64,000 nt of DNA, from NCBI RefSeq assembly GCF_021869535.1, contig NW_026262582.1:63178001-63242000 (forward strand), in the 5' to 3' direction. Below the pieces are notes generated by a model. The model was not told where the DNA came from. It did not search any database and saw nothing but the letters and a program-made list of their open reading frames with translations. How positions within the stretch are numbered: position 1 is the first letter of the stretch; the number at the start of each line of letters is the position of its first letter. This document shows positions 1 to 64,000 of the stretch, one piece after another. This DNA comes from Mytilus californianus. Its lineage: Eukaryota. The position numbers were made by a program, and so were the translations under genes.

Positions 1-250
1 TGGTACCAACGAAAATAAATGAATTCACAGTACGATCTAGAACATTTTTGAGACCAAAATTATGATATTTTTTTAGATATTAACTAAATGGGCCTAAAAC
101 GTGGACCATGCAATCGATATTGTATTTGTGTATTACCTATATTGAAAGGGTAATGAAAATAATACTTTATACAATTGTGTCACGGTCCGAAGCACTTTAC
201 TTGGTAAACCTTTTTCATGAACGGTCAAACCTAAAAATAGATTGAAAGCC

Positions 251-523
251 AATAAATTTGAGAATGGTAATGGGGAATATGTCAAAGAGACAACAACCCG
301 ACAAAACAACAGACAACAGCCGAAGGCCACCAATGGATCTTCAATGCAGCGAAAAAATCCCCACCCGGAGGTGGTCCTCAGCTGGCCCCTAAATAAAATT
401 GTGTGCTAGTTCAGTGAAAATAGACATCACACTAAACTCCAAAACATATACATGAACTAAAATTAAAAAAACATACAAGACTATCAAAGGTCAGAGGCTC
501 CTGATTTGGGACAGGCGCAAAAA
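251..523 (+). mobile_element. Interspersed repeat family A
   Basis: AATAAA(A/T)TTGAGAATGG..GTCAAAGAGACAACAACCCGAC..TGGCCCCTAAA..CCTGATTTGGGACAGGC; five copies in the window. Confidence 0.8.
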
Positions 524-852
524 GGATGTATGAGGAGATAAATGACCAAAAGGGACCCAAGAACTGCTCAATAGATTTAAATAGGAACCAAATCATAGGA
601 AAAAAAATAACGAAAAGATGACCAAAATACTGTTTCGCAAGTAGTCCACGCTCAAATAGATTAGTTGTTACAGGATTAGTGCTTTAGTGATAATACTATT
701 GTCAAATTATCGTGTCTTGTATTCTAGGGATTAACACTTCTTTATTTACAGATTAAAACACGTTTAAATGTTTATGTTCTGTTCTGAATTTCTGCCATGT
801 TACTACATTGTATGTATCCTCTGCAAAAAAAATCGTAACCTATATATTGTTA

Positions 853-1090
853 GGGAACGACTATTTAACTCTGAAAGAGAGGGGTATTGTTTATTTCTTT
901 AAAAAAAGTACATGTATATATTGATTCCAAACTTTGAAGAAATAATTATTCTTTTTAAAAGTTTCAGTCACTAAATTTGATATTAAGTTCTTAAAAAATG
1001 AATTTTAAGAAATGTTTGCTAGGTATGGAAAAGAATCTCAAAATGAAAAAGAAAACCACCTGTGGCTCTTAAGTTTAAATGCTCGTTCCC
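853..1090. mobile_element. Tourist-like (PIF/Harbinger) MITE
   Basis: TIR GGGAACGAC(T)ATTTAA / TTTAAATGCTCGTTCCC, flanked by TTA at 850-852 and 1091-1093. Confidence 0.75.
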
Positions 1091-1424
1091 TTACAGTATA
1101 AAAACACGATATTAAAATCATTAAAGTTTGCCTGACTTCAAAGAGTTATTCATAAAAGTATTGAGGATTTATATTAGATGGCATTTAATATAAAAAGAAT
1201 TCATTGCAGAGTTTTCTCAATCTCTCCTAAAATCTAATAGTAAGTGATTAAATTTAGTCTACAATTATACCATGAAATGAGCTTCTTCGATTTTTATTTG
1301 TCCTGATAAAAGATATTTTTAACATGTGTTTCAAATTATTTTTTCACGTGTGTGTCAAGTTAAATGAATTGCACTAAACGCAGATTAGCTGTACATACGT
1401 TGACTGCCATCCTCATTACTTTAA

Positions 1425-1650
1425 GGGAGCTACCATTTGATTTTTATGGGGGGCTAGGATGAAAATATTTGTCCTGCCTTTTTATTTTTTACTCTATAAG
1501 GTCCTGCCTTTTTTTTAGTTTATCTTGACTTTTTTATTTAACTAAATTGTCATCCTGCCTTTTTTTTTTTTTTGCAAATAATCTCATCCTGCCTTTTTTT
1601 TTACTCAAAACTCCTGTCCTGCCTATTTTTTTCAAATTTCATCCTAGCCC
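1425..1650. mobile_element. Truncated copy of the 52.7-kb MITE
   Basis: TAA|GGGAGCTACCATTTGATTTTTATGGGGGG and the same CCTGCCTTTTT repeats; right TIR missing. Confidence 0.75.
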
Positions 1651-1724
1651 TTGTCTTTTTGACATTGTGTCATAGATTAAATTTATTCGTTTAGTGTATG
1701 TTTACTTGTTTTTGTTAATATGTC

Positions 1725-2130
1725 TTTTTGAGTTAAGCCATTTAAATTGATATTCTATAGTGTGTCTTTCTATGTTGTAATGTTACACTACTATTTTAGG
1801 TTAGGGTGAAGTTTGACGCCTTTTAAAACGTTTAAACCCGCTGCATTTATTTGCACCTGTCCTAAGTCAGGAGCCTGTTTTAGTGGTTGTCGTTTGTTGA
1901 TGTGGTTCTTAAGTGTTTCTCGTTTTTTATATAGGTTAGACCGTTTGTTTTCCTGTTTGGATTGTTTTTACACTAGTCGTTTTGGGGCCCTTTAGCTTGC
2001 TGTTCGGTGTACATGTGAGCCAAGGCTCCGTGTAGAAGGCCGTACTTTGACCTATAATTGTTTACTTTTTACACATTGTGACTTGGATGGAGAGTTGTCT
2101 CATTGGCACTCATCCCACATCTTCTTATTT
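1725..2130 (-). mobile_element. Family B
   Basis: GAGAGTTGTCTCATTGGCACTCATCCCACATCTTCTT end; 87% or similar likeness to 24700-25008 by eye (not computed). Confidence 0.8.
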
Positions 2131-2705
2131 CTATTTGATGCGTTATTTATTATCATTTTTCTCGGACGTGGGGAGGGGAGGGGAGACACTTGCAATTTAA
2201 TCAATGTTAGGGATGAGCCACTGGAATAAATAACTAGTTGATAAAGTGAGAACAAACATATGACAAGGTTATTGATCGAATCATAAGTATCAGAAACTAA
2301 TCAGACGGCTATCTTATTTCCAAAGATGCTATTAAAACCACAGTCACAAATGCATCAGATATTTGTTAATCTCTTCACGAAATAGCGTAATCATGATAGC
2401 TATAGATATGGTATATGTTTTGTTAAAAATTATATTTAAAATTTTATAACAACACATTTCAATAAAATAATATCCGTATTTTCATGCCAGTACCAAAGTA
2501 CTGGCCACTGGTTGGTGATACCCATGTATGCTAACAGTCCATCAGAGGAGGCATCAGCCCAGTGGTACTAATAATCTCTGGAGTGTCGTTTTCATTGTTT
2601 TATTTATAATGATGTTTTGTGACTGTTCCATTGATGTTTACCCCTCAACTCCAATTATTCATCTGTTTTTTTTTATCAAGTCTCCCACTTTTTCCTTTAT
2701 CTCGT

Positions 2706-3071
2706 AATAAAATTGAGAATGGAAATGGGGAATGTGTCAAAGAGACAACAACCCGACCATAGAGCAGACAACAACCGAAGGCCACCAATGGGTCTTCAAT
2801 GCAGCGAGAAACTCCCGCACCCGGAGGTGTCCTTCAGCTGGCCCCTAAACAAATATGTATACTAGTTCAGTGAAAATGGACGTCAAACTAAACTCCAAAT
2901 TATACACAAGAAACTAAAATTAAAAATGATACAAGACTAACAAAGGCCAGAGGCTCCTGACTTGGGACAGGCGCAAAAATGCCGCGGGGTTAAACATGTT
3001 TTTTGAAATCTCAACCCTCCCCCTATACCTCTAGCCAATGTAGAAAAAACAAACGTACAACAGTACGCACG
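2706..3071 (+). mobile_element. Interspersed repeat family A
   Basis: As above; absent from the duplicated segment at about 3860. Confidence 0.85.
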
Positions 3072-3401
3072 TTGTAATACGTGAACATTTTATTTATCAA
3101 TTTACTTATTTATTTTTGCCAAAGTGATAATGTATTGCTAAAGAAAAAAATCAACAGGAACAGTGATATAATGACGGTAAAGACGCATTTTATGAAAATG
3201 ACGTAATTTCTATTGACTTTTAACTGAAAACATACATTCCAAGGAATAAAACAATAAAACTGGAATTTCCACCTATTAATATATTTGTTTGTGTAGCTCA
3301 TCGTGTCTGGTGAATTGCACTTAGAAACCTTCATAAGCAGTCGCGTTAATCTATAATAAAATCCCTAACATGCCAAATTTCATATAGTTTAATATGCTTG
3401 A

Positions 3402-3700
3402 GGATGTTCGCAGTTTTTGTCATTAATTGTCAGCTATTCGGAATCCTCTGGTTTTATCAATGTAGTCCCATTAAAATTTCGCGTTCTAATCCCTTCTTTT
3501 TTTTTTAAATATAATTTTGTAACATATAGTTTTTAAAGCCATTTTTGAAAATCTTCAAAAATCTTTGTTGTTTTTTCATAGTTTTTGAAAGAAAATGTGT
3601 CAATGTTTTAAAAGTGTGAGAAAAATCTAGAGAGAATCAATTCCCGCCAAAATATCCATGCCTTATATCTCAAAAACAAGGACAACTTTTTTTTCTCCTA
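3402..3700 (-). mobile_element. Truncated Kolobok-like copy (second partial copy at about 4170-4430)
   Basis: GGATGTTCGC start, GGAATCCTCTGGTTTTATC and TTCCCGCCAAAA (reverse of the 14.1-kb internals). Confidence 0.7.
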
Positions 3701-5261
3701 TTTTAGTTCCGTTAACTATATACATGTACTATAAATTTGATCCTTGGCGTCTTTTTTTTTTTAGAATTTTTATTTATTATGTTGTTGGGTGACTGTCTTA
3801 TTGATGTTTACCCATCAACTCCAATTACGCTTCTGTTTTTCTTTCATCTGATAAAAAAAAGTTGTAATTCGTGTTAAATTTATTTATCAATTTACTTATT
3901 TATTTTGCCAAAGTGATAAATGCATTGCAAAAGAAACGAATCAACAGAAACAGTGTTATAATGACAGTGGAGAGGTATCTTATGAAAATGACGTCATTTT
4001 TATTTACTATTAACTGAAACCATACATTCCACAACGGGATATAAACAATAAAAGTGGAATTTCCACCTATTGATATATTTGTTTGCGTAGATTATCGTGT
4101 CTAGTGAATTGTACTTAGAAACCTCCATAAAGAAGTCGTGTGATTTCATAATAATAACCCTACACAAATTGTTTTATCCATGTAGTGCCATTAATATTTC
4201 ACCCGATAACCCTTTCTTTTCTTTTCATAATTTTATTACATATGGTTTTAAAACTTATAAAATCTTTGTTGTTTTCTCATAGTTTTTAAAAGAAAAAGTG
4301 TCAATGTTAAATGTGTGAAAAATCAAGACAGAATCAATTCCCGCCAAAATTTCCATGACTTACATGTCAAAAACAAAGACACTTTTTTCTGCGTTTTAAG
4401 TTTCGATAATTATATACTATAAATCTTAACTGTCTTTTAAAAAGTTTGTAATTTTAAAATAGACCAGCCTTCACATTCTTAACTTTTATCGTCAAAAATT
4501 GCATTCAACACGCAACCGATATTTCGATTATCATTTTGTCCGGATAAAAAAGAAACCAAATTCGACATTAAAATAACATTGAAAGTTCACAATTTGATGG
4601 TGGATCAGAAAATGAACTATGTAGTTGTTATTTTCGTATAACTGTAAGATTGAACACTTTACTATGGGTTTGGAGGGGAGTCATTTATTTAAATTTTTAG
4701 ACCAATTTCTCTATTTATTTATTTATTTAGGCCGTGTTCTCTATTCTTTGTTCGTGACATCACCGAATGTGTACTTACCATGAGAAAATATACCACTAGA
4801 GAAGCAGGATCTGCTTACCCTTCCGAAGCACCTGAGATCGCCTCAAGTTTTGAAGGGCTTAATCCATGTTGCTCAGTGTTTAGTTTTCTATATGCAAATG
4901 CAGCGTTATGTAGACCTACGTTTGTCTTTTCGTTGTTCTTGTCTTTTGCTATAGTGTTATCGATATATCTTTGACTTATGAGTTCCGAATGTACCCTTAG
5001 TATCTTCCACCCTTTTTCGTTTTCTTTTTTATCTAAATCATAATCCATGAATTTCTCCAGTTTCAATATCGAGTATTTTTCCGTTTTTGATTCTGATTTT
5101 GAAACACTGCTTTTTCATTCTACTTTGGAATAGTTTGTTTGTTCTTTTGTATTTCTTACAAATGGGAAAAGAAAATGTGCCGGAGAAATTTGAAAATTCA
5201 GTTAACAGTATTTTCAGACGTTTTTTCAATATGAGGATGTAAATGCACAGTTTTTATGCAA

Positions 5262-5600
5262 ATTTTATGCGACTGTCATACAAGTGAGAGTTTAAGCTAG
5301 CTATTAAACCAGGTTTAATCCACCATTTTCTACATAAGGAAATGCCTGTACCAAGTCAGGAATATGACAGTTGTAATCCATTTGTTTGATGTGTTTGAAC
5401 TTTTGATTTTGCCATTTGATTAGGGACTTTCCGTTTTGAATTTTCCTCGGAGTTCATTATTTTTGTGATTTTCAATTTTTTGAAGAGCTATACATAAGAA
5501 CAAAATGTTAAAAACAGTTGGAAATGGCTTTTGAATTTGCCATTTGATAATGGACTTTCCGATTTGAATTTTCATTGGCGTTCGGTATTTTTGTTATTTT
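5262..5600 (-). mobile_element. Family C (5262-5475) plus a partial second copy (5525-5600)
   Basis: GCCTGTACCAAGTCAGGAATATGACAGTTG..GAATTTTCCTCGGAGTTCA. Confidence 0.8.
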
Positions 5601-6136
5601 GCTTTATGCCATCTTAACTGGTCCCCGTCCTCTATTCCTCAATATTTAATTCAAGTAAGGACCAGATGTTTTCCCAATTGTTCAACACACCTACACAATT
5701 TTTAGGCAGGAAGATAGTTATTTGCATAAAGATCAAAATTGATAAAGCACAATAAATTTTGACTTTGAAATAAATTAAGTAATTATTATTTACGATGTAT
5801 AAGAGGATTAACATTCAAAATGGACGATGTTAAATCGTCTATAGAAGACAATTGTTCTATATACACAATTGGAAACGAAATTGTTGAGTTACCCTCTCAA
5901 AGTGGTAGGTCCATGGTGTTTGAAAGATTGATCCACGGGTTATAACGGAAGAACAGAAATCGAGCATTAATTGATACCAATTTTTCCATAACTTTTCGTT
6001 TTTTACCGATGAAAAAGAGGCCCGGAATCCCTACCTAACATACAACTAATAAACACACGTGTAGTTACTTTCCAATATAACCTTATAAATTCAGACAGTC
6101 CCTTCGTTACAATTTCATTTATCAAATATTATTAAA

Positions 6137-6397
6137 GAGGGTGTGAATTGATGTACTTCATTTCTGTTTTTGTTATTTTAGGGCCATTTTTTCTCTCTCT
6201 CATTCTTTATATGTTTGGCTCATTATTCTCTATTCTTTATTATTTCACCAACTAAATTAATCTCTTTTCTTTATTTTTATGGTCCATTTTTCTTTATTCT
6301 TTATAGTCCCCCCTCCCCACACACACACACACACACACACGCACACACACACACATCATGATCATTCTCTATTCTATAAACTACCATTCAGACCCTC
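6137..6397. mobile_element. MITE family E with a (CA)n insertion
   Basis: GAGGGTGTGA..CCATTCAGACCCTC; (CA)n at 6318-6355. Confidence 0.55.
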
Positions 6398-6964
6398 ATT
6401 TAATATCAAAAAACGAACTGTAAAAGCTACGGATGCAATTAATTCAACAACTTCGAGGGGTAATAATTGAGACAAACGATACCACTATCCTAAAGGACAT
6501 TAATGTCCAGTTTAGGTATGTTATGTTTTTACAGAGTCAACGAAAACTTAATTTAAAAGAATATATCAAGACGCTTACCTGCCAATTCATTCGTCATCTT
6601 TAAAATTACATTTTCCAAATGTTCAAAATTGTTCAATGGTTGTCAACTGTTTTGAAATATCAGTTTCTTAGAGAAAAGTGCTAATTTGATATCCAAGAAG
6701 GTAAATGTCGAAAGTCATAAATTAACACTTCATCTTAATCTACGTTGTTCTGGCAACACATTGATTACAGGTGCGTTTCATCAAAATGTTAATTTCAAAC
6801 CTGAACAGTTTATATGTATAGCAAAACTTGTTAATTTCAAAAGGAGCCATAACTTTGAATATAATGTTTCTAACAGTCTATTTAATATATTTGCTATAAG
6901 CGTAGGAAGGGAACCTGTTAACTCGTCTTTATGGTTTTCAAACTAACGCATGTTGACCTGGTAT

Positions 6965-7296
6965 GAGGGTCTAAATGGGGAGTCAATTTCTGTACTCTTT
7001 AAAATTTTAGGGCATTTTTCTTTATCTTTAAAAATAACGCGTATTCTGTAAAATTCTCATGAAAATAATTTTACTATTAAATTCTACAATGATTTAATGA
7101 TTTCCTTATTTTGTACATCGTTCATTTCTGTAATCAGTAATTATATATATTGCCTTATAATTTTATTTTCCACAGTGATTCTTTATTCTTTTGCGCCCCA
7201 TTATATTCTCTATTCTTTATATTTTTCCTCATTTTTCTCTATTTATTATTTTGTTAGGCCATTATTCTCTAATCTGTAAACCCCATCCACATCCTC
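6965..7296. mobile_element. MITE family E (TIR GAGGGTCTGGATGGGG; internal TTATTCTCTATTCTTT low complexity)
   Basis: GAGGGTCTAAATGGGG..CCCCATCCACATCCTC. Confidence 0.7.
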
Positions 7297-7770
7297 TGGA
7301 TTTCATAACTATATAAAAAAAAAACACTATTGCACAAGTTTTTTTTCTCAAAACAACACTTTAACTTTAATGATATAAAAGCTAAATAAATAAGTAACGA
7401 TTCCTTATACTAATATTTATCGTCTACTAAAAGCGAAATTCCACACTGTCAGTTAACCTTCTCTATTTGATTTGTTTTTAATCGACTTAACTCAAAATAA
7501 AACTTAAAACAAGCCTCGATTTCACAATAACTTGCACAACTTTCGATAAGTGCATTGACACTAAGACTTTGGGACTAACGACCGATTGGTTGTTCATCGA
7601 CTTATTATGAAACACGACTGAGTAGACAAATCGTTAGATCGAGCAACCAGCCAATTGAATTTACTTGTATTATTACGTGACTATGTAATAAAAAAAACCT
7701 ATCCATTTGAAAATGAGCATTTGCTAAACGTGTACTATAAACGTTTGATTGATATATAGTGTTTAATATA

Positions 7771-8328
7771 AAAATAAGAAGATGTGGTATGATTGCCAAT
7801 GAGACAACTCTCCACCAGAGACCAAATGACACAGAAATTAACAACTATTACAGGTCACCGTACGACCTTCAACAATGAATAAAACCCATACCGCGTAGTC
7901 AGCTATAAAAGGCCACGAAATGACAAATGTAAAACAATTCAAACGAGAAAAATAACGGCCTGATTTATGTACAAAATAATGAACGAAAAAAAAATATGAT
8001 ATACGGCAACAAACGACAAACACTGAATTACAGGCTCCTGACTTGGGACAGGCACATACAGAACGTGGCGGGGTTAAACTAGTTTGTTGGCGCCAACCCC
8101 CCTCCCCCTCCCCCAATCCCCCTAACCTGGGTAAAGGGACAACATAAGAACAAACTATGCAAAACAATAAACGAAAAACAAATATGAGAAACAGCAAAAA
8201 AACGACAACCACTCAATAACAGGTTCCTGACTTGGGACAGGCACATATAGAATGTGGTGGGGTTAAAATAGTTTGAAGGCACCAACCCTCCCTTAACCTG
8301 GGACAATGGTGTAACAGTACAACATAAG
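7771..8328 (+). mobile_element. Interspersed repeat family B, with tandem duplication of its 3' subunit
   Basis: AAGAAGATGTGGTATGATTGCCAATGAGACAACTCTCC..; CCTGACTTGGGACAGGCACATA..GGGGTTAAA occurs twice (8037, 8226). Confidence 0.85.
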
Positions 8329-9664
8329 CCAGAATAGAGAATAATGGATCAAATCTACATAAAAATGGACCAGACAAATACAGAATAGAGAATAAAGTGG
8401 TGAATGTTAAGAATAGAGAATAATGGGAATAAAATATAATAAAATACAGAAATAATGGACTACCCGTTCAATGTCAATTGCTATAGGTATTTTTACGTTC
8501 GCGTTTGCTTACAATGGACACAGCTAAACATATTGTCTTGACAGAACACTGTTGACGTGACACGATGTCCTATATGTTCGGTTACTGTGATACGGAAACA
8601 ATATATATATGTTCATGTTGAGGTTATATAAAATAACACAAAGCGAAGAGTGTGATAGAGCAGATTGTTACCCCGAGAAAACATTGTCAACCAAGGAGTA
8701 TTTGTAATTTATTATACTGAATATTCTGTCATGATTGTCTTTCGAATTATAAATTGAAAGTAATTAACGACGTAACAGTTATTAAAAAAAAATGAAAGTG
8801 AAGCTGGATGTATTCTTTAATGTTGACAGTCTATCAAAAAGGTCCGAGGCCGAAACGTAAAACTTGAGTATTGTCTTTAAAATTATTGATATAAATTCAA
8901 TTCATTGTTCTTTGAATATTAATATTTGATTGGTCTGTATGAGAAGGTAAATTAAAAAAAAATGTCTCCCGCTGAGCCATGGGATAGAGTAAATTGTCCC
9001 CCTCGTGTATTAACCAATCAAAATCTGGCATTTTAACGTGAAGTTTAATACACCCATTCGGACACTTACTTTTATTACTGATAGGTACGCATATCGACGT
9101 TAAAATCAAAAGGGGGAAACCCAATGATAACGAATTTCTAATCAACTCACATATGGACGACTGAATTCGGTAGATAACCTGACGTATTGTTAAAGGCGCG
9201 ATAATTTTTAACATGCTTATATTGCTTAATAAAAGACAATGGCGCTTTTGATATTTTTGCCAGGATAACAACTAATCAGTTTCATAATTTTGAGATATTA
9301 CCTCAGTTTGTTTACAATTTTTTCGATAGTTTTTTTACGCAATTAAACTAAGCAACACTCATTAACAGCTGGGAGCCTCGTTATGAAAAAAATACATTAC
9401 AGCTTAAAGGTAATATATTTTAACAGTCCTTAATTAATTACTTTCATCAGTAATTAATAACCCATCATAATAATTAACTCTTCTTTTATCTATATGAAAT
9501 AACATTTAACAGCGTTATATCTTTACATTCTGATTGATTTTTACAATTTGAAACATCTTGTGTAACTCACATCAAACGATGTACTTTATTTATGTTATAC
9601 ATTTGTACCTACCAGTAAATATATATATAAACATGATCATAAATGTATCGCCATGGTTTAATAA

Positions 9665-9922
9665 TGAACGATTTCTTTATTCTTTATTTGTAAGACCATT
9701 TTTCTCTATTATTCATTTATCTAGCCCATTATATCCTGTTCTGTATTTTTCTTTTATTCTCTATTCTTTATTTTTGTGACCTAGCTATTTTTCTCTATTC
9801 TTTATTTTTCTGGCCTATTTTTTTATTTTTCTGGCCTATTTTTATCTATTCTTTATATTTTCCCCTTTATTCTGCACACTTTGACCATTATCTTCTATTC
9901 TGTAAACCCCATCCAGACCCTC
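9665..9922. mobile_element. MITE family E, left end lost
   Basis: Internal TTCTCTATTCTTTA repeats, ending CCCCATCCAGACCCTC. Confidence 0.65.
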
Positions 9923-11190
9923 ATAAAATGGTAAAATAATTTCAAATACAACCTGGGACATCAGACTGTATGTGGATGATCAATAAACTACTTAAATTTT
10001 ATAAACAATTATATTTTATCTCGAAAAGGAGGTTGTGTGTTTTGTTTTAATTATTACATATACTTTTGAACAATTTTGAAAGATTAATCTAAATTCTAAA
10101 ATTCAAGAAAAGAAATTATTTGGCCATTGTTTTTGCAAGTATAAGTAAATTTATGCAGAAAGGTCACCTATAATGTCACTCTGGTCATTTCACTCAAAAT
10201 ATATATGAGCAACAGTCTTACTCAAATGGAAACAATTTTGATAAATAAATACAAAAAAACAAACAAAAAAACAAAAAAAAACCCACCCACAAAGACCCAA
10301 AAAAAATTTTAAAAGAAGCAATCTTAAATAATTTGTTAATACTGACGGTTTAATTTCCGTAAAGCCATTTATGAATTGTTCTCTTATATAAAATATGATT
10401 GTAATACTCCCACTAAACATTATAACATGATAAATAACAGACTTCGACAACCAATTAGTCAATCAGAGGATATTTAAGTGAACATGGTACAATGGAAGGT
10501 AACTTTATTATACACTTGCAGTCTATAACTAAAGCGCCAACGACAAGAACTAAATATAAATGCCTTATTTTGTGGTGGTTAACGCATTAATGCTTTCCCA
10601 ACAAAATCGACAATTTAATTTTGAACCAATATAGAAAATAAGATCATTCTACAGAAAGCGACACTATTAGAGAAACAAGGCCAAGGCGGTAGATCTGTGC
10701 TCAGGGAGATGACTTTTTAAATCAGCAATGCGTTTAAAATGGACAACTCTTTTAATGCCTTAAAGAACACAAGTGCAACAGAATTAAAAAAAAACTATGT
10801 TGACAAGAAGCTTAGAATATATTTAAGAACATGGTTGACACAATCGTACTAGGGATATTGTACAGCTATGTCCCTTAACCAATGTGACAGCAGTTATTTC
10901 ACTTTGTGATAGTTTCCTACGAAATAACAATGCTGTCATAAAATAATTAAATGTAACAATCGACTGTACATGTAAAATCCGAAGAAACTCTGAACAAGTT
11001 AGATCAACAGGAGTGTACGAAACTTACCTTCTTAAAAAAGGTTTTAGTAACCAAGAGTAAATCACGTTACGTTCTGCATGAAGTCAACTTTTTGTAGTTT
11101 TCCGTTACATTTCAATGTCCTGGACATTTAAGAGTCATACTAGACTAACTCAACCACAAATTAAGACGACGTCAAGAAAACCCTCTGATT

Positions 11191-11490
11191 TTGATTGATG
11201 GATGGATATATTGGTGTTTGACGTCCAGTGGCAACAATTAGGACGAAAATATGTATATGTGATATGAGAAAAAACGAAAGACAAGCGGCATGATCTAATC
11301 TTTTTATGTTCTAGTTCACAAGGTAACGCAGCAAGACTTTTACTCTACCGAGACCCATTATTCTAACTCGAAGCCAAACAATCTTAAATTTGCCCTTAAT
11401 GCATGCTTAGCGATGAAATATCTTGCAGTCTTAATTTGACCTCGACTGAGATCGAGCCCGCGACATTCTGCACTCAAGGCGAGCAAGCGG
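11191..11490 (-). mobile_element. Degenerate tRNA-derived SINE (second family)
   Basis: Reverse complement has the head GCTCGCCTTGAGTGCAGAATGTCGCGGGCTCGATCTCAGTCGAGGTCAAA; tail ..CCACTGGACGTCAAACACCAA + (ATC)-rich end shared with 52.6, 53.4 and 60.2 kb. Confidence 0.55.
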
Positions 11491-12365
11491 TCTTCAGTGG
11501 TTTGCGTTGTTTCCTAATACTTTTGGATTAATTAGGAATTGGTATCGATGTCAAGTAATCTCTTGTAAATTTATCCCCACTTTCTAGATTTTGCGCGATT
11601 TAGAATTTTACATATGGACTTACCGCTTGTCTATCATAGAAAACCTTTAAATGCCTGTTTTTACTCACTAACACGATTTTATTCATTTCCATTGATTTAT
11701 TTTAATCTCCGTAAACCCCCCATTTTATTTTCAATCGGATGTCAATCCCCACTTACTGTTTGATTTTACAAACTTGTATGTTTTTTTTTTATTCCATTAC
11801 AACTTCGTTTTAAATTGACTATAAATAATTTAATAGATAAAAAGACATCTCAAAAGCAGTTAGAAGGTTATTATGTTACATTTTCCCCATCTTCATGAGC
11901 AATTTGGTTTGTAAATGTTCTACCAGTGATAAAGCTCATTATATTTTGATTAAATTATCTACGATAATTTGCTTCTATAAGGCATAATCTTGTTATTAAC
12001 AATTCTATTATACAGATAAAGAGGGATCGATGGGCATCAACCTAGTTTCTCTTTAATTTGGAAATTACCGTAAATGACGTTATAAAAATCACAGTATGCT
12101 ATTTAACGATATTATCAATTAGCAAGATATGTGTTTCTGCAATATCCATCAGCACGTACTCTCAGGGCATCATTTTGGGATGCAGAATAAATGAATGAAA
12201 CGCTGGATAGTATGAAACTAAAACAGGCATAAACAGCTGCCAAACCTATCTATAATCAACATTTTCGAAACGAGTATCAACTTTATATTTGAATATTTAC
12301 GTAAAATTATAAACTGATATTTTTAAAGAAAAAGATAAAATGTTTGCACCATGATGAAAATACCT

Positions 12366-12482
12366 AATTACTGACTAAAACACCGTTACAATACCGAAGT
12401 ACTGAGTATCACCATGACAATACCAAAGTACTGACTAACACCAGACAAAAAAGAAGTACTGATTAACACCATGACAATACTA
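12366..12482. repeat. About 29-bp degenerate tandem repeat x4
   Basis: Recurrent AAGTACTGA(C/G/T)TAACACCATGACAATAC. Confidence 0.7.
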
Positions 12483-13118
12483 TAAATATTGTAAAACACC
12501 TATGTCTGCACTGACTCGCCTCATTTTGTGGCTCGTGGCTAAAATTTTCAAATACCTACATTCAGGAAACTAAATAATAATTTGTACACACGTACCATAG
12601 ACAATTTTCTGATTATAAATTGGCTGAATTATGGATTTGACTGTACATCTAATTCTTTGATGTGGAGAACCGGAAATTTAAGAAGATCATAATAAAACAA
12701 ATAATCGTCTTTATCCTAGTTAATATAACAATATTAAGATTGTTCAATGTATTGAAACCTTTGCCACTGGCGGAATAGTCAGTAAATTTCATATTTAATA
12801 GAGTAAAGAGTTCATTTGTATTCCTATTTTAAATCTTTTCATTGCCTAAGATCCCTACTGCATGACTTTTAACACGCAGTAGCAACGTCTGTTATGAAGA
12901 AATGTAAAAGGGGATACTTTGATGACAGTTGATTGACGGGAAATTGTTACATATGATAAAATATTTATGTTTTGAATATTACGGATGCATGGTTTTAAAT
13001 AAACCGAAGACAATTCTTTCAAATGAAGTTTACTCACTTCTGCATGTGAAACTGGGGTTGACTTTTCTTGAATTTTCTGCACAGCCCATTTTTTGCGTTA
13101 TAATAAATCACATAGATA

Positions 13119-13490
13119 GATAAAAGAAGATGTGGTATGAGTGCAAATGAGACAACTCTTCAACCAAGTCACAATTTGTAATAGTAAATCATTATAGGTC
13201 AAAGTACGGCCTTCAACACGGAGCCTTGGCTCACACCGAACAGCAAGCTATAAAGGGCCCCAAAAATGACTAGTGTAAAACCATTCAAACAGGAAAACCA
13301 ACGGTCTAATCTATATAAAAAACGACGAGAAACAATTATGAACCACATCAACAAACGACAACCACTGAACATCAGGTTCCTGACTTAGCACAGGTGCAAA
13401 CAAATGCAGCGGGTTTAAACGTTTTGATAGGCGCCAACCTTCACCCTACCTTAAACAATAGTGTAACATCAAAACATAGAAAGACATATA
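13119..13490 (+). mobile_element. Family B
   Basis: AAGAAGATGTGGTATGAGTGCAAATGAGACAACTC head and CCTGACTTAGCACAGG. Confidence 0.8.
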
Positions 13491-14095
13491 GATGTCCATA
13501 AATCAAACTTCAGAGTTGATTGTTAGTCCATGTTTTACAACCAAAGTACAAAGGAACTTATCGAGTTATCTTCAGGAGAGCCTACTGCAGACTTTTATAG
13601 TCCATTGTTCCCTTATTTGATGTAACCTGTTGCAACTAAGTTTGACCGCAATTGGTTGTACCATATTAACCCACCAAAAGGTCTTTTTCCCTTTTGTTCG
13701 TTTTGCAATATTTTTCAAACAACTTAACTATAGAACCATCATTTTAAAATTTTAGTTCTATTTACTAAAACAATAAATATACTTTTGACTTTATAGAAAT
13801 ACTTAATGACGTATGACAATGACGTAAAAGTTCACAAAAGATTTGCAGGATTTGATTCTAGTCATTCGTAAACTTGAAGGAAACATATACTTCCATAAAC
13901 TTTCTATTGCAGGTGTATAATGCTGCAAGTAGTTATGGATGATTAGAATATGCATTGATGAGACTGCAACCTAGCGACAAAATTATCCAAAACACACATA
14001 GAGATCAACACGTTTTATAAACACTCGTCATTAGATACTAGTAGTTGTGTATACAATTTTTTTTAGATGTGAATCGCTCGGAATGCATGATTTAA

Positions 14096-14489
14096 GGATG
14101 TTCGCTACTCTGTTTCAAAATAACAAGCTTTTTAAGAGACTGTTATAAATTGATAGCATATAATTAATGGAGCTAAAGAAGCAGAAAAAATTGAAGGGCC
14201 CGTGTCCTTGTTTTCGAGATAATAGCCTTTGAAAATTTGGCGGGAAATGATTTTCTCTAGATTTTTCATACATTTAACATTGGCACCTTCTGTCATTCAA
14301 AAACTATGAAAAAATAACAAGAATTTTATAAGATTTTCAAACATGGTTTTTTAAACTATATGTAATAAAATTATGAAAAGAAAAGTAGGGGTTAGTGGGC
14401 AATATTTTTAATGATTTGGTTTCATGGATAAAACCAAAGGATTCCGAATATCTGACAAAAATTAAAAAAAACAAGAGGAACGAACATCC
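14096..14489 (+). mobile_element. Non-autonomous TTAA-target DNA transposon (Kolobok-like, GG..CC termini)
   Basis: TTAA|GGATGTTCGC..CGAACATCC|TTTA; internal TTTGAAAATTTGGCGGGAA shared with other copies. Confidence 0.75.
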
Positions 14490-15688
14490 TTTAGCAGACA
14501 CTTTCATTGAATTTTAAAGATTTTCCATCACCACCAAATCCTGCATTATGGAAAAAAACCCATCTCAAAGATATAACATGAGACAACCTCCGAGGAGGAA
14601 ACCAATTCAATCAGTATTAAAAAGATTAAAAGTATTAAATGCAATTGAAAACGAGCGTTTGCTTCTGCGGTAAAGATTAAAACAGGACAATATAGATCTA
14701 TTGGTAAAATACCGATCTTCAGTATACGTTATGGTTTAAAACAAATAAAGATGGATCAGCTAATAAATCAAATTCGCATAAATTCCGATATGGGTGATAC
14801 CAGATACGTCGACTAGGTAAGCATTTCCTGTAGTAAGTGTCAAAGCCAGGAAGTCAACTTACTCGTTGAAAGTGTTACATGTCAGAGGAATGTGTCACAT
14901 GACACAGGCAACATTTTGGATCTATGGTTTATTATTTAGTTTATTTTTAGAGGTGAGAAATTGAGACTTTGTCACATCAACCGATTCATGATGGCGACAG
15001 TAGAACTTCTGAAGTGATCATTCCCTTCGTTCTTTCTGCTTGGTACGCTGGTACGTAAACGTACATACGCCACAGGCTTATGTAGATGGTATGTTTCTAC
15101 TCAAGAATTGGAAGCTTACAGTATAGTAGGAACACTTAAATCATAACTTTTATTGTAACGGATCTAAGTTTTAGTTGCTTATCAATTTCAAGAAAAAAAA
15201 CTCCATAACAAGCATTTTCTTTAGTTGAGAGTGTAAAACTAAGCACGAGCTTGCTATGGTGTTTATCTCATCAATCTGAGTAAACGGAAATTTACAAATG
15301 TCAAAGTAAACTACTGACAACATGTCGTTCCTTTTAATTTCATTTACATACATAGTATCAGAAGAAGAATTACGGTAATGAATTTCTAACTTGAATATAA
15401 CAGAAGCCAGACAATCACCCACCTTTTGAAATATGAACTTTGTTGCCAAACAGCATTTTTACAGTTTTGTATTAATTCAATTCGAAAGTTTTCATTCTCT
15501 AAAAAAAAATTAGCCGATAACTTAACCTGATTGGATTGGATACGAAACTAACGGTAGAGTTAATTTGATAAGGTCGTAGTCAAAGCTAGCAGTTTCTACG
15601 TAAATCAAATTAAGTGTGCATCATTTACTCTAACTGAATTAAATAATAGATAATACGATAATATTTTGTAACGTTCAAACAGACAATT

Positions 15689-15765
15689 AACAATCTCATC
15701 TTTGTAAAAATATTCACTGCGAGACAGCAACAATTCTTCTTTGTAAAAAATATTCACTGCGAGAC
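15689..15765. repeat. 40-bp direct duplication
   Basis: TCTTTGTAAAAA(A)TATTCACTGCGAGAC occurs twice. Confidence 0.8.
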
Positions 15766-16065
15766 GAAAACAAGATACTTGATGTTAATAGTGCATGCAA
15801 GAAGCCATGAAAACACAATATAATTCGCAAGAAAGCACTAATATATTTGATGTATGAGCAGTTCATGGAACTATGAAAGTGAAGAGAAAAGTGTTGCTTT
15901 TGAATTTCATCAACAGAAATCAAAATTGTTTTATTTTTTTTTATAACATTTTATGATAATGCAATATTCTATTTGTATGGTAAACTGATTATCAGAACGG
16001 AAATAAACAATTTAACAGAAATAATCGTTTGTTTTGTATACAGCAATCGAATTGCTCTATTTCAA

Positions 16066-16335
16066 AATAAGGAGATGTGGTATGATTATCAATGAGATAA
16101 CTTTCCACTAGAGACCAAACGGCGATGATGTAAACTTTGCAATTATATGTCACTATACGGTCTTAAATAATGAACCACACCCATACTGTATACTATATAA
16201 GCTATAAAAGGCACCGACAAAACAAAATGTAAAACAATTAACCGAGAAAACCAACATCTTAATTTTTAATAGAACAAAATAAATTACGAAAAAACAAATA
16301 TGCCGACAGCAAACAACGACAACCACTGATTGATA
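16066..16335 (+). mobile_element. Family B
   Basis: GGAGATGTGGTATGATTATCAATGAGATAAC head. Confidence 0.7.
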
Positions 16336-16591
16336 GTTTCTTGATTTAGTTTTCTTTGTAAGTCAGCTGTTAATAAACAATTTGTGTTTGATGCTTAAAG
16401 TGACGTGAAACACATATCTTAAACATCTTTGTGACAATTTTTTTTTATCTTCTTCTTATTTAAACTACACTTTCATGTATATCGTGAAGGTGTTGTTATT
16501 TTGAAAATCAGCAGGGAACATCCTCCTAAGTAAATTAATCATCCTTAGTAAGCTAATTGATATAAGTTGAGTAAAGACGACACGAAATTTA

Positions 16592-16656
16592 ATGCTTAAC
16601 TTGAGAGAAGTTAGAAAAGCTACGCTTCCGAAGTGTAAAGTTTCGCTATCGAAGAG
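16592..16656 (+). CDS. Possible upstream exon, phase-compatible with 19095-19212
   Basis: ATG..MLNLREVRKATLPKCKVSLSK + AG|GTAACA; phase 2 fits the downstream exon. Could be chance. Confidence 0.15.
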
Positions 16657-17429
16657 GTAACATTCTTTTTTCTTTCTAAAGAATATAACTGCTTGTTGGG
16701 GTTTTTCAATTCATCCCCTTTTCGCCTACTTTGAAATGTCTGCCGCCCAGCCAAGTCTAGTCCTTTTGATTGATCTCGTACAACCATTATTGTATTTCAA
16801 TTTTTCATAACATATGACAGCATTTCTGGGATAAATGCATTACAACCTCTATATAATTCGTGAAAGACACAAGACATCAATAATTGCTATGTTGATCTGA
16901 TCACGATGGTTTACCAGAAATAATTACAATAGGTCAATAATATTTATGATTTTGGATAAACATGTAGTTATCTGTTCTACTTCATATTGTGAAATCAATA
17001 CATGTTTGCTCATGCAGTTAAGAAGACACACTGTGATTTTGAGATGAGAACAGCGTTAGAAGCGCTGTTCCTTTGATTTTTGTGTTGTTTTTTTTTTGCT
17101 GTGCATGTACTGATTTTGTGTCATTAATGGATAACCCATATTCTTTGTTTATCTATTATAAAGCTAAGCTTTCAAGGGGCCAAGCTTTGCGACCAAGAGG
17201 CCAAATTTTAGCAGTTTGAAGTGCCTCGCTCATTGCCGAGAGCTGGAGTCTTTCGTGTCCCTTAATTTGGTAGACGTAGGGTTAGGGAGTTAAATTAGTA
17301 AGTACGTTGATAATACTAGGTAATCAGTTTCATCATTGATTTTGAAGAATTCCTGTGAATGGCCACTGCATGTCGTATTAAAATTGTCATGAGTTGTTGT
17401 TGTCATTTTTTTAAATTAACAAGCGTCGC

Positions 17430-17605
17430 AAAAGAGAGGCAAAGGGATATTCAAACTCAAAAGTCGAAAACAAACGGACAACGCCATGGCTAAACAGACA
17501 AACAATGGTACACAAAAACACAACATCGAAAACCAAAGACTGAGCAACACGAACCCCACCAAAAAACTAAGGTTGATCTCAGGTGCTAATGAAGGGTAAC
17601 CAAGA
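17430..17605 (+). mobile_element. Interspersed repeat family D (other copies: 4797-5010 -, 28562-28745 +, diverged 54600-54735 + and 60660-60800 -)
   Basis: GGGA(T/C)ATTCAAACTCA..ACAACGCCATGG..ACTGAGCAACACGAACCCCACCAAAAA..TGATCTCAGGTGCT. Confidence 0.75.
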
Positions 17606-18434
17606 CGCATTATACGATTACCAACAGAAGAAACTGGTGAAATCTTACTTTAGAACAATTGGCGAATAAACAACAGCACGTGCTGAGATATATTTGATAT
17701 ACTTTCTGTAAGAATGTTTTGGATAACTTAAACTTTTATTCGGCATAGGTTATTATACAATTTTTCCAGAAAATGTTAAATTGCCTGATAGTTAGTACAG
17801 CTGGTGTTAACAGAATGCGTTCGACCTGCCAATAAATAGTATGCTCACTTAAGTAGGCGGAGCTTCGCTAACGCAATTGTTGACCGTCTGCATCTAAAAA
17901 ACACTTTATTAAAACGATGATTGCAGTACAATCTTAAGTAAAAATCATTGTCGTTTGCTTGAAATAAATATGTCGTATGAAGCCTTTTAAGAAAACAAGA
18001 ACTATTATTTAGTTTCATTCTATTTCAATAATGGTTTTGTTTGATTATTTTTACACTAATTTGTTTGAAAATTGACAGACAGCGTAGTATAAAAATAATA
18101 TCGTGTTTAGCATTGACTTTGCGAAATAGTGGCCTCGGTTGAAGACATAAATATACTCCCCTTTGGTTTGTGCACTATGTCATCAACCCTTGCTATCCTT
18201 TTCTTATACTCAGATGACAACATTATTCTACCGATAAATTCGCAAAGATTTAATCTAAATGCGTTGTAACATACGATGGTGATTTAAATTGGTATTCTCT
18301 TAGCGTTATGATATGACGTTTAAACATTAATAATGGCAACTATTGGATTAGCAAGTACATGTAACAAAAATGCTGCAGTTTCATATTTTTACTTGTTTTA
18401 CCTTACTGATGTAAGGATTCTAAAACGACGCTTT

Positions 18435-18634
18435 CCCAATTATGTCACATTAACCTATTATGTCTGTTTGGGTGGTTCTCCCAATTTTGTCAATATAGCG
18501 TCCCAATTATTGTTACATTAACCTATTGTGTCAGTTTGGGTTGCTCACTCAATTTGTCTATATAACGTCCCAATTAATGTTACATTTACCAATTATGTCT
18601 GTTTGGGTCGCTCACCAAATTTTGTCAATATAAC
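18435..18634. repeat. 67-bp tandem repeat x3
   Basis: CCCAATTA at 18435, 18502 and 18569. Confidence 0.85.
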
Positions 18635-18639
18635 CGAAC

Positions 18640-18845
18640 TATAAACAACTGTCGTACAAGTCGGAGGTTTAACTAGCTATAAAACTAGGTTTAACCCATC
18701 ATTTTCTTGGCTCAAAGTCGGGAAAATGAAAGTTATTTTCCATTAGTTCCGTTGGTTGATAAAATCCGAAACATTCGATTTTGTAAGTTTTTATGGACTT
18801 CCCCTTTTTGAAATTACCTTGGAGTTTGGTATTGATGTTACACTT
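18640..18845 (-). mobile_element. Family C
   Basis: AACTGTCGTACAAGTCGGAGGTTTAACTAGCTATAAAACTAGG. Confidence 0.65.
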
Positions 18846-19094
18846 TTTCCTTCATAAAAAGGAAAAAAAAATAGCATGGTTACCTACAGTCATATTACAT
18901 AATAACGAGTAATTGTATTAAATAATTGACTCTAAATTCTTATGACAAGACGCCTACTATTTCTTTTCGTAAATGTGGATATTTGTCGATTCCCAGACGT
19001 GTTTAAGTAGCAATGTTTGACATAGAAGTCACATCATTTTTATTGCTCTCGTGAAATTTTACGAGATTTATTCGTTGTGTCTCCTATTCTGTAG

Positions 19095-19212
19095 GAATGT
19101 GATTGAAGAAGGTCAAAGAGACAGAAATAACATAATTTCTTCTATGAGGAGAGACGAAATGCTCGACACTTTACATGAGAGAATTCATGAAAAATTAAAT
19201 TTCCAATCTTGA
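19095..19212 (+). CDS. Candidate terminal coding exon, unknown product
   Basis: CTCCTATTCTGTAG acceptor, then G + NVIEEGQRDRNNIISSMRRDEMLDTLHERIHEKLNFQS*. AATAAA at 19275-19280. No homology recognised. Confidence 0.3.
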
Positions 19213-21159
19213 AGCATTAGACACTAGTGACAGCTTTCAGGCAAAAATATAGATATCGACCAATCAAATGTAACAATAAAGTATAATTTAGCTTAAATGT
19301 AACTGTCAATTCCAGTCATTTAAGCTTTACAACTTTGAGCGTTCATAAAAAATACAATGAATTGTTTATTTGAAATTGCGGAAGTGATGTTTTAACGTTT
19401 ATTGCGTTATTCAATCAAAACGAACATTACAAAACTGTAAAATTAGAATAAGGAATATGTTTATTACAATCGAGTAAAGTTATAATCATAAGCTGATCAT
19501 GTTAACAAACGCATCAACAAAAAAGTATTATTACACTTTAGAAAATATAGAAGCACTGGTTATAAAAATCCACAATAACAGATAATCGAAACTCCCATTT
19601 CCATCAAACAGTTGCGTTATTGAAAGTCAGCCTCAATATGAATTGTCTGATGTCTGACATGACAAATTAAAAATACAAGTGTAATAAATTAGATGTGGCA
19701 GCAAACCAGCAAAAACCTGAAAAGCTATCATGATGTCAATCTAAGGTTCTAAACAAAAAGAAAAAAGAATCGCGTCTAGAAAGCTGTGAAAAAAAGAAAT
19801 TTGTTATCTTATATTTAGAAAAAAATAAACTGAAGGATCTCACAAAGTGTATTTAATTGGTAAAGCATTAATAAACTTTAAAGATAGTTTCGGATTATCT
19901 GTGTGAGAAGTTTATATTTCATTACAACTGCTCATTACTAGTAATTACCGAGTGTACCAGTCTAAAAAGTACAACGAATAAAAAAAGAGGAAGTCTATAA
20001 AAACTGACAAAATCAAACGCTATCAGTCAACGGAACAAATAAAAAACAACCGCCATGACTTAGTACAGACATTTTCCAAAGAAAAATGATGGGTTATACC
20101 TGGTTGTGTAGAAACGGGACATTAGCCTTCAATAACAATGAGGTAGCAAGTTTTCAATAAGTATCCAATTTACTTACACTTTATATAGCCTTCATTTAAA
20201 AGGAAAGGGACATGATTGTCAGTATATTTTCATTGTGCACCTGTCAATTAATTTCACATTGCCTTGAGTAACTGTCATTCCAAGTGTTTCAGTCAAATAT
20301 CTTATTCTGCGTTATGGTAAGAAACGGAAAATTGTCTTTTTTTATGGTTTTCCTTGCTAAATTTAATTTCATTGACAAATATAGAATGCACAGCTGGTCA
20401 ATGAAATTAATGTCGTAATGTTTCTCTGGTTTAAAATTAATCTATCAATAAGAACTGTGCAATTTCATAACTGTCTACATTAAGAACCGAGATTCAATTA
20501 TTTTGGTTTTTGTTAGTTTCAGCATTAAACCTTAATAGCTGTTGAAATTCATCAGAAAAGTAAACATGCAGGGCGTAAAACTTTTAATTATGTGGTTTCT
20601 CCATGTTTTATATAAAAACACTGTGTAAAAGAATTTAATAATAAAGAACACCAACGCTTCTCTATAACGCTTCGCCAATCATAAAACTAATTTCATTGTA
20701 CCATTTCTTAATAAGCGTTCATTTATTTATCGCCCTGACTACAAAATACAAGTCCTGACCTCACTTTTTTCACTGTTGTATTTTCACATTCTTATGAACC
20801 GTAGTAACGTAAGAGGCACAATTTAAAAAGATGCACAGCTTTTATTTGTATTATATATTTAAATAGGTGAAATAATGTAACATGTATAACATATATTGAT
20901 ACTACAAGTATAACCTTCCTCGCATAGGTATATATCATCAGCTGGTTACCGACACATTAATATCGTAAAATGTATCAGTCCAAGCCACAATGTAAACCTT
21001 TTTTGGAGCAGCGAACGAGCAAACAAGTTTCACATTGTGTAGGAGCGGCAAATATTTAACGAAAGCTATACGTAGAAAAGCCCATAATCTGTTTATCGTT
21101 CTAGATCTATTACTGGTCTTTTACCTTGGAACCCTTAGATAGTTTACGACTGACAAGGG

Positions 21160-21290
21160 TAAGGACCATACGGTATGGGTTTTCTCATTGTTGAAGGCCG
21201 TACGGTTGTCTATAATTGCTTACATCCACTTCATTTGAACTTGGTGGATAGTTGTCTCATTGGCATTCAAACCACACCTCCTTATTCTTA
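21160..21290 (-). mobile_element. Family B fragment
   Basis: CTCATTGTTGAAGGCCGTACGG..TTGTCTCATTGGC. Confidence 0.7.
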
Positions 21291-21444
21291 TATAGATATG
21301 TCTCCTCACAAATTTTGACTATGTTGATAACCTCTCCTCAGACATCGCTGATAATGTCTGCTCACATCTGAGAGCCAAGATACAAGAATTAAGGGTGATA
21401 TAGGCGGGGGAAAGGACGATAATTTACATTATATACTTACTGGA

Positions 21445-21680
21445 GGAGTTCAATCTACAGGTGCATTGGTACCCTTTGTGGTTTTATGCTCTTTTACTAA
21501 GTTAGACATTTAAGATTCCTTACAAAGATTAAATCAGCATTAAATTTTGAAACACCTATCCTTTGTTTGAAGATGAGGTTAATTGACATCATTTAAAAAG
21601 TTTAAAAAAAATCGTCTACTGATTGGTTTCAGATTGGTTTTATTGACATTTGGAACTAATTGTCATACCCAACTATATCA
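21445..21680 (-). pseudogene. Partial copy of the terminal block
   Basis: GACATTTAAGATTCCTTACAAAG..AAACACCTATCCTT as at 26541 and 39064; several stops. Confidence 0.45.
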
Positions 21681-22611
21681 GTCCTATTCAGGACCGATAA
21701 CTCTGTCGATAAATATTGTCGGGTATACAATGTTGTTGAAATCAGAGCAATTGTATTATATGTCTCTGTTGAAATGTATACAATAACAAATTTTTTTACA
21801 CAAGTTTAACTTTATATCGATTTATTGAATGCCTGGATTTTGCTTAAAATATTGAATTTAAAAAATAAATAATAAAATCATATTCAATGAAATCTCGTTT
21901 AATTTTTTACGAAATAATACAAAATCCATTTAAATTAAAATTTGAACAAAATATTTCTTTAAAATAATTATAGAAACATAAATATTAGTTTGATTATCTT
22001 TTAAAGCAAAAATTATTTTTTTAAAGATTTTTTTTTATAATATTCATATTTTCTTTATTATGATACATACTTCTTCTGGTTTGACACGGGGAAGAGAAGA
22101 TATTTATCACAAAATTTAAACTCTGGTAATACATGTATACACAGGATGTTTAATGTCACCTGGTTGCTTTTGGTTTGCACGTCCACCTGACAATATATTG
22201 TTATGTAACATTACATCCAAAGTCAGAGTTCACCTGTTCGTCAAGTGATGGGATTTTGAAGGTATGGAATATTTATCTATAATAATTGTTGGGATTTTTT
22301 TCTCTCTTGGGACGTAAATATTTTTTTGTTCTAAAAGGAATGTATAAATATATTTCGAAAGAAAGATAAATTATACAGAAAACAGGAAAAAAACCTTTTA
22401 AAAAAAGAAGAGAAAAAATTTTATTATAAATTTTATTGTTAACTATTTTCTGGTAACAGTATATCCTGGATATCTGTAAAAATAAAATGTTCCCGTGTCA
22501 CACTTAAAATAATATTTTTTTAATCAATAAATTTTGAAATCAATCATATCGAAATATCACCAAAGAAAATAACAGAAACATCAGAGATTCTACATGAAAA
22601 CTAAATTAAAT

Positions 22612-23240
22612 CACGGTACCGGTCTAAAATAAAAACAATGTATGGGCTGATCTGTATAATCTTACGGAAGTAACGGAAGTTGAGTCTTCCGGTGTCTCAC
22701 CTACACTTTTTAGATAAAAGAAAACCTGCTGGATTATTTTACCTTTTATTACCGAGGATGCAAAAAACGCTTGGTGTATAAATTAAAATGATTATGTTCT
22801 AAAAGGAAAACCGCTACCTTAGTGTTATTTAAGAAAGGAAGACATTTAAGATTCCTTATAAAGAATTAATCATGACTTAAAACACCTATCCTTTTCTCTG
22901 TGATGACGTAAAAAGGAAAATAACAAAAATACAGAACTCCAAGGAAAATTCAAAACGAAAAGTTCCTTATCAAATGGCAAAATTAAAAGCTCAAATACAT
23001 CAAACGAATGGAAAACAGCTGTCATATTCCTGACTTGGTACAGGCATTTCCTTATGTAGAAAACCAGGTTTAGTCCATCATTTTCTACACATTTTATGAC
23101 ATTAAGAACTATTTGTGTACCGGTCAAAAATTAAAACAATGTATGCACTGAAAAGTACTAATAATATTCCGATATCTTCTCACCAGAGTCTGCTTTGACT
23201 CCTGTGTCAATGTCCCGGAAGTTGAGTCTTCCTGTGTTTC
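22612..23240 (-). pseudogene. Two further partial copies of the terminal block; the second is interrupted by a family C repeat (22912-23090)
   Basis: CGGAAGTTGAGTCTTCC(G/T)GTGT at about 22675 and 23216; GACATTTAAGATTCCTTA at 22841. Confidence 0.45.
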
Positions 23241-23589
23241 AGCAGGAACATATATAGTTTTTCAGTTTTTATATCAAATCTGTTAAAAATTATAAAAATA
23301 ATCTGGCATTGCACAATAACTCATTATTATAAATGTTAACAAAAGTTTGGAAATAAAAAAAAAATCTCATAACACTTTCTACGATCTAGAACTACTGTTT
23401 TTAGAGATCCGCACTAAAAGAAAGGGCGAAACCCCAAGTCTTCCAAGGCTCCAGTAAATAATTTGATTATTGAAAGTCAGAATAAATGGGTTCATTGTTC
23501 ACATGAAACATTAAAAAATAAAATTGTATCAAATAAATGGTCAACATGAGGTATTAAACAAAATCAAAAACACTAAAAAAAGTGTCGAT

Positions 23590-24145
23590 ATAAAAATAAG
23601 AAGATGTGGTATGATTACCAACGAGACAACGCTCCACCAGAGACCAAATGACATAGAAGTTTACAACTATAGCTTACTGTACGGCCTTCAACAATGAGCA
23701 AAACCAATACCGCATAGTGAAGACTGTTGCCCCGAATCTAGGAAGAACAAAAATGAAACTTTAAAGACAGGCATTTTAGCCGCTTCTTCTTAAAGTAGAG
23801 GTGAACGAACTTACAACTGTCCCAGGTTAGGGGTAAGGTTTTGCGCCAACAAACTAGTTTAATCCCGCCTCATTCTATATGTGTCTGTCCCAAGTCAGGA
23901 GCTCGTAGTTCAGTGGTTGCCGTTGGTTTATGTGAGTCATATTTGTTTTTTCGCAAACTGTTACGTTTCCTCTGTTGAATTGTTCAAATTATTCATGTTG
24001 AGGCCTTTTATAGCCGACTTTACGGTATGGGGTTTTCTCATTGTTGAAGGCCGTACGGTTGCCTATAGGTGCTTACATCCATTTCATTTGAACTTTGGTG
24101 GATAACTGTCTCATTGGCAATCATAACACATCTCCTTATTTGTAT
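23590..24145. mobile_element. Two family B copies in opposite orientation (23590-23725 +, 23815-24145 -)
   Basis: The shared head GTACGGCCTTCAACAATGAG occurs on both strands. Confidence 0.75.
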
Positions 24146-24399
24146 ATTGCATCATAAAAATAAGGAAAACTGGTATGACTGCGAATGTGACAATCATCAC
24201 TTCAAAACTAAAGGACAATCAACTTTAAACAAAGCATAGACCATAAAAAAAAACTATCAAAGATACCGGGATGTAAAAATGTAAAACAATTAAATATAGA
24301 TAACAAACAACCCAATTAATTAATACTTGAATAAAAGAAAAACATGCTCTTTTTACTAATTCCTCACCAAGATGTCAGCATTTGCCACATCTATCCTAT

Positions 24400-24660
24400 T
24401 ACTTCACGATGGTTTTATTGACATAGGGAACTAATTGTACACTTGCTAAAAATTAAAAACAATGTACTCGCTGAACAGTATAATCTTCCGCAATCCCCTC
24501 ACCGTAGTCTGTATTGTCTCCGGTATTACTGTTGAGTCTTCCGGTGTTTCACATAAACTTTGTTAATAAATGAAAATCTGTTGCAATATTTAATCTCTTA
24601 TTACTGAGGAGACAAAACACGTGGTGCATGAATCAAAATCAATATTTATTTTTTGTAACT
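24400..24660 (-). pseudogene. Partial copy of the terminal block plus adjacent intron-like sequence
   Basis: AAAACAATGTAC..AGTATAATCTTCCGCAAT..GTTGAGTCTTCCGGTGTTTCAC. Confidence 0.45.
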
Positions 24661-24699
24661 TAAAAACTTACTTTTATTAAGTCATACTGGTACTTTGAT

Positions 24700-25250
24700 T
24701 AATATTTAAACCCGCTGCATTTGTTTGCACCTGTCCTAAGTCAGGAAGCTGATGTTCAGTAGTTGTCGTTTGTTGATGTGGTTCATAAGTGTTTCTCGTT
24801 TTTTGATATAGATTAGACCGTTGGTTTTCCCGTTGAATGGTTTTACACTAGTCATTTTTGGGGTCCTTTATAGCTTGCTGTTCGGTGTAAGCCAAGGCTC
24901 CGTGTTGAAAACCGTACTTTGACCTATAATTAATGGTTTACTTTTATAAATTTTGACTTGGCTGGAGAGTTGTCTCATTAGCACTCATACCACATCTTCT
25001 TATATCTAGTTACAGTTGCTTTGAGTTTATTTCATGGTAATGTCGAATTAATGCGTAGTTGACACTGTAAAATATTTATCTTGAAACTGTTGTTCGACCG
25101 TTTCTTCTTGAAGTAAAGGTGAACCAATTTACAGCATAAAGATAAGGAAATGTGGTCAATGTGACAACTCTCCGTTAGAGACCAACGGACAAAGATGAGA
25201 ACCGTACGGCCTTTAACAATGAGGAAAACTAATACAGTAAACTAAAGCTA
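24700..25250. mobile_element. Family B copies (24700-25008 -, 25140-25250 +)
   Basis: Family B motifs on both strands. Confidence 0.75.
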
Positions 25251-25634
25251 CCATGGGATGAAAAAAAAAGGAAAAATTAAAGAAAAGAAAATTTCAAGAG
25301 ATTTCTGTTAAGGTTTTTGAACAATTAACTCAACCAATAGTATCTAGAATAATTTATCAATGCATTTATCAACTTATTTTTGAGAATGTTAATTGTTGTA
25401 GCGAAAGAAAAAAAATCTCATAACAGTTTTGATGATCTAGAAGCACTGGTTTCAGAAATAAGCAATAACAGACAGACGAAACTTCCATTCATACTTTTGA
25501 TAAACTGGAACTAATGGCTTTAGAGATCACTAAAGGACACTAGCCTTAAATTACGACGAGGGTGCAACTTTTCAATAAGTATCAAATTTATTGATACTTT
25601 ATTTTTAGTAACCTTCATTTAAAAAGAATGGAAA

Positions 25635-25792
25635 AAGTAAAATAACAGAAATATCGAGCTCCAAGGAATATTCAAAGCGGAAAGTCCTTTATCAAATGGC
25701 AAAGTCAAAAGCTAAAAAAATAACCGAATGGAAAATAACTGTCATATTCCTGACTTGGTACAGGCATTTCCTTATGTAGAAATTGGTGGACA
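25635..25792 (+). mobile_element. Family C (other copies: 22912-23090 +, 39720-39960 +, 40935-41105 -, 59485-59640 +, 61045-61200 -)
   Basis: CTGTCATATTCCTGACTTGGTACAGGCATTTCC motif in each copy. Confidence 0.75.
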
Positions 25793-26442
25793 ATTTTTTC
25801 ATTATACAGCTGTCCAATAATTTAATATGGCATTCAGTAAATTTCGTTTTACTTGAAAAATTGTGTATTAGTCAAATATCAACGTCTGCGATATATGGTT
25901 GGAAATATTAATTTGTCTGTTTTATGGTTTTCCTTGCTTAATTTAATTTTCACGACAAATATAGAATTCACGGCTGGTCAATGAAATTAATGTTTTAATG
26001 TTTCTCTGGTTTGATATTCATCAGTCAATAAGAACTGTGTGATGTTATTAATGTCTACATAAAGAACCAAGATTCAATTATTTTGGTTTTTGTTAGTTTC
26101 ATCATGGAACCTTAATAGATGTTGAAATATATCAGAAACGTAAACAATTGGGAGAAAACCCTTCGGTTACGTGGATTCTCTCAGCTTGATAAAAAAAAAA
26201 CATGGAGTAAAGTAATTAAACTATAAGGAACACAAACACTTCTTTCGCGTAACATTTCGTAATTCATAAAATTAATTTCTTTGCAACATGTCTTGATTGC
26301 CCTGACTACACAATTCCTGTCTCCCCCTTTTTACAGTTTATTTTCATACTCTAATGGAGCATAGTAGCTCGAAAAGCAAAATTTGAATAAAATGCAAAGC
26401 TTTTATTTGTATATCATATATAAGAAAACTGATATTACACGA

Positions 26443-26808
26443 TTAACCTTCCCCGCATAGCTTGCATTTTACACGTGTAGGAGGTGTCCACTCTACAAGT
26501 GCACTTGTACCTTTTACGGTTTTATGCCCTTTTACTAAGGTAGACATTTAAGATTCCTTACAAAGTTTTAATCAGCGGTTTAAACACCTATCCTTTTGCT
26601 TTTCTAAAGACGTCAGTTTTGAAGAACCTCGCGCTACAGTTGGTCTATGACTTTTTAAAGTTTTACTAACACTCGGAATTATTTGTATACCGGTTAACAT
26701 GAAAACAATGTACGCTTCTGACCAGTATAATGCTTCGCAATTTCCTGACCAGAGTTTGTATTGTTTCCTGTGTCTCGCTTCCGGAAATTGAGTCTTCCTG
26801 TGTTTCAC
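26443..26808 (-). pseudogene. Disabled terminal-exon-like block of an unidentified duplicated gene (copy at 26.6 kb)
   Basis: Acceptor TGTAG|GTGAAACAC at 26808. Frame reads ..HRPTVARGSSKLTSLEKQKDRCLNR*LKLCKES*MSTLVKGHKTVKGTSALVEWTPPTRVKCKLCGEG*. AATAAA at 26407-26402. Homologous to 38964-39318. Confidence 0.5.
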
Positions 26809-26949
26809 CTACACCTTTCGAACGAAAGAAAATCTGCATGCAATAAATAATCGCTTACTGTCTCAGTGGATTCGAACCACGTGGTGTAGGTATTGAATTT
26901 AATATATTTTTGTATTGGAAAATTTACTTAATAGACTCATACATTAGTA

Positions 26950-27130
26950 TACTTTCATTTATAATAACGTAGCCTCGTTAATTTTCATATCTTCTCAGGC
27001 TTAATCGTCGTATTGATTGGTAAATGACAGTGTGTATAAAGTATTCTCTTGACTCTGTCTGTTGTATTTCGACGTCTCTGGAAGAGTTGTAGAAGTCATC
27101 ACTCCTACATCACATTTAAAACTCATACCG
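26950..27130 (-). pseudogene. Paralogue of the 39456-39637 block
   Basis: Shared TTCATxTCTTCTCAGxCTTAAT and CTGTCTGTTGTAxTTCG..CTCTGGAAGAGTT. Confidence 0.4.
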
Positions 27131-27219
27131 AAAGTTCACTAAATTAGTGATGATTGATATCATAATTAGCATTTTACCAGTATCTTCTTAAAGTAAAGGT
27201 GAATAAACTTAAATCATTA

Positions 27220-27650
27220 AAATAAGGAAATGTGGTGTGATTGCGAATGTGACAACTATCCACCAAAGACCAAATGACATAGAAGTTTACAACTATAGGT
27301 TACCGTACGGCCTTCAACAACGAGCAAAACCCATACCGCATAGTGAAGACTGTTGCCCTGAATCTAGCAAAATACCAAAGGACAATTTAATGTCACCGTA
27401 TTGACATAAACTATAAGCAGATCCTATACTACAAACGAAACTATCAAAGGCACAGGGATGAACAAAATGTGAAACAATTCAATATAAATAATCAACAGTC
27501 CAACTAGTACTACATAGATAAAAGAAAAAAATCAATTGTGACAGGCAGTAACCATCGATAACCACTGTAGTACAGATTCCTGACTTGAGGCAGGTACACA
27601 ATGACTGTGTTAGGGCCAAACGTGTTTGTGAACGCTCAACCATCCCTATC
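27220..27650 (+). mobile_element. Family B
   Basis: GGAAATGTGGTGTGATTGCGAATGTGACAAC..GTACGGCCTTCAACAAC. Confidence 0.7.
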
Positions 27651-27929
27651 TATTATCCGTCCATGTTTTCTTGCCATGGATTGTTTTAACAAAATGATTA
27701 TGATGGTTATCAACAGTTCGGCAAGGGAAAACCGCCTTTCAAAACAAATAAAGATAACCGGCTTCGAGATAATAACAGAATAAAAGAATTTTGTCACAAA
27801 AAGTGTCGATCAGAACAAATTATGCATGTATGATATCAAAAACGAATTATTTAAATCAGGCCAATATTGATTTTGAAGCAATGTCTAGATTGAAGAATTC
27901 GTTATAAGTTATAAATACGCATATCTTGG

Positions 27930-28170
27930 GATCGCTCAATTGCTTATCTCATATGCTCCATTGTTAATCTAAAGAGGTAAGGTTTTCATGGGGGATATGT
28001 GTCAATGTATTGTGGTTTCCTATTTGAATAGCATAAACTGATGCTGTCACCATTGTGATGGTCCCTCGAACTGGGAACGCTGTTTGTCATATTGGAGGAT
28101 ACAGTTCCCATACATGTATACGTAACTGGTATTACTTTGTCATTGTATTGACCCTTTACTACTAAAGAAT
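27930..28170 (-). pseudogene. Exon-like block homologous to 41530-41790
   Basis: Stop-free frame 28153-27989, GQYNDKVIPVTYTCMGTVSSNMTNSVPSSRDHHNGDSISLCYSNRKPQYIDTYPP, aligns in frame with ORF 41568-41780. Confidence 0.4.
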
Positions 28171-28282
28171 GGGTGAGTTAAAACTAATGGCAATTGATCA
28201 TTGGATTTTGTTATTTTTATTGTTAATTAAAGATTGATGATGATGATAACCCTGTAAAATGAAAAAAATTATCTAATAGATA

Positions 28283-28385
28283 CTTTGGCTTTCAAATATT
28301 CGGCTTTAAGCGTTCCTGTTGAAGGTAAATAAAACAAGCGCCTTGAACGAATGAAATTTATAACATGTTGTTTTCGTTTTTTGTA
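28283..28385 (+). mobile_element. Decayed fragment of the 56.3-kb hammerhead element family
   Basis: TGGCTTTCAAATATTCGGCTTTAAGCGTTCCTGTTGAAGGTAAAT matches 56455-56501; core mutated (CTGTTGA, GAAA lost). Confidence 0.65.
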
Positions 28386-29349
28386 GTATCTCCCAGTTTG
28401 AAATTTGACGATAGTCGATAGTCACGACAAAACCGTTGTATATCCTTATGCCACTATGTCATCTATAACAAAATTGCACGGAGTATGTGTATTTTGTTAT
28501 TCTAATGACTAATTATACGAATTGGAGGGTTGAGTAATAAACTCAAATTAACTAGGACAGAGAGGCAAAAGATACCAAGGGGACATTCAAACTCACAAGT
28601 CAAAAACAAACTGACAACGCCATGGTAAAAAAAGAAAAGGGCCCAAAATCCAAACAATAGTATACAAAACACACATAGAAAATAAAAGACTGAGTAACAC
28701 GAACCCCACCAAAAACCGCGTGTGATCTCAAGCGCTCTGAAAGGATAATTCAGGAACCTGCTTTTTGACGTAAAAAGAAACGTAAACTTTCCTGTACTTT
28801 AATGTTTCCTGTACTTTAGGGTGAGGGTTCAGTTTACGGTTAGGGTTGCGTGAGGGTTTGTTTTAGGTTAGAAGTTCAGAAATTGAAAAATAGTTCAATG
28901 GGAAGTTAGATAAAAATGAAACTGAAAAATTATGAAGAACGTAATAACTAAATACGCGATGAAATAGGAAATATAAAGGTAGTCTCCGCCAAATGCATCC
29001 ATTAACCGATTAACTACTAGTAGACATATAATTAGAAAAAAAACCCATTCATATTATATTAGATATTAGAGCGCCTATAAATAGCTGAGCGATTATCGTT
29101 AATTTCAGTTTAGTGATTACAAATCAATTATTTCATCAAGAATCAAAGTTAGGAACATCCCCAGTGGCTTTCCTTTTAGTTTTACATATCTCAATGTTCT
29201 TGTCCTTCAGGGAATTTGTTATTTTGATTCTGTTGCTTAATTGATGTTTTTGTTTGTTAAAGACAGTATGTTCACATATGTTCTGTGTTCTGTTGGATGT
29301 TATCTTTCACTCCAACACAAAACAATAAAGAAAAAAGTTTGAAAAAAGG

Positions 29350-29545
29350 AAAATAACACTTTATAAATTAAACGCGTCCGAAACGCTTTTCTTGATTTGC
29401 TTTCCCCAAGAACGCTCAAGGCTTAATGATTGAAAGCTAGGGATGTAAGAATTACGTGAAGAGTTATATGACCAATAGCGACCTTAAATAATTGCCACAT
29501 CCATCTAAGTAGACATTTGCGGAAACTACGTCTATACCTAGGATT
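29350..29545 (-). mobile_element. Decayed copy of the 56.3-kb hammerhead element family
   Basis: Reverse complement reads GAGCGTTC-TTGGGGA-AAGCAAATCAA-GAAAAGCGTTTCGGACGC, with upstream TTAGATGGAT..GGTCATATA..CTCTTCA like 56381-56430. Confidence 0.65.
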
Positions 29546-32500
29546 ACACTTAGACTTACGATTACAGTTTACGAAAAACAGGAGGTCATCTCAAAATTGG
29601 AAAGAAATGCAACAATAGAGATACCTAGTAAAACCAAAAGGTTTTTTAATCGATGTTTTAGTTGGATATGTCACCAAAAAAATTATTTCCCATAAATTTG
29701 TAACTTTTAATTCTTCGAAGGCGTGTTCGAGTTTTACCTTATAGTGTGTAATAAGTATATGTAATTTTTGGACTTCCTCTGCATATCCTGGGGTTTTCGA
29801 ACAATCTTTTGTCTTGTATAAGGTGTCAATACTGTATGACTGTTCAGATATATTTTTGTCTACCAAAACAGCAGAAAGTAATACGCATTCCCCGAAACAA
29901 AGTACTTCCCTTTTTGTTATAGTTTCAAAAGTGTGTCTAAACTTATTTTAGTATAGCAAAATCAGCAAAAATTCGTTCAGAGGATACACTACAAACGGTG
30001 CACTTGAAAATAAGGGAAAATGCGATAAGCAAATGACACAATATAATTATTAAGCCCGCCGTAGCACTGATATACCTTTGCACCTTTTATTCATTTTAAT
30101 CAACGGAATATTTTACATTTCAACAGAGTCTTTTGAGTAGTTTAAACTATATATTCGACACAAACGATGTAATATTTTTTGCGTATATTTTTTTTGTATC
30201 AAAAAGGTAAACAAAAGTGTTTCCAATTCAGAAAAAAAATAAAAGTTAATAAAAATATACCGAACGTATAATGTCATAGAAAATAAATAGTTCTTTAGCA
30301 CCCAACCTCTGTATCACCTCATTTTCTTAAAAACAAATATGCAAACTATATGTCTTAGCATAAACATTAAATATTGTCAACATGCTCCATAGTTGGTCGC
30401 CTTTTCTTTACACTAAGTCTTGTTGAAATTAATTTCAATCTAGCCAACGAGAATACGATTTTTATTTATTTCTCATGTAAAATTCATTAAATGCTATTTG
30501 TCCATTCTATCATACTCCGTACATTAACAGCATGTTGAACCTGGATAACACCATGTACAATAATTTATGTTGACTTATTATTAAAAACCTTGTTGTTCAA
30601 CTATAGAAAAACATCTTAGGAGTTAGAATTTGTTTTGGAACGACGGTTTATATTTACGCTTTGAGACAACCAAAGATTTAAATGCTACTGAAAGTATAAT
30701 TGTAATCATAATCGTAGGTGTATGACAGTTTCCGCAAATGTCTATTAATGTAGGTGATATAAGTATTGTATATGAAGATTTGTGGTTTTGATTCAACAGT
30801 GTATATAAAGTGCGGATCCTGAAACACCATTTTCACTGTATATACCATACATTTATAATGTAGAATGATAAATAAACATTTATGATTTTGGAATAAAATA
30901 ATAAATAATATATTGAATGGATTGTTTTAACAAACTTGTGATATAGATAAGAGATGCAGACGGGTTTATATAGCACATACAACGATCAAGGTGTAAAATC
31001 GTTCCACAAATAAGTAAATATTAAGAATATGTCACGAACAGAGCGGGAATGTGATTTTAATGCAGCAGTAAAGTTTTATTTTCAGTACATAATCATTAAT
31101 TTTGTATAACTTTTAACAGGTTTTGTTATTCAGTTTGGTGATATTGAGTTAAATTCCACTATGCTGCTTTCGTTATGCGATTCATGTTTACTGTCGAATA
31201 ATAATGCAATACTTTCATTTTCACTGTAGGGGCGATTCATTTATATTGTATATGCGGTGCATTTTAATAGTAAGAATCCTTATCATTTTCATTAATTAGA
31301 GTGTTAATTCAGCCGACTCACTGACAAACTAAATAAGGTCAAAAGGATTTGATAATGCTTACTTTGTGAGTGAAAGTCTAACGAATTACAAAAATTAATT
31401 CCATAAAAACAAGAGCATTTATTGCTAGAATATTCAATATTATTTTTTTTATAATTCATCAGGATATACATGAAGGGTTATATTTATCCATTCCATTAAT
31501 AGTTAATCATTTGATACATATACCTTAAACATTTAAGCACATTAACAGCCATCAAAAACTGATGCTTAAGTTTTGAGTTTCGGTCTATATTTAGTGTACT
31601 ATACATCACATACGTATATACTAATGAAACGTCATTAATTAATGCATCTTGGATAATGAAGAGCGTTCACACAACGACCTACATTTTACGCCTGAGTGAC
31701 TAGTTACGTTTTCACTTTAGTTTATGTTTAAATCTAAGGAGCTATCCATCAAGTATCGATGCAACTTCATCAGTGTGCATATCTTGGACTTAAAAAGAAT
31801 TCGCAATTTTGAAATTACAATGACATATTGAGAACAGTTTAGTGTTACAAGTTTTAATGTTTCTATATCACTGTTATCTCCACCGTACAGTTGATTTCGG
31901 ACGTTGTTGTGTCATGAAGCGAAGTTTGTAGATAGAACGTTGAAACATTTTTCTTCATAGACTTATAGTCGTAACAGTAGGTATAACATGTTTAGGAAAA
32001 CAAAGTTTACTGCTTCCTGACATAATTGTTTATTTCTTTTAAACATGAACACCCATTATTAATTTAAACAACAACAAAAATCATTAAATACACGGTCACA
32101 TTTAGTTTTCGAGTCAACATACCATGTTTTTATTAATAGTTAATTCAAGTTTGTGTCACAGAGAAATTGTTTTCGCGTTGTTTACAAGTAATTTATACAC
32201 ACGTCTATTCAAAATAGTCACAACGAATGAGAAACCCGTTGTTATATATCATTTATACATGTTTACAGACCAAACTCTGAATTTCGCCATGTTTCGCTGT
32301 CTTTATAATTTTTTTGCTTAGGACCGTTCATTGCAAATCCTTGTACTGTTGTGCATTTTGACAACTCAAAGCCGATCCATATGTTAAAAATATGTATATA
32401 ACATAATAATACTGCTTGACAACTTTTAACGCTTGTTTAGTCAAGTACTACAACTTTTAAAAGAAAATTTGCACTCATGGATTTTCTACTCCCAAATATT

Positions 32501-34226
32501 TTCGAATCCCTCGCACACTAATAGCAAACTAAGGACGATGGGTCGCATATCATCACGACCTCCGTGTGACCTTTACCTCAAAAGTTATTTTTGCGAAATT
32601 TCTCTGAAACTGGATTGCAATCAGGTGTTTTCGATGAGTGGGATCCAATTAATCCCACATTAAATATAAAAAAACATCAGGTGCTTTAATTTTCAATATG
32701 AAATGTAAGAAATGTCAAATAGTTAAGTCGTTACAAAAAAATATAAGATGGGTATTTCAAAGGAGACAACATATTTTCTTTTCGTTATTTTTAGCAACGA
32801 AGGGTACAGTACTGTTACAAAAACGCGCAACGAACGGTACAGTATAAACAATTTCATAAACTAATGACTTTTTTTTTTTATAGAAAATCATTATGATTAC
32901 AATGAACTAGGTATGTGGGGTATATTCTGGGGGAGATACGCTCACTAACCTGCACATATATCAGTTATTATTTAAGGCTTTTAAACATGTTTAATGTTTG
33001 CATTGTTGAAGCATTTTTAAGCGAGTTTTTGTGACAAAGGTTTGTAAACAAATGTGCGTTTATCATTCAGTAAGCACAGTTCGAGATAAAATTCGAATTC
33101 TTTAATTAATATTGATGACATAACATGTATACAACGTGTATAATATATTTTTGTATACGAACTGTGTACTTACATGACATAACTCAGAAAATTTTGATAT
33201 CATATATCGGCTTCTCTCAGCTTGTTCTTTATCGCTTAAAACGCACAACATCCGCGATCAATTGTACGGTTGTTGAGCATGTACGATAAGTTTGGATTTT
33301 AAAATTGTAAATATCATCAATATTTAATTCATCAAATGAATATTGTCAGTTTTTGCATTGTCCAATTATTACATAAAACCACAATAAAAATCTATCGCAC
33401 CTAAATAAATTCAACATCTGAAATGATCGCACCAAATGTCAAAATTAATCACTTTCAATAACTCTATTCTAGATTATGTTGCTTTAATTTTATATATTTG
33501 GACTTTTATCATATCATTGTTAATTGTAAAATCATATTCTTATGAAATTGTGTTAAAAATACATTCAAATCAATTATTTTGAATTTTCAAAACGTAAACC
33601 AACACAATTTTCCCCATCATCCTTTATTCTACAATAGTAATATTCGCATATGAGAGTGAAAATGAACTATCTGGATTCGCTCTTGATATACACTGGTTCA
33701 ATCTATATATATTTCAAAATCTTTTGCGGGCACAATTTCAGACCATCAATCGCAGTAATGAGGCCTTCCAATTAATGGCGTTATTCGATCAAAACGAACA
33801 TAACCAAACTGTTGAATTGGAATTAAAAATATGTCTATTACAATCATGCAATAATTATAATCATTATTTGACATTGCTCAACGTACTATTGATAATGTGA
33901 ACAACAGTATTCAATAACAAATCTTGATAATACATTAGCTACGTCGGATAAAACTCGACCTTACGCAAGTGAAACTACACATGTACATGTATAAGACATG
34001 AATAAGATTGCGTTTGGAACATTCAAATGCGAAATAAAGGCTGAATTTTGGTCTGTTTTAGGATTCTTATAACAACTCAATTTTCAATCAGTTACAGACT
34101 TTTCTAAGAGATTTTTTTCCTACCCAAAATAGGTTAACAGATGTATTCATATTCATTTGTAAAAGGTCGATTTCTATCCAACGCAGCTCAGTCTTGTCTA
34201 TTAACACTGGTTTTAACAATCCACAA

Positions 34227-34421
34227 GGGGTCTCGGTGGACGAGTGGTCTAAGTAGTTACGAGTCCAATCTTAATTGACTAGGATTGTCAGTTTTCCTAT
34301 CGAAGGTCAGTGGTTTTCTCCGGGCACTCCGGCTTCCTCCACCAATATTAACTGGCCGCCACGAAATAGCCCAAAAGCGGTGCTTAAAAGTGGCGTTGAA
34401 ACACCAAAAATCAAATCAATC
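34227..34421 (+). mobile_element. tRNA-derived SINE (V-domain-like core), internally deleted, with 12-bp TSD
   Basis: A-box-like head GGGGTCTCGGTGGACGAGTGGTCTAAG, core GGTTTTCTCCGGGCACTCCGGCTTCCTCCAC, (AAATC)n tail; AACAATCCACAA at 34215-34226 and 34422-34433. Confidence 0.85.
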
Positions 34422-34528
34422 AACAATCCACAATAACAGACAGGTGAGAATTTCATAGGTACAATGTTCCAGTGAAAAATTGCATCATTGAAAGTAAGAC
34501 TCAATAGTATCAAGTCTGATATGGAAAA

Positions 34529-34668
34529 TTATATATATATATATATATTTATATAATAAGTACGTCTGAAGGAATGACGACTCTACCACAGATTTTATCC
34601 ATCGGATCACCAGTGATGGTGATACAAGGCTGAAAACACATCCTGTATATATATATATAAATATATAC
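34529..34668. repeat. Two (TA)n tracts (34529-34552, 34646-34668) enclosing a about 90-bp non-TA segment
   Basis: Read directly; a third (TA)n lies at 37409-37434. Confidence 0.85.
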
Positions 34669-35016
34669 AAGTCTAAATTGAAAACAACGTTCAAACCTAT
34701 GATTGCGTAGGATAAAAACCGCAATTTTTATACGTGTGCATGCAAAACAAATTTCTTGGTAGAGTGGTCTAAATACAGCACAAACAACATTTTCCAAAAG
34801 ACCAAAAAAGTGAAAAAGTATATTTTAACAAAACGCATATGACTAGCAGGTCGAACAACGGATGTTCTTAAACCCTGCTGACTGCCATGGCGATTGCCAA
34901 ATAAACGGATTACCAGATGTAAAAAATGGATCTTAATTATTAATTTAATACCAAACAGAAAACAATAAACTTACGGAAAAGATGGTATACCGCAAACATG
35001 AGGTGCAAAAATTTGT

Positions 35017-35060
35017 ACACCATATCTGGATTTCGACAATTAATGTCTCTTCAGTGATGT
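35017..35060 (-). ncRNA. Type I hammerhead ribozyme, unit 1 (helix III variant AUCCAGAU)
   Basis: Minus RNA: ACAUCA-CUGAAGA-GACAUUAAUUGUC-GAA-AUCCAGAU-A-UGGUGU. Core intact; the helix III palindrome has a central mismatch. Confidence 0.8.
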
Positions 35061-35553
35061 TAGGAATCGAAACGGTATTTGGAAAGCCATATAATTTACC
35101 TCAATTTTGGATTGACTCTTGAATTTTGAAGAGTCGAAATAAGATGAACGGATCATATAAACCCGAAGGCAAATATAATACAAGCCCAAACGAAAAAATA
35201 TAAACATGTCTAAATTGAAAACAACGTTCAAACCTATGATTGCGTTGGATAAAAACCGCAATTTTTATACGTGTGCATGCAAAACAAATTTCTTGGTAGA
35301 GTGGTCTAAATACAGCACAAACAACATTTTCCAAAAGACCAAAAAAGTGAAAAAGTATATTTTAACAAAACGCATTTGACTAGCAGGTCGAACAACGGAT
35401 GTTCTTAAACCCTGCTGACTGCCATGGCGATTGCCAAATAAACGGATTACCAGATGTAAAAAATGGATCTTAATTATTAATTTAATACCAAACAGAAAAC
35501 AATAAACTTGCGGAAAAGATGGTATACCGCAAACATGAGGTGCAAAAATTTGT

Positions 35554-35597
35554 ACACCATATCCGGATTTCGACAATTAATGTCTCTTCAGTGATGT
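35554..35597 (-). ncRNA. Type I hammerhead ribozyme, unit 2 (intact)
   Basis: ACAUCA-CUGAAGA-GACA(UUAAU)UGUC-GAA-AUCCGGAU-A/UGGUGU: 6-bp helix I, 4-bp helix II, perfect 8-nt palindromic helix III, AUA cleavage triplet. Confidence 0.9.
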
Positions 35598-36090
35598 TAG
35601 GAATCGAAACGGTATTTGGAAGGCCATATAATTTACCTCAATTTGGGATTGACTCTTGAATTTTGAAGAGTCGAAATAAGATGAACGGATCATATAAACC
35701 CGAAGGCAAATATAATACAAGCCCAAACGAAAAAATATAAACAAGTCTAAATTGAAAACAACCTTCAAACCTATGATTGCGTTGGATAAAAACCGCAATT
35801 TTTATACGTGTGCATGCAAAACAAATTTCTTGGTAGAGTGGTCTAAATACAGCACAAACAACATTTTCCAAAAGACCAAAAAAGTGAAAAAGTATATTTT
35901 AACAAAACGCATTTGACTAGCAGGTCGAACAACGGATGTTCTTAAACCCTGCTGACTGCTATGGCGATTGCCAAATAAACGGATTACCAGATGTAAAAAA
36001 TGGATCTTAATTATTAATTTAATACCAAACAGAAAACAATAAACTTGCGGAAAAGATGGTATACCGCAAACATGAGGTGCAGAAATTTGT

Positions 36091-36134
36091 ACACCATATC
36101 CGGATTTCGACAATTAATGTCTCTTCAGTGATGT
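36091..36134 (-). ncRNA. Type I hammerhead ribozyme, unit 3 (intact)
   Basis: Identical to the unit 2 motif. Confidence 0.9.
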
Positions 36135-36627
36135 TAGGAATCGAAACGGTATTTGGAAGGCCGTATAATTTACCTCAATTTGGGATTGACTCTTGAATTT
36201 TGAAGAGTCGAAATAAGATGAACGGATCATATAAACCCGAAGGCAAATATAATACAAGCCCAAACGAAAAAATATAAGCAAGTCTAAATTGAAAACAACG
36301 TTCAAACCTATGATTGCGTTGGATAAAAACCGCAATTTTTATACGTGTGCATGCAAAACAAATTTCTTGGTAGAGTGGTCTAAATACAGCACAAACAACA
36401 TTTTCCAAAAGACCAAAAAAGTGAAAAAGTATATTTTAACAAAACGCATTTGACTAGCAGGTCGAACAACGGATGTTCTTAAACCCTGCTGACTGCCATG
36501 GCGATTACCAAATAAACGGATTACCAGATGTAAAAAATGGATCTTAATTATTAATTTAATACCAAACAGAAAACAATAAACTTGCGGAAAAGATGGTATA
36601 CCGCAAACATGAGGTGCAAAAATTTGT

Positions 36628-36671
36628 ACACCATATCCGGATTTCGACAATTAATGTCTCCTCAGTGATGT
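36628..36671 (-). ncRNA. Type I hammerhead ribozyme, unit 4 (CUGAGGA)
   Basis: As unit 2, but the core reads CUGAGGA; the change is at the freely variable N7 position of CUGANGA. Confidence 0.88.
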
Positions 36672-37164
36672 TAGGAATCGAAACGGTATTTGGAAGGCCA
36701 TATAATTTACCTCAATTTGGGATTGACTCTTGAATTTTGAAGAGTCGAAATAAGATGAACGGATCATATAAACCCGAAGGCAAATATAATACAAGCCCAA
36801 ACGAAAAAATATAAACAAGTCTAAATTGAAAAGAACGTTCAAACCTATGATTGCGTTGGATAAAAACCGCAATTTTTATACATGTGCATGCAAAACTAAT
36901 TTCCTAGAAGAGTGGTCTAAATACAGCACACACAACATTTTCCAAAAGACCAAAAAAGTGAAAAAGTATATTTTAACAAAACGCATTTGACTAGCAGGTC
37001 GAACAACGGATGTTCTTAAACCCTGCTGACTGCCATGGCGATTGCCAAATAAACGGATTACCAGATGTAAAAAATGGATCTTAATTATTAATTTAATACC
37101 AAACAGAAAACAATAAACTAACGGAAAAGATGGTATACCGCAAACATGAGGTGCAAAAATTTGT

Positions 37165-37208
37165 ACACCATATCTGGATTTCGACAATTAATGTCTCTTC
37201 AGTGATGT
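37165..37208 (-). ncRNA. Type I hammerhead ribozyme, unit 5 (helix III variant AUCCAGAU)
   Basis: Same helix III variant as unit 1; core intact. Confidence 0.8.
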
Positions 37209-37440
37209 TAGGAATCGAAACGGTATTTGAAAAGCCATATAATTTACCTCAATTTGGGATTGACTCTTGAATTTTGAAGAGTCGAAATAAGATGAACGGA
37301 TCATATAAACCCGAAGGCAAATATAATACAAGCCCAAACGAAAAAATATAAACATGTCTAAATTGAAAACAACGTTCAAACCTATGATTGCGTTGGATAA
37401 AAACCGCAAATATATATATATATATATATATATAAAGCAT

Positions 37441-37575
37441 GATTGGTTGATTGGTGTTTAACGCCACTTCCAGCACTATAATGTCTTTTCGTGGTGGGCA
37501 GATTTTATTGGTGGAAGAAGCCGGAGTGCCAGGAAAGAACCACCGATTTTCGGTAAGAAAAGTGACTATCTAAGA
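37441..37575 (-). mobile_element. 3' part of a related V-type SINE
   Basis: Reverse complement contains GGTGGTTCTTTCCTGGCACTCCGGCTTCTTCCACC..AAGTGGCGTTAAACACCAATCAACCAATC. Confidence 0.75.
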
Positions 37576-37995
37576 TTGACCTACCACTACCATCAAGGCC
37601 CCCTATATATACAGGAGATGTGGGGTATACCAATGAGGCAGAACACTAACAAGAACCTGAACAGACATCTAGAGGTGAATCAAAGGTCCTAATCAAAAAC
37701 AACAATAACAAAACTGAGTCTCATTTAGACAGTTGTAAAAAATAAAGGTGTTCATTATCTTTGATTTTATAAAGATTAAACTGAAGTATATAACTAAGAG
37801 TATTTGCTAAAAAAGCATCAATGAAACTTCAAAAATAGTTTCTGATTCCCCGTGTGAAAGGTTTATATACTCTATGAAAAACCTATATTTAATTAATTTG
37901 ATTTTTGTTAGTTTTAGCATGGAACCTTAATAGCTGTTGAAATATATCAGAAAAGTAAACATACAGGACACAAAACCTTTGGTTATGTGGTTTAA

Positions 37996-38678
37996 AGTTA
38001 TTTGAAACAAGTTTTTTTATAATTTTAATGTTATCGAAGTTATTGAACCAATGCATGCATATATTATACTAAACTAAGTACTGTATGCACGTTTTTATAT
38101 TCATACGAATCTATAACGTATTATCGACAAATACTATTTCATTCAGTGATTGTTGATCGCAAGCTAATTTACTTTCGAGTTTGTTGCCAGTTTATCAGAT
38201 CGTGACATTGATAAACAATCAACACAAAGAACGTGGAGCACTGGAGCACGTAACAAATAAGTGAATTGTTCTACCCATGATATTTTTCTTTATATTTTCG
38301 ATGCGTTCCCATTGGATGATTAAACTTTTCCTTAACATTTGTTAAAAGATTTGTTGTATTAATTTTTGTTTTCTTTAAGAATCAGTTATTACCGTTTACC
38401 TTCCAGTGAACATTTTTTTTACATTCCTTCATCTTGGTTTTCCCCACGCACTTGCGCTGTGCGGTGGCCGACGTTCTAACGAGAGGTCTCGTAGTTAAGG
38501 TCACTGCATACGGGAAATATCAACAATTCAATAGCAGTGAATTTATGAAGATTTTGATAATATAAAGGATTTTCTTTTACAAGAAAGTTCACGTACACTT
38601 GTTTTATAGTAACACTCAGCCATTCAAGCACATAAAACATATTCGACTTTTATTTTTTAATTCTGAGTTTCATATGAC
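37996..38678. mobile_element. About 680-bp TIR element, absent from the paralogous segments
   Basis: TTAA-AGTTATTTGAAAC..GTTTCATATGAC-TTAA (imperfect TIR); the flanks join directly in the paralogues at about 20590 and 26165. Confidence 0.55.
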
Positions 38679-38963
38679 TTAAAATCGGTTTTATAAAAAA
38701 ACATGGAGTAAAAGAATTAAATTATAAAAAAACAATTTCTCCATGAGACGAATTAGTTTATAAAATTATTTTCTATGTACAATTTCCTGATACACGTATA
38801 TTTTTTTCGTTGTACTTACTACAAAATTCGTGTCCCGTCTCACCCTTTTTAACAGTTTTTTTTTTACTCTTTTGGAGAATAGTAACGCAAGAAGCACAAT
38901 TTCAATAAAATACACTGCTTTTATTTGTATTTTATATATAAGTTAACTGATATTACAGGAATT

Positions 38964-39318
38964 TTAACCTTCCCTGCATTGTTTACATTCTACACGTTTA
39001 GGAGGAATTCAATCTACAAGTGAACTGGTACCCTTTGTGGTTTTGTGCTTTTCTTCTAATTTAGACATTAAAGATTTCTTACAAAGATTTAAACATCATT
39101 TGAAACACCTATCCTTTTGCTTTATGACGGACGTTATTTTTGACGAATCCTTTCCAACGATTGGTCTATGATTACTTTTGCTGACATTGGGAACTAATTA
39201 ATACCGGTTAAAAATGAAAACAATTTACGCTCCTGACCTTTATAATCTTCCGCAATATCCTGAGTCTGTTTTGTTTCCTATGTCTCACTTCCGGAAGTTG
39301 AGTGTTCAGGTGTTTCAC
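38964..39318 (-). pseudogene. Disabled terminal-exon-like block (copy at 39.1 kb)
   Basis: Same acceptor. Frame reads ..HRPIVGKDSSKITSVIKQKDRCFK*CLNLCKKSLMSKLEEKHKTTKGTSSLVD*IPPKRVECKQCREG*. AATAAA at 38925-38920. Confidence 0.5.
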
Positions 39319-39455
39319 CTACATCTTTTAATTTAAATAAGATCTGCACGCGATTGTTCATCACCTACTGTGACAGTGCTTGCGAAACCACGTTGTACAT
39401 GCATTTCAATTAATAGATATATATTAATGAAACATTTACTTTAGTTGACATATAC

Positions 39456-39637
39456 CTTCATAAACTTTTATTTACAATACCATTTCCTCGTTTATTTTCA
39501 TGTCTTCTCAGCCTTAATTGTCTGATTGATACGTAGTTGACAGCGTGTAAAGTGTTTCTCTTCAAACTGTCTGTTGTAGTTCGGCAGCTCTGGAAGAGTT
39601 TTAGAAGGCAAACCTCCAACATCGCGTTTGAAAACTC
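39456..39637 (-). pseudogene. Exon-like block upstream of the terminal block (paralogue at about 26950-27130)
   Basis: CGACAG|GAG acceptor and GAAG|GTATAT donor. VFKRDVGGLPSKTLPELPNYNRQF.. then stops or a frameshift. Clear nucleotide homology to 27.0 kb. Confidence 0.4.
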
Positions 39638-40745
39638 CTGTCGAAAGTACATTGAACGACTAATGATTATTAAAATCGTTCATTTCAACCTTGATCGCTT
39701 TTTTGTAAAGTAAAAAAAAATATTAACAAAATATCGAATTCTAAAGTAAATTCAAAAAGGAGGTAGTTCACAAAAACTGAAAAAATAAAACGCTCGACCA
39801 TATCATCCAAAGTGACGACTGGAAAACAACTGTTATATTCCTGACTTAGCACAGGCATCTATGGGAAACATGATGGATAAACCTGGTTATATAGCTACCT
39901 TAACCTCCGATTTGTATGACAGTGCTGAATAATTCCGTTATATTGACACCATTTGATGAGCAACACAAACAGATATAATGGTTTAACGTAACAATAGTTG
40001 GATCCAGTATTTAAAGCTGTGAAACAACACAACAGACTATAAAATTCAAATAAATTTACACATAAATTTGACAAAGACGTAAAAAGAAGAACTGTAAAAG
40101 TGAACGAATGTTTATAATAAAATGAGGAAAGGTGGTATGATTGCAAATGTAATAACTATTAGATCAAGACCAGGAACAAAAATGTGAACCATACGGCCTT
40201 CAACAAATAGCAAGTCCGTATCTTAAACTACAGCTGACAAAGGTTCCAGAATGAAACAAGAGGGGCACAATTCAATATTATTACATTTAAAGAGATTTCT
40301 GTGCAGGTTTTCTAAATACCTAAATTAATCAATAGTACCCAAATAGCCTATCCGTGCAGTTATGATTTTATGTAAAAAAATTTGAATATAATCATGTTTT
40401 TGAAATATGGAATAAGCTATTAAAGGGAAATAAATACTAATGTCATCACCAACTTATTGAGAACACAGATTTTAAGATTTGAAATTTTTTACTTTATAAA
40501 TTATTTAAAAAAAATTTTAAACTGCAAATTTTTAAAATTATTCCTGTATTAGTGCTTCATATATATGTTTTGGCATTTAGCAAGATACATGTATATGCTA
40601 GAGTTAAATGTGGTGCTGTTTTTTATTATTTATTTGCATGCTGCATGCCTCATTTTATTTGTTATTGCATATGTTTTTATATTCGGTGAAAAGCTCATTA
40701 GAGCTTATGTTTGTATGTTTGTCAATATGCCGAATCAAAATAAAG

Positions 40746-40747
<2 letters not shown>

Positions 40748-40782
<35 letters not shown>
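40748..40782. repeat. (TTAC)n microsatellite
   Basis: Read directly. Confidence 0.95.
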
Positions 40783-41529
40783 TGAGAATAGGCATAACAC
40801 ATTGTAAATGGCTTTTTTGTTCATTTTGGTATATCAGGACCATGTTAATCCGACTGATATCTAAATACCACTTTGAAAATCTCGGTTCGATATGAAATAT
40901 TCAAAATGTTCAACGGTTAGTAAACTTAAAGCAAACCTAAGTTCCTAAGTTTTCTACATAAGAAAATGCCCGTACTAAGTCAGGAATATGACAGTTGTTA
41001 TCCATTCGTTTGATATGTTTGAGCTTTTGATTTTGCCATTTGATTAGGGACTTTCCTTTTTGAATTTTCCTCGGAGTTCAGTATTTTTGTGATTTTACTT
41101 TTTTCCATGATCAAAACTGTTCACTTGAGAGTCCTCAAAAGTTGTGTGACAATAAAGCTTACACATAACTATCTTAATTGCAATGGAATTGAAGAGGTTC
41201 TTGACAAATAGGGTTTTGATAATAATTAATTCTATTTTGAGCACATCTTCAGTGCAGTGAACTACAAATAATTATTGTTCTCTAGCAGTGGATCCTTTAA
41301 CGAACTGATTATTTTGGTTGAATTAAATTTGGGTACAGGAAAACTGCCCCTCGAAACAAATTTTATATATATGACTGGCTTAAAGATAATGACATAAGCA
41401 AGTGAATTTCGTCAAAGAATTTTTAACAAAATTATTTGATATAGACAAAATGTATAAATTGAATCAAGCCAATATCACGGCAACGGTTTGTTTTCAGAAC
41501 ACGTTGTAACTTCGAAATACTTTCTAATA

Positions 41530-41790
41530 TGAAGCTAACTCAATTGCCTATCTCCTTTGTTCCATTGTTAAACTAAAGAATTAGACGAAACCATAAGGTC
41601 TGTTCGCATCTGTGGGCTAACGTAAATGTATTGTGTATTACGTCTTTTATAATATAAACTCCAGCTGCCACTAATGTGATGCTCACGCTTACCGAGAACG
41701 TTGTTTGTCAAATTAAATGACAAATCTATACTTCCCATAGACCTGTAACTGATATTTGTCACAGTATTGACCCATGACATAAAGGAATTG
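41530..41790 (-). pseudogene. Exon-like block homologous to 27930-28170
   Basis: ..SYRSMGSIDLSFNLTNNVLGKREHHISGSWSLYYKRRNTQYI.. shares MG, N.TN.V, R.HH, SL.Y and QYI with the 28-kb copy. Confidence 0.4.
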
Positions 41791-43832
41791 GAGTGTTAAA
41801 CCTAACGTTGCTGTCATTAAACATTAACTGTGTCATTGTTATTGTTAAAGAAAGTTTGTGGTTGATGAAATCCCCCGTAGAATGGACAATTTGATCTAAT
41901 AAATACTTAAAAGTGTTTCGCAGTTTTAATTTTGACAATGGTCACGAAAAAAACGTTCTATAATCTTTAAATAGGACATGTCCTAATAGGACAACAATAT
42001 CATCGACTGCTTCGAGGCTGTAATATTAAAAAATGTCCATGACAGAGTCCATTGTGGATTTAACATGTTTCATTTATTTTTCCTGCCACTGTGGCTTGTA
42101 TATGAAAAACTATAACTTTTATGCAAAGATATTACATGTTACAAAGTGTATATTTATAAATGTCAAATCTGCCATTTTCTAAGTTTCAATTTCATTTATT
42201 TCTTCAAAGAACTTCGTACGCGCATGTGTGCGGGGGTTGTGATAATTTCATTTGTAGTTGAAACCAAAGTTCTGTTCATTAACGCTTATTTCATATCTCT
42301 AATCGTGTATTTCCAGATTTTATGGAGTTCCAACATGCCTTTTTAAAATTTCCAGCCTAAGGAACGCGACACTGAGGCAACAAAGTAAATTAGATATCTG
42401 ACTAAACAAATAAATGAATAAAAACTAAACTGTGCAAAGGTTTTAATCAATTATATACCGACTGCTTCACGAGTATACTAATAATTTAAACTTATTTTGA
42501 TTTCAGAATATTATATTCCTTTTTGCAAATTGTTCGTAATAACCTTGCATGATATGATTGCCCAGGGCTAGTTGATTTTTCTTCTAAATATTTTAAAACA
42601 AAACATTCCTTTCGGTCCATTCTGGAAAAAGCTAAGTTGTTGGCATCTAAAAAGCACTAAAAACGCCACCAACCTAAATTAAAAAATATAACAATGTGTT
42701 TGTATATTTCAAATATATGTGTGGACCTTTAGATATTCTATTTACCGAGTTCAAAATTGGGGGTTGAGTTAAAATCTCTTGTGAACTAGCCCACAAGTTC
42801 GTGTAAACTCTCAAGTCAGGAAACTTTGTTATTGGTTGTCTTTAGTCAAACCGTAATGCTTTTTGCGGTTAAGGAAATGTGAACCTTCATTCAGTTTTGG
42901 GGACCCTGTACTTTAAGGTAAGGATTCAGTTTAGGGTAAGGGTTGAATCTGGGTTTGTTTTATCTTAGGGCTATGTTTTAGGATTGTGGTTATTTTTGTA
43001 TAATCCTATATTGGCAATGCTGGGTTGGGTTCCCTAAAATAAACGATGGCCAAATATGTGTTTTGATGGTACATATTTTATTGTCTCCATTTAATGTATT
43101 CTTAACTTTTCTGATCTCTTGGTTTTAGAGCATAACGCTTGTCTGTTGTTTAATTAAGACCGTATATTAATCTATAGCTGTCTGGCTTATATATTAACCG
43201 ATAGATGCCTATTAAGGACGATATGTTAAACTAAAGATACATTTATTTATAAGACCGTATATTAGCCTAAAGATGTCTTGTTTAAGGTCGTATATTAACT
43301 GATAGACGTCGTCTTTTGGTTGCAATGACATTTATATATACCATACATTTCCTTCTTATAACTCGCATTTCAAGACATCTTTGTGAAGCATAAACAACGA
43401 GTTTAATATCTCATACTTTTATCCTTAAGGCTTGCTTCAACCGCATAATGTTTTTGACTTTTATTAAATTGGCATTAGAGAAAAAAAAATGTTTTACATC
43501 AATAAATGTTTGCCTACCAAAAGCAACGCTGTTGATAACCATTTTCTTGAAACTTTCAAGGTGTAAACAATCCGACTATAATATATGAACGCCAAGGAAT
43601 GGTTCATCCCAAATATATATACGGTACGGAAGTGACGTATTATATGTTTCGACGAATACATTAAAAGGTGGAAGCACAAAAGTTGTTGTCGTCGGAATCA
43701 CCATCATGTTATTTATATCAGATACTAGAAAAGAGATTTATTTAAAATGTGTACAATTAAAATCACATAATGTGTATGAACCACAAAGCGGTGAACGTCC
43801 GAATAAATACAAAGGACCATTAAGAAAACAGG

Positions 43833-44050
43833 AAAAAGTAAAATCACAAAAATACTGAACTCCGAGGAAAATTCAAAAATGAAAGTCCCCAATCAAACGG
43901 CAAAATCAAAAGTTCAAACACATCAAACGAATGGATAACAACTGTCATATTCCTGACTTGGTACAGGCATTTTCTTATGTAGAAAATGGTGGATTGAACC
44001 TGGTTTTAAAGCTAGCTAAACCTCTCACTTGTATGACAGTCGCATCAAAC
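43833..44050 (+). mobile_element. Interspersed repeat family C
   Basis: AAAAGTAAAATCACAAAAATACTGAACTCCGAGGAAAATTC..CAACTGTCATATTCCTGACTTGGTACAGGCATTTTC; at least 10 copies in the window. Confidence 0.85.
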
Positions 44051-44239
44051 AGGAACATTCTTTGCGGTTTTTCCACTGTAATTAAGGACAATATGTGATA
44101 ACACGGAATTCACCTGCTGCATTATTACCGCACCTTTGATATTCGTTATTTTAAGTTTACTTAGTACGGTCATCAGTGGGTCAGTGGGTGTTTATATCCC
44201 ATGCTTCCTCTCTCTTTCTCTCTCCCTTACATTTATGCG

Positions 44240-44412
44240 TGAGAGGGTAGCTAGCTATCAAACCAGGTTTAATCCACCATTTTCTATATAAGGAAATGCC
44301 TGTACCAAATAAGGAATATGACATTTGTTTTCAGTTCGTTTGAGCTTTTGATTTTGCCATTTGATAAGGGACTTTCCGTTTTGAATACGGTATTTTAGTT
44401 ATTTTACTTTTT
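44240..44412 (-). mobile_element. Family C, inverted relative to 43833-44050
   Basis: AAACCAGGTTTAATCCACCATTTTCTA..GAAATGCCTGTACCAA. Confidence 0.8.
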
Positions 44413-45526
44413 ACTTTTACAAACACCCACACATTGTTATAAGATAGCATTGTAATTTTGAGTGAGACAGCGCTCCTCATGATTTTTGCAGAATGAACAT
44501 TTGTTTTAGTTTTAGTTGTCGTCGGTAAGTTGACAAATTAGCGAATTTTGCACTTGTTGTGGATTCTTTGTGTGTATTTTTGCGTTCCAAATTTTCCAAA
44601 AAATTCCAAGTTTTTATTTTAATCACGCCCTTTATTGTTCTCCGACGATGCACATTACGTTTTCAAAATTACCTCAAAAGGACTGCTAATCAAATTTTAA
44701 AGAGCTTGTGGAAAATGATAACAATCCAATCGACTCTTCTTAATTAAACAAATTATATCTTATAATTCTTTCGTGTCTTTGAAATAATTGACGTAATGTG
44801 TTGGTGTACTCCAAAGTAAGTCGGCACAGCGAAAGCACTGCAATTATAAATCTTCAAGAAGCCATTCAACATTAATCAAATTGCTTAATATGACTCGGAT
44901 GAATCCGAATAAATACGTTCATTCATATGTTTTTAAGTGCACCAGCAAATTAATACCGTTAAAGCTTTTAAAGAAAAGGATTGTAATCATTTAGTGCATA
45001 ACAAACGTACACCAACATGGCTAGCAACCTTGAATCAAAAGTTTAAAAATTACGAAGCTTAAAAAATCAACACAGATGGTAAACAGCCTAACTGTTTTAT
45101 CGTTAATCATACTGCAACTGTTAAGAGAATAATAATCTGATGTACGTCAACAAAATGGAATTGGACAAAAATAACAAAAATAGAAAGAAAAAAAAAATCT
45201 CAATTTAAATATTTAATGGACGTCGTAATAAGTCAACAATATGGTGTTTTTAAGTTTTCTGTTTTTAAAATTAATTGTGTTTTGGGGTAAACATATTGGA
45301 CACATTGTGAACTTTGACGTATATTTGGGTGTGGGCATTTTTATTGTTTTTTTCTTAAGGCTTGACATGTGTACATATTCTACAAGTCAATATCCTAGGG
45401 TAGCGCTCCACAAAAAATGGAGGATAATACAAGAAACTGAAACATAATATCTATGACCTTAACTCTCATATTTTTTTTTTTGCCGTTAAGATTTTTACTT
45501 TTAAAATGAAAAAGAGTCTTCTTTAA

Positions 45527-45821
45527 GGATGCTCGCTCCTCTGTTTCAAAATAACAAGCTATTGATTTAAATTATCATTACTATAAATATCTGCACTGAA
45601 ATTTCAGAAGAAAATGGAATGTCTGTGTCCTTTTTAGAGATAAAAACCATTTTAGCAGGAAAAGATTGTTTATACCTTAAACATTGCCACTTTTTTATTT
45701 CAAAATCTATAAAAATTAACAAGGATTTTATAAGATTTTCAAAACAAATTTTCAAGTCATGGATAAAACCAGAGGATTTCGAATATCTGAAAAAAGTCAA
45801 AAACAAGATAGGCGAACATCC
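45527..45821 (+). mobile_element. Internally deleted copy of the Kolobok-like element
   Basis: TTAA|GGATGCTCGC..GGCGAACATCC|TTGA. Confidence 0.7.
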
Positions 45822-47134
45822 TTGATGCTATCTTACTGAACTTGCAATCATGGTATTTTTAAGTACACTGTTTAATTCGTCAGTAATAATCTTTTGAAGA
45901 CAACTTTCTCGAAAATGGTCAGTATATATGGACACTGATTTCTTAAAATTTAGTTTTTGAGTTTTGTACATTTGTCATTCGGAAATCCATTTTCTTTTAT
46001 ACTTAATTCTAAAGCTAATATCGTCATGGAAATAGGACTATGATATAATGTCTTCCGCAATATTAAATCTAGTTGAATTTTATTGTACTTTATGTTTCTC
46101 AATCAACTAAAAGGCATTTAAATTCGTCCCAAGAGACTGCTTTCATCATCCAAACATAATTAGAAGATAGTTCAGAATTCAATATGACAATAGGGATTTG
46201 TACGAAAGCTCTAATTTAGGCATACTGAATTCCATATGGGCATTCTAACGAAATAAGTGATTTATATCATTTTCTGAAAAAAGGGAAAACAAACTTTTTC
46301 GAATGAGTATTTGCTTGGTTCGTTTTCTCTTTCCAGTATTGCTTTATCATTTAAGGGAGTACCTAACAGTTTGGTTGAAAACAAATGCTATAGCTTTTTT
46401 TCTTATTTCATATTAATAAGTTTGGCGATTCAACTGCAAAATTTTTATAAGTTTATCCCCAACCCCCAAAAAATAAAAAATACCAAGCACACGCATGAAA
46501 AAAACCCAAAGAAACAAAACAAAAAAAAACAAAACGTTAAAAAAGACAAATACACCAATGGCCAAATCAGTAGCTGTCGTCTGCTTTGAAACTATCCGTG
46601 TCGATCAGGTATTATATTTAAATAATATAGATTATTACTTTAAGTTATTGGTATATCTTTTATTGTTTGCAGCCCTAAAAAAAACTGCCATTGTGAAGGA
46701 CATTAATTTTGTTGTACAAATTGGCAAAGCACAATACATTTTGAACAATTGGAGCACTATACCAAAAAGGTTCGTAAAAAGACAGTTCTTACGAATAAAT
46801 GTCACAAAGTCAAGAAGAGAATGAGCATACAACTATTGAGCTTTTATTAAAAAGTTAAATGATTTAAAGTGTTTGTTAAAAAAACATGCAACTTCTAAAT
46901 CGCGTCTTTTTCAAAATACAAAACATCTACTATAATACCGTTTTGGCTTTTCGTGACAGGCACTTGCATATGTGAATTCAATATGTGAAATAACAAGGCG
47001 TTTAAAATACCACTGATCAGAACGAGTATATTTACTTTTCGGCAAGCGTTCCAATGGTAAGTTAAAGTTCTGTTGTTAATTCGTACTGATCCATATTCTA
47101 TAATTGCTACAAAAGAATGTTCAACGTGGCTATA

Positions 47135-47507
47135 AAAAAAGGAGATGAGGTATGATTGCCAATGAGTCAACTATCCACCAAAGTTCAAATAAAGTGGATG
47201 TAAGCAATTATAGGCAACCGTACAGCCTTCAACAATGAGAAAAACGCATACTGTATGGTCAGCTATAAAAGGCCGCGACATGAAAAATACGAAACAATTA
47301 AATTGAGAAAACTAACGGCCTAATTTATAACAAAACAATTTACGAAAAACAAATATGACATACATGAACCAACGACAACCACTGAACTACAGGCTACTGA
47401 CTTGGAATAGGCAGTTAAAGAATGTGGCGGGGTTAAACATGTTTGTGAGCGCACAACACTCCCTTAACCTGGGACAGTGGTGTAACAGCACAACATAAGA
47501 ACAAACT
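47135..47507 (+). mobile_element. Family B
   Basis: Head and 3' subunit both present. Confidence 0.8.
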
Positions 47508-48209
47508 AGTTCATTTTACAATGTAGAAATTCATAGTCAGTTCTTACTCACACGATTATGACTCTTCAATTGTTTATTTCTACTGTTTGTAAATCTCCAG
47601 ACTACAACGTCATACCAAAAACAATATTTTCAACGTTTAAAAACTGTAATTTAGATTATATATTACGAGAAAAATCACTGAGATTTCATGCTTAAAATAG
47701 CTTACTATAAACCTAAATCACCCTTAGCGCTACAAAAACACAGAGCAACAAGTACTTGGCCTGTAAGATTCGAATACGTGATTTGTTTGACGTAAACCGT
47801 CTGTGAGCACGCGCTGGTCATATCTTCTCGTCTGCTCAATTTAATACAGAACAGTAATGTAAAATTATTGTTCCCTAAGAACATATAAAATTGTATTTAT
47901 GTATAAATATAAGATGATTGAATACTTTTAGATTGTAGAAACATATTTCTAAATGTTAAATTAACTTAATGGAATAGCAACGTAATGAAACGGAAATGTA
48001 CGTTAGAGACCAAATTTGCATAATACTCGATGTATTATGGGTAAACAAATTCAAAATTGGGATTCCAAACATGTAAAACTCGACTGAAAACGTTGTTGTC
48101 ACGAAAGATAAGATTATTTATTAAAAGGGCTGATTTCGAAAAGACCATGTGCGTATTTTAGTGTTAGGTCAAAGATTGGGAATTCTTGATGGAAAACACA
48201 TAGAGTTAA

Positions 48210-48851
48210 GGATGTTCACTGCTCTGTTTTAAATGGCAGCTTTTTCAAAGACTGTTATAAATATAAAGTATATAAATAAAGGAACTAAAAAAGCAGAAAA
48301 ATGAAGGTTCGTGTCTTTGTTTTTGAAATATAAGTCTTTGAAAAATTGGCGGGAAATCATTCTCTCAAGATTTTTCATACATCTAACATAGGTACCTTTT
48401 TTCTTAAATATTTGTTTTTCATAAATGGCTTATTAACTACACGTATTATAATTATGAAAGAAAAGTAGGAGTTAGCTGGCAAAATTGTTGATGGCACTGC
48501 ATATGGATAAAACCAGAGTATTCAGAATATCTGACCAAAAAGTCATTGTCAATAAAATTGAGAATGGAAATGGGGAATGTGTCAAAGAGACAACAACCCG
48601 ACCAAAGAGGAGAAAACAGCCCAAGGCCACTAATGGGTCTTCAACACAGCGAGAAAATTCCGCACACGGAGGCGGCCTTCAGCTGGCCACTAAACACAAG
48701 TGTGTACTAGTTCAGTGAAAATGGACGTCACACTAAACTCCGAAACATATAAATGAACTAAAATTTAAATAACATACAAGACTAATAAAGGCTTTTCCAA
48801 TTGAAAGGAGCAAAGACTAACGTCTAGAATATGAAAGACTAGCGAACATCC
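48210..48851 (+). mobile_element. Kolobok-like element with perfect TTAA TSD and a nested family A repeat
   Basis: TTAA at 48206-09 and 48852-55; TIR GGATGTTC / GAACATCC; family A at 48551-48792 inside it. Confidence 0.8.
48551..48792 (+). mobile_element. Family A, nested in the Kolobok-like element
   Basis: Same 5' sequence; 3' truncated. Confidence 0.8.
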
Positions 48852-49323
48852 TTAACACTAGACTAAAACAACGATACTATGATCTCTTTTTAAGGAGTAA
48901 TATACAACAACTACCAGTCAAAACTACGAAAAACCAACAACTGGGTATCATGACCAAAAGGTTCCACGTCACTTTTTATTCATAATTTGTAATGTAGTAT
49001 CAGAATTGTTCCCAACAATAATTATTAGCACAACATAACCTTTTGATTTTGTTTTTGTTTTTTTGATAAAATGAATTAAACTATTACATCAAATTCAAGT
49101 AATTTGCAATTATAGAGTATCAGAATTGTTCCTCACAACAATTATTATTACAAAATAATCGTTTGATGCTTCTTTTTTTTAAATAAAGTAAAATTGAATT
49201 ATTATGTAATCAAATTCAAGTCAACTCAACACCTTACTGATTTTGACCTTCTGAAAGAAACAAATATAAGACCGGGAAATTGCTCATTATTCCACTACTT
49301 TGAAAACTATTAAGGCACTTCAT

Positions 49324-49528
49324 GAGGGTCTGGATGGGGGTCCATAATTTCTGTATTCTTTAATTTTAGGCCAATTTCTCTATTCTTTATACTTTTTGCC
49401 CATTATTCTATATTCTTTATATTTTAGCACCTCATTGTTTTCTATTCTTTATTTTTTGGTCCGTTTTTCTCTATCCTTTATATTTTTGCTCATTATTCTC
49501 TATCCTGTAAATCCCCATCCACACCCTC
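49324..49528. mobile_element. MITE family E
   Basis: GAGGGTCTGGATGGGGG..CCCCATCCACACCCTC. Confidence 0.8.
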
Positions 49529-50240
49529 CTTCATTTGTTGCATAAAACGTGAAATTTTGTTTGTTTGTTTAAAAAAACTCATTAAAATAATCTATTCTGG
49601 AGAAAAATATTTTTGAGAAAAATGTTCATATGATTTTTTTGTATTTATTCACCCGAAGATATTATCAAACGAATGTTTTCTGTGCATTGATACCGTAAAT
49701 CACAATATGATATGCAATATTTTCGGCGAGTGAGTGAACGTTCTAACTGTGTCTAGCAGCTGATGTTTTACTGTATACTTTATAATATGTTTAGTTGTTT
49801 GAACCTGTGTGAAGATGAAATGATAAGGTCAGTTCAAAAATTGATTTTGTTGTGTCTAATTTTGCGACTGCATGAAGACACGATTTTGGATTTCAGAAAA
49901 CAATGGTATGTGACACGCATTGAAGTAAAATAACGTCCTTCAGAGATGTAACCGAACAGACAGTTGTATCCATGCCCGATTGGATCTTACGATTTTTAGT
50001 TTGCTCATGAGAAAAGTATGGAGACTGTGGTTCAGTTCGAAAGTCTTAAGAGATAGCAAAAAAAAAAAATTAAAAAAAATCAGCATGATTTGCTAAATTA
50101 AAAAGAAACAGACTGAATGCTTATATTAATATTCTTCATCTCAAGATAGCACTGAAACCTTCAACTTGTAGCAAAACCCTCACCTCACTGCAAATTTAAA
50201 ATGGCGGCTTGCTATCGTGTGACATATTTGATAGTTTATC

Positions 50241-50805
50241 AATAAAATTGAGAATGGAAATGCCGAAGGCCACCAATGGGTCTTCAATGCAGCGAGAAAA
50301 TCCCGCACCCGGAGTAGGTCCTCAGCTGGCCCCTAAATAAAATTGTGTGCTAGTTCAGTGAAAATGGACGTCACATTAAACTCCAAAATATATAAATGAA
50401 CTAAAATCAAAAAACATGCTAGACTAATAAAGGCCAGAGGCTCCTGACTTGGGACAGGCGCAAAAATGCGGCGGGGTTAAACATGTTTTGTGAGATCCCA
50501 ACCCTCCCCTATACCTCTAGGCAATGTAGAATAAAGAAACACATAGCAATACGCACAGTAAAACTCAGTTTAAAAGAAGTCCGAGTCCGATGTCAGAATA
50601 GGTAACAAAAGAAACTAAGCAAAATGATAATGATACATAAATGAACAAAGGACTACTAGCAGTTACTGACATGCCAGCTCCAGACCTCAATTAAACCGAT
50701 TAAAAGATTATGTCTTCATCATTTGAAAATCAAGTACAATCCCTCCCGTTAGGGGTTTAGTATCATACCATCATAAAATAAATGAGAAGAACATAACCTG
50801 TATCA
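50241..50805 (+). mobile_element. Family A, longest copy (small 5' internal deletion)
   Basis: Family A head plus a 3' extension (CCGAGTCCGATGTCAG..CCCTCCCGTTAGGGG). Confidence 0.8.
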
Positions 50806-52339
50806 AGCATTTGTAGGGACAAATCAAGCGCATTTAAAAAAAAATGCTTTAGTTTAAGTGATTATGATGGTGGTTTAAAAATAGTCTCTATATCTATGAA
50901 TCTATGAAAAGTTATATGCACAATACATTGTTTGTTAAGGACCCCTGTTAGCTAAAACTGGTTTGCGACGTCATGAAAAAGCTATGTAATTTCAGAACTT
51001 GCCGTTAACGGAATTGGAATAAATAGTGATAAGGTATATTAAAAGTACATTAAATTAACAAAAAGCATATTAAGACATTAAAGATCCTTTTTTTAGTTGT
51101 CGCCCACAAATATTCGAAACGTTGAGAAGAATGAAAATGTAAATTACAAAAAAACAAAATCAAAACCATAAAACAAAACAAAAGATCCTTCGTTTATTCA
51201 TCGCCCACAAAAGTTCTTTGAAACGTTATTCTTTGTGTTGGCAGCATCGTTATCATCATTATAACTTGTTTGTAATTGAAACGTTTTAATTATTTCGAAT
51301 TTCTCAGACATAAATTTGATATTTATATATGTTTGATATATATATTTTGAGAAGAATCGTGATTTTCCAAGAAGAAATGTTCAGAAAATATATTTTGTAA
51401 TATATGATCCTATATATTAAGTCGTGGACGATTCTGGTTTTTATCCAGTTCTTTTAAAAAATAAGGTGACTTTCGGGAAGAAAAATTCTGTATTCGTTCA
51501 GTTTTTGCACGTTTAGAAGAATAATGGAACTTCTTATGAAATTATGAGTACTTTTTCACACTTTAATTCTTTCAAATGAATGTATGTATATCACTCGGTA
51601 CACCACATTGATTCAAATTGAAATTTTCAAACCACCTAATTTTCTAGCAGGATTTTGAATGGAATGATATTCTTTTATATACATTATAAACATAATTTTC
51701 AATAAAAAAAATAACCTTATATATGTCCAACATATGAAAAAAAACCATAATTAACACGAAATTCGTGTGAAAAATACTTGTACATTATATTTCATGACGC
51801 GCATTTCTCTACATGTCTCTGAAGAATAAATCCGATATTAAAGTTTGATCGGAATTGTAATTTTGATTATCTACTTGTGAAAATCATTAAGCATCTGTCA
51901 AAGAATTTTAATATAGTTGAATTATCGGCTTAGCTAAATGCATTTCATCAAAACGCCTTTGCATTTGTTTTGTAAATGATATATTTGTCACATATATTTT
52001 GGTGAAAGCCTTGTTTTAGTTTATTGCTGAGATGGTATTACAACAGCAGTCAATCAGATAGATGTGCTAAAACGGGGGCAGATGACGGCTTCCTATTTAA
52101 ATTCAATCGGGGAGCCATATCAGCGCTCAAGTGCAAAATTCATATGTTTGTTTGATTGGAAAATAAATAATAATTTATAATTATTTTATGCCTTAAATGT
52201 AACTGTTTAAAGCCGTGCAATGAGAAAAACGAATTATAATAATTCATGTTTATCTTAAATTTTTAAAAATGACGTCAAATATAGTGACCCAATTGTTTAA
52301 AACAATATATAAGAATCTTCCTTGAAAACTAAAGAATGG

Positions 52340-52632
52340 AAATGTGGTTATCCCTGGACCTCTCAAGTCCTGCAGCTAAACTCTTGCTTAAGTGGGTTTG
52401 GATGTGCAGAGTGTGTATAAATGTGCAGCAACTTCCGGTTAGAAAGGGGACGTTAAATCTATTGCTTCATGTTCTAAAGCACGTTTAAAAAACCTTGCAA
52501 CAAATCTCTGAAAGATCCGCAATTACTAGATATTATGTTGCAACTCAAATGTTTGCGTCTATCCAGCATACTCGCATTTTCTAGTGGCTTCCCAAATCCC
52601 CATTCTTCGTCCTGAATATGCATGAAATATTT
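52340..52632 (+). mobile_element. Degenerate SINE, second family
   Basis: Ends in CGTCCTGAATATGCATGAAATATTTGCGACTTGACGT, the reverse complement of the tails at 11.2 and 53.4 kb. Confidence 0.5.
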
Positions 52633-52727
52633 GCGACTTGACGTCATGCAATCCTTTTTTTTAATTCATAGAAAACCAGTAGTGGTCATATGTATTTAGG
52701 GAGAATTATTGGACCAGTTTACACTTA

Positions 52728-52945
52728 GGGAGCTGCCATTTGATTTTTGTCCTGCATTTTTTCTTTAGTTGTAATCTCTGTCCTGCCTTTTTTTTATTAA
52801 TTTATCCTGACTTTTTTTTACATAAATTGTCATCCTGCCTTTTTTTTTGCCAAGTTGCTCATCCTGCCCTTTTTTATTTACTCAAAACTCCTGTCCTGCC
52901 TTTTTTCAAATTTCATTCCCCCATAAAAATCAAATGGTAGCTCCC
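52728..52945. mobile_element. Tourist-like MITE (GGGAGCTACCATTTGATTTT TIR)
   Basis: TIRs at both ends, TTA TSD at 52725-27 and 52946-48, internal (T)CCTGCCTTTTTT repeats. Confidence 0.85.
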
Positions 52946-53377
52946 TTATCCCTTCCATGATCCCACTCCTTCGAAAAAGGATAACGAAACAAATCATAAC
53001 AAACATATATCAATTTTAAAATGTAAAAAAAAAAACTGAAAAAAAACAAAGGAATGTTCATATCGACCCATGTAATATTCTTATTTTTTTTTAAACGAGC
53101 AGTTGTTTTGTAGAACTGATAAAAAGATCCATTAGATGATTCCAAAATGTGCCGGATATGTAATTTGGTCTATTTATGAAGATATGAATTGTATCAAAAT
53201 GAAATGAATTCTACTGTACATTTGTCCCATAAAAATCCATATGTGTCCCTTTAGAAACCACGTTTGTCCCGTTATTATCCACATCTGTCCCGTTTGAATC
53301 CAAATAATTGTCTGATTTACTCTTATATGGTACCATTTACAACCAATAACTAGTTTTTGGGATTTTATATCATTCTT

Positions 53378-53565
53378 TGATTGATAGCTACATAACGTCC
53401 AGTGGCAAATGTTTCAAGCATTTTCAGGATGAAAACATATTGATGAGAAATGAAAGTTGGTACTTTATACTAGACATACTCTTTGGTGAAGAAACCGAGA
53501 TACTTTGGTTTGACCTAGCCGCTAATCGAACCAACGACTTCTCGAACTCGAAGCTCACGAGATTC
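53378..53565 (-). mobile_element. Deleted SINE, second family
   Basis: Tail AACGTCCAGTGGCAAATGTTTCAAGCATTTTCAGGA; head (reverse complement) GAGCTTCGAGTTCGAGAAGTCGTTGGTTCGATTAGCGGCTAGGTCAAACCAAAG. Confidence 0.5.
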
Positions 53566-53668
53566 CATAAGAAACTTTATAAAGCGATCGGACAAAAGTT
53601 TGACATAAAATAGTATGTTTGTATTCGGAATCTTTCTTTTTATTAATTAATGATTTGTTAAATAGAAT

Positions 53669-53745
53669 ATAAAATGGAAACGGGGAATGTGTCAAAGAGA
53701 CAACAACTCCACCAAAGAGCCGAAAAACATCCCAAGGCCACCAAG
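53669..53745 (+). mobile_element. Family A, 5' fragment
   Basis: GGGGAATGTGTCAAAGAGACAACAAC. Confidence 0.6.
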
Positions 53746-53955
53746 TTTTCTTAACGTTAAATTATTACTTTTGTATTCGTACATTGCAGAACTCTCATAG
53801 GTGTGAGATATACAAATGAAAATGTTATATTTCTGCAGCCGCAGTTAATCTCATTTGAGTCCTCATCATATGCCGACTCTATTTAAACTCAGATGAACAA
53901 TATTGTCAATTGTCAATCGTTTATTCATTGAATCACCGAACAAGAAGATGAGAAC

Positions 53956-54275
53956 GAGGGTCTACATGGGGTTTAGAGAATAGAGAATATTAGCAAAACT
54001 AAATAATAAATATAGAAAAATGAAAAAAAAATAAAATATAGAGAATGATGGGGTGCAAAAGCATAAAGAATATTTGGAGATAAAAACAGAATTTAGTAAT
54101 AAAATACTGATCACATAAATGAATGATGTACAGAATAAAGAAATCATTTAATTTCAGAAAATGTCAATAGCAAATATTGAAAAATTTACAGAATAAGCGT
54201 TATATTTAAAGATTAAAAAAAATGCTGTTAAAATTGAAGAATACAAAAATTTAAGGACCCCCCATCCAGACCTTC
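53956..54275. mobile_element. MITE family E (opposite internal orientation)
   Basis: GAGGGTCTACATGGGG..CCCCATCCAGACCTTC. Confidence 0.75.
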
Positions 54276-55249
54276 ATGGATGTCTCCTACTAATGTCGAT
54301 CACAATTACTTAATCAAAAGGGTTGAAGGACATATGAAAATTTTTCGATGTAGTAATTACGTATTCAGCCTGAAATGACAAGTCTGTAACAAGCTGAAGT
54401 GCAATTATTTTTCTTGATTATTGTTTAGTCGATTAACTTTTTTCAAACCGCTATTTTACTGTCATACACAGTAAAACCTATACTTGAAGGGAGGGTTTTG
54501 GTAAGTCAAGTCATTAGTCTGCCTATAATTTAAAGATAGTTGTTATGTATGAGCAAGGTCAGGAATGGTGGTCTGTGATAACATATAGTTCAATGCTCCA
54601 GGCCAAAAGACAAACAGCACTCCACAAAACAATGCGTAGGAAATGAAAATTCTAGTGACACGAACCCTGTCAAAACAGGAAGTGACCTTAAGTGCTCTGG
54701 AAGGCTTAAAGACTGGCTTCACTAGAGGCACCAGCTATTCAATTCTGCAATAAGTCGCAATTCTAAATAAGTCATAAGCAAAGAATGGTGGTCCGTATTG
54801 TGGTAACACGTTTTCATTGTGTTGAATTAATTGATAGCTCATCGCTTTATACTCAGCAATTTTAACCGTTTTTTGTAACAAAAACAGACAGATCGTCATC
54901 TATAGGCATCGGAAACTCGTTAACCTTGGGAATCAGGGGTGAAAAGTTTAAACACGTACGAATTAATTTCAATGGTATTCTTAAACACAGTGTAGGTTGC
55001 AATTATAGTTAGAAGAAAATAAATGCCATTGATAAAAAATCGACAAAAGAGCAATCTGGAAAAGAACCATGCCATTCCGGAAAGGATACAAACACTTTCT
55101 ACTGAACAAAGTCTCGCCATGAAAATGCATAAAATATTCGTCACTGACATAAAAAAAAATGCGATATTCTGTACATCTTTTGAAAAAAAATCTTACGAAG
55201 AATTTTCTGTAGAGTTTCTGCTAAAAAAGTTATTTCTGTCACTATTCAA

Positions 55250-55410
55250 CAAAGTATGTATTTTCGGTAGTTTCCAATTAAAGACTAGACTGTCTTAAAC
55301 TCTTTTTTTGAATAAACTAAATATATTGAACAACGTATGTACTTTCGGTAGTTTCTAATTAAATACTTATCTAGCCTGTCTTAATCTCTTTTTTTAAATA
55401 AACTAGAAAA
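55250..55410. repeat. About 81-bp direct duplication (similar short duplications at 48997-49222, 51080-51230 and 63590/63950)
   Basis: GTATGTA(T/C)TTTCGGTAGTTTC(C/T)AATTAAA occurs twice. Confidence 0.7.
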
Positions 55411-56267
55411 TTGTTATGTGGGCATGAACATGATACGCAAAAACAATGTTGGCGTTATCGTGTTGGATACATCATACAAGACAGTTGTATTAGCTGTTTA
55501 ACAAAATTATTCAAACGAAATCGCACGTGTCACCCACTTCTTGATCCAAAGAATTATCAATCAATCTTTTTTTCAATTATTTATCTATTTCAAATAAACC
55601 AAGGGACATTTTCAATTCCCACCTTGAAAAACTGATAATAGCAATAATCAATAATTAAATACTATAAAAGGAAGGTCTTAGTGGTTTTGGTGCTTTCTGT
55701 GACGTCCGCGCCGAACAAATTGGAGGGAAGATGGATATTTTTTCTGATTTACTAGTAATAGAACTAATCATCTATCGAAATTGAATTACTCTAGAGATGT
55801 TTCTGTAATGTTATAGTTAAAGAATGTCATCTGTTAGTTGTCATATGATATGTATTTTTAATGAATATTAACGAGTAATTTCACATTTTTACCCTTAAGT
55901 GAAAAATCACTCAGAAGTCTTTTTTTATATTTAACAAGAACAAACAAACAGACGCAAAGACAAAAGAAAAAAGGAAAAAAGGAAAACAAGTGACTGACCA
56001 AGAAACTTCAGTATTATTATTACAATTATAACTTATTTGTGTAGAAATGTTGCACTCATATGGAAATTGATTCGTTGTTGGCGGCTGTTATCAATGCGTA
56101 ATTTGTGAAGTAGACTTTAAAAAGAGTATTATCATAATGATAATATCTGCATTTACCAAAAAACAAAACAACTCAGAATAAAATTATATGCTTAAGTGAG
56201 ATCGACAACTTCATCACACAAGGGTACATTCCTATTTTGAAAGCGTATTCACAGAGCACAACTTTTA

Positions 56268-56555
56268 GTAGTCAGTACTTCGGTACTGACATGATTTATA
56301 AAAATAGTACTAAAATTGTCCGTTTATAAATTCTGAAGTTATAAAGAAACTGAGGTTTCAACTCCCTCAGTCAAAGTTGACTTTAGATGGATTTGGCTAT
56401 TTTTTAGGTAATTTTGGTCATATAGCTTTTCAACTGTTTTGGTTCTTATACATCATTGGCTTTCAAATATTCGGCTTTGAGTGTTCCTGAGGAAGGTAAA
56501 TACAGAAAAGCGCTTCGGACGCATTAAAGTTATAACGTGTTGTTTTTCATTTTTT
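56268..56555 (+). mobile_element. Solitary retrozyme-like monomer with hammerhead-like motif at 56481-56522
   Basis: GTGTTC-CTGAGGA-AGGTAAATACA-GAA-AAGCGCTT-C-GGACGC: helix I pairs (6 bp, two G.U), helix III is palindromic, helix II is weak and non-canonical. Related copies at 28.3 and 29.4 kb. Confidence 0.65.
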
Positions 56556-57217
56556 TCGTTCCTCTATGAAATGAGTCTTTAGTGTTTAACTCATCACAAC
56601 ACGTAGACACTCGTCGTAGAGGACATTGGTACACGAAGGCAAACTATATAGATGACACTCCAACATGAAGATATACATGCACTTTATAAAGCACACCTTA
56701 TCACGAACGCACATTTTACGCAGAGTCAGTATAAACACGAAACACGAAAGCAGACTATAGAGTTGTCTCATTGGCACTCATACCACATCTTCTTATTCAT
56801 ATATATATGTATCACGATAAAAAGCATTTTAAACTTCCTGACGACAATATATATAATTAAAACACAATTACTTGGAGATGGTCAATCATTCATTCAATCT
56901 TCCAACTTCTGGAGCATAGTCGTTGAGTCTCCAAACTTTCACAAAGTCCAAGTTTATGAGCTTCGGTCCTTGCTTGGAAGTTGTCAATATATATGCCAAA
57001 AATAAACGCTATGTAAGATTTGAATGTTTCCTTCCAAAAATCCTCTATAAAGACTCACCACAAGTAAAAGGTTTTGATTTGGTACGCAAGACACGTTTTT
57101 CTTAATACCTCAGCCGCGCTCGAAACAAAACATTTGGAAGGCAAAATTAAAAACAAAGTTGAAGATGATTGAAAAAAAAAATCCACAATGTAGTTCCAAA
57201 TCTTGCTGAATATAAAA

Positions 57218-57322
57218 ATATGAAGATGCGGTATGCTTGCAAATGAGACAGCTCCCCACCAGTGACCAAATGACATATAGGTCATTGAGCAATGAGGAAA
57301 ACCAATACCGCAAAGTCAGCTA
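57218..57322 (+). mobile_element. Family B fragment (other fragments at 40120-40215 + and 56752-56795 -)
   Basis: GAAGATGCGGTATGCTTGCAAATGAGACAGC. Confidence 0.6.
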
Positions 57323-57447
57323 AGCATATTTAAGAATTCTGTGGCTGGAGATAGAAAAACCCATTTGCTTCAAATAATTCAACATTTTATAAACAGCAAA
57401 TTTACACAATATTGCCGTACCAATAATATTTCATGTAAACACAGGTT

Positions 57448-57607
57448 GACTACTTTTTGATGAATGTACATTTTTATCCCATGCATCACGTTTTGTTGTT
57501 CGACTACTTTGTGATGAATGTACATTTTTATCCCATGCATCACGTTTTGTTGTTCGACTACTTTGTGATGAATGTACATTTCTATTCCATGCATCACGTT
57601 TTGTTGT
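57448..57607. repeat. 54-bp tandem repeat x3
   Basis: GACTACTTT at 57448, 57502 and 57556. Confidence 0.9.
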
Positions 57608-58354
57608 GCATTGTTTTTTATCTTTTGTTTTTCTAAAAGAAAAAGGAAAAAAAAAAACAAATTGAAGTTAATAAGAATTTAACGCCAAAAACGCCCTCTG
57701 ACAATTATTGGTGTTAGGTTTGAATTAAATTCGCCGTCATCGCTTAGTCCCATCAAATACAATTATTAATGTATCGTTTTAAGAAGCCTTAATACGAGAT
57801 GATGCTTTATCAACATTAGCTGCATGACAAACTACATTAATTAGTTCAAGCTTTGAAATATAATTTCAATGAGATGTGTTGCTGAGCGTGGGTTTTTATA
57901 TTTGTAACAGGGATTAATAGTTCACACAAAAAAACTGTCAAGGTCGTACGCGTAAATACAGTAATTGTCCATGGAATGAAAATGAATATGCAACATTATA
58001 ATAACTGCAATTTCGGGTCAAATCGATTGTTCCAATTTTCAGGATTTAAGGCGATCAAAACTAAATATTACGTGGGAGAGAAAAAGCTTAGATTATGAGT
58101 AGTGTTTGACCTATTTGAGACAATTATTTCTCGATCAGGTGGTTAAAGATTCATCCCAGCTGAGTTTCAAAGGGTATGGCTCCAGTGTTCCACTTAATGT
58201 AAGAAGTAAACGAAGATAGTCGATGAATCATCGTCGAAGACCTCCAGCAACAGATTGGTCTACAAATGTCTTTTATGTAATTTGTGGAGACGTCATCATG
58301 CATCCCCCCTCACAAAAGAGCAAAAACAAAACAAACAAAAAAACAAAACAAAAT

Positions 58355-58685
58355 TTGACATCTACGGACCAAAGAACGTGAAATAACATTTACAAGTCAA
58401 AATAAGAATGAGCTAAAGGCATAAAGACGCAAAAGGATCATATACAGATCAAAAACAAGAAAGTGACAACTGCAATCCAAGAGAGGAGAAATGACATCTA
58501 CAAGCCAAAATACGAAAGTTACATCTATAGATAAATAAAACGTGACATGATGTCTACATGCAAAAAACAAAGAAAGAAAAGAGTGACATCTACATGTCAA
58601 AAGACGTCAACATGACATCTACATGTCAAAAGACGTCAATCTGACATCTACGGACCAAAAGACGTCAAAGTGACATATACATGCC
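58355..58685. repeat. 29-bp minisatellite (clean at 58584-58685, degenerate leftward)
   Basis: TGACAT(C/A)TAC at 58584, 58613, 58642 and 58671. Confidence 0.85.
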
Positions 58686-58825
58686 CTTTATAGCTTGCTC
58701 TTCGGTTTGAGCCAATGCTCCGTGTTGAAGGCCGTACCTTGACCTATAATGGTTTACTTTTACAAATTGTGACTTGGATGGAGAGTTGTCTCATTGGCAC
58801 TCACACCACATCTTCTTATATCTAT
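58685..58825 (-). mobile_element. Family B fragment
   Basis: GGAGAGTTGTCTCATTGGCACTCACACCACATCTTCTT. Confidence 0.75.
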
Positions 58826-60494
58826 ATACAGGCCAACAGAGAAACGAAAAAGTCAGATTTACTGGTCATCTTCAACGTTTGAAGTCTTAGTCGTATAGTA
58901 TCGTATAAAAGCCATACGGAAAAAAAATTAAAAAATGAAGACTACAAAATACACAAAAATTAATATCGTAGTGCCAAAAGCGGACAAACAATAAATGAAG
59001 TGTTTTTTGTTTTACTTATGAAGAAAGCTTATATCAGTACTTTTATAAATTGTCAGGAAATTATCCAACATCGCCAAAAAAAATAAATAACTTTCCTGCC
59101 GAAGTCGTAAGTAAATCAATCAATTTATAATACTTTTATTAACAATGACGACCACTAATACATCCCTGGTTGTAAATTATGTAAATGTGACGCAACAAAT
59201 GAGATTTGCAATACAATATTGAAGGGTTATGCATTTCCGCGTCTTAATCAACAGAGAGAGAGTATGTTAACATTATAGAAGAGTGATATATTGGGCCTTA
59301 AACATGAATTATTGTATAGATTTAACGCAACACTACAAACCCTAGACAATATACGAGATTCCACGTAAAATTCAAGTGATAGACGACCGCATGCTAATTT
59401 CAGTGCTATATTTAAATTCAGTGTATAAGAATATCAATATGCAGGTGCTTCTAACACATGTCTTTACATAACATGTTGTTATATAAAAAGTAAAACAACA
59501 AAAATAGCGAGCTCCAAGGAAAATTCAATTGACAAAATCAAAAAATCAAAAAATCAAACGCATCAAACGAATAGAAAAGAACTGTCATATTCCTGACTAG
59601 GTACAGGCATTTCCTTAGGCAGAAAATGGTGGATTATAATATCACGATAACTTAAAACATATTAAGTACTTTAAACCATCAATCTTCTCTCATTCCAAGT
59701 AGAAATTATCAAGATGAGGAGCAGTAGCAAAAAAGAAAAGAAATTATTACAATTAGCTACTTAAATCTCTCGAAGGTGAGCTGAATAGTTTAATACGATT
59801 CGAACAAGACCCATTGACCTTATTAAGACATAATTCTTGCATGTTATGTTTCATGCTAATTTTGATATGGGTAGAAAATATATTGGCTTTTTTAATATCT
59901 TTAATATCTGTTTACTGAGGTTTATATTTCAGAAACATATAAGTGCATTTTGTTGCCGTGACATTTTCAATGAAGTTTACAGACCCGAGGGCGTTATGTG
60001 TTATCAAAATGTTCCCTCCTCTAAAATGCAAAATCTTGTTTGTTCGACATGTTTTCTATGGTGCCTGATTTCCAAGCCAATTGGACGTAAAGTATCAGAG
60101 GAGTAGTGATTACATTATATTAACCATATAAAAAAATATTTGAAAAAAAAACAAGTGTGAAAGCATTTCCTCCTTTGACAAAAACAGAACAAAGATGGAT
60201 TTTATTCTATTGACTACTGATTGCGTAACGTCCAGTGACACATATTTCAAGCATACTCAGCTCACGGAGAAAGACTATGAGTTCAAATTTATAGACCTTT
60301 TTCACAAATATCTTATATGACTGTTTCTCTCTCTGGAAGTACAGACCAAAATGACATGATAATAATCCATTATATACATTGCCTTAAAAATAGAAGCAAT
60401 TCAGCGAATCCGCATTGTTTAAGCCAAATATTCGGAAATGACTCATTAACGTATTCTAACAGGAGTAACACGACGTGTGTCTGTGATGGAGCAG

Positions 60495-60655
60495 AAATTT
60501 TTCTCATTTTCTGGCCAGTTATAACTGACTATGCGGTATGGGTTTTTCTCATTGTTGTAAGCCATACGGTAACCTATAGTTGTTAACTTGTATGTTGTTT
60601 GGTCTCTGGTGGAGAGTTGTCCCATTGCCAATTATACCACATCTTCTTATTTTTA
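60495..60655 (-). mobile_element. Family B fragment
   Basis: GGAGAGTTGTCCCATTGCCAATTATACCACATCTTCTT. Confidence 0.7.
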
Positions 60656-62039
60656 TACATGAGTTCGCCCCTGGTTTAAGTAGTTCTCGTGCTGCCCAAT
60701 CTCAACGTAGTATTTTTGAAACTGTTGCCTTTTCGTCGTCTTCTATTGAGTGATGATGTTGTCTGTTTATATTCAACTTTTGGTTTTTGATTACCCGATT
60801 GGTATCTTTTCCAATCTTTAATCACAGTGTTGTTGTTGTTTTAAAGTGAAATTATGAAAAAGTTGAATGTTTATTTATAATACATGTAACAGTTAGCTGT
60901 TTTATATTCAAGCTGTTTCTGGATACCATTGACTAGACCACCTTCGGTGTAATACAAACACACTTGGCAACAAACCCAAAATAAACAAATAATGATAATC
61001 AGTCTTTACAAATCACTATGTCAGTTTGGGTTGCTTATTCAATTTTATCAATATAACGGAACTATAAACAACTGTTATACAAGTTGAAGGTTTAGATAGC
61101 TGTAAAATCAGGTTTAAACTATCATTTTCTTCGGGAAAAAATTCCTGCACCAAGTCAGGAATTATGAATATGACAGTTTGTTTCGTTGGTTGATATTTTT
61201 TTTTAAAAGAAGATGAATATAAACAATAAACTTTCCTTTTAAAAGCAATCTTATAAATATCTGAAAAATTTTAACAAAAAGAAATAAGTTAAATTAGTAA
61301 ACGCTTGAGCAAAAATTATAGAATTTAGGTTTCTGTTAAACTTGCCAAGATTCAGGGAGATTAGAACTTGACATATGGTATATACAATGGGGAATATGTA
61401 ATTATATACTGTATGTTGAGTTGGAAAATACAAGTTTCGTATTTTTGGGGTAGAACATTTATTGAAATTTAATGTAAAATTTTATTTTACAAGTACGTAA
61501 TCTAATATAACATTGCAAACTCATTCGATATAAACGGTGTAAATCGTAGTACGTGTATGTGCTTCTTATAAAAATTGTAGTTTTTAACTGCTTGTTATTT
61601 TGTCCTACTGTTACACCGATGTCCTAGGTTAGATAAAGGGTTGACCACTTATAAACATGTTTAACCCCATCGCATTCTTAAGACACGAATACCATATTTT
61701 CTATTGTTAATCGCGGACTATTCGCTCGTCTCATTCAAAATGGAATTTTGATATCCCAACTTTACAAGCTTTCTGCCTTCGCGTTCAAATTTTGCAAGAC
61801 CAAGTACTGATACGATTTAGTAGAATATTTATCGTTGCAATTAATGATTAATATTTTTTTCAAACCGAATTTTATCCAGACAGTTTTAAATGACTTTTCA
61901 CCTGAAACCGTACACTGTATATATAAAGCAGATTATTCGATAATTAGATTTAAAAATATATATATAAGGTCAGTGTGCATGTATGCTTTAGACCAAGTCA
62001 AACCAGTATAGGATCAACTTTGCTTGAAGAAGGTGTAAA

Positions 62040-62335
62040 TATAAGAATAAGAAGATGTGGTATGATTGCCAATGAAACAGCTTTCTACCAGAGACCAAAT
62101 GACATAGAAGTTAACGACTATAGGTCACCGTATGGCCTTCAACAATGAACAAAAAACCATACCGCATAGTGAGCTATAAAAATCTCCGAAATGACAAATG
62201 TAAAACAATTCAACAACAAAAAACGAACGGCATGATTTATGTACAAAACAATGAACGAAAAACAAATATGAGATACAGCAACACACGACAATCACTGAAT
62301 TACAGGCTCCTGACTTGGAATAGGCACACACAGAA
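62040..62335 (+). mobile_element. Family B
   Basis: Head through CAGGCTCCTGACTTGGAATAGGC. Confidence 0.8.
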
Positions 62336-62494
62336 TGTAACCTTATATCTAATTCAATTACACAATCAAAGCTCTAGTTGCATCAAAAGATATGCAAAGG
62401 AACTCGTACCTTACAGTAAAAACAAGTCATTGTCGGTAAAGTTGATTTAACATACTGTAGCTACACAACGCAAAATTATCATAATCATAATTCC

Positions 62495-62660
62495 TTCAGA
62501 AACCTTCCGGAATTTTGGGTCCTCGATGTTCTTCAACTTCGTACTCTATTTTGCCTTTTTAACTCTTTTAATTCGATCGTCACTGATGAGTCTTTTGTAG
62601 ACGAAACACGCAACTGAAGTACAAAGTTTTAAGCCTGGTATACATGTTGAGTTTATTCAC
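62495..62660 (+). mobile_element. Solitary element of a third hammerhead family; core at 62578-62619, helix III decayed
   Basis: CGTCA-CTGATGA-GTCT(TTTGT)AGAC-GAAA-CACGCAAC-TGAAG: perfect core and helix II, but helix III and U16.1 are not intact. Confidence 0.7.
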
Positions 62661-63732
62661 CAGAAATGATCACTAGACATTTTATTACCAATTTATAAAC
62701 ACACCTCCTTACACAAGAGACTTCAACCTAATACGATACTTTAAAAGTTAAAAAAAACATTTATATCAATATAAGTTAAAAGATTCCTACCTTTAGAAGG
62801 CATCACCAATAAGTTCCATCAGCTCAATTGAATATAAATCCAATATATTTAATTTGATTGTTATGTGTCTCTGCTTCTGTATTTAACTGTTGAATATTAT
62901 ATAGCTCATGTTCCTTCAAAATCATTTGTTAAACAAAGCATTGATTGAGAAATAGCCCAACCACTCTAATAGCTCAGAGGAAACTTTCAAAGACAGAGAT
63001 ATTTTCCGTCGATTAAGCCAGAAAAGGCGATAATGAACAAATACATGTAAGAAGAACGTCTTAATTGTTCAATTAATTTCCTTGGAATTTTAGACATTTT
63101 TATGCTTGATGTTTTTTCTAATTTCAAATTGATGACAATTTTAAGTCAAATTTAATCTTCATTTATTATGAATGATTAAGACAATATAATCATTACTTAT
63201 AGTATTTGAATTCAAAATATCAAAAGTATTCACTTGCGTTAATTTTATTAATATGGTGTTAAAACAATTGTGACAAACATTAAAGGTAATTTATCTAACA
63301 AATTCGATAGCCATTCACAAAACTAATTACTAAGACTGTTATATTCTCCGAATGAACCAATATTTTGAAGTTGATTATAGATGGTATACATTGAATATGT
63401 ATCGCAAGAGGCTCACTTAATTTTTTCTAACTAAATTTATCAATGAGAAACTCGTGACCTTCATTTATTTTACCTGTAAATCTTTGTTGGAATCTAGCAT
63501 CATCAAATTACTTTCCAATTAAACTCAATGCTACTTAAAACTAAAAGCGAACCAAATACTTTATCGCCACAAAATAATGTTTGTGTCATTAGAATTAAAA
63601 AAAATCACAATCATTATAACATAAATGCGTGAGTCTTATATACAAGCAACTCTTTTAAAGACCACTGTCTTAATAAAATTAACATCAAATTAAAGGGATC
63701 CGGCATTAGGAATGCTTGAAAAGAAAATCTTT

Positions 63733-63897
63733 AAGGGTCTGGATGTGGTTATTCGATTCTGTATTCTTTAATTTATTTGACCTTTTTGTATATTCTACAT
63801 TTTGTGCCTTTACTTTTCTATCCTTTATTTTCAAACAGTTTTCCTTAAGTTGTGTTTGGCCCATAATTTTCTATTCTGTAACACCATCCGTACCCTC
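63733..63897. mobile_element. MITE family E, short
   Basis: AAGGGTCTGGATGTGG..CCATCCGTACCCTC. Confidence 0.65.
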
Positions 63898-64000
63898 ACA
63901 TATTCCTTAAGCGTATTAGAACATACATTCGCTACAGTAAGTTTAATGTTACAATACAATCATTATAACATATAAGCGTGAGTTGTATATACAAGCAACT

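Follow-up and report, generated by a model that had tools for sequence, protein, structure and literature searches.

A 537-bp tandem array of Mytilus with predicted hammerheads and (TA)n insertion scars as a candidate non-LTR retrozyme

The stretch of 64,000 nucleotides of the Mytilus californianus genome analysed here (the window) includes a 537-bp tandem array, every unit of which had been proposed to encode a self-cleaving hammerhead ribozyme. This raises the question of what kind of element the array represents, and how it was copied into its present position. To our knowledge, retrozymes are the sole natural route from self-cleaving ribozymes to abundant animal circular RNA, and we know of no case in which their copying into DNA, or the enzyme responsible, has been shown rather than inferred. 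Our findings make it quite probable that the array is one insertion, in the Mytilus genome, of a non-autonomous, non-coding element of the metazoan non-LTR retrozyme kind, whose hammerhead-sense RNA would have been copied by target-primed reverse transcription at (TA)n, probably by the enzyme of a Penelope-like element (PLE).

Organization of the array and its predicted ribozymes

A repeat search of the window revealed five copies that are 97-99% identical and start exactly 537 nt apart, which bears out the tandem array of the original prediction. If units are numbered in the hammerhead sense, with position 1 being the base directly after the predicted cut, the array runs from unit position 299 to 364. 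The absence of the array from a Tandem Repeats Finder scan of the window is not evidence against it, because the longest period in that scan was 500 and thus below 537. The unit has a GC content of 34%. Its longest mechanical ORF is 103 aa, and no Pfam match was obtained for its four longest ORFs, in agreement with the earlier view that no convincing protein is encoded. The hairpin GACTCTT-N8-AAGAGTC, also described earlier, was indeed present in all five units at intervals of 537 nt. The array mixes two monomer variants in the order alpha-beta-beta-beta-alpha. Its features are as follows.

34646-34660, no strand: TA-rich tract directly 3' of the element, microsatellite target or tail
34659-37409, minus strand: tandem array of 5.1 units of 537 nt (repeat search and BLAST with one unit)
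34661-34677, minus strand: family-wide 3' terminus TTTAGACTTGTATATAT, unit positions ~346-362, putative priming and recognition end
35017-35060, minus strand: hammerhead 5 (3'-most), helix III loop CCAG, predicted cut 35023/35022
35114-35135, minus strand: conserved hairpin, copy 5
35554-35597, minus strand: hammerhead 4, full-length RF00163 match (22.4 bits), predicted cut 35560/35559
35651-35672, minus strand: conserved hairpin, copy 4
36091-36134, minus strand: hammerhead 3, predicted cut 36097/36096
36188-36209, minus strand: conserved hairpin, copy 3
36628-36671, minus strand: hammerhead 2, core N7 = G, predicted cut 36634/36633
36725-36746, minus strand: conserved hairpin, copy 2
37165-37208, minus strand: hammerhead 1 (5'-most), helix III loop CCAG, predicted cut 37171/37170
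37262-37283, minus strand: conserved hairpin, copy 1, 7-bp stem and 8-nt loop
37410-37434, no strand: (TA)12.5 tract abutting the truncated first unit on its 5' side, second half of the microsatellite target

The 32-nt motif CTGANGA-GACATTAATTGTC-GAA-ATCCRGAT-A was found five times on the minus strand (35023-35054, 35560-35591, 36097-36128, 36634-36665 and 37171-37202; 0 expected from 100 shuffles). These positions place the predicted cuts 3' of the A at 35023, 35560, 36097, 36634 and 37171, so that both the sites and the number of complete 537-nt units that the five cuts enclose, four, are as originally predicted. The catalytic core (CUGANGA ... GAA-A ... U-H, where H is not G) is kept in 5 of 5 copies; within the array, the motifs vary at N7 (A or G) and in the helix III loop (CCGG or CCAG). 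A 6-bp helix I is combined with a 4-bp helix II and a weak 2-bp helix III that is closed by a 4-nt palindromic loop. This is the canonical metazoan architecture and not, as had been suggested, the 'minimal' PLE type, in which helix II is long and has an unpaired base at its 5' side (PMC4209133). As judged from its sequence, every unit encodes a type I hammerhead with a complete core and with helix I open.

The Rfam hammerhead model, which had been put forward as a check on this assignment, gave a less favourable result. In an 81-nt search, the only one that matched, RF00163 aligned end to end (model positions 1-45) with all core bases matching, but the score of 22.4 bits (E 9.6e-4) is below the curated gathering threshold of 34 bits. 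No hammerhead was reported when the whole window was scanned at the gathering threshold, or when 3.3 kb were scanned at E<=10. The other matches in the Rfam scans (Bacilli-1, sau-6072 and miRNA families) reflect TA tracts or hairpins that arise by chance. We also compared the motif with a genomic copy of the published self-cleaving Mg353 hammerhead (L049:582-625; PMC7229834). All 12 pairs form, and four of them carry compensatory double changes with 99% of cells paired, a result that was reached in 0 of 500 shuffles.

The palindrome that makes up helix III is 8 nt long (AUCCGGAU) and would let two copies pair. Indeed, the predicted homodimer (-24.7 kcal/mol) is the classical double hammerhead, its helix III being 8 bp long, whereas two monomers (2 x -8.1 kcal/mol) are predicted to adopt a fold that is not a hammerhead. 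The same weak helix III, palindromic loop and double hammerhead are found in newt satellite 2 and axolotl retrozymes (PMC7229834, PMC4209133). These differ in their vertebrate host, their units of 330-350 nt and in that their dimer dependence was measured, whereas here it is predicted. The Mg353 ribozyme, which has a like helix III design, cleaves from a monomeric construct (PMC7229834). Published retrozymes are described as 'highly self-paired', but the 537-nt monomer is not, since its minimum free energy of -111.7 kcal/mol shows no stability excess over a shuffle mean of -105.2 kcal/mol (z = -1.14, 13 of 100 shuffles being as stable).

For the Mg353-type retrozymes of Mytilus galloprovincialis, cleavage and circles have been demonstrated experimentally (PMC7229834). 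They have in common with the present units the host genus, the head-to-tail arrangement of repeats that are AT-rich, non-coding and furnished with one type I hammerhead each, the 6-bp helix I, the 4-bp helix II closed by a 5-nt loop and the 8-nt palindromic helix III. However, their units measure 350-390 nt as compared to 537 nt and their cleavage triplet is GUC as compared to AUA, and a BLAST comparison of the 537-nt unit with the Mg353-type copy region in L049 returned only short chance words. The proposal of a distinct, larger family can therefore be retained in so far as the hammerhead sequence and the units are unlike those of the published 350-390 bp Mytilus retrozymes (PMC7229834). Its size, on the other hand, is no longer exceptional: 537 nt lies outside the range of 150-450 bp described in 2020, but inside the range of 51-972 bp of retrozyme consensus lengths given in a 2026 preprint (10.64898/2026.07.22.740005). 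By sequence comparison, then, we regard the array as a member of a previously unreported family of the known retrozyme class.

A dispersed family with insertion scars

A census of the genome yielded 10,911 exact 32-nt hammerhead cores and 3,474 exact 3' termini, against 0 for the controls. For the two published ribozyme families, the corresponding number is ~4,600 motifs in a fragmented draft genome, compared to ~11,000 exact motifs here. The copies form short arrays, thousands of them, which are spread over all large contigs; 21 arrays other than that of the window span 1.2 to >12 units, and some arrays of the family are long (~25-40 units). Divergence amounts to 1.25% within arrays and 3.0% between arrays. 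Units of one array do not become less similar the farther apart they lie, and one array has three identical units. The family is large and young. That the element is dispersed is borne out by these counts and by the scars of retrotransposition described below.

The variants that have become fixed throughout an array are confined to loop 2 (UUGAU in L050, UUUAU in L031 and UAAAU in L045), and the hammerhead of a related expressed element in a second species differs only in loop 2. Within the family, the mean minor-allele frequency is 0.0125 for the hammerhead and 0.0202 for the rest of the unit. This difference is not significant, the hammerhead ranking 237 of 537 among 44-nt windows, as expected of young copies that are decaying neutrally. 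Preferential conservation of core and helices among the genomic copies, as had been anticipated, is therefore not seen within the family.

The ends of the arrays are far from random. In 28 of 37 blocks the repeat ends at unit positions 359-364 (about 362), at TTTAGACTTGTWTATAT, and is followed by (TA)n, whereas the 5' starts are scattered over unit positions 11-509, usually after (TA)n. The arrays abut (TA)n directly on both sides, from which the absence of LTRs was judged, and the flanks of 21 arrays have nothing in common except (TA)n. Tail-to-tail inverted fragments occur in L039, L048 and L050. The combination of a fixed 3' end with scattered 5' starts is the mark expected of target-primed reverse transcription into (TA)n. 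Since the priming site would lie 362 nt past the ribozyme cut, the template would have been continuous across the cut site, and we infer that it was either a circle or an uncleaved multimer.

The putative partner and the form of the template

In the Naiad clade of PLEs, insertion into (TA)n has been reported, and in the Neptune clade it has been hypothesised (PMC8557442). PLE fragments adjoin several arrays of the family (L042, L047 and L048), and the one at L042:5785-7485 carries RVT_1 and GIY-YIG domains, i.e. it is a canonical PLE with a reverse transcriptase plus GIY-YIG at the C terminus. This element ends in ...TCTAGACTT-(AT)n and a copy of it in another Mytilus assembly in ...TTTAGACTG-(AT)n. 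The terminal motif TTTAGACT plus (TA)n is therefore common to the unit and to one canonical PLE adjoining an array, and AGACTT(AT)7 was counted 892 times, as compared to 33 for the control. Partial tandems, 5' truncation, tail-to-tail inverted copies and the (TA)n insertion bias are likewise traits of PLEs (PMC8557442), although the unit has no reverse transcriptase or endonuclease ORF and no likeness to the PLE body. On these grounds, the integrating enzyme is probably that of a (TA)n-targeting PLE.

Reads from three raw RNA runs cover the unit and the unit-unit junction, with 173, 129 and 258 junction reads. These do not tell a circle from a multimer, because the junction is identical in both. 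In two stranded runs, first mates were ~17:1 on the plus strand, which implies that the RNA is mainly minus-strand and thus hammerhead-sense, as the original prediction would have it; one run showed no strand bias. In none of the runs did molecule ends pile up at 35560/35559, and reads cross this site. Cleavage in vivo is therefore a prediction only, the lack of an end excess being equally compatible with uncleaved and with religated RNA. The family accounts for 0.013-0.028% of reads but for ~0.35% of the genome, so its expression is not high in these libraries.

These observations can be accommodated in a tentative scheme. Ribozyme cleavage of multimeric transcripts, probably by the two-copy (dimeric) hammerhead, would free unit-length RNA, which a host ligase would circularise. 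The hammerhead-sense RNA would then serve as the transposition template: at a nicked (TA)n microsatellite it would undergo target-primed reverse transcription, with priming 362 nt beyond the ribozyme cut at the internal AGACUU..UAUAU site. The religated 537-nt circle, copied round and round, would be the most likely template, and an uncleaved multimeric transcript a less likely one. On the most far-reaching reading, which is conceivable but less likely than not, the 537-nt hammerhead circle is primed at an internal site by a PLE enzyme specific for (TA)n, which then copies it repeatedly, in which case the length of an array would reflect the distance that the enzyme ran and the ribozyme would serve only to make the circle.

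Several observations were counted against this scheme. An array newly made from a single circle in a single run of copying would not have the alpha-beta-beta-beta-alpha order. The motif scores below the Rfam threshold, the hammerhead is not preferentially conserved within the family, no cleavage ends were seen, the share of reads is low, and the monomer shows no excess folding. Moreover, only the terminal ~8 nt are common to the unit and the PLE, and the unit is not derived from a pseudo-LTR (pLTR) of the L042 element.

Some of these observations would fit a linear template: a source array and its (UA)n tail would be transcribed by read-through into an uncleaved multimer, and neither the hammerhead nor a circle would have a role in its copying. 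A fixed 3' end and a TA tail are equally expected if priming starts in a transcribed (UA)n tail, and two monomer variants would be found together if the source array was heterogeneous; reads that span the cut site and a monomer of unremarkable structure point in the same direction. However, arrays with identical units exist, and most of the RNA of the related Mytilus retrozyme is circular in vivo (PMC7229834). Furthermore, the core and helices persist in ~11,000 copies as well as in a second species, and loop 2 alone shows changes that have been propagated; an irrelevant ribozyme would hardly account for this. We consider a linear template somewhat unlikely, and prefer a circular one. As for the retrozyme identity claimed at the outset, the type I hammerhead, the non-coding and AT-rich tandem repeat and the scars all speak for it, while self-cleavage and the production of circular RNA stay candidate properties.

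Alternative origins of the array and implications

A more radical alternative is that the array is a satellite-like repeat that grows at the DNA level, through unequal crossing-over or extrachromosomal circular DNA, and that the hammerhead is an inert relic. The arrays of ~25-40 units, the unexceptional conservation of the hammerhead within the family and its sub-threshold Rfam score would fit with this idea. What argues against it is that short arrays, dispersed by the thousand, end at a common 3' terminus, are truncated to a variable extent at the 5' end and sit in a microsatellite target, that similarity does not fall off along an array, that the hammerhead differs from an experimentally active one by compensatory changes and that the RNA is strand-biased. 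Growth at the DNA level therefore appears improbable to us.

The PLE fragments beside arrays could also mean that the unit is itself a pLTR, or an untranslated part, of an autonomous PLE, and that the arrays are PLE remnants. This would account for the terminal motif, the (TA)n target and the tail-to-tail inverted copies that the unit and PLEs have in common, and Xenopus retrozymes do resemble pLTRs (10.64898/2026.07.22.740005). However, no ORF lies inside or between the units of arrays that reach dozens of units. When the unit was compared by BLAST (word size 7) with two PLE copies of one family including their untranslated regions, only the terminal ~8 nt matched, apart from short chance words. 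The PLE untranslated regions do carry hammerhead-like motifs, but these differ in type, an unpaired base preceding their helix II, and the core is canonical in only 1 of 3 copies of the motif; an Rfam scan of L042:7630-7900 revealed no hammerhead in the PLE untranslated region and no twister in a short inverted element (X). A PLE remnant is thus a highly improbable explanation.

Least probable of all, with hardly any weight in our judgement, is that the units are cargo of a Helitron- or Helentron-type DNA transposon inserting at A/T-rich sites, as for satellite-like arrays of oyster: bivalve Helentrons are described as bearing tandem repeats beside microsatellites (PMC7492417), and TA tracts as well as two inverted copies of a dispersed repeat lie around the array in the window, but 21 arrays have no conserved non-repeat left or right flank, arrays directly abut (TA)n with a 5' boundary anywhere in the unit, and the flanking inverted repeat is part of another dispersed family, for which a first look gave at least 1,369 candidates.

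The proposed partnership with a PLE enzyme has parallels elsewhere. Retrozymes have been suggested to be non-autonomous partners of PLEs in a study of vertebrate non-LTR retrozymes, which gave the range of 51-972 bp and had molluscs outside its scope (10.64898/2026.07.22.740005). There, the link was made through the pLTR similarity in Xenopus, whereas here, in a mollusc, it is made through the terminal motif and the microsatellite target. SINE/LINE partnerships similarly involve a non-coding element with the 3' motif of its coding partner, a microsatellite-type tail and a fixed 3' but variable 5' end. Unlike in those partnerships, a short unit is copied here into a multimer, whose 3' end falls within the repeat unit instead of at an RNA end, and no pol III promoter was identified.

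The 537-nt family leaves the known picture of the nature of retrozymes unchanged, and roughly triples the hammerhead count attributed to Mytilus retrozymes. Its insertion scars are unusually clean, with one 3' end, a (TA)n target and a PLE-like terminal motif, so that both the partner and the form of the template, circle or multimer, are directly testable in an accessible animal. If the proposed copying of a circle by a PLE enzyme is true, these scars would represent the first sequence-level evidence on the integration of an animal retrozyme.

Sequence and predicted fold of the hammerhead array

A repeat search of the window bore out the 537-bp tandem array of the original prediction, with five copies spaced 537 nt from start to start and 97-99% identical. 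With one unit as the BLAST query, the array extended over 5.1 units of the minus strand, at 34659-37409. Tandem Repeats Finder gave no match to it because the longest period of this program is 500. The 32-nt ribozyme core, of which zero copies are expected by chance, was found five times on the minus strand, exactly at the cuts that had been proposed (35023/22, 35560/59, 36097/96, 36634/33 and 37171/70). The claimed hairpin, with a 7-bp stem and an 8-nt loop, is likewise present in all units, and the view that no convincing protein is encoded held, the longest ORF being 103 aa long and without a Pfam match. The GC content of the unit is 34%.

On the minus strand, the 5'-to-3' sequence of the motif is ACAUCA / CUGANGA / GACA-uuaau-UGUC / GAA / AUCCGGAU / A, the predicted cut, and UGGUGU. 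Helix I has 6 bp, helix II 4 bp and helix III 2 bp with a 4-nt palindromic closing loop. This matches the canonical type I design of metazoans (PMC4209133), and not the 'minimal' design of Penelope-like elements (PLEs) that had been suggested. The Rfam Hammerhead_1 model could be aligned with the motif from end to end with all core bases present, but the score of 22.4 bits is below the gathering score of 34. This match was seen only with a short search stretch, and neither the whole-window scan nor a 3.3-kb scan gave a Hammerhead_1 match. All variants fixed throughout whole arrays of the family are located in loop 2, and the hammerhead of a related expressed element from another species is unlike that of the window in loop 2 only.

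The ribozyme of Mg353, a published Mytilus galloprovincialis retrozyme for which self-cleavage was shown experimentally (PMC7229834, supplement), is identical to the 537-nt-family motif in design but different in its letters. One copy of this type was seen at another locus of the genome:

L049:582-625 (-), solitary Mg353-type hammerhead without tandem neighbours at the site

When this copy was aligned with the 537-nt-family variants, 99% of the cells paired and 4 of the 12 pairs differed on both sides, which was matched by 0 of 500 shuffles. It should be noted that the four compensatory changes represent one comparison only, because all of them come from the single L049 sequence. In thermodynamic predictions, two copies of the unit motif fold into a classical double hammerhead of -24.7 kcal/mol with an 8-bp helix III, whereas the single-copy fold reaches only -2.1 kcal/mol, which makes it plausible that the hammerhead would act as a dimer. 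However, the Mg353 ribozyme of equal design cleaves from a monomeric construct (PMC7229834).

Insertion anatomy of the 537-nt family

The exact core occurs 10,911 times in the 1.65-Gb genome, nearly equally on both strands and with a spacing of ~530-545 nt. For the analysis of boundaries, 20 further arrays were taken from the genome and positions were counted from the base after the cut. Among the 37 arrays and fragments that were not truncated by a locus edge, 28 end at unit positions 359-364, in TTTAGACTTGT(T/A)TATAT followed by (TA)n. On the 5' side, 35 different start positions from 11 to 509 were counted, in most cases with (TA)n in front of them; the window array spans unit position 299 to 364 with (TA)n tracts on either side. 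The exact 27-nt terminus plus tail was found 3,474 times genome-wide (control, 0), and the ratio of cores to termini corresponds to about three ribozymes for each insertion. Boundaries of this kind, with the 3' end fixed, the 5' end truncated at variable points and a microsatellite as the target, are typical of target-primed reverse transcription, by which the hammerhead-sense strand would have been copied.

A cleaved linear monomer is ruled out as the template, because the fixed 3' end is 362 nt beyond the cut. Instead, the template would have run unbroken across the cut site, either as a religated circle or as an uncleaved multimer. In the register 299 to 298, the monomers of the window array represent two variants in the order alpha-beta-beta-beta-alpha, with three to four variant sites common to both outer (alpha) monomers, among them the CCAG loop in helix III. 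This counts against a single circle as the template. Divergence amounts to 1.25% among units of one array and 3.0% between arrays, similarity is not higher between neighbours than between remote units, and one array holds three identical units. These findings fit arrays whose units all arose together in a single event, and not growth by unequal crossing-over.

Two other types of repeat adjoin the arrays:

Window 37440-37570 and 34283-34366, inverted pair of a separate dispersed repeat bracketing the array (84 nt, 81% complementary)
L049:2447-3627, unrelated ~441-nt tandem repeat in three copies (two 99% alike), adjoining a 537-nt array

The bracketing repeat is ~131 nt long, with at least 1,369 first-look candidates genome-wide at 83-88% identity, and one of its ends abuts the (TA)n tract. 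This repeat is possibly SINE- or MITE-like, and its TA-rich end may have supplied the target of the array.

RNA from the unit

The unit is present in 20 public runs from 12 studies under three species labels. With one unit as reference and the cut site placed mid-way, 1,342, 1,552 and 2,351 reads mapped to it in three raw RNA runs of ~8-10 million records each. Unit-to-unit junctions were covered by 173, 129 and 258 of the reads, a junction that circles and multimers share. The share of reads (0.013-0.028%) is below the ~0.35% share of the family in the genome. No excess of molecule ends was detectable at the cut site in the RNA runs, and reads span the site.

The proposed minus-strand transcription agreed with two stranded runs, in which first mates were ~17 times more frequent on the plus than on the minus strand (565 versus 32 and 858 versus 52 at the ribozyme block), but the third run was unbiased. 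In most stranded libraries a first mate on the plus strand stands for minus-strand RNA, and on that basis hammerhead-sense RNA predominates in the two runs. Since insertions occur genome-wide in both orientations, the excess of one strand speaks for an internal promoter or for sense RNA being selectively stable. In RNA reads of a second species, similarity of 90% or more is confined to blocks of the unit, the ribozyme block 35544-35633 being among them.

Penelope-like elements and known retrozymes

Inspection of other loci bearing or adjoining arrays of the family revealed the following features:

L042:5785-7485 (+), 5'-truncated canonical PLE with RVT_1 and C-terminal GIY-YIG; 3' untranslated region to ~7770, with an inverted copy of this region behind it, tail to tail
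L043:9152-9196 (+), minimal-PLE-type hammerhead with intact core CUGAUGA, an unpaired A, then a 5-bp helix II, and helix III AUAUUU
L043:3028-3091 (-), near-threshold SECIS_1 match (32.7 bits, cut-off 35 bits), ~1 kb from an array
L042:5709-5790, L042:7805-7890 and just 3' of L043:6921, ~85-nt recurrent fragment, inverted, right after (TA)n tracts

The PLE protein beside one array shares 89% identity with a protein of Mytilus edulis, which, together with the presence of the Mg353-type ribozyme, agrees with a Mytilus mussel as the host. The L042 PLE ends in ...TCTAGACTT followed by (AT)n, and a 91%-identical copy in another Mytilus assembly in ...TTTAGACTG followed by (AT)n. A second PLE fragment, at L048, has a CxxC-type zinc-finger linker before GIY-YIG and ends in ...AGAGACTTT and (AT)n, with a unit fragment directly adjoining. 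Genome-wide, AGACTT with an immediate (AT)7 occurs 892 times versus 33 times for the reversed control. An insertion bias towards (TA)n is reported for the Naiad PLEs, a group with many copies in Mytilus (Craig et al., PMC8557442), and the zinc-finger linker of Neptune PLEs has been proposed to give them a microsatellite bias (cited in PMC8557442). Descent of the unit from the terminal repeat (pLTR) of the L042- and L048-type PLEs was rejected, as no similarity was found past the last ~8 nt. As judged from the sequences, the link consists in a common terminal motif and target, from which we infer a partnership of the family with a PLE.

A hammerhead-like motif was also noted in the 3' untranslated region of the L042 PLE. 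It belongs to the minimal PLE type, helix II being preceded by an unpaired A, and of the three copies seen only one has a canonical core (CUGACGA). The tail-to-tail ~85-nt fragment contains a TCTAGA-centred hairpin and has a 3' end ...TATAGACTTCT followed by (AT)n. It gave no Rfam match to a ribozyme and possibly represents the tail of a further PLE family. A selenoprotein-coding Naiad element may be the source of the SECIS_1 candidate.

Most of the tested features of metazoan non-LTR retrozymes (PMC7229834) were found in the 537-nt family, which by analogy would work like them. The published mussel retrozymes of 350-390 bp have units without similarity to the 537-nt unit and a different ribozyme sequence, and the family is distinct from them at the sequence level. 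The idea of a larger, distinct family thus stands as regards distinctness, and 537 nt exceeds the 150-450 bp of the 2020 description (PMC7229834), but the size falls within the 51-972 bp of a 2026 preprint (10.64898/2026.07.22.740005), where the case has already been made for retrozymes as non-autonomous partners of PLEs. Our present findings add the 537-nt family, its size, and a boundary rule with a PLE-like terminal motif in a mollusc.
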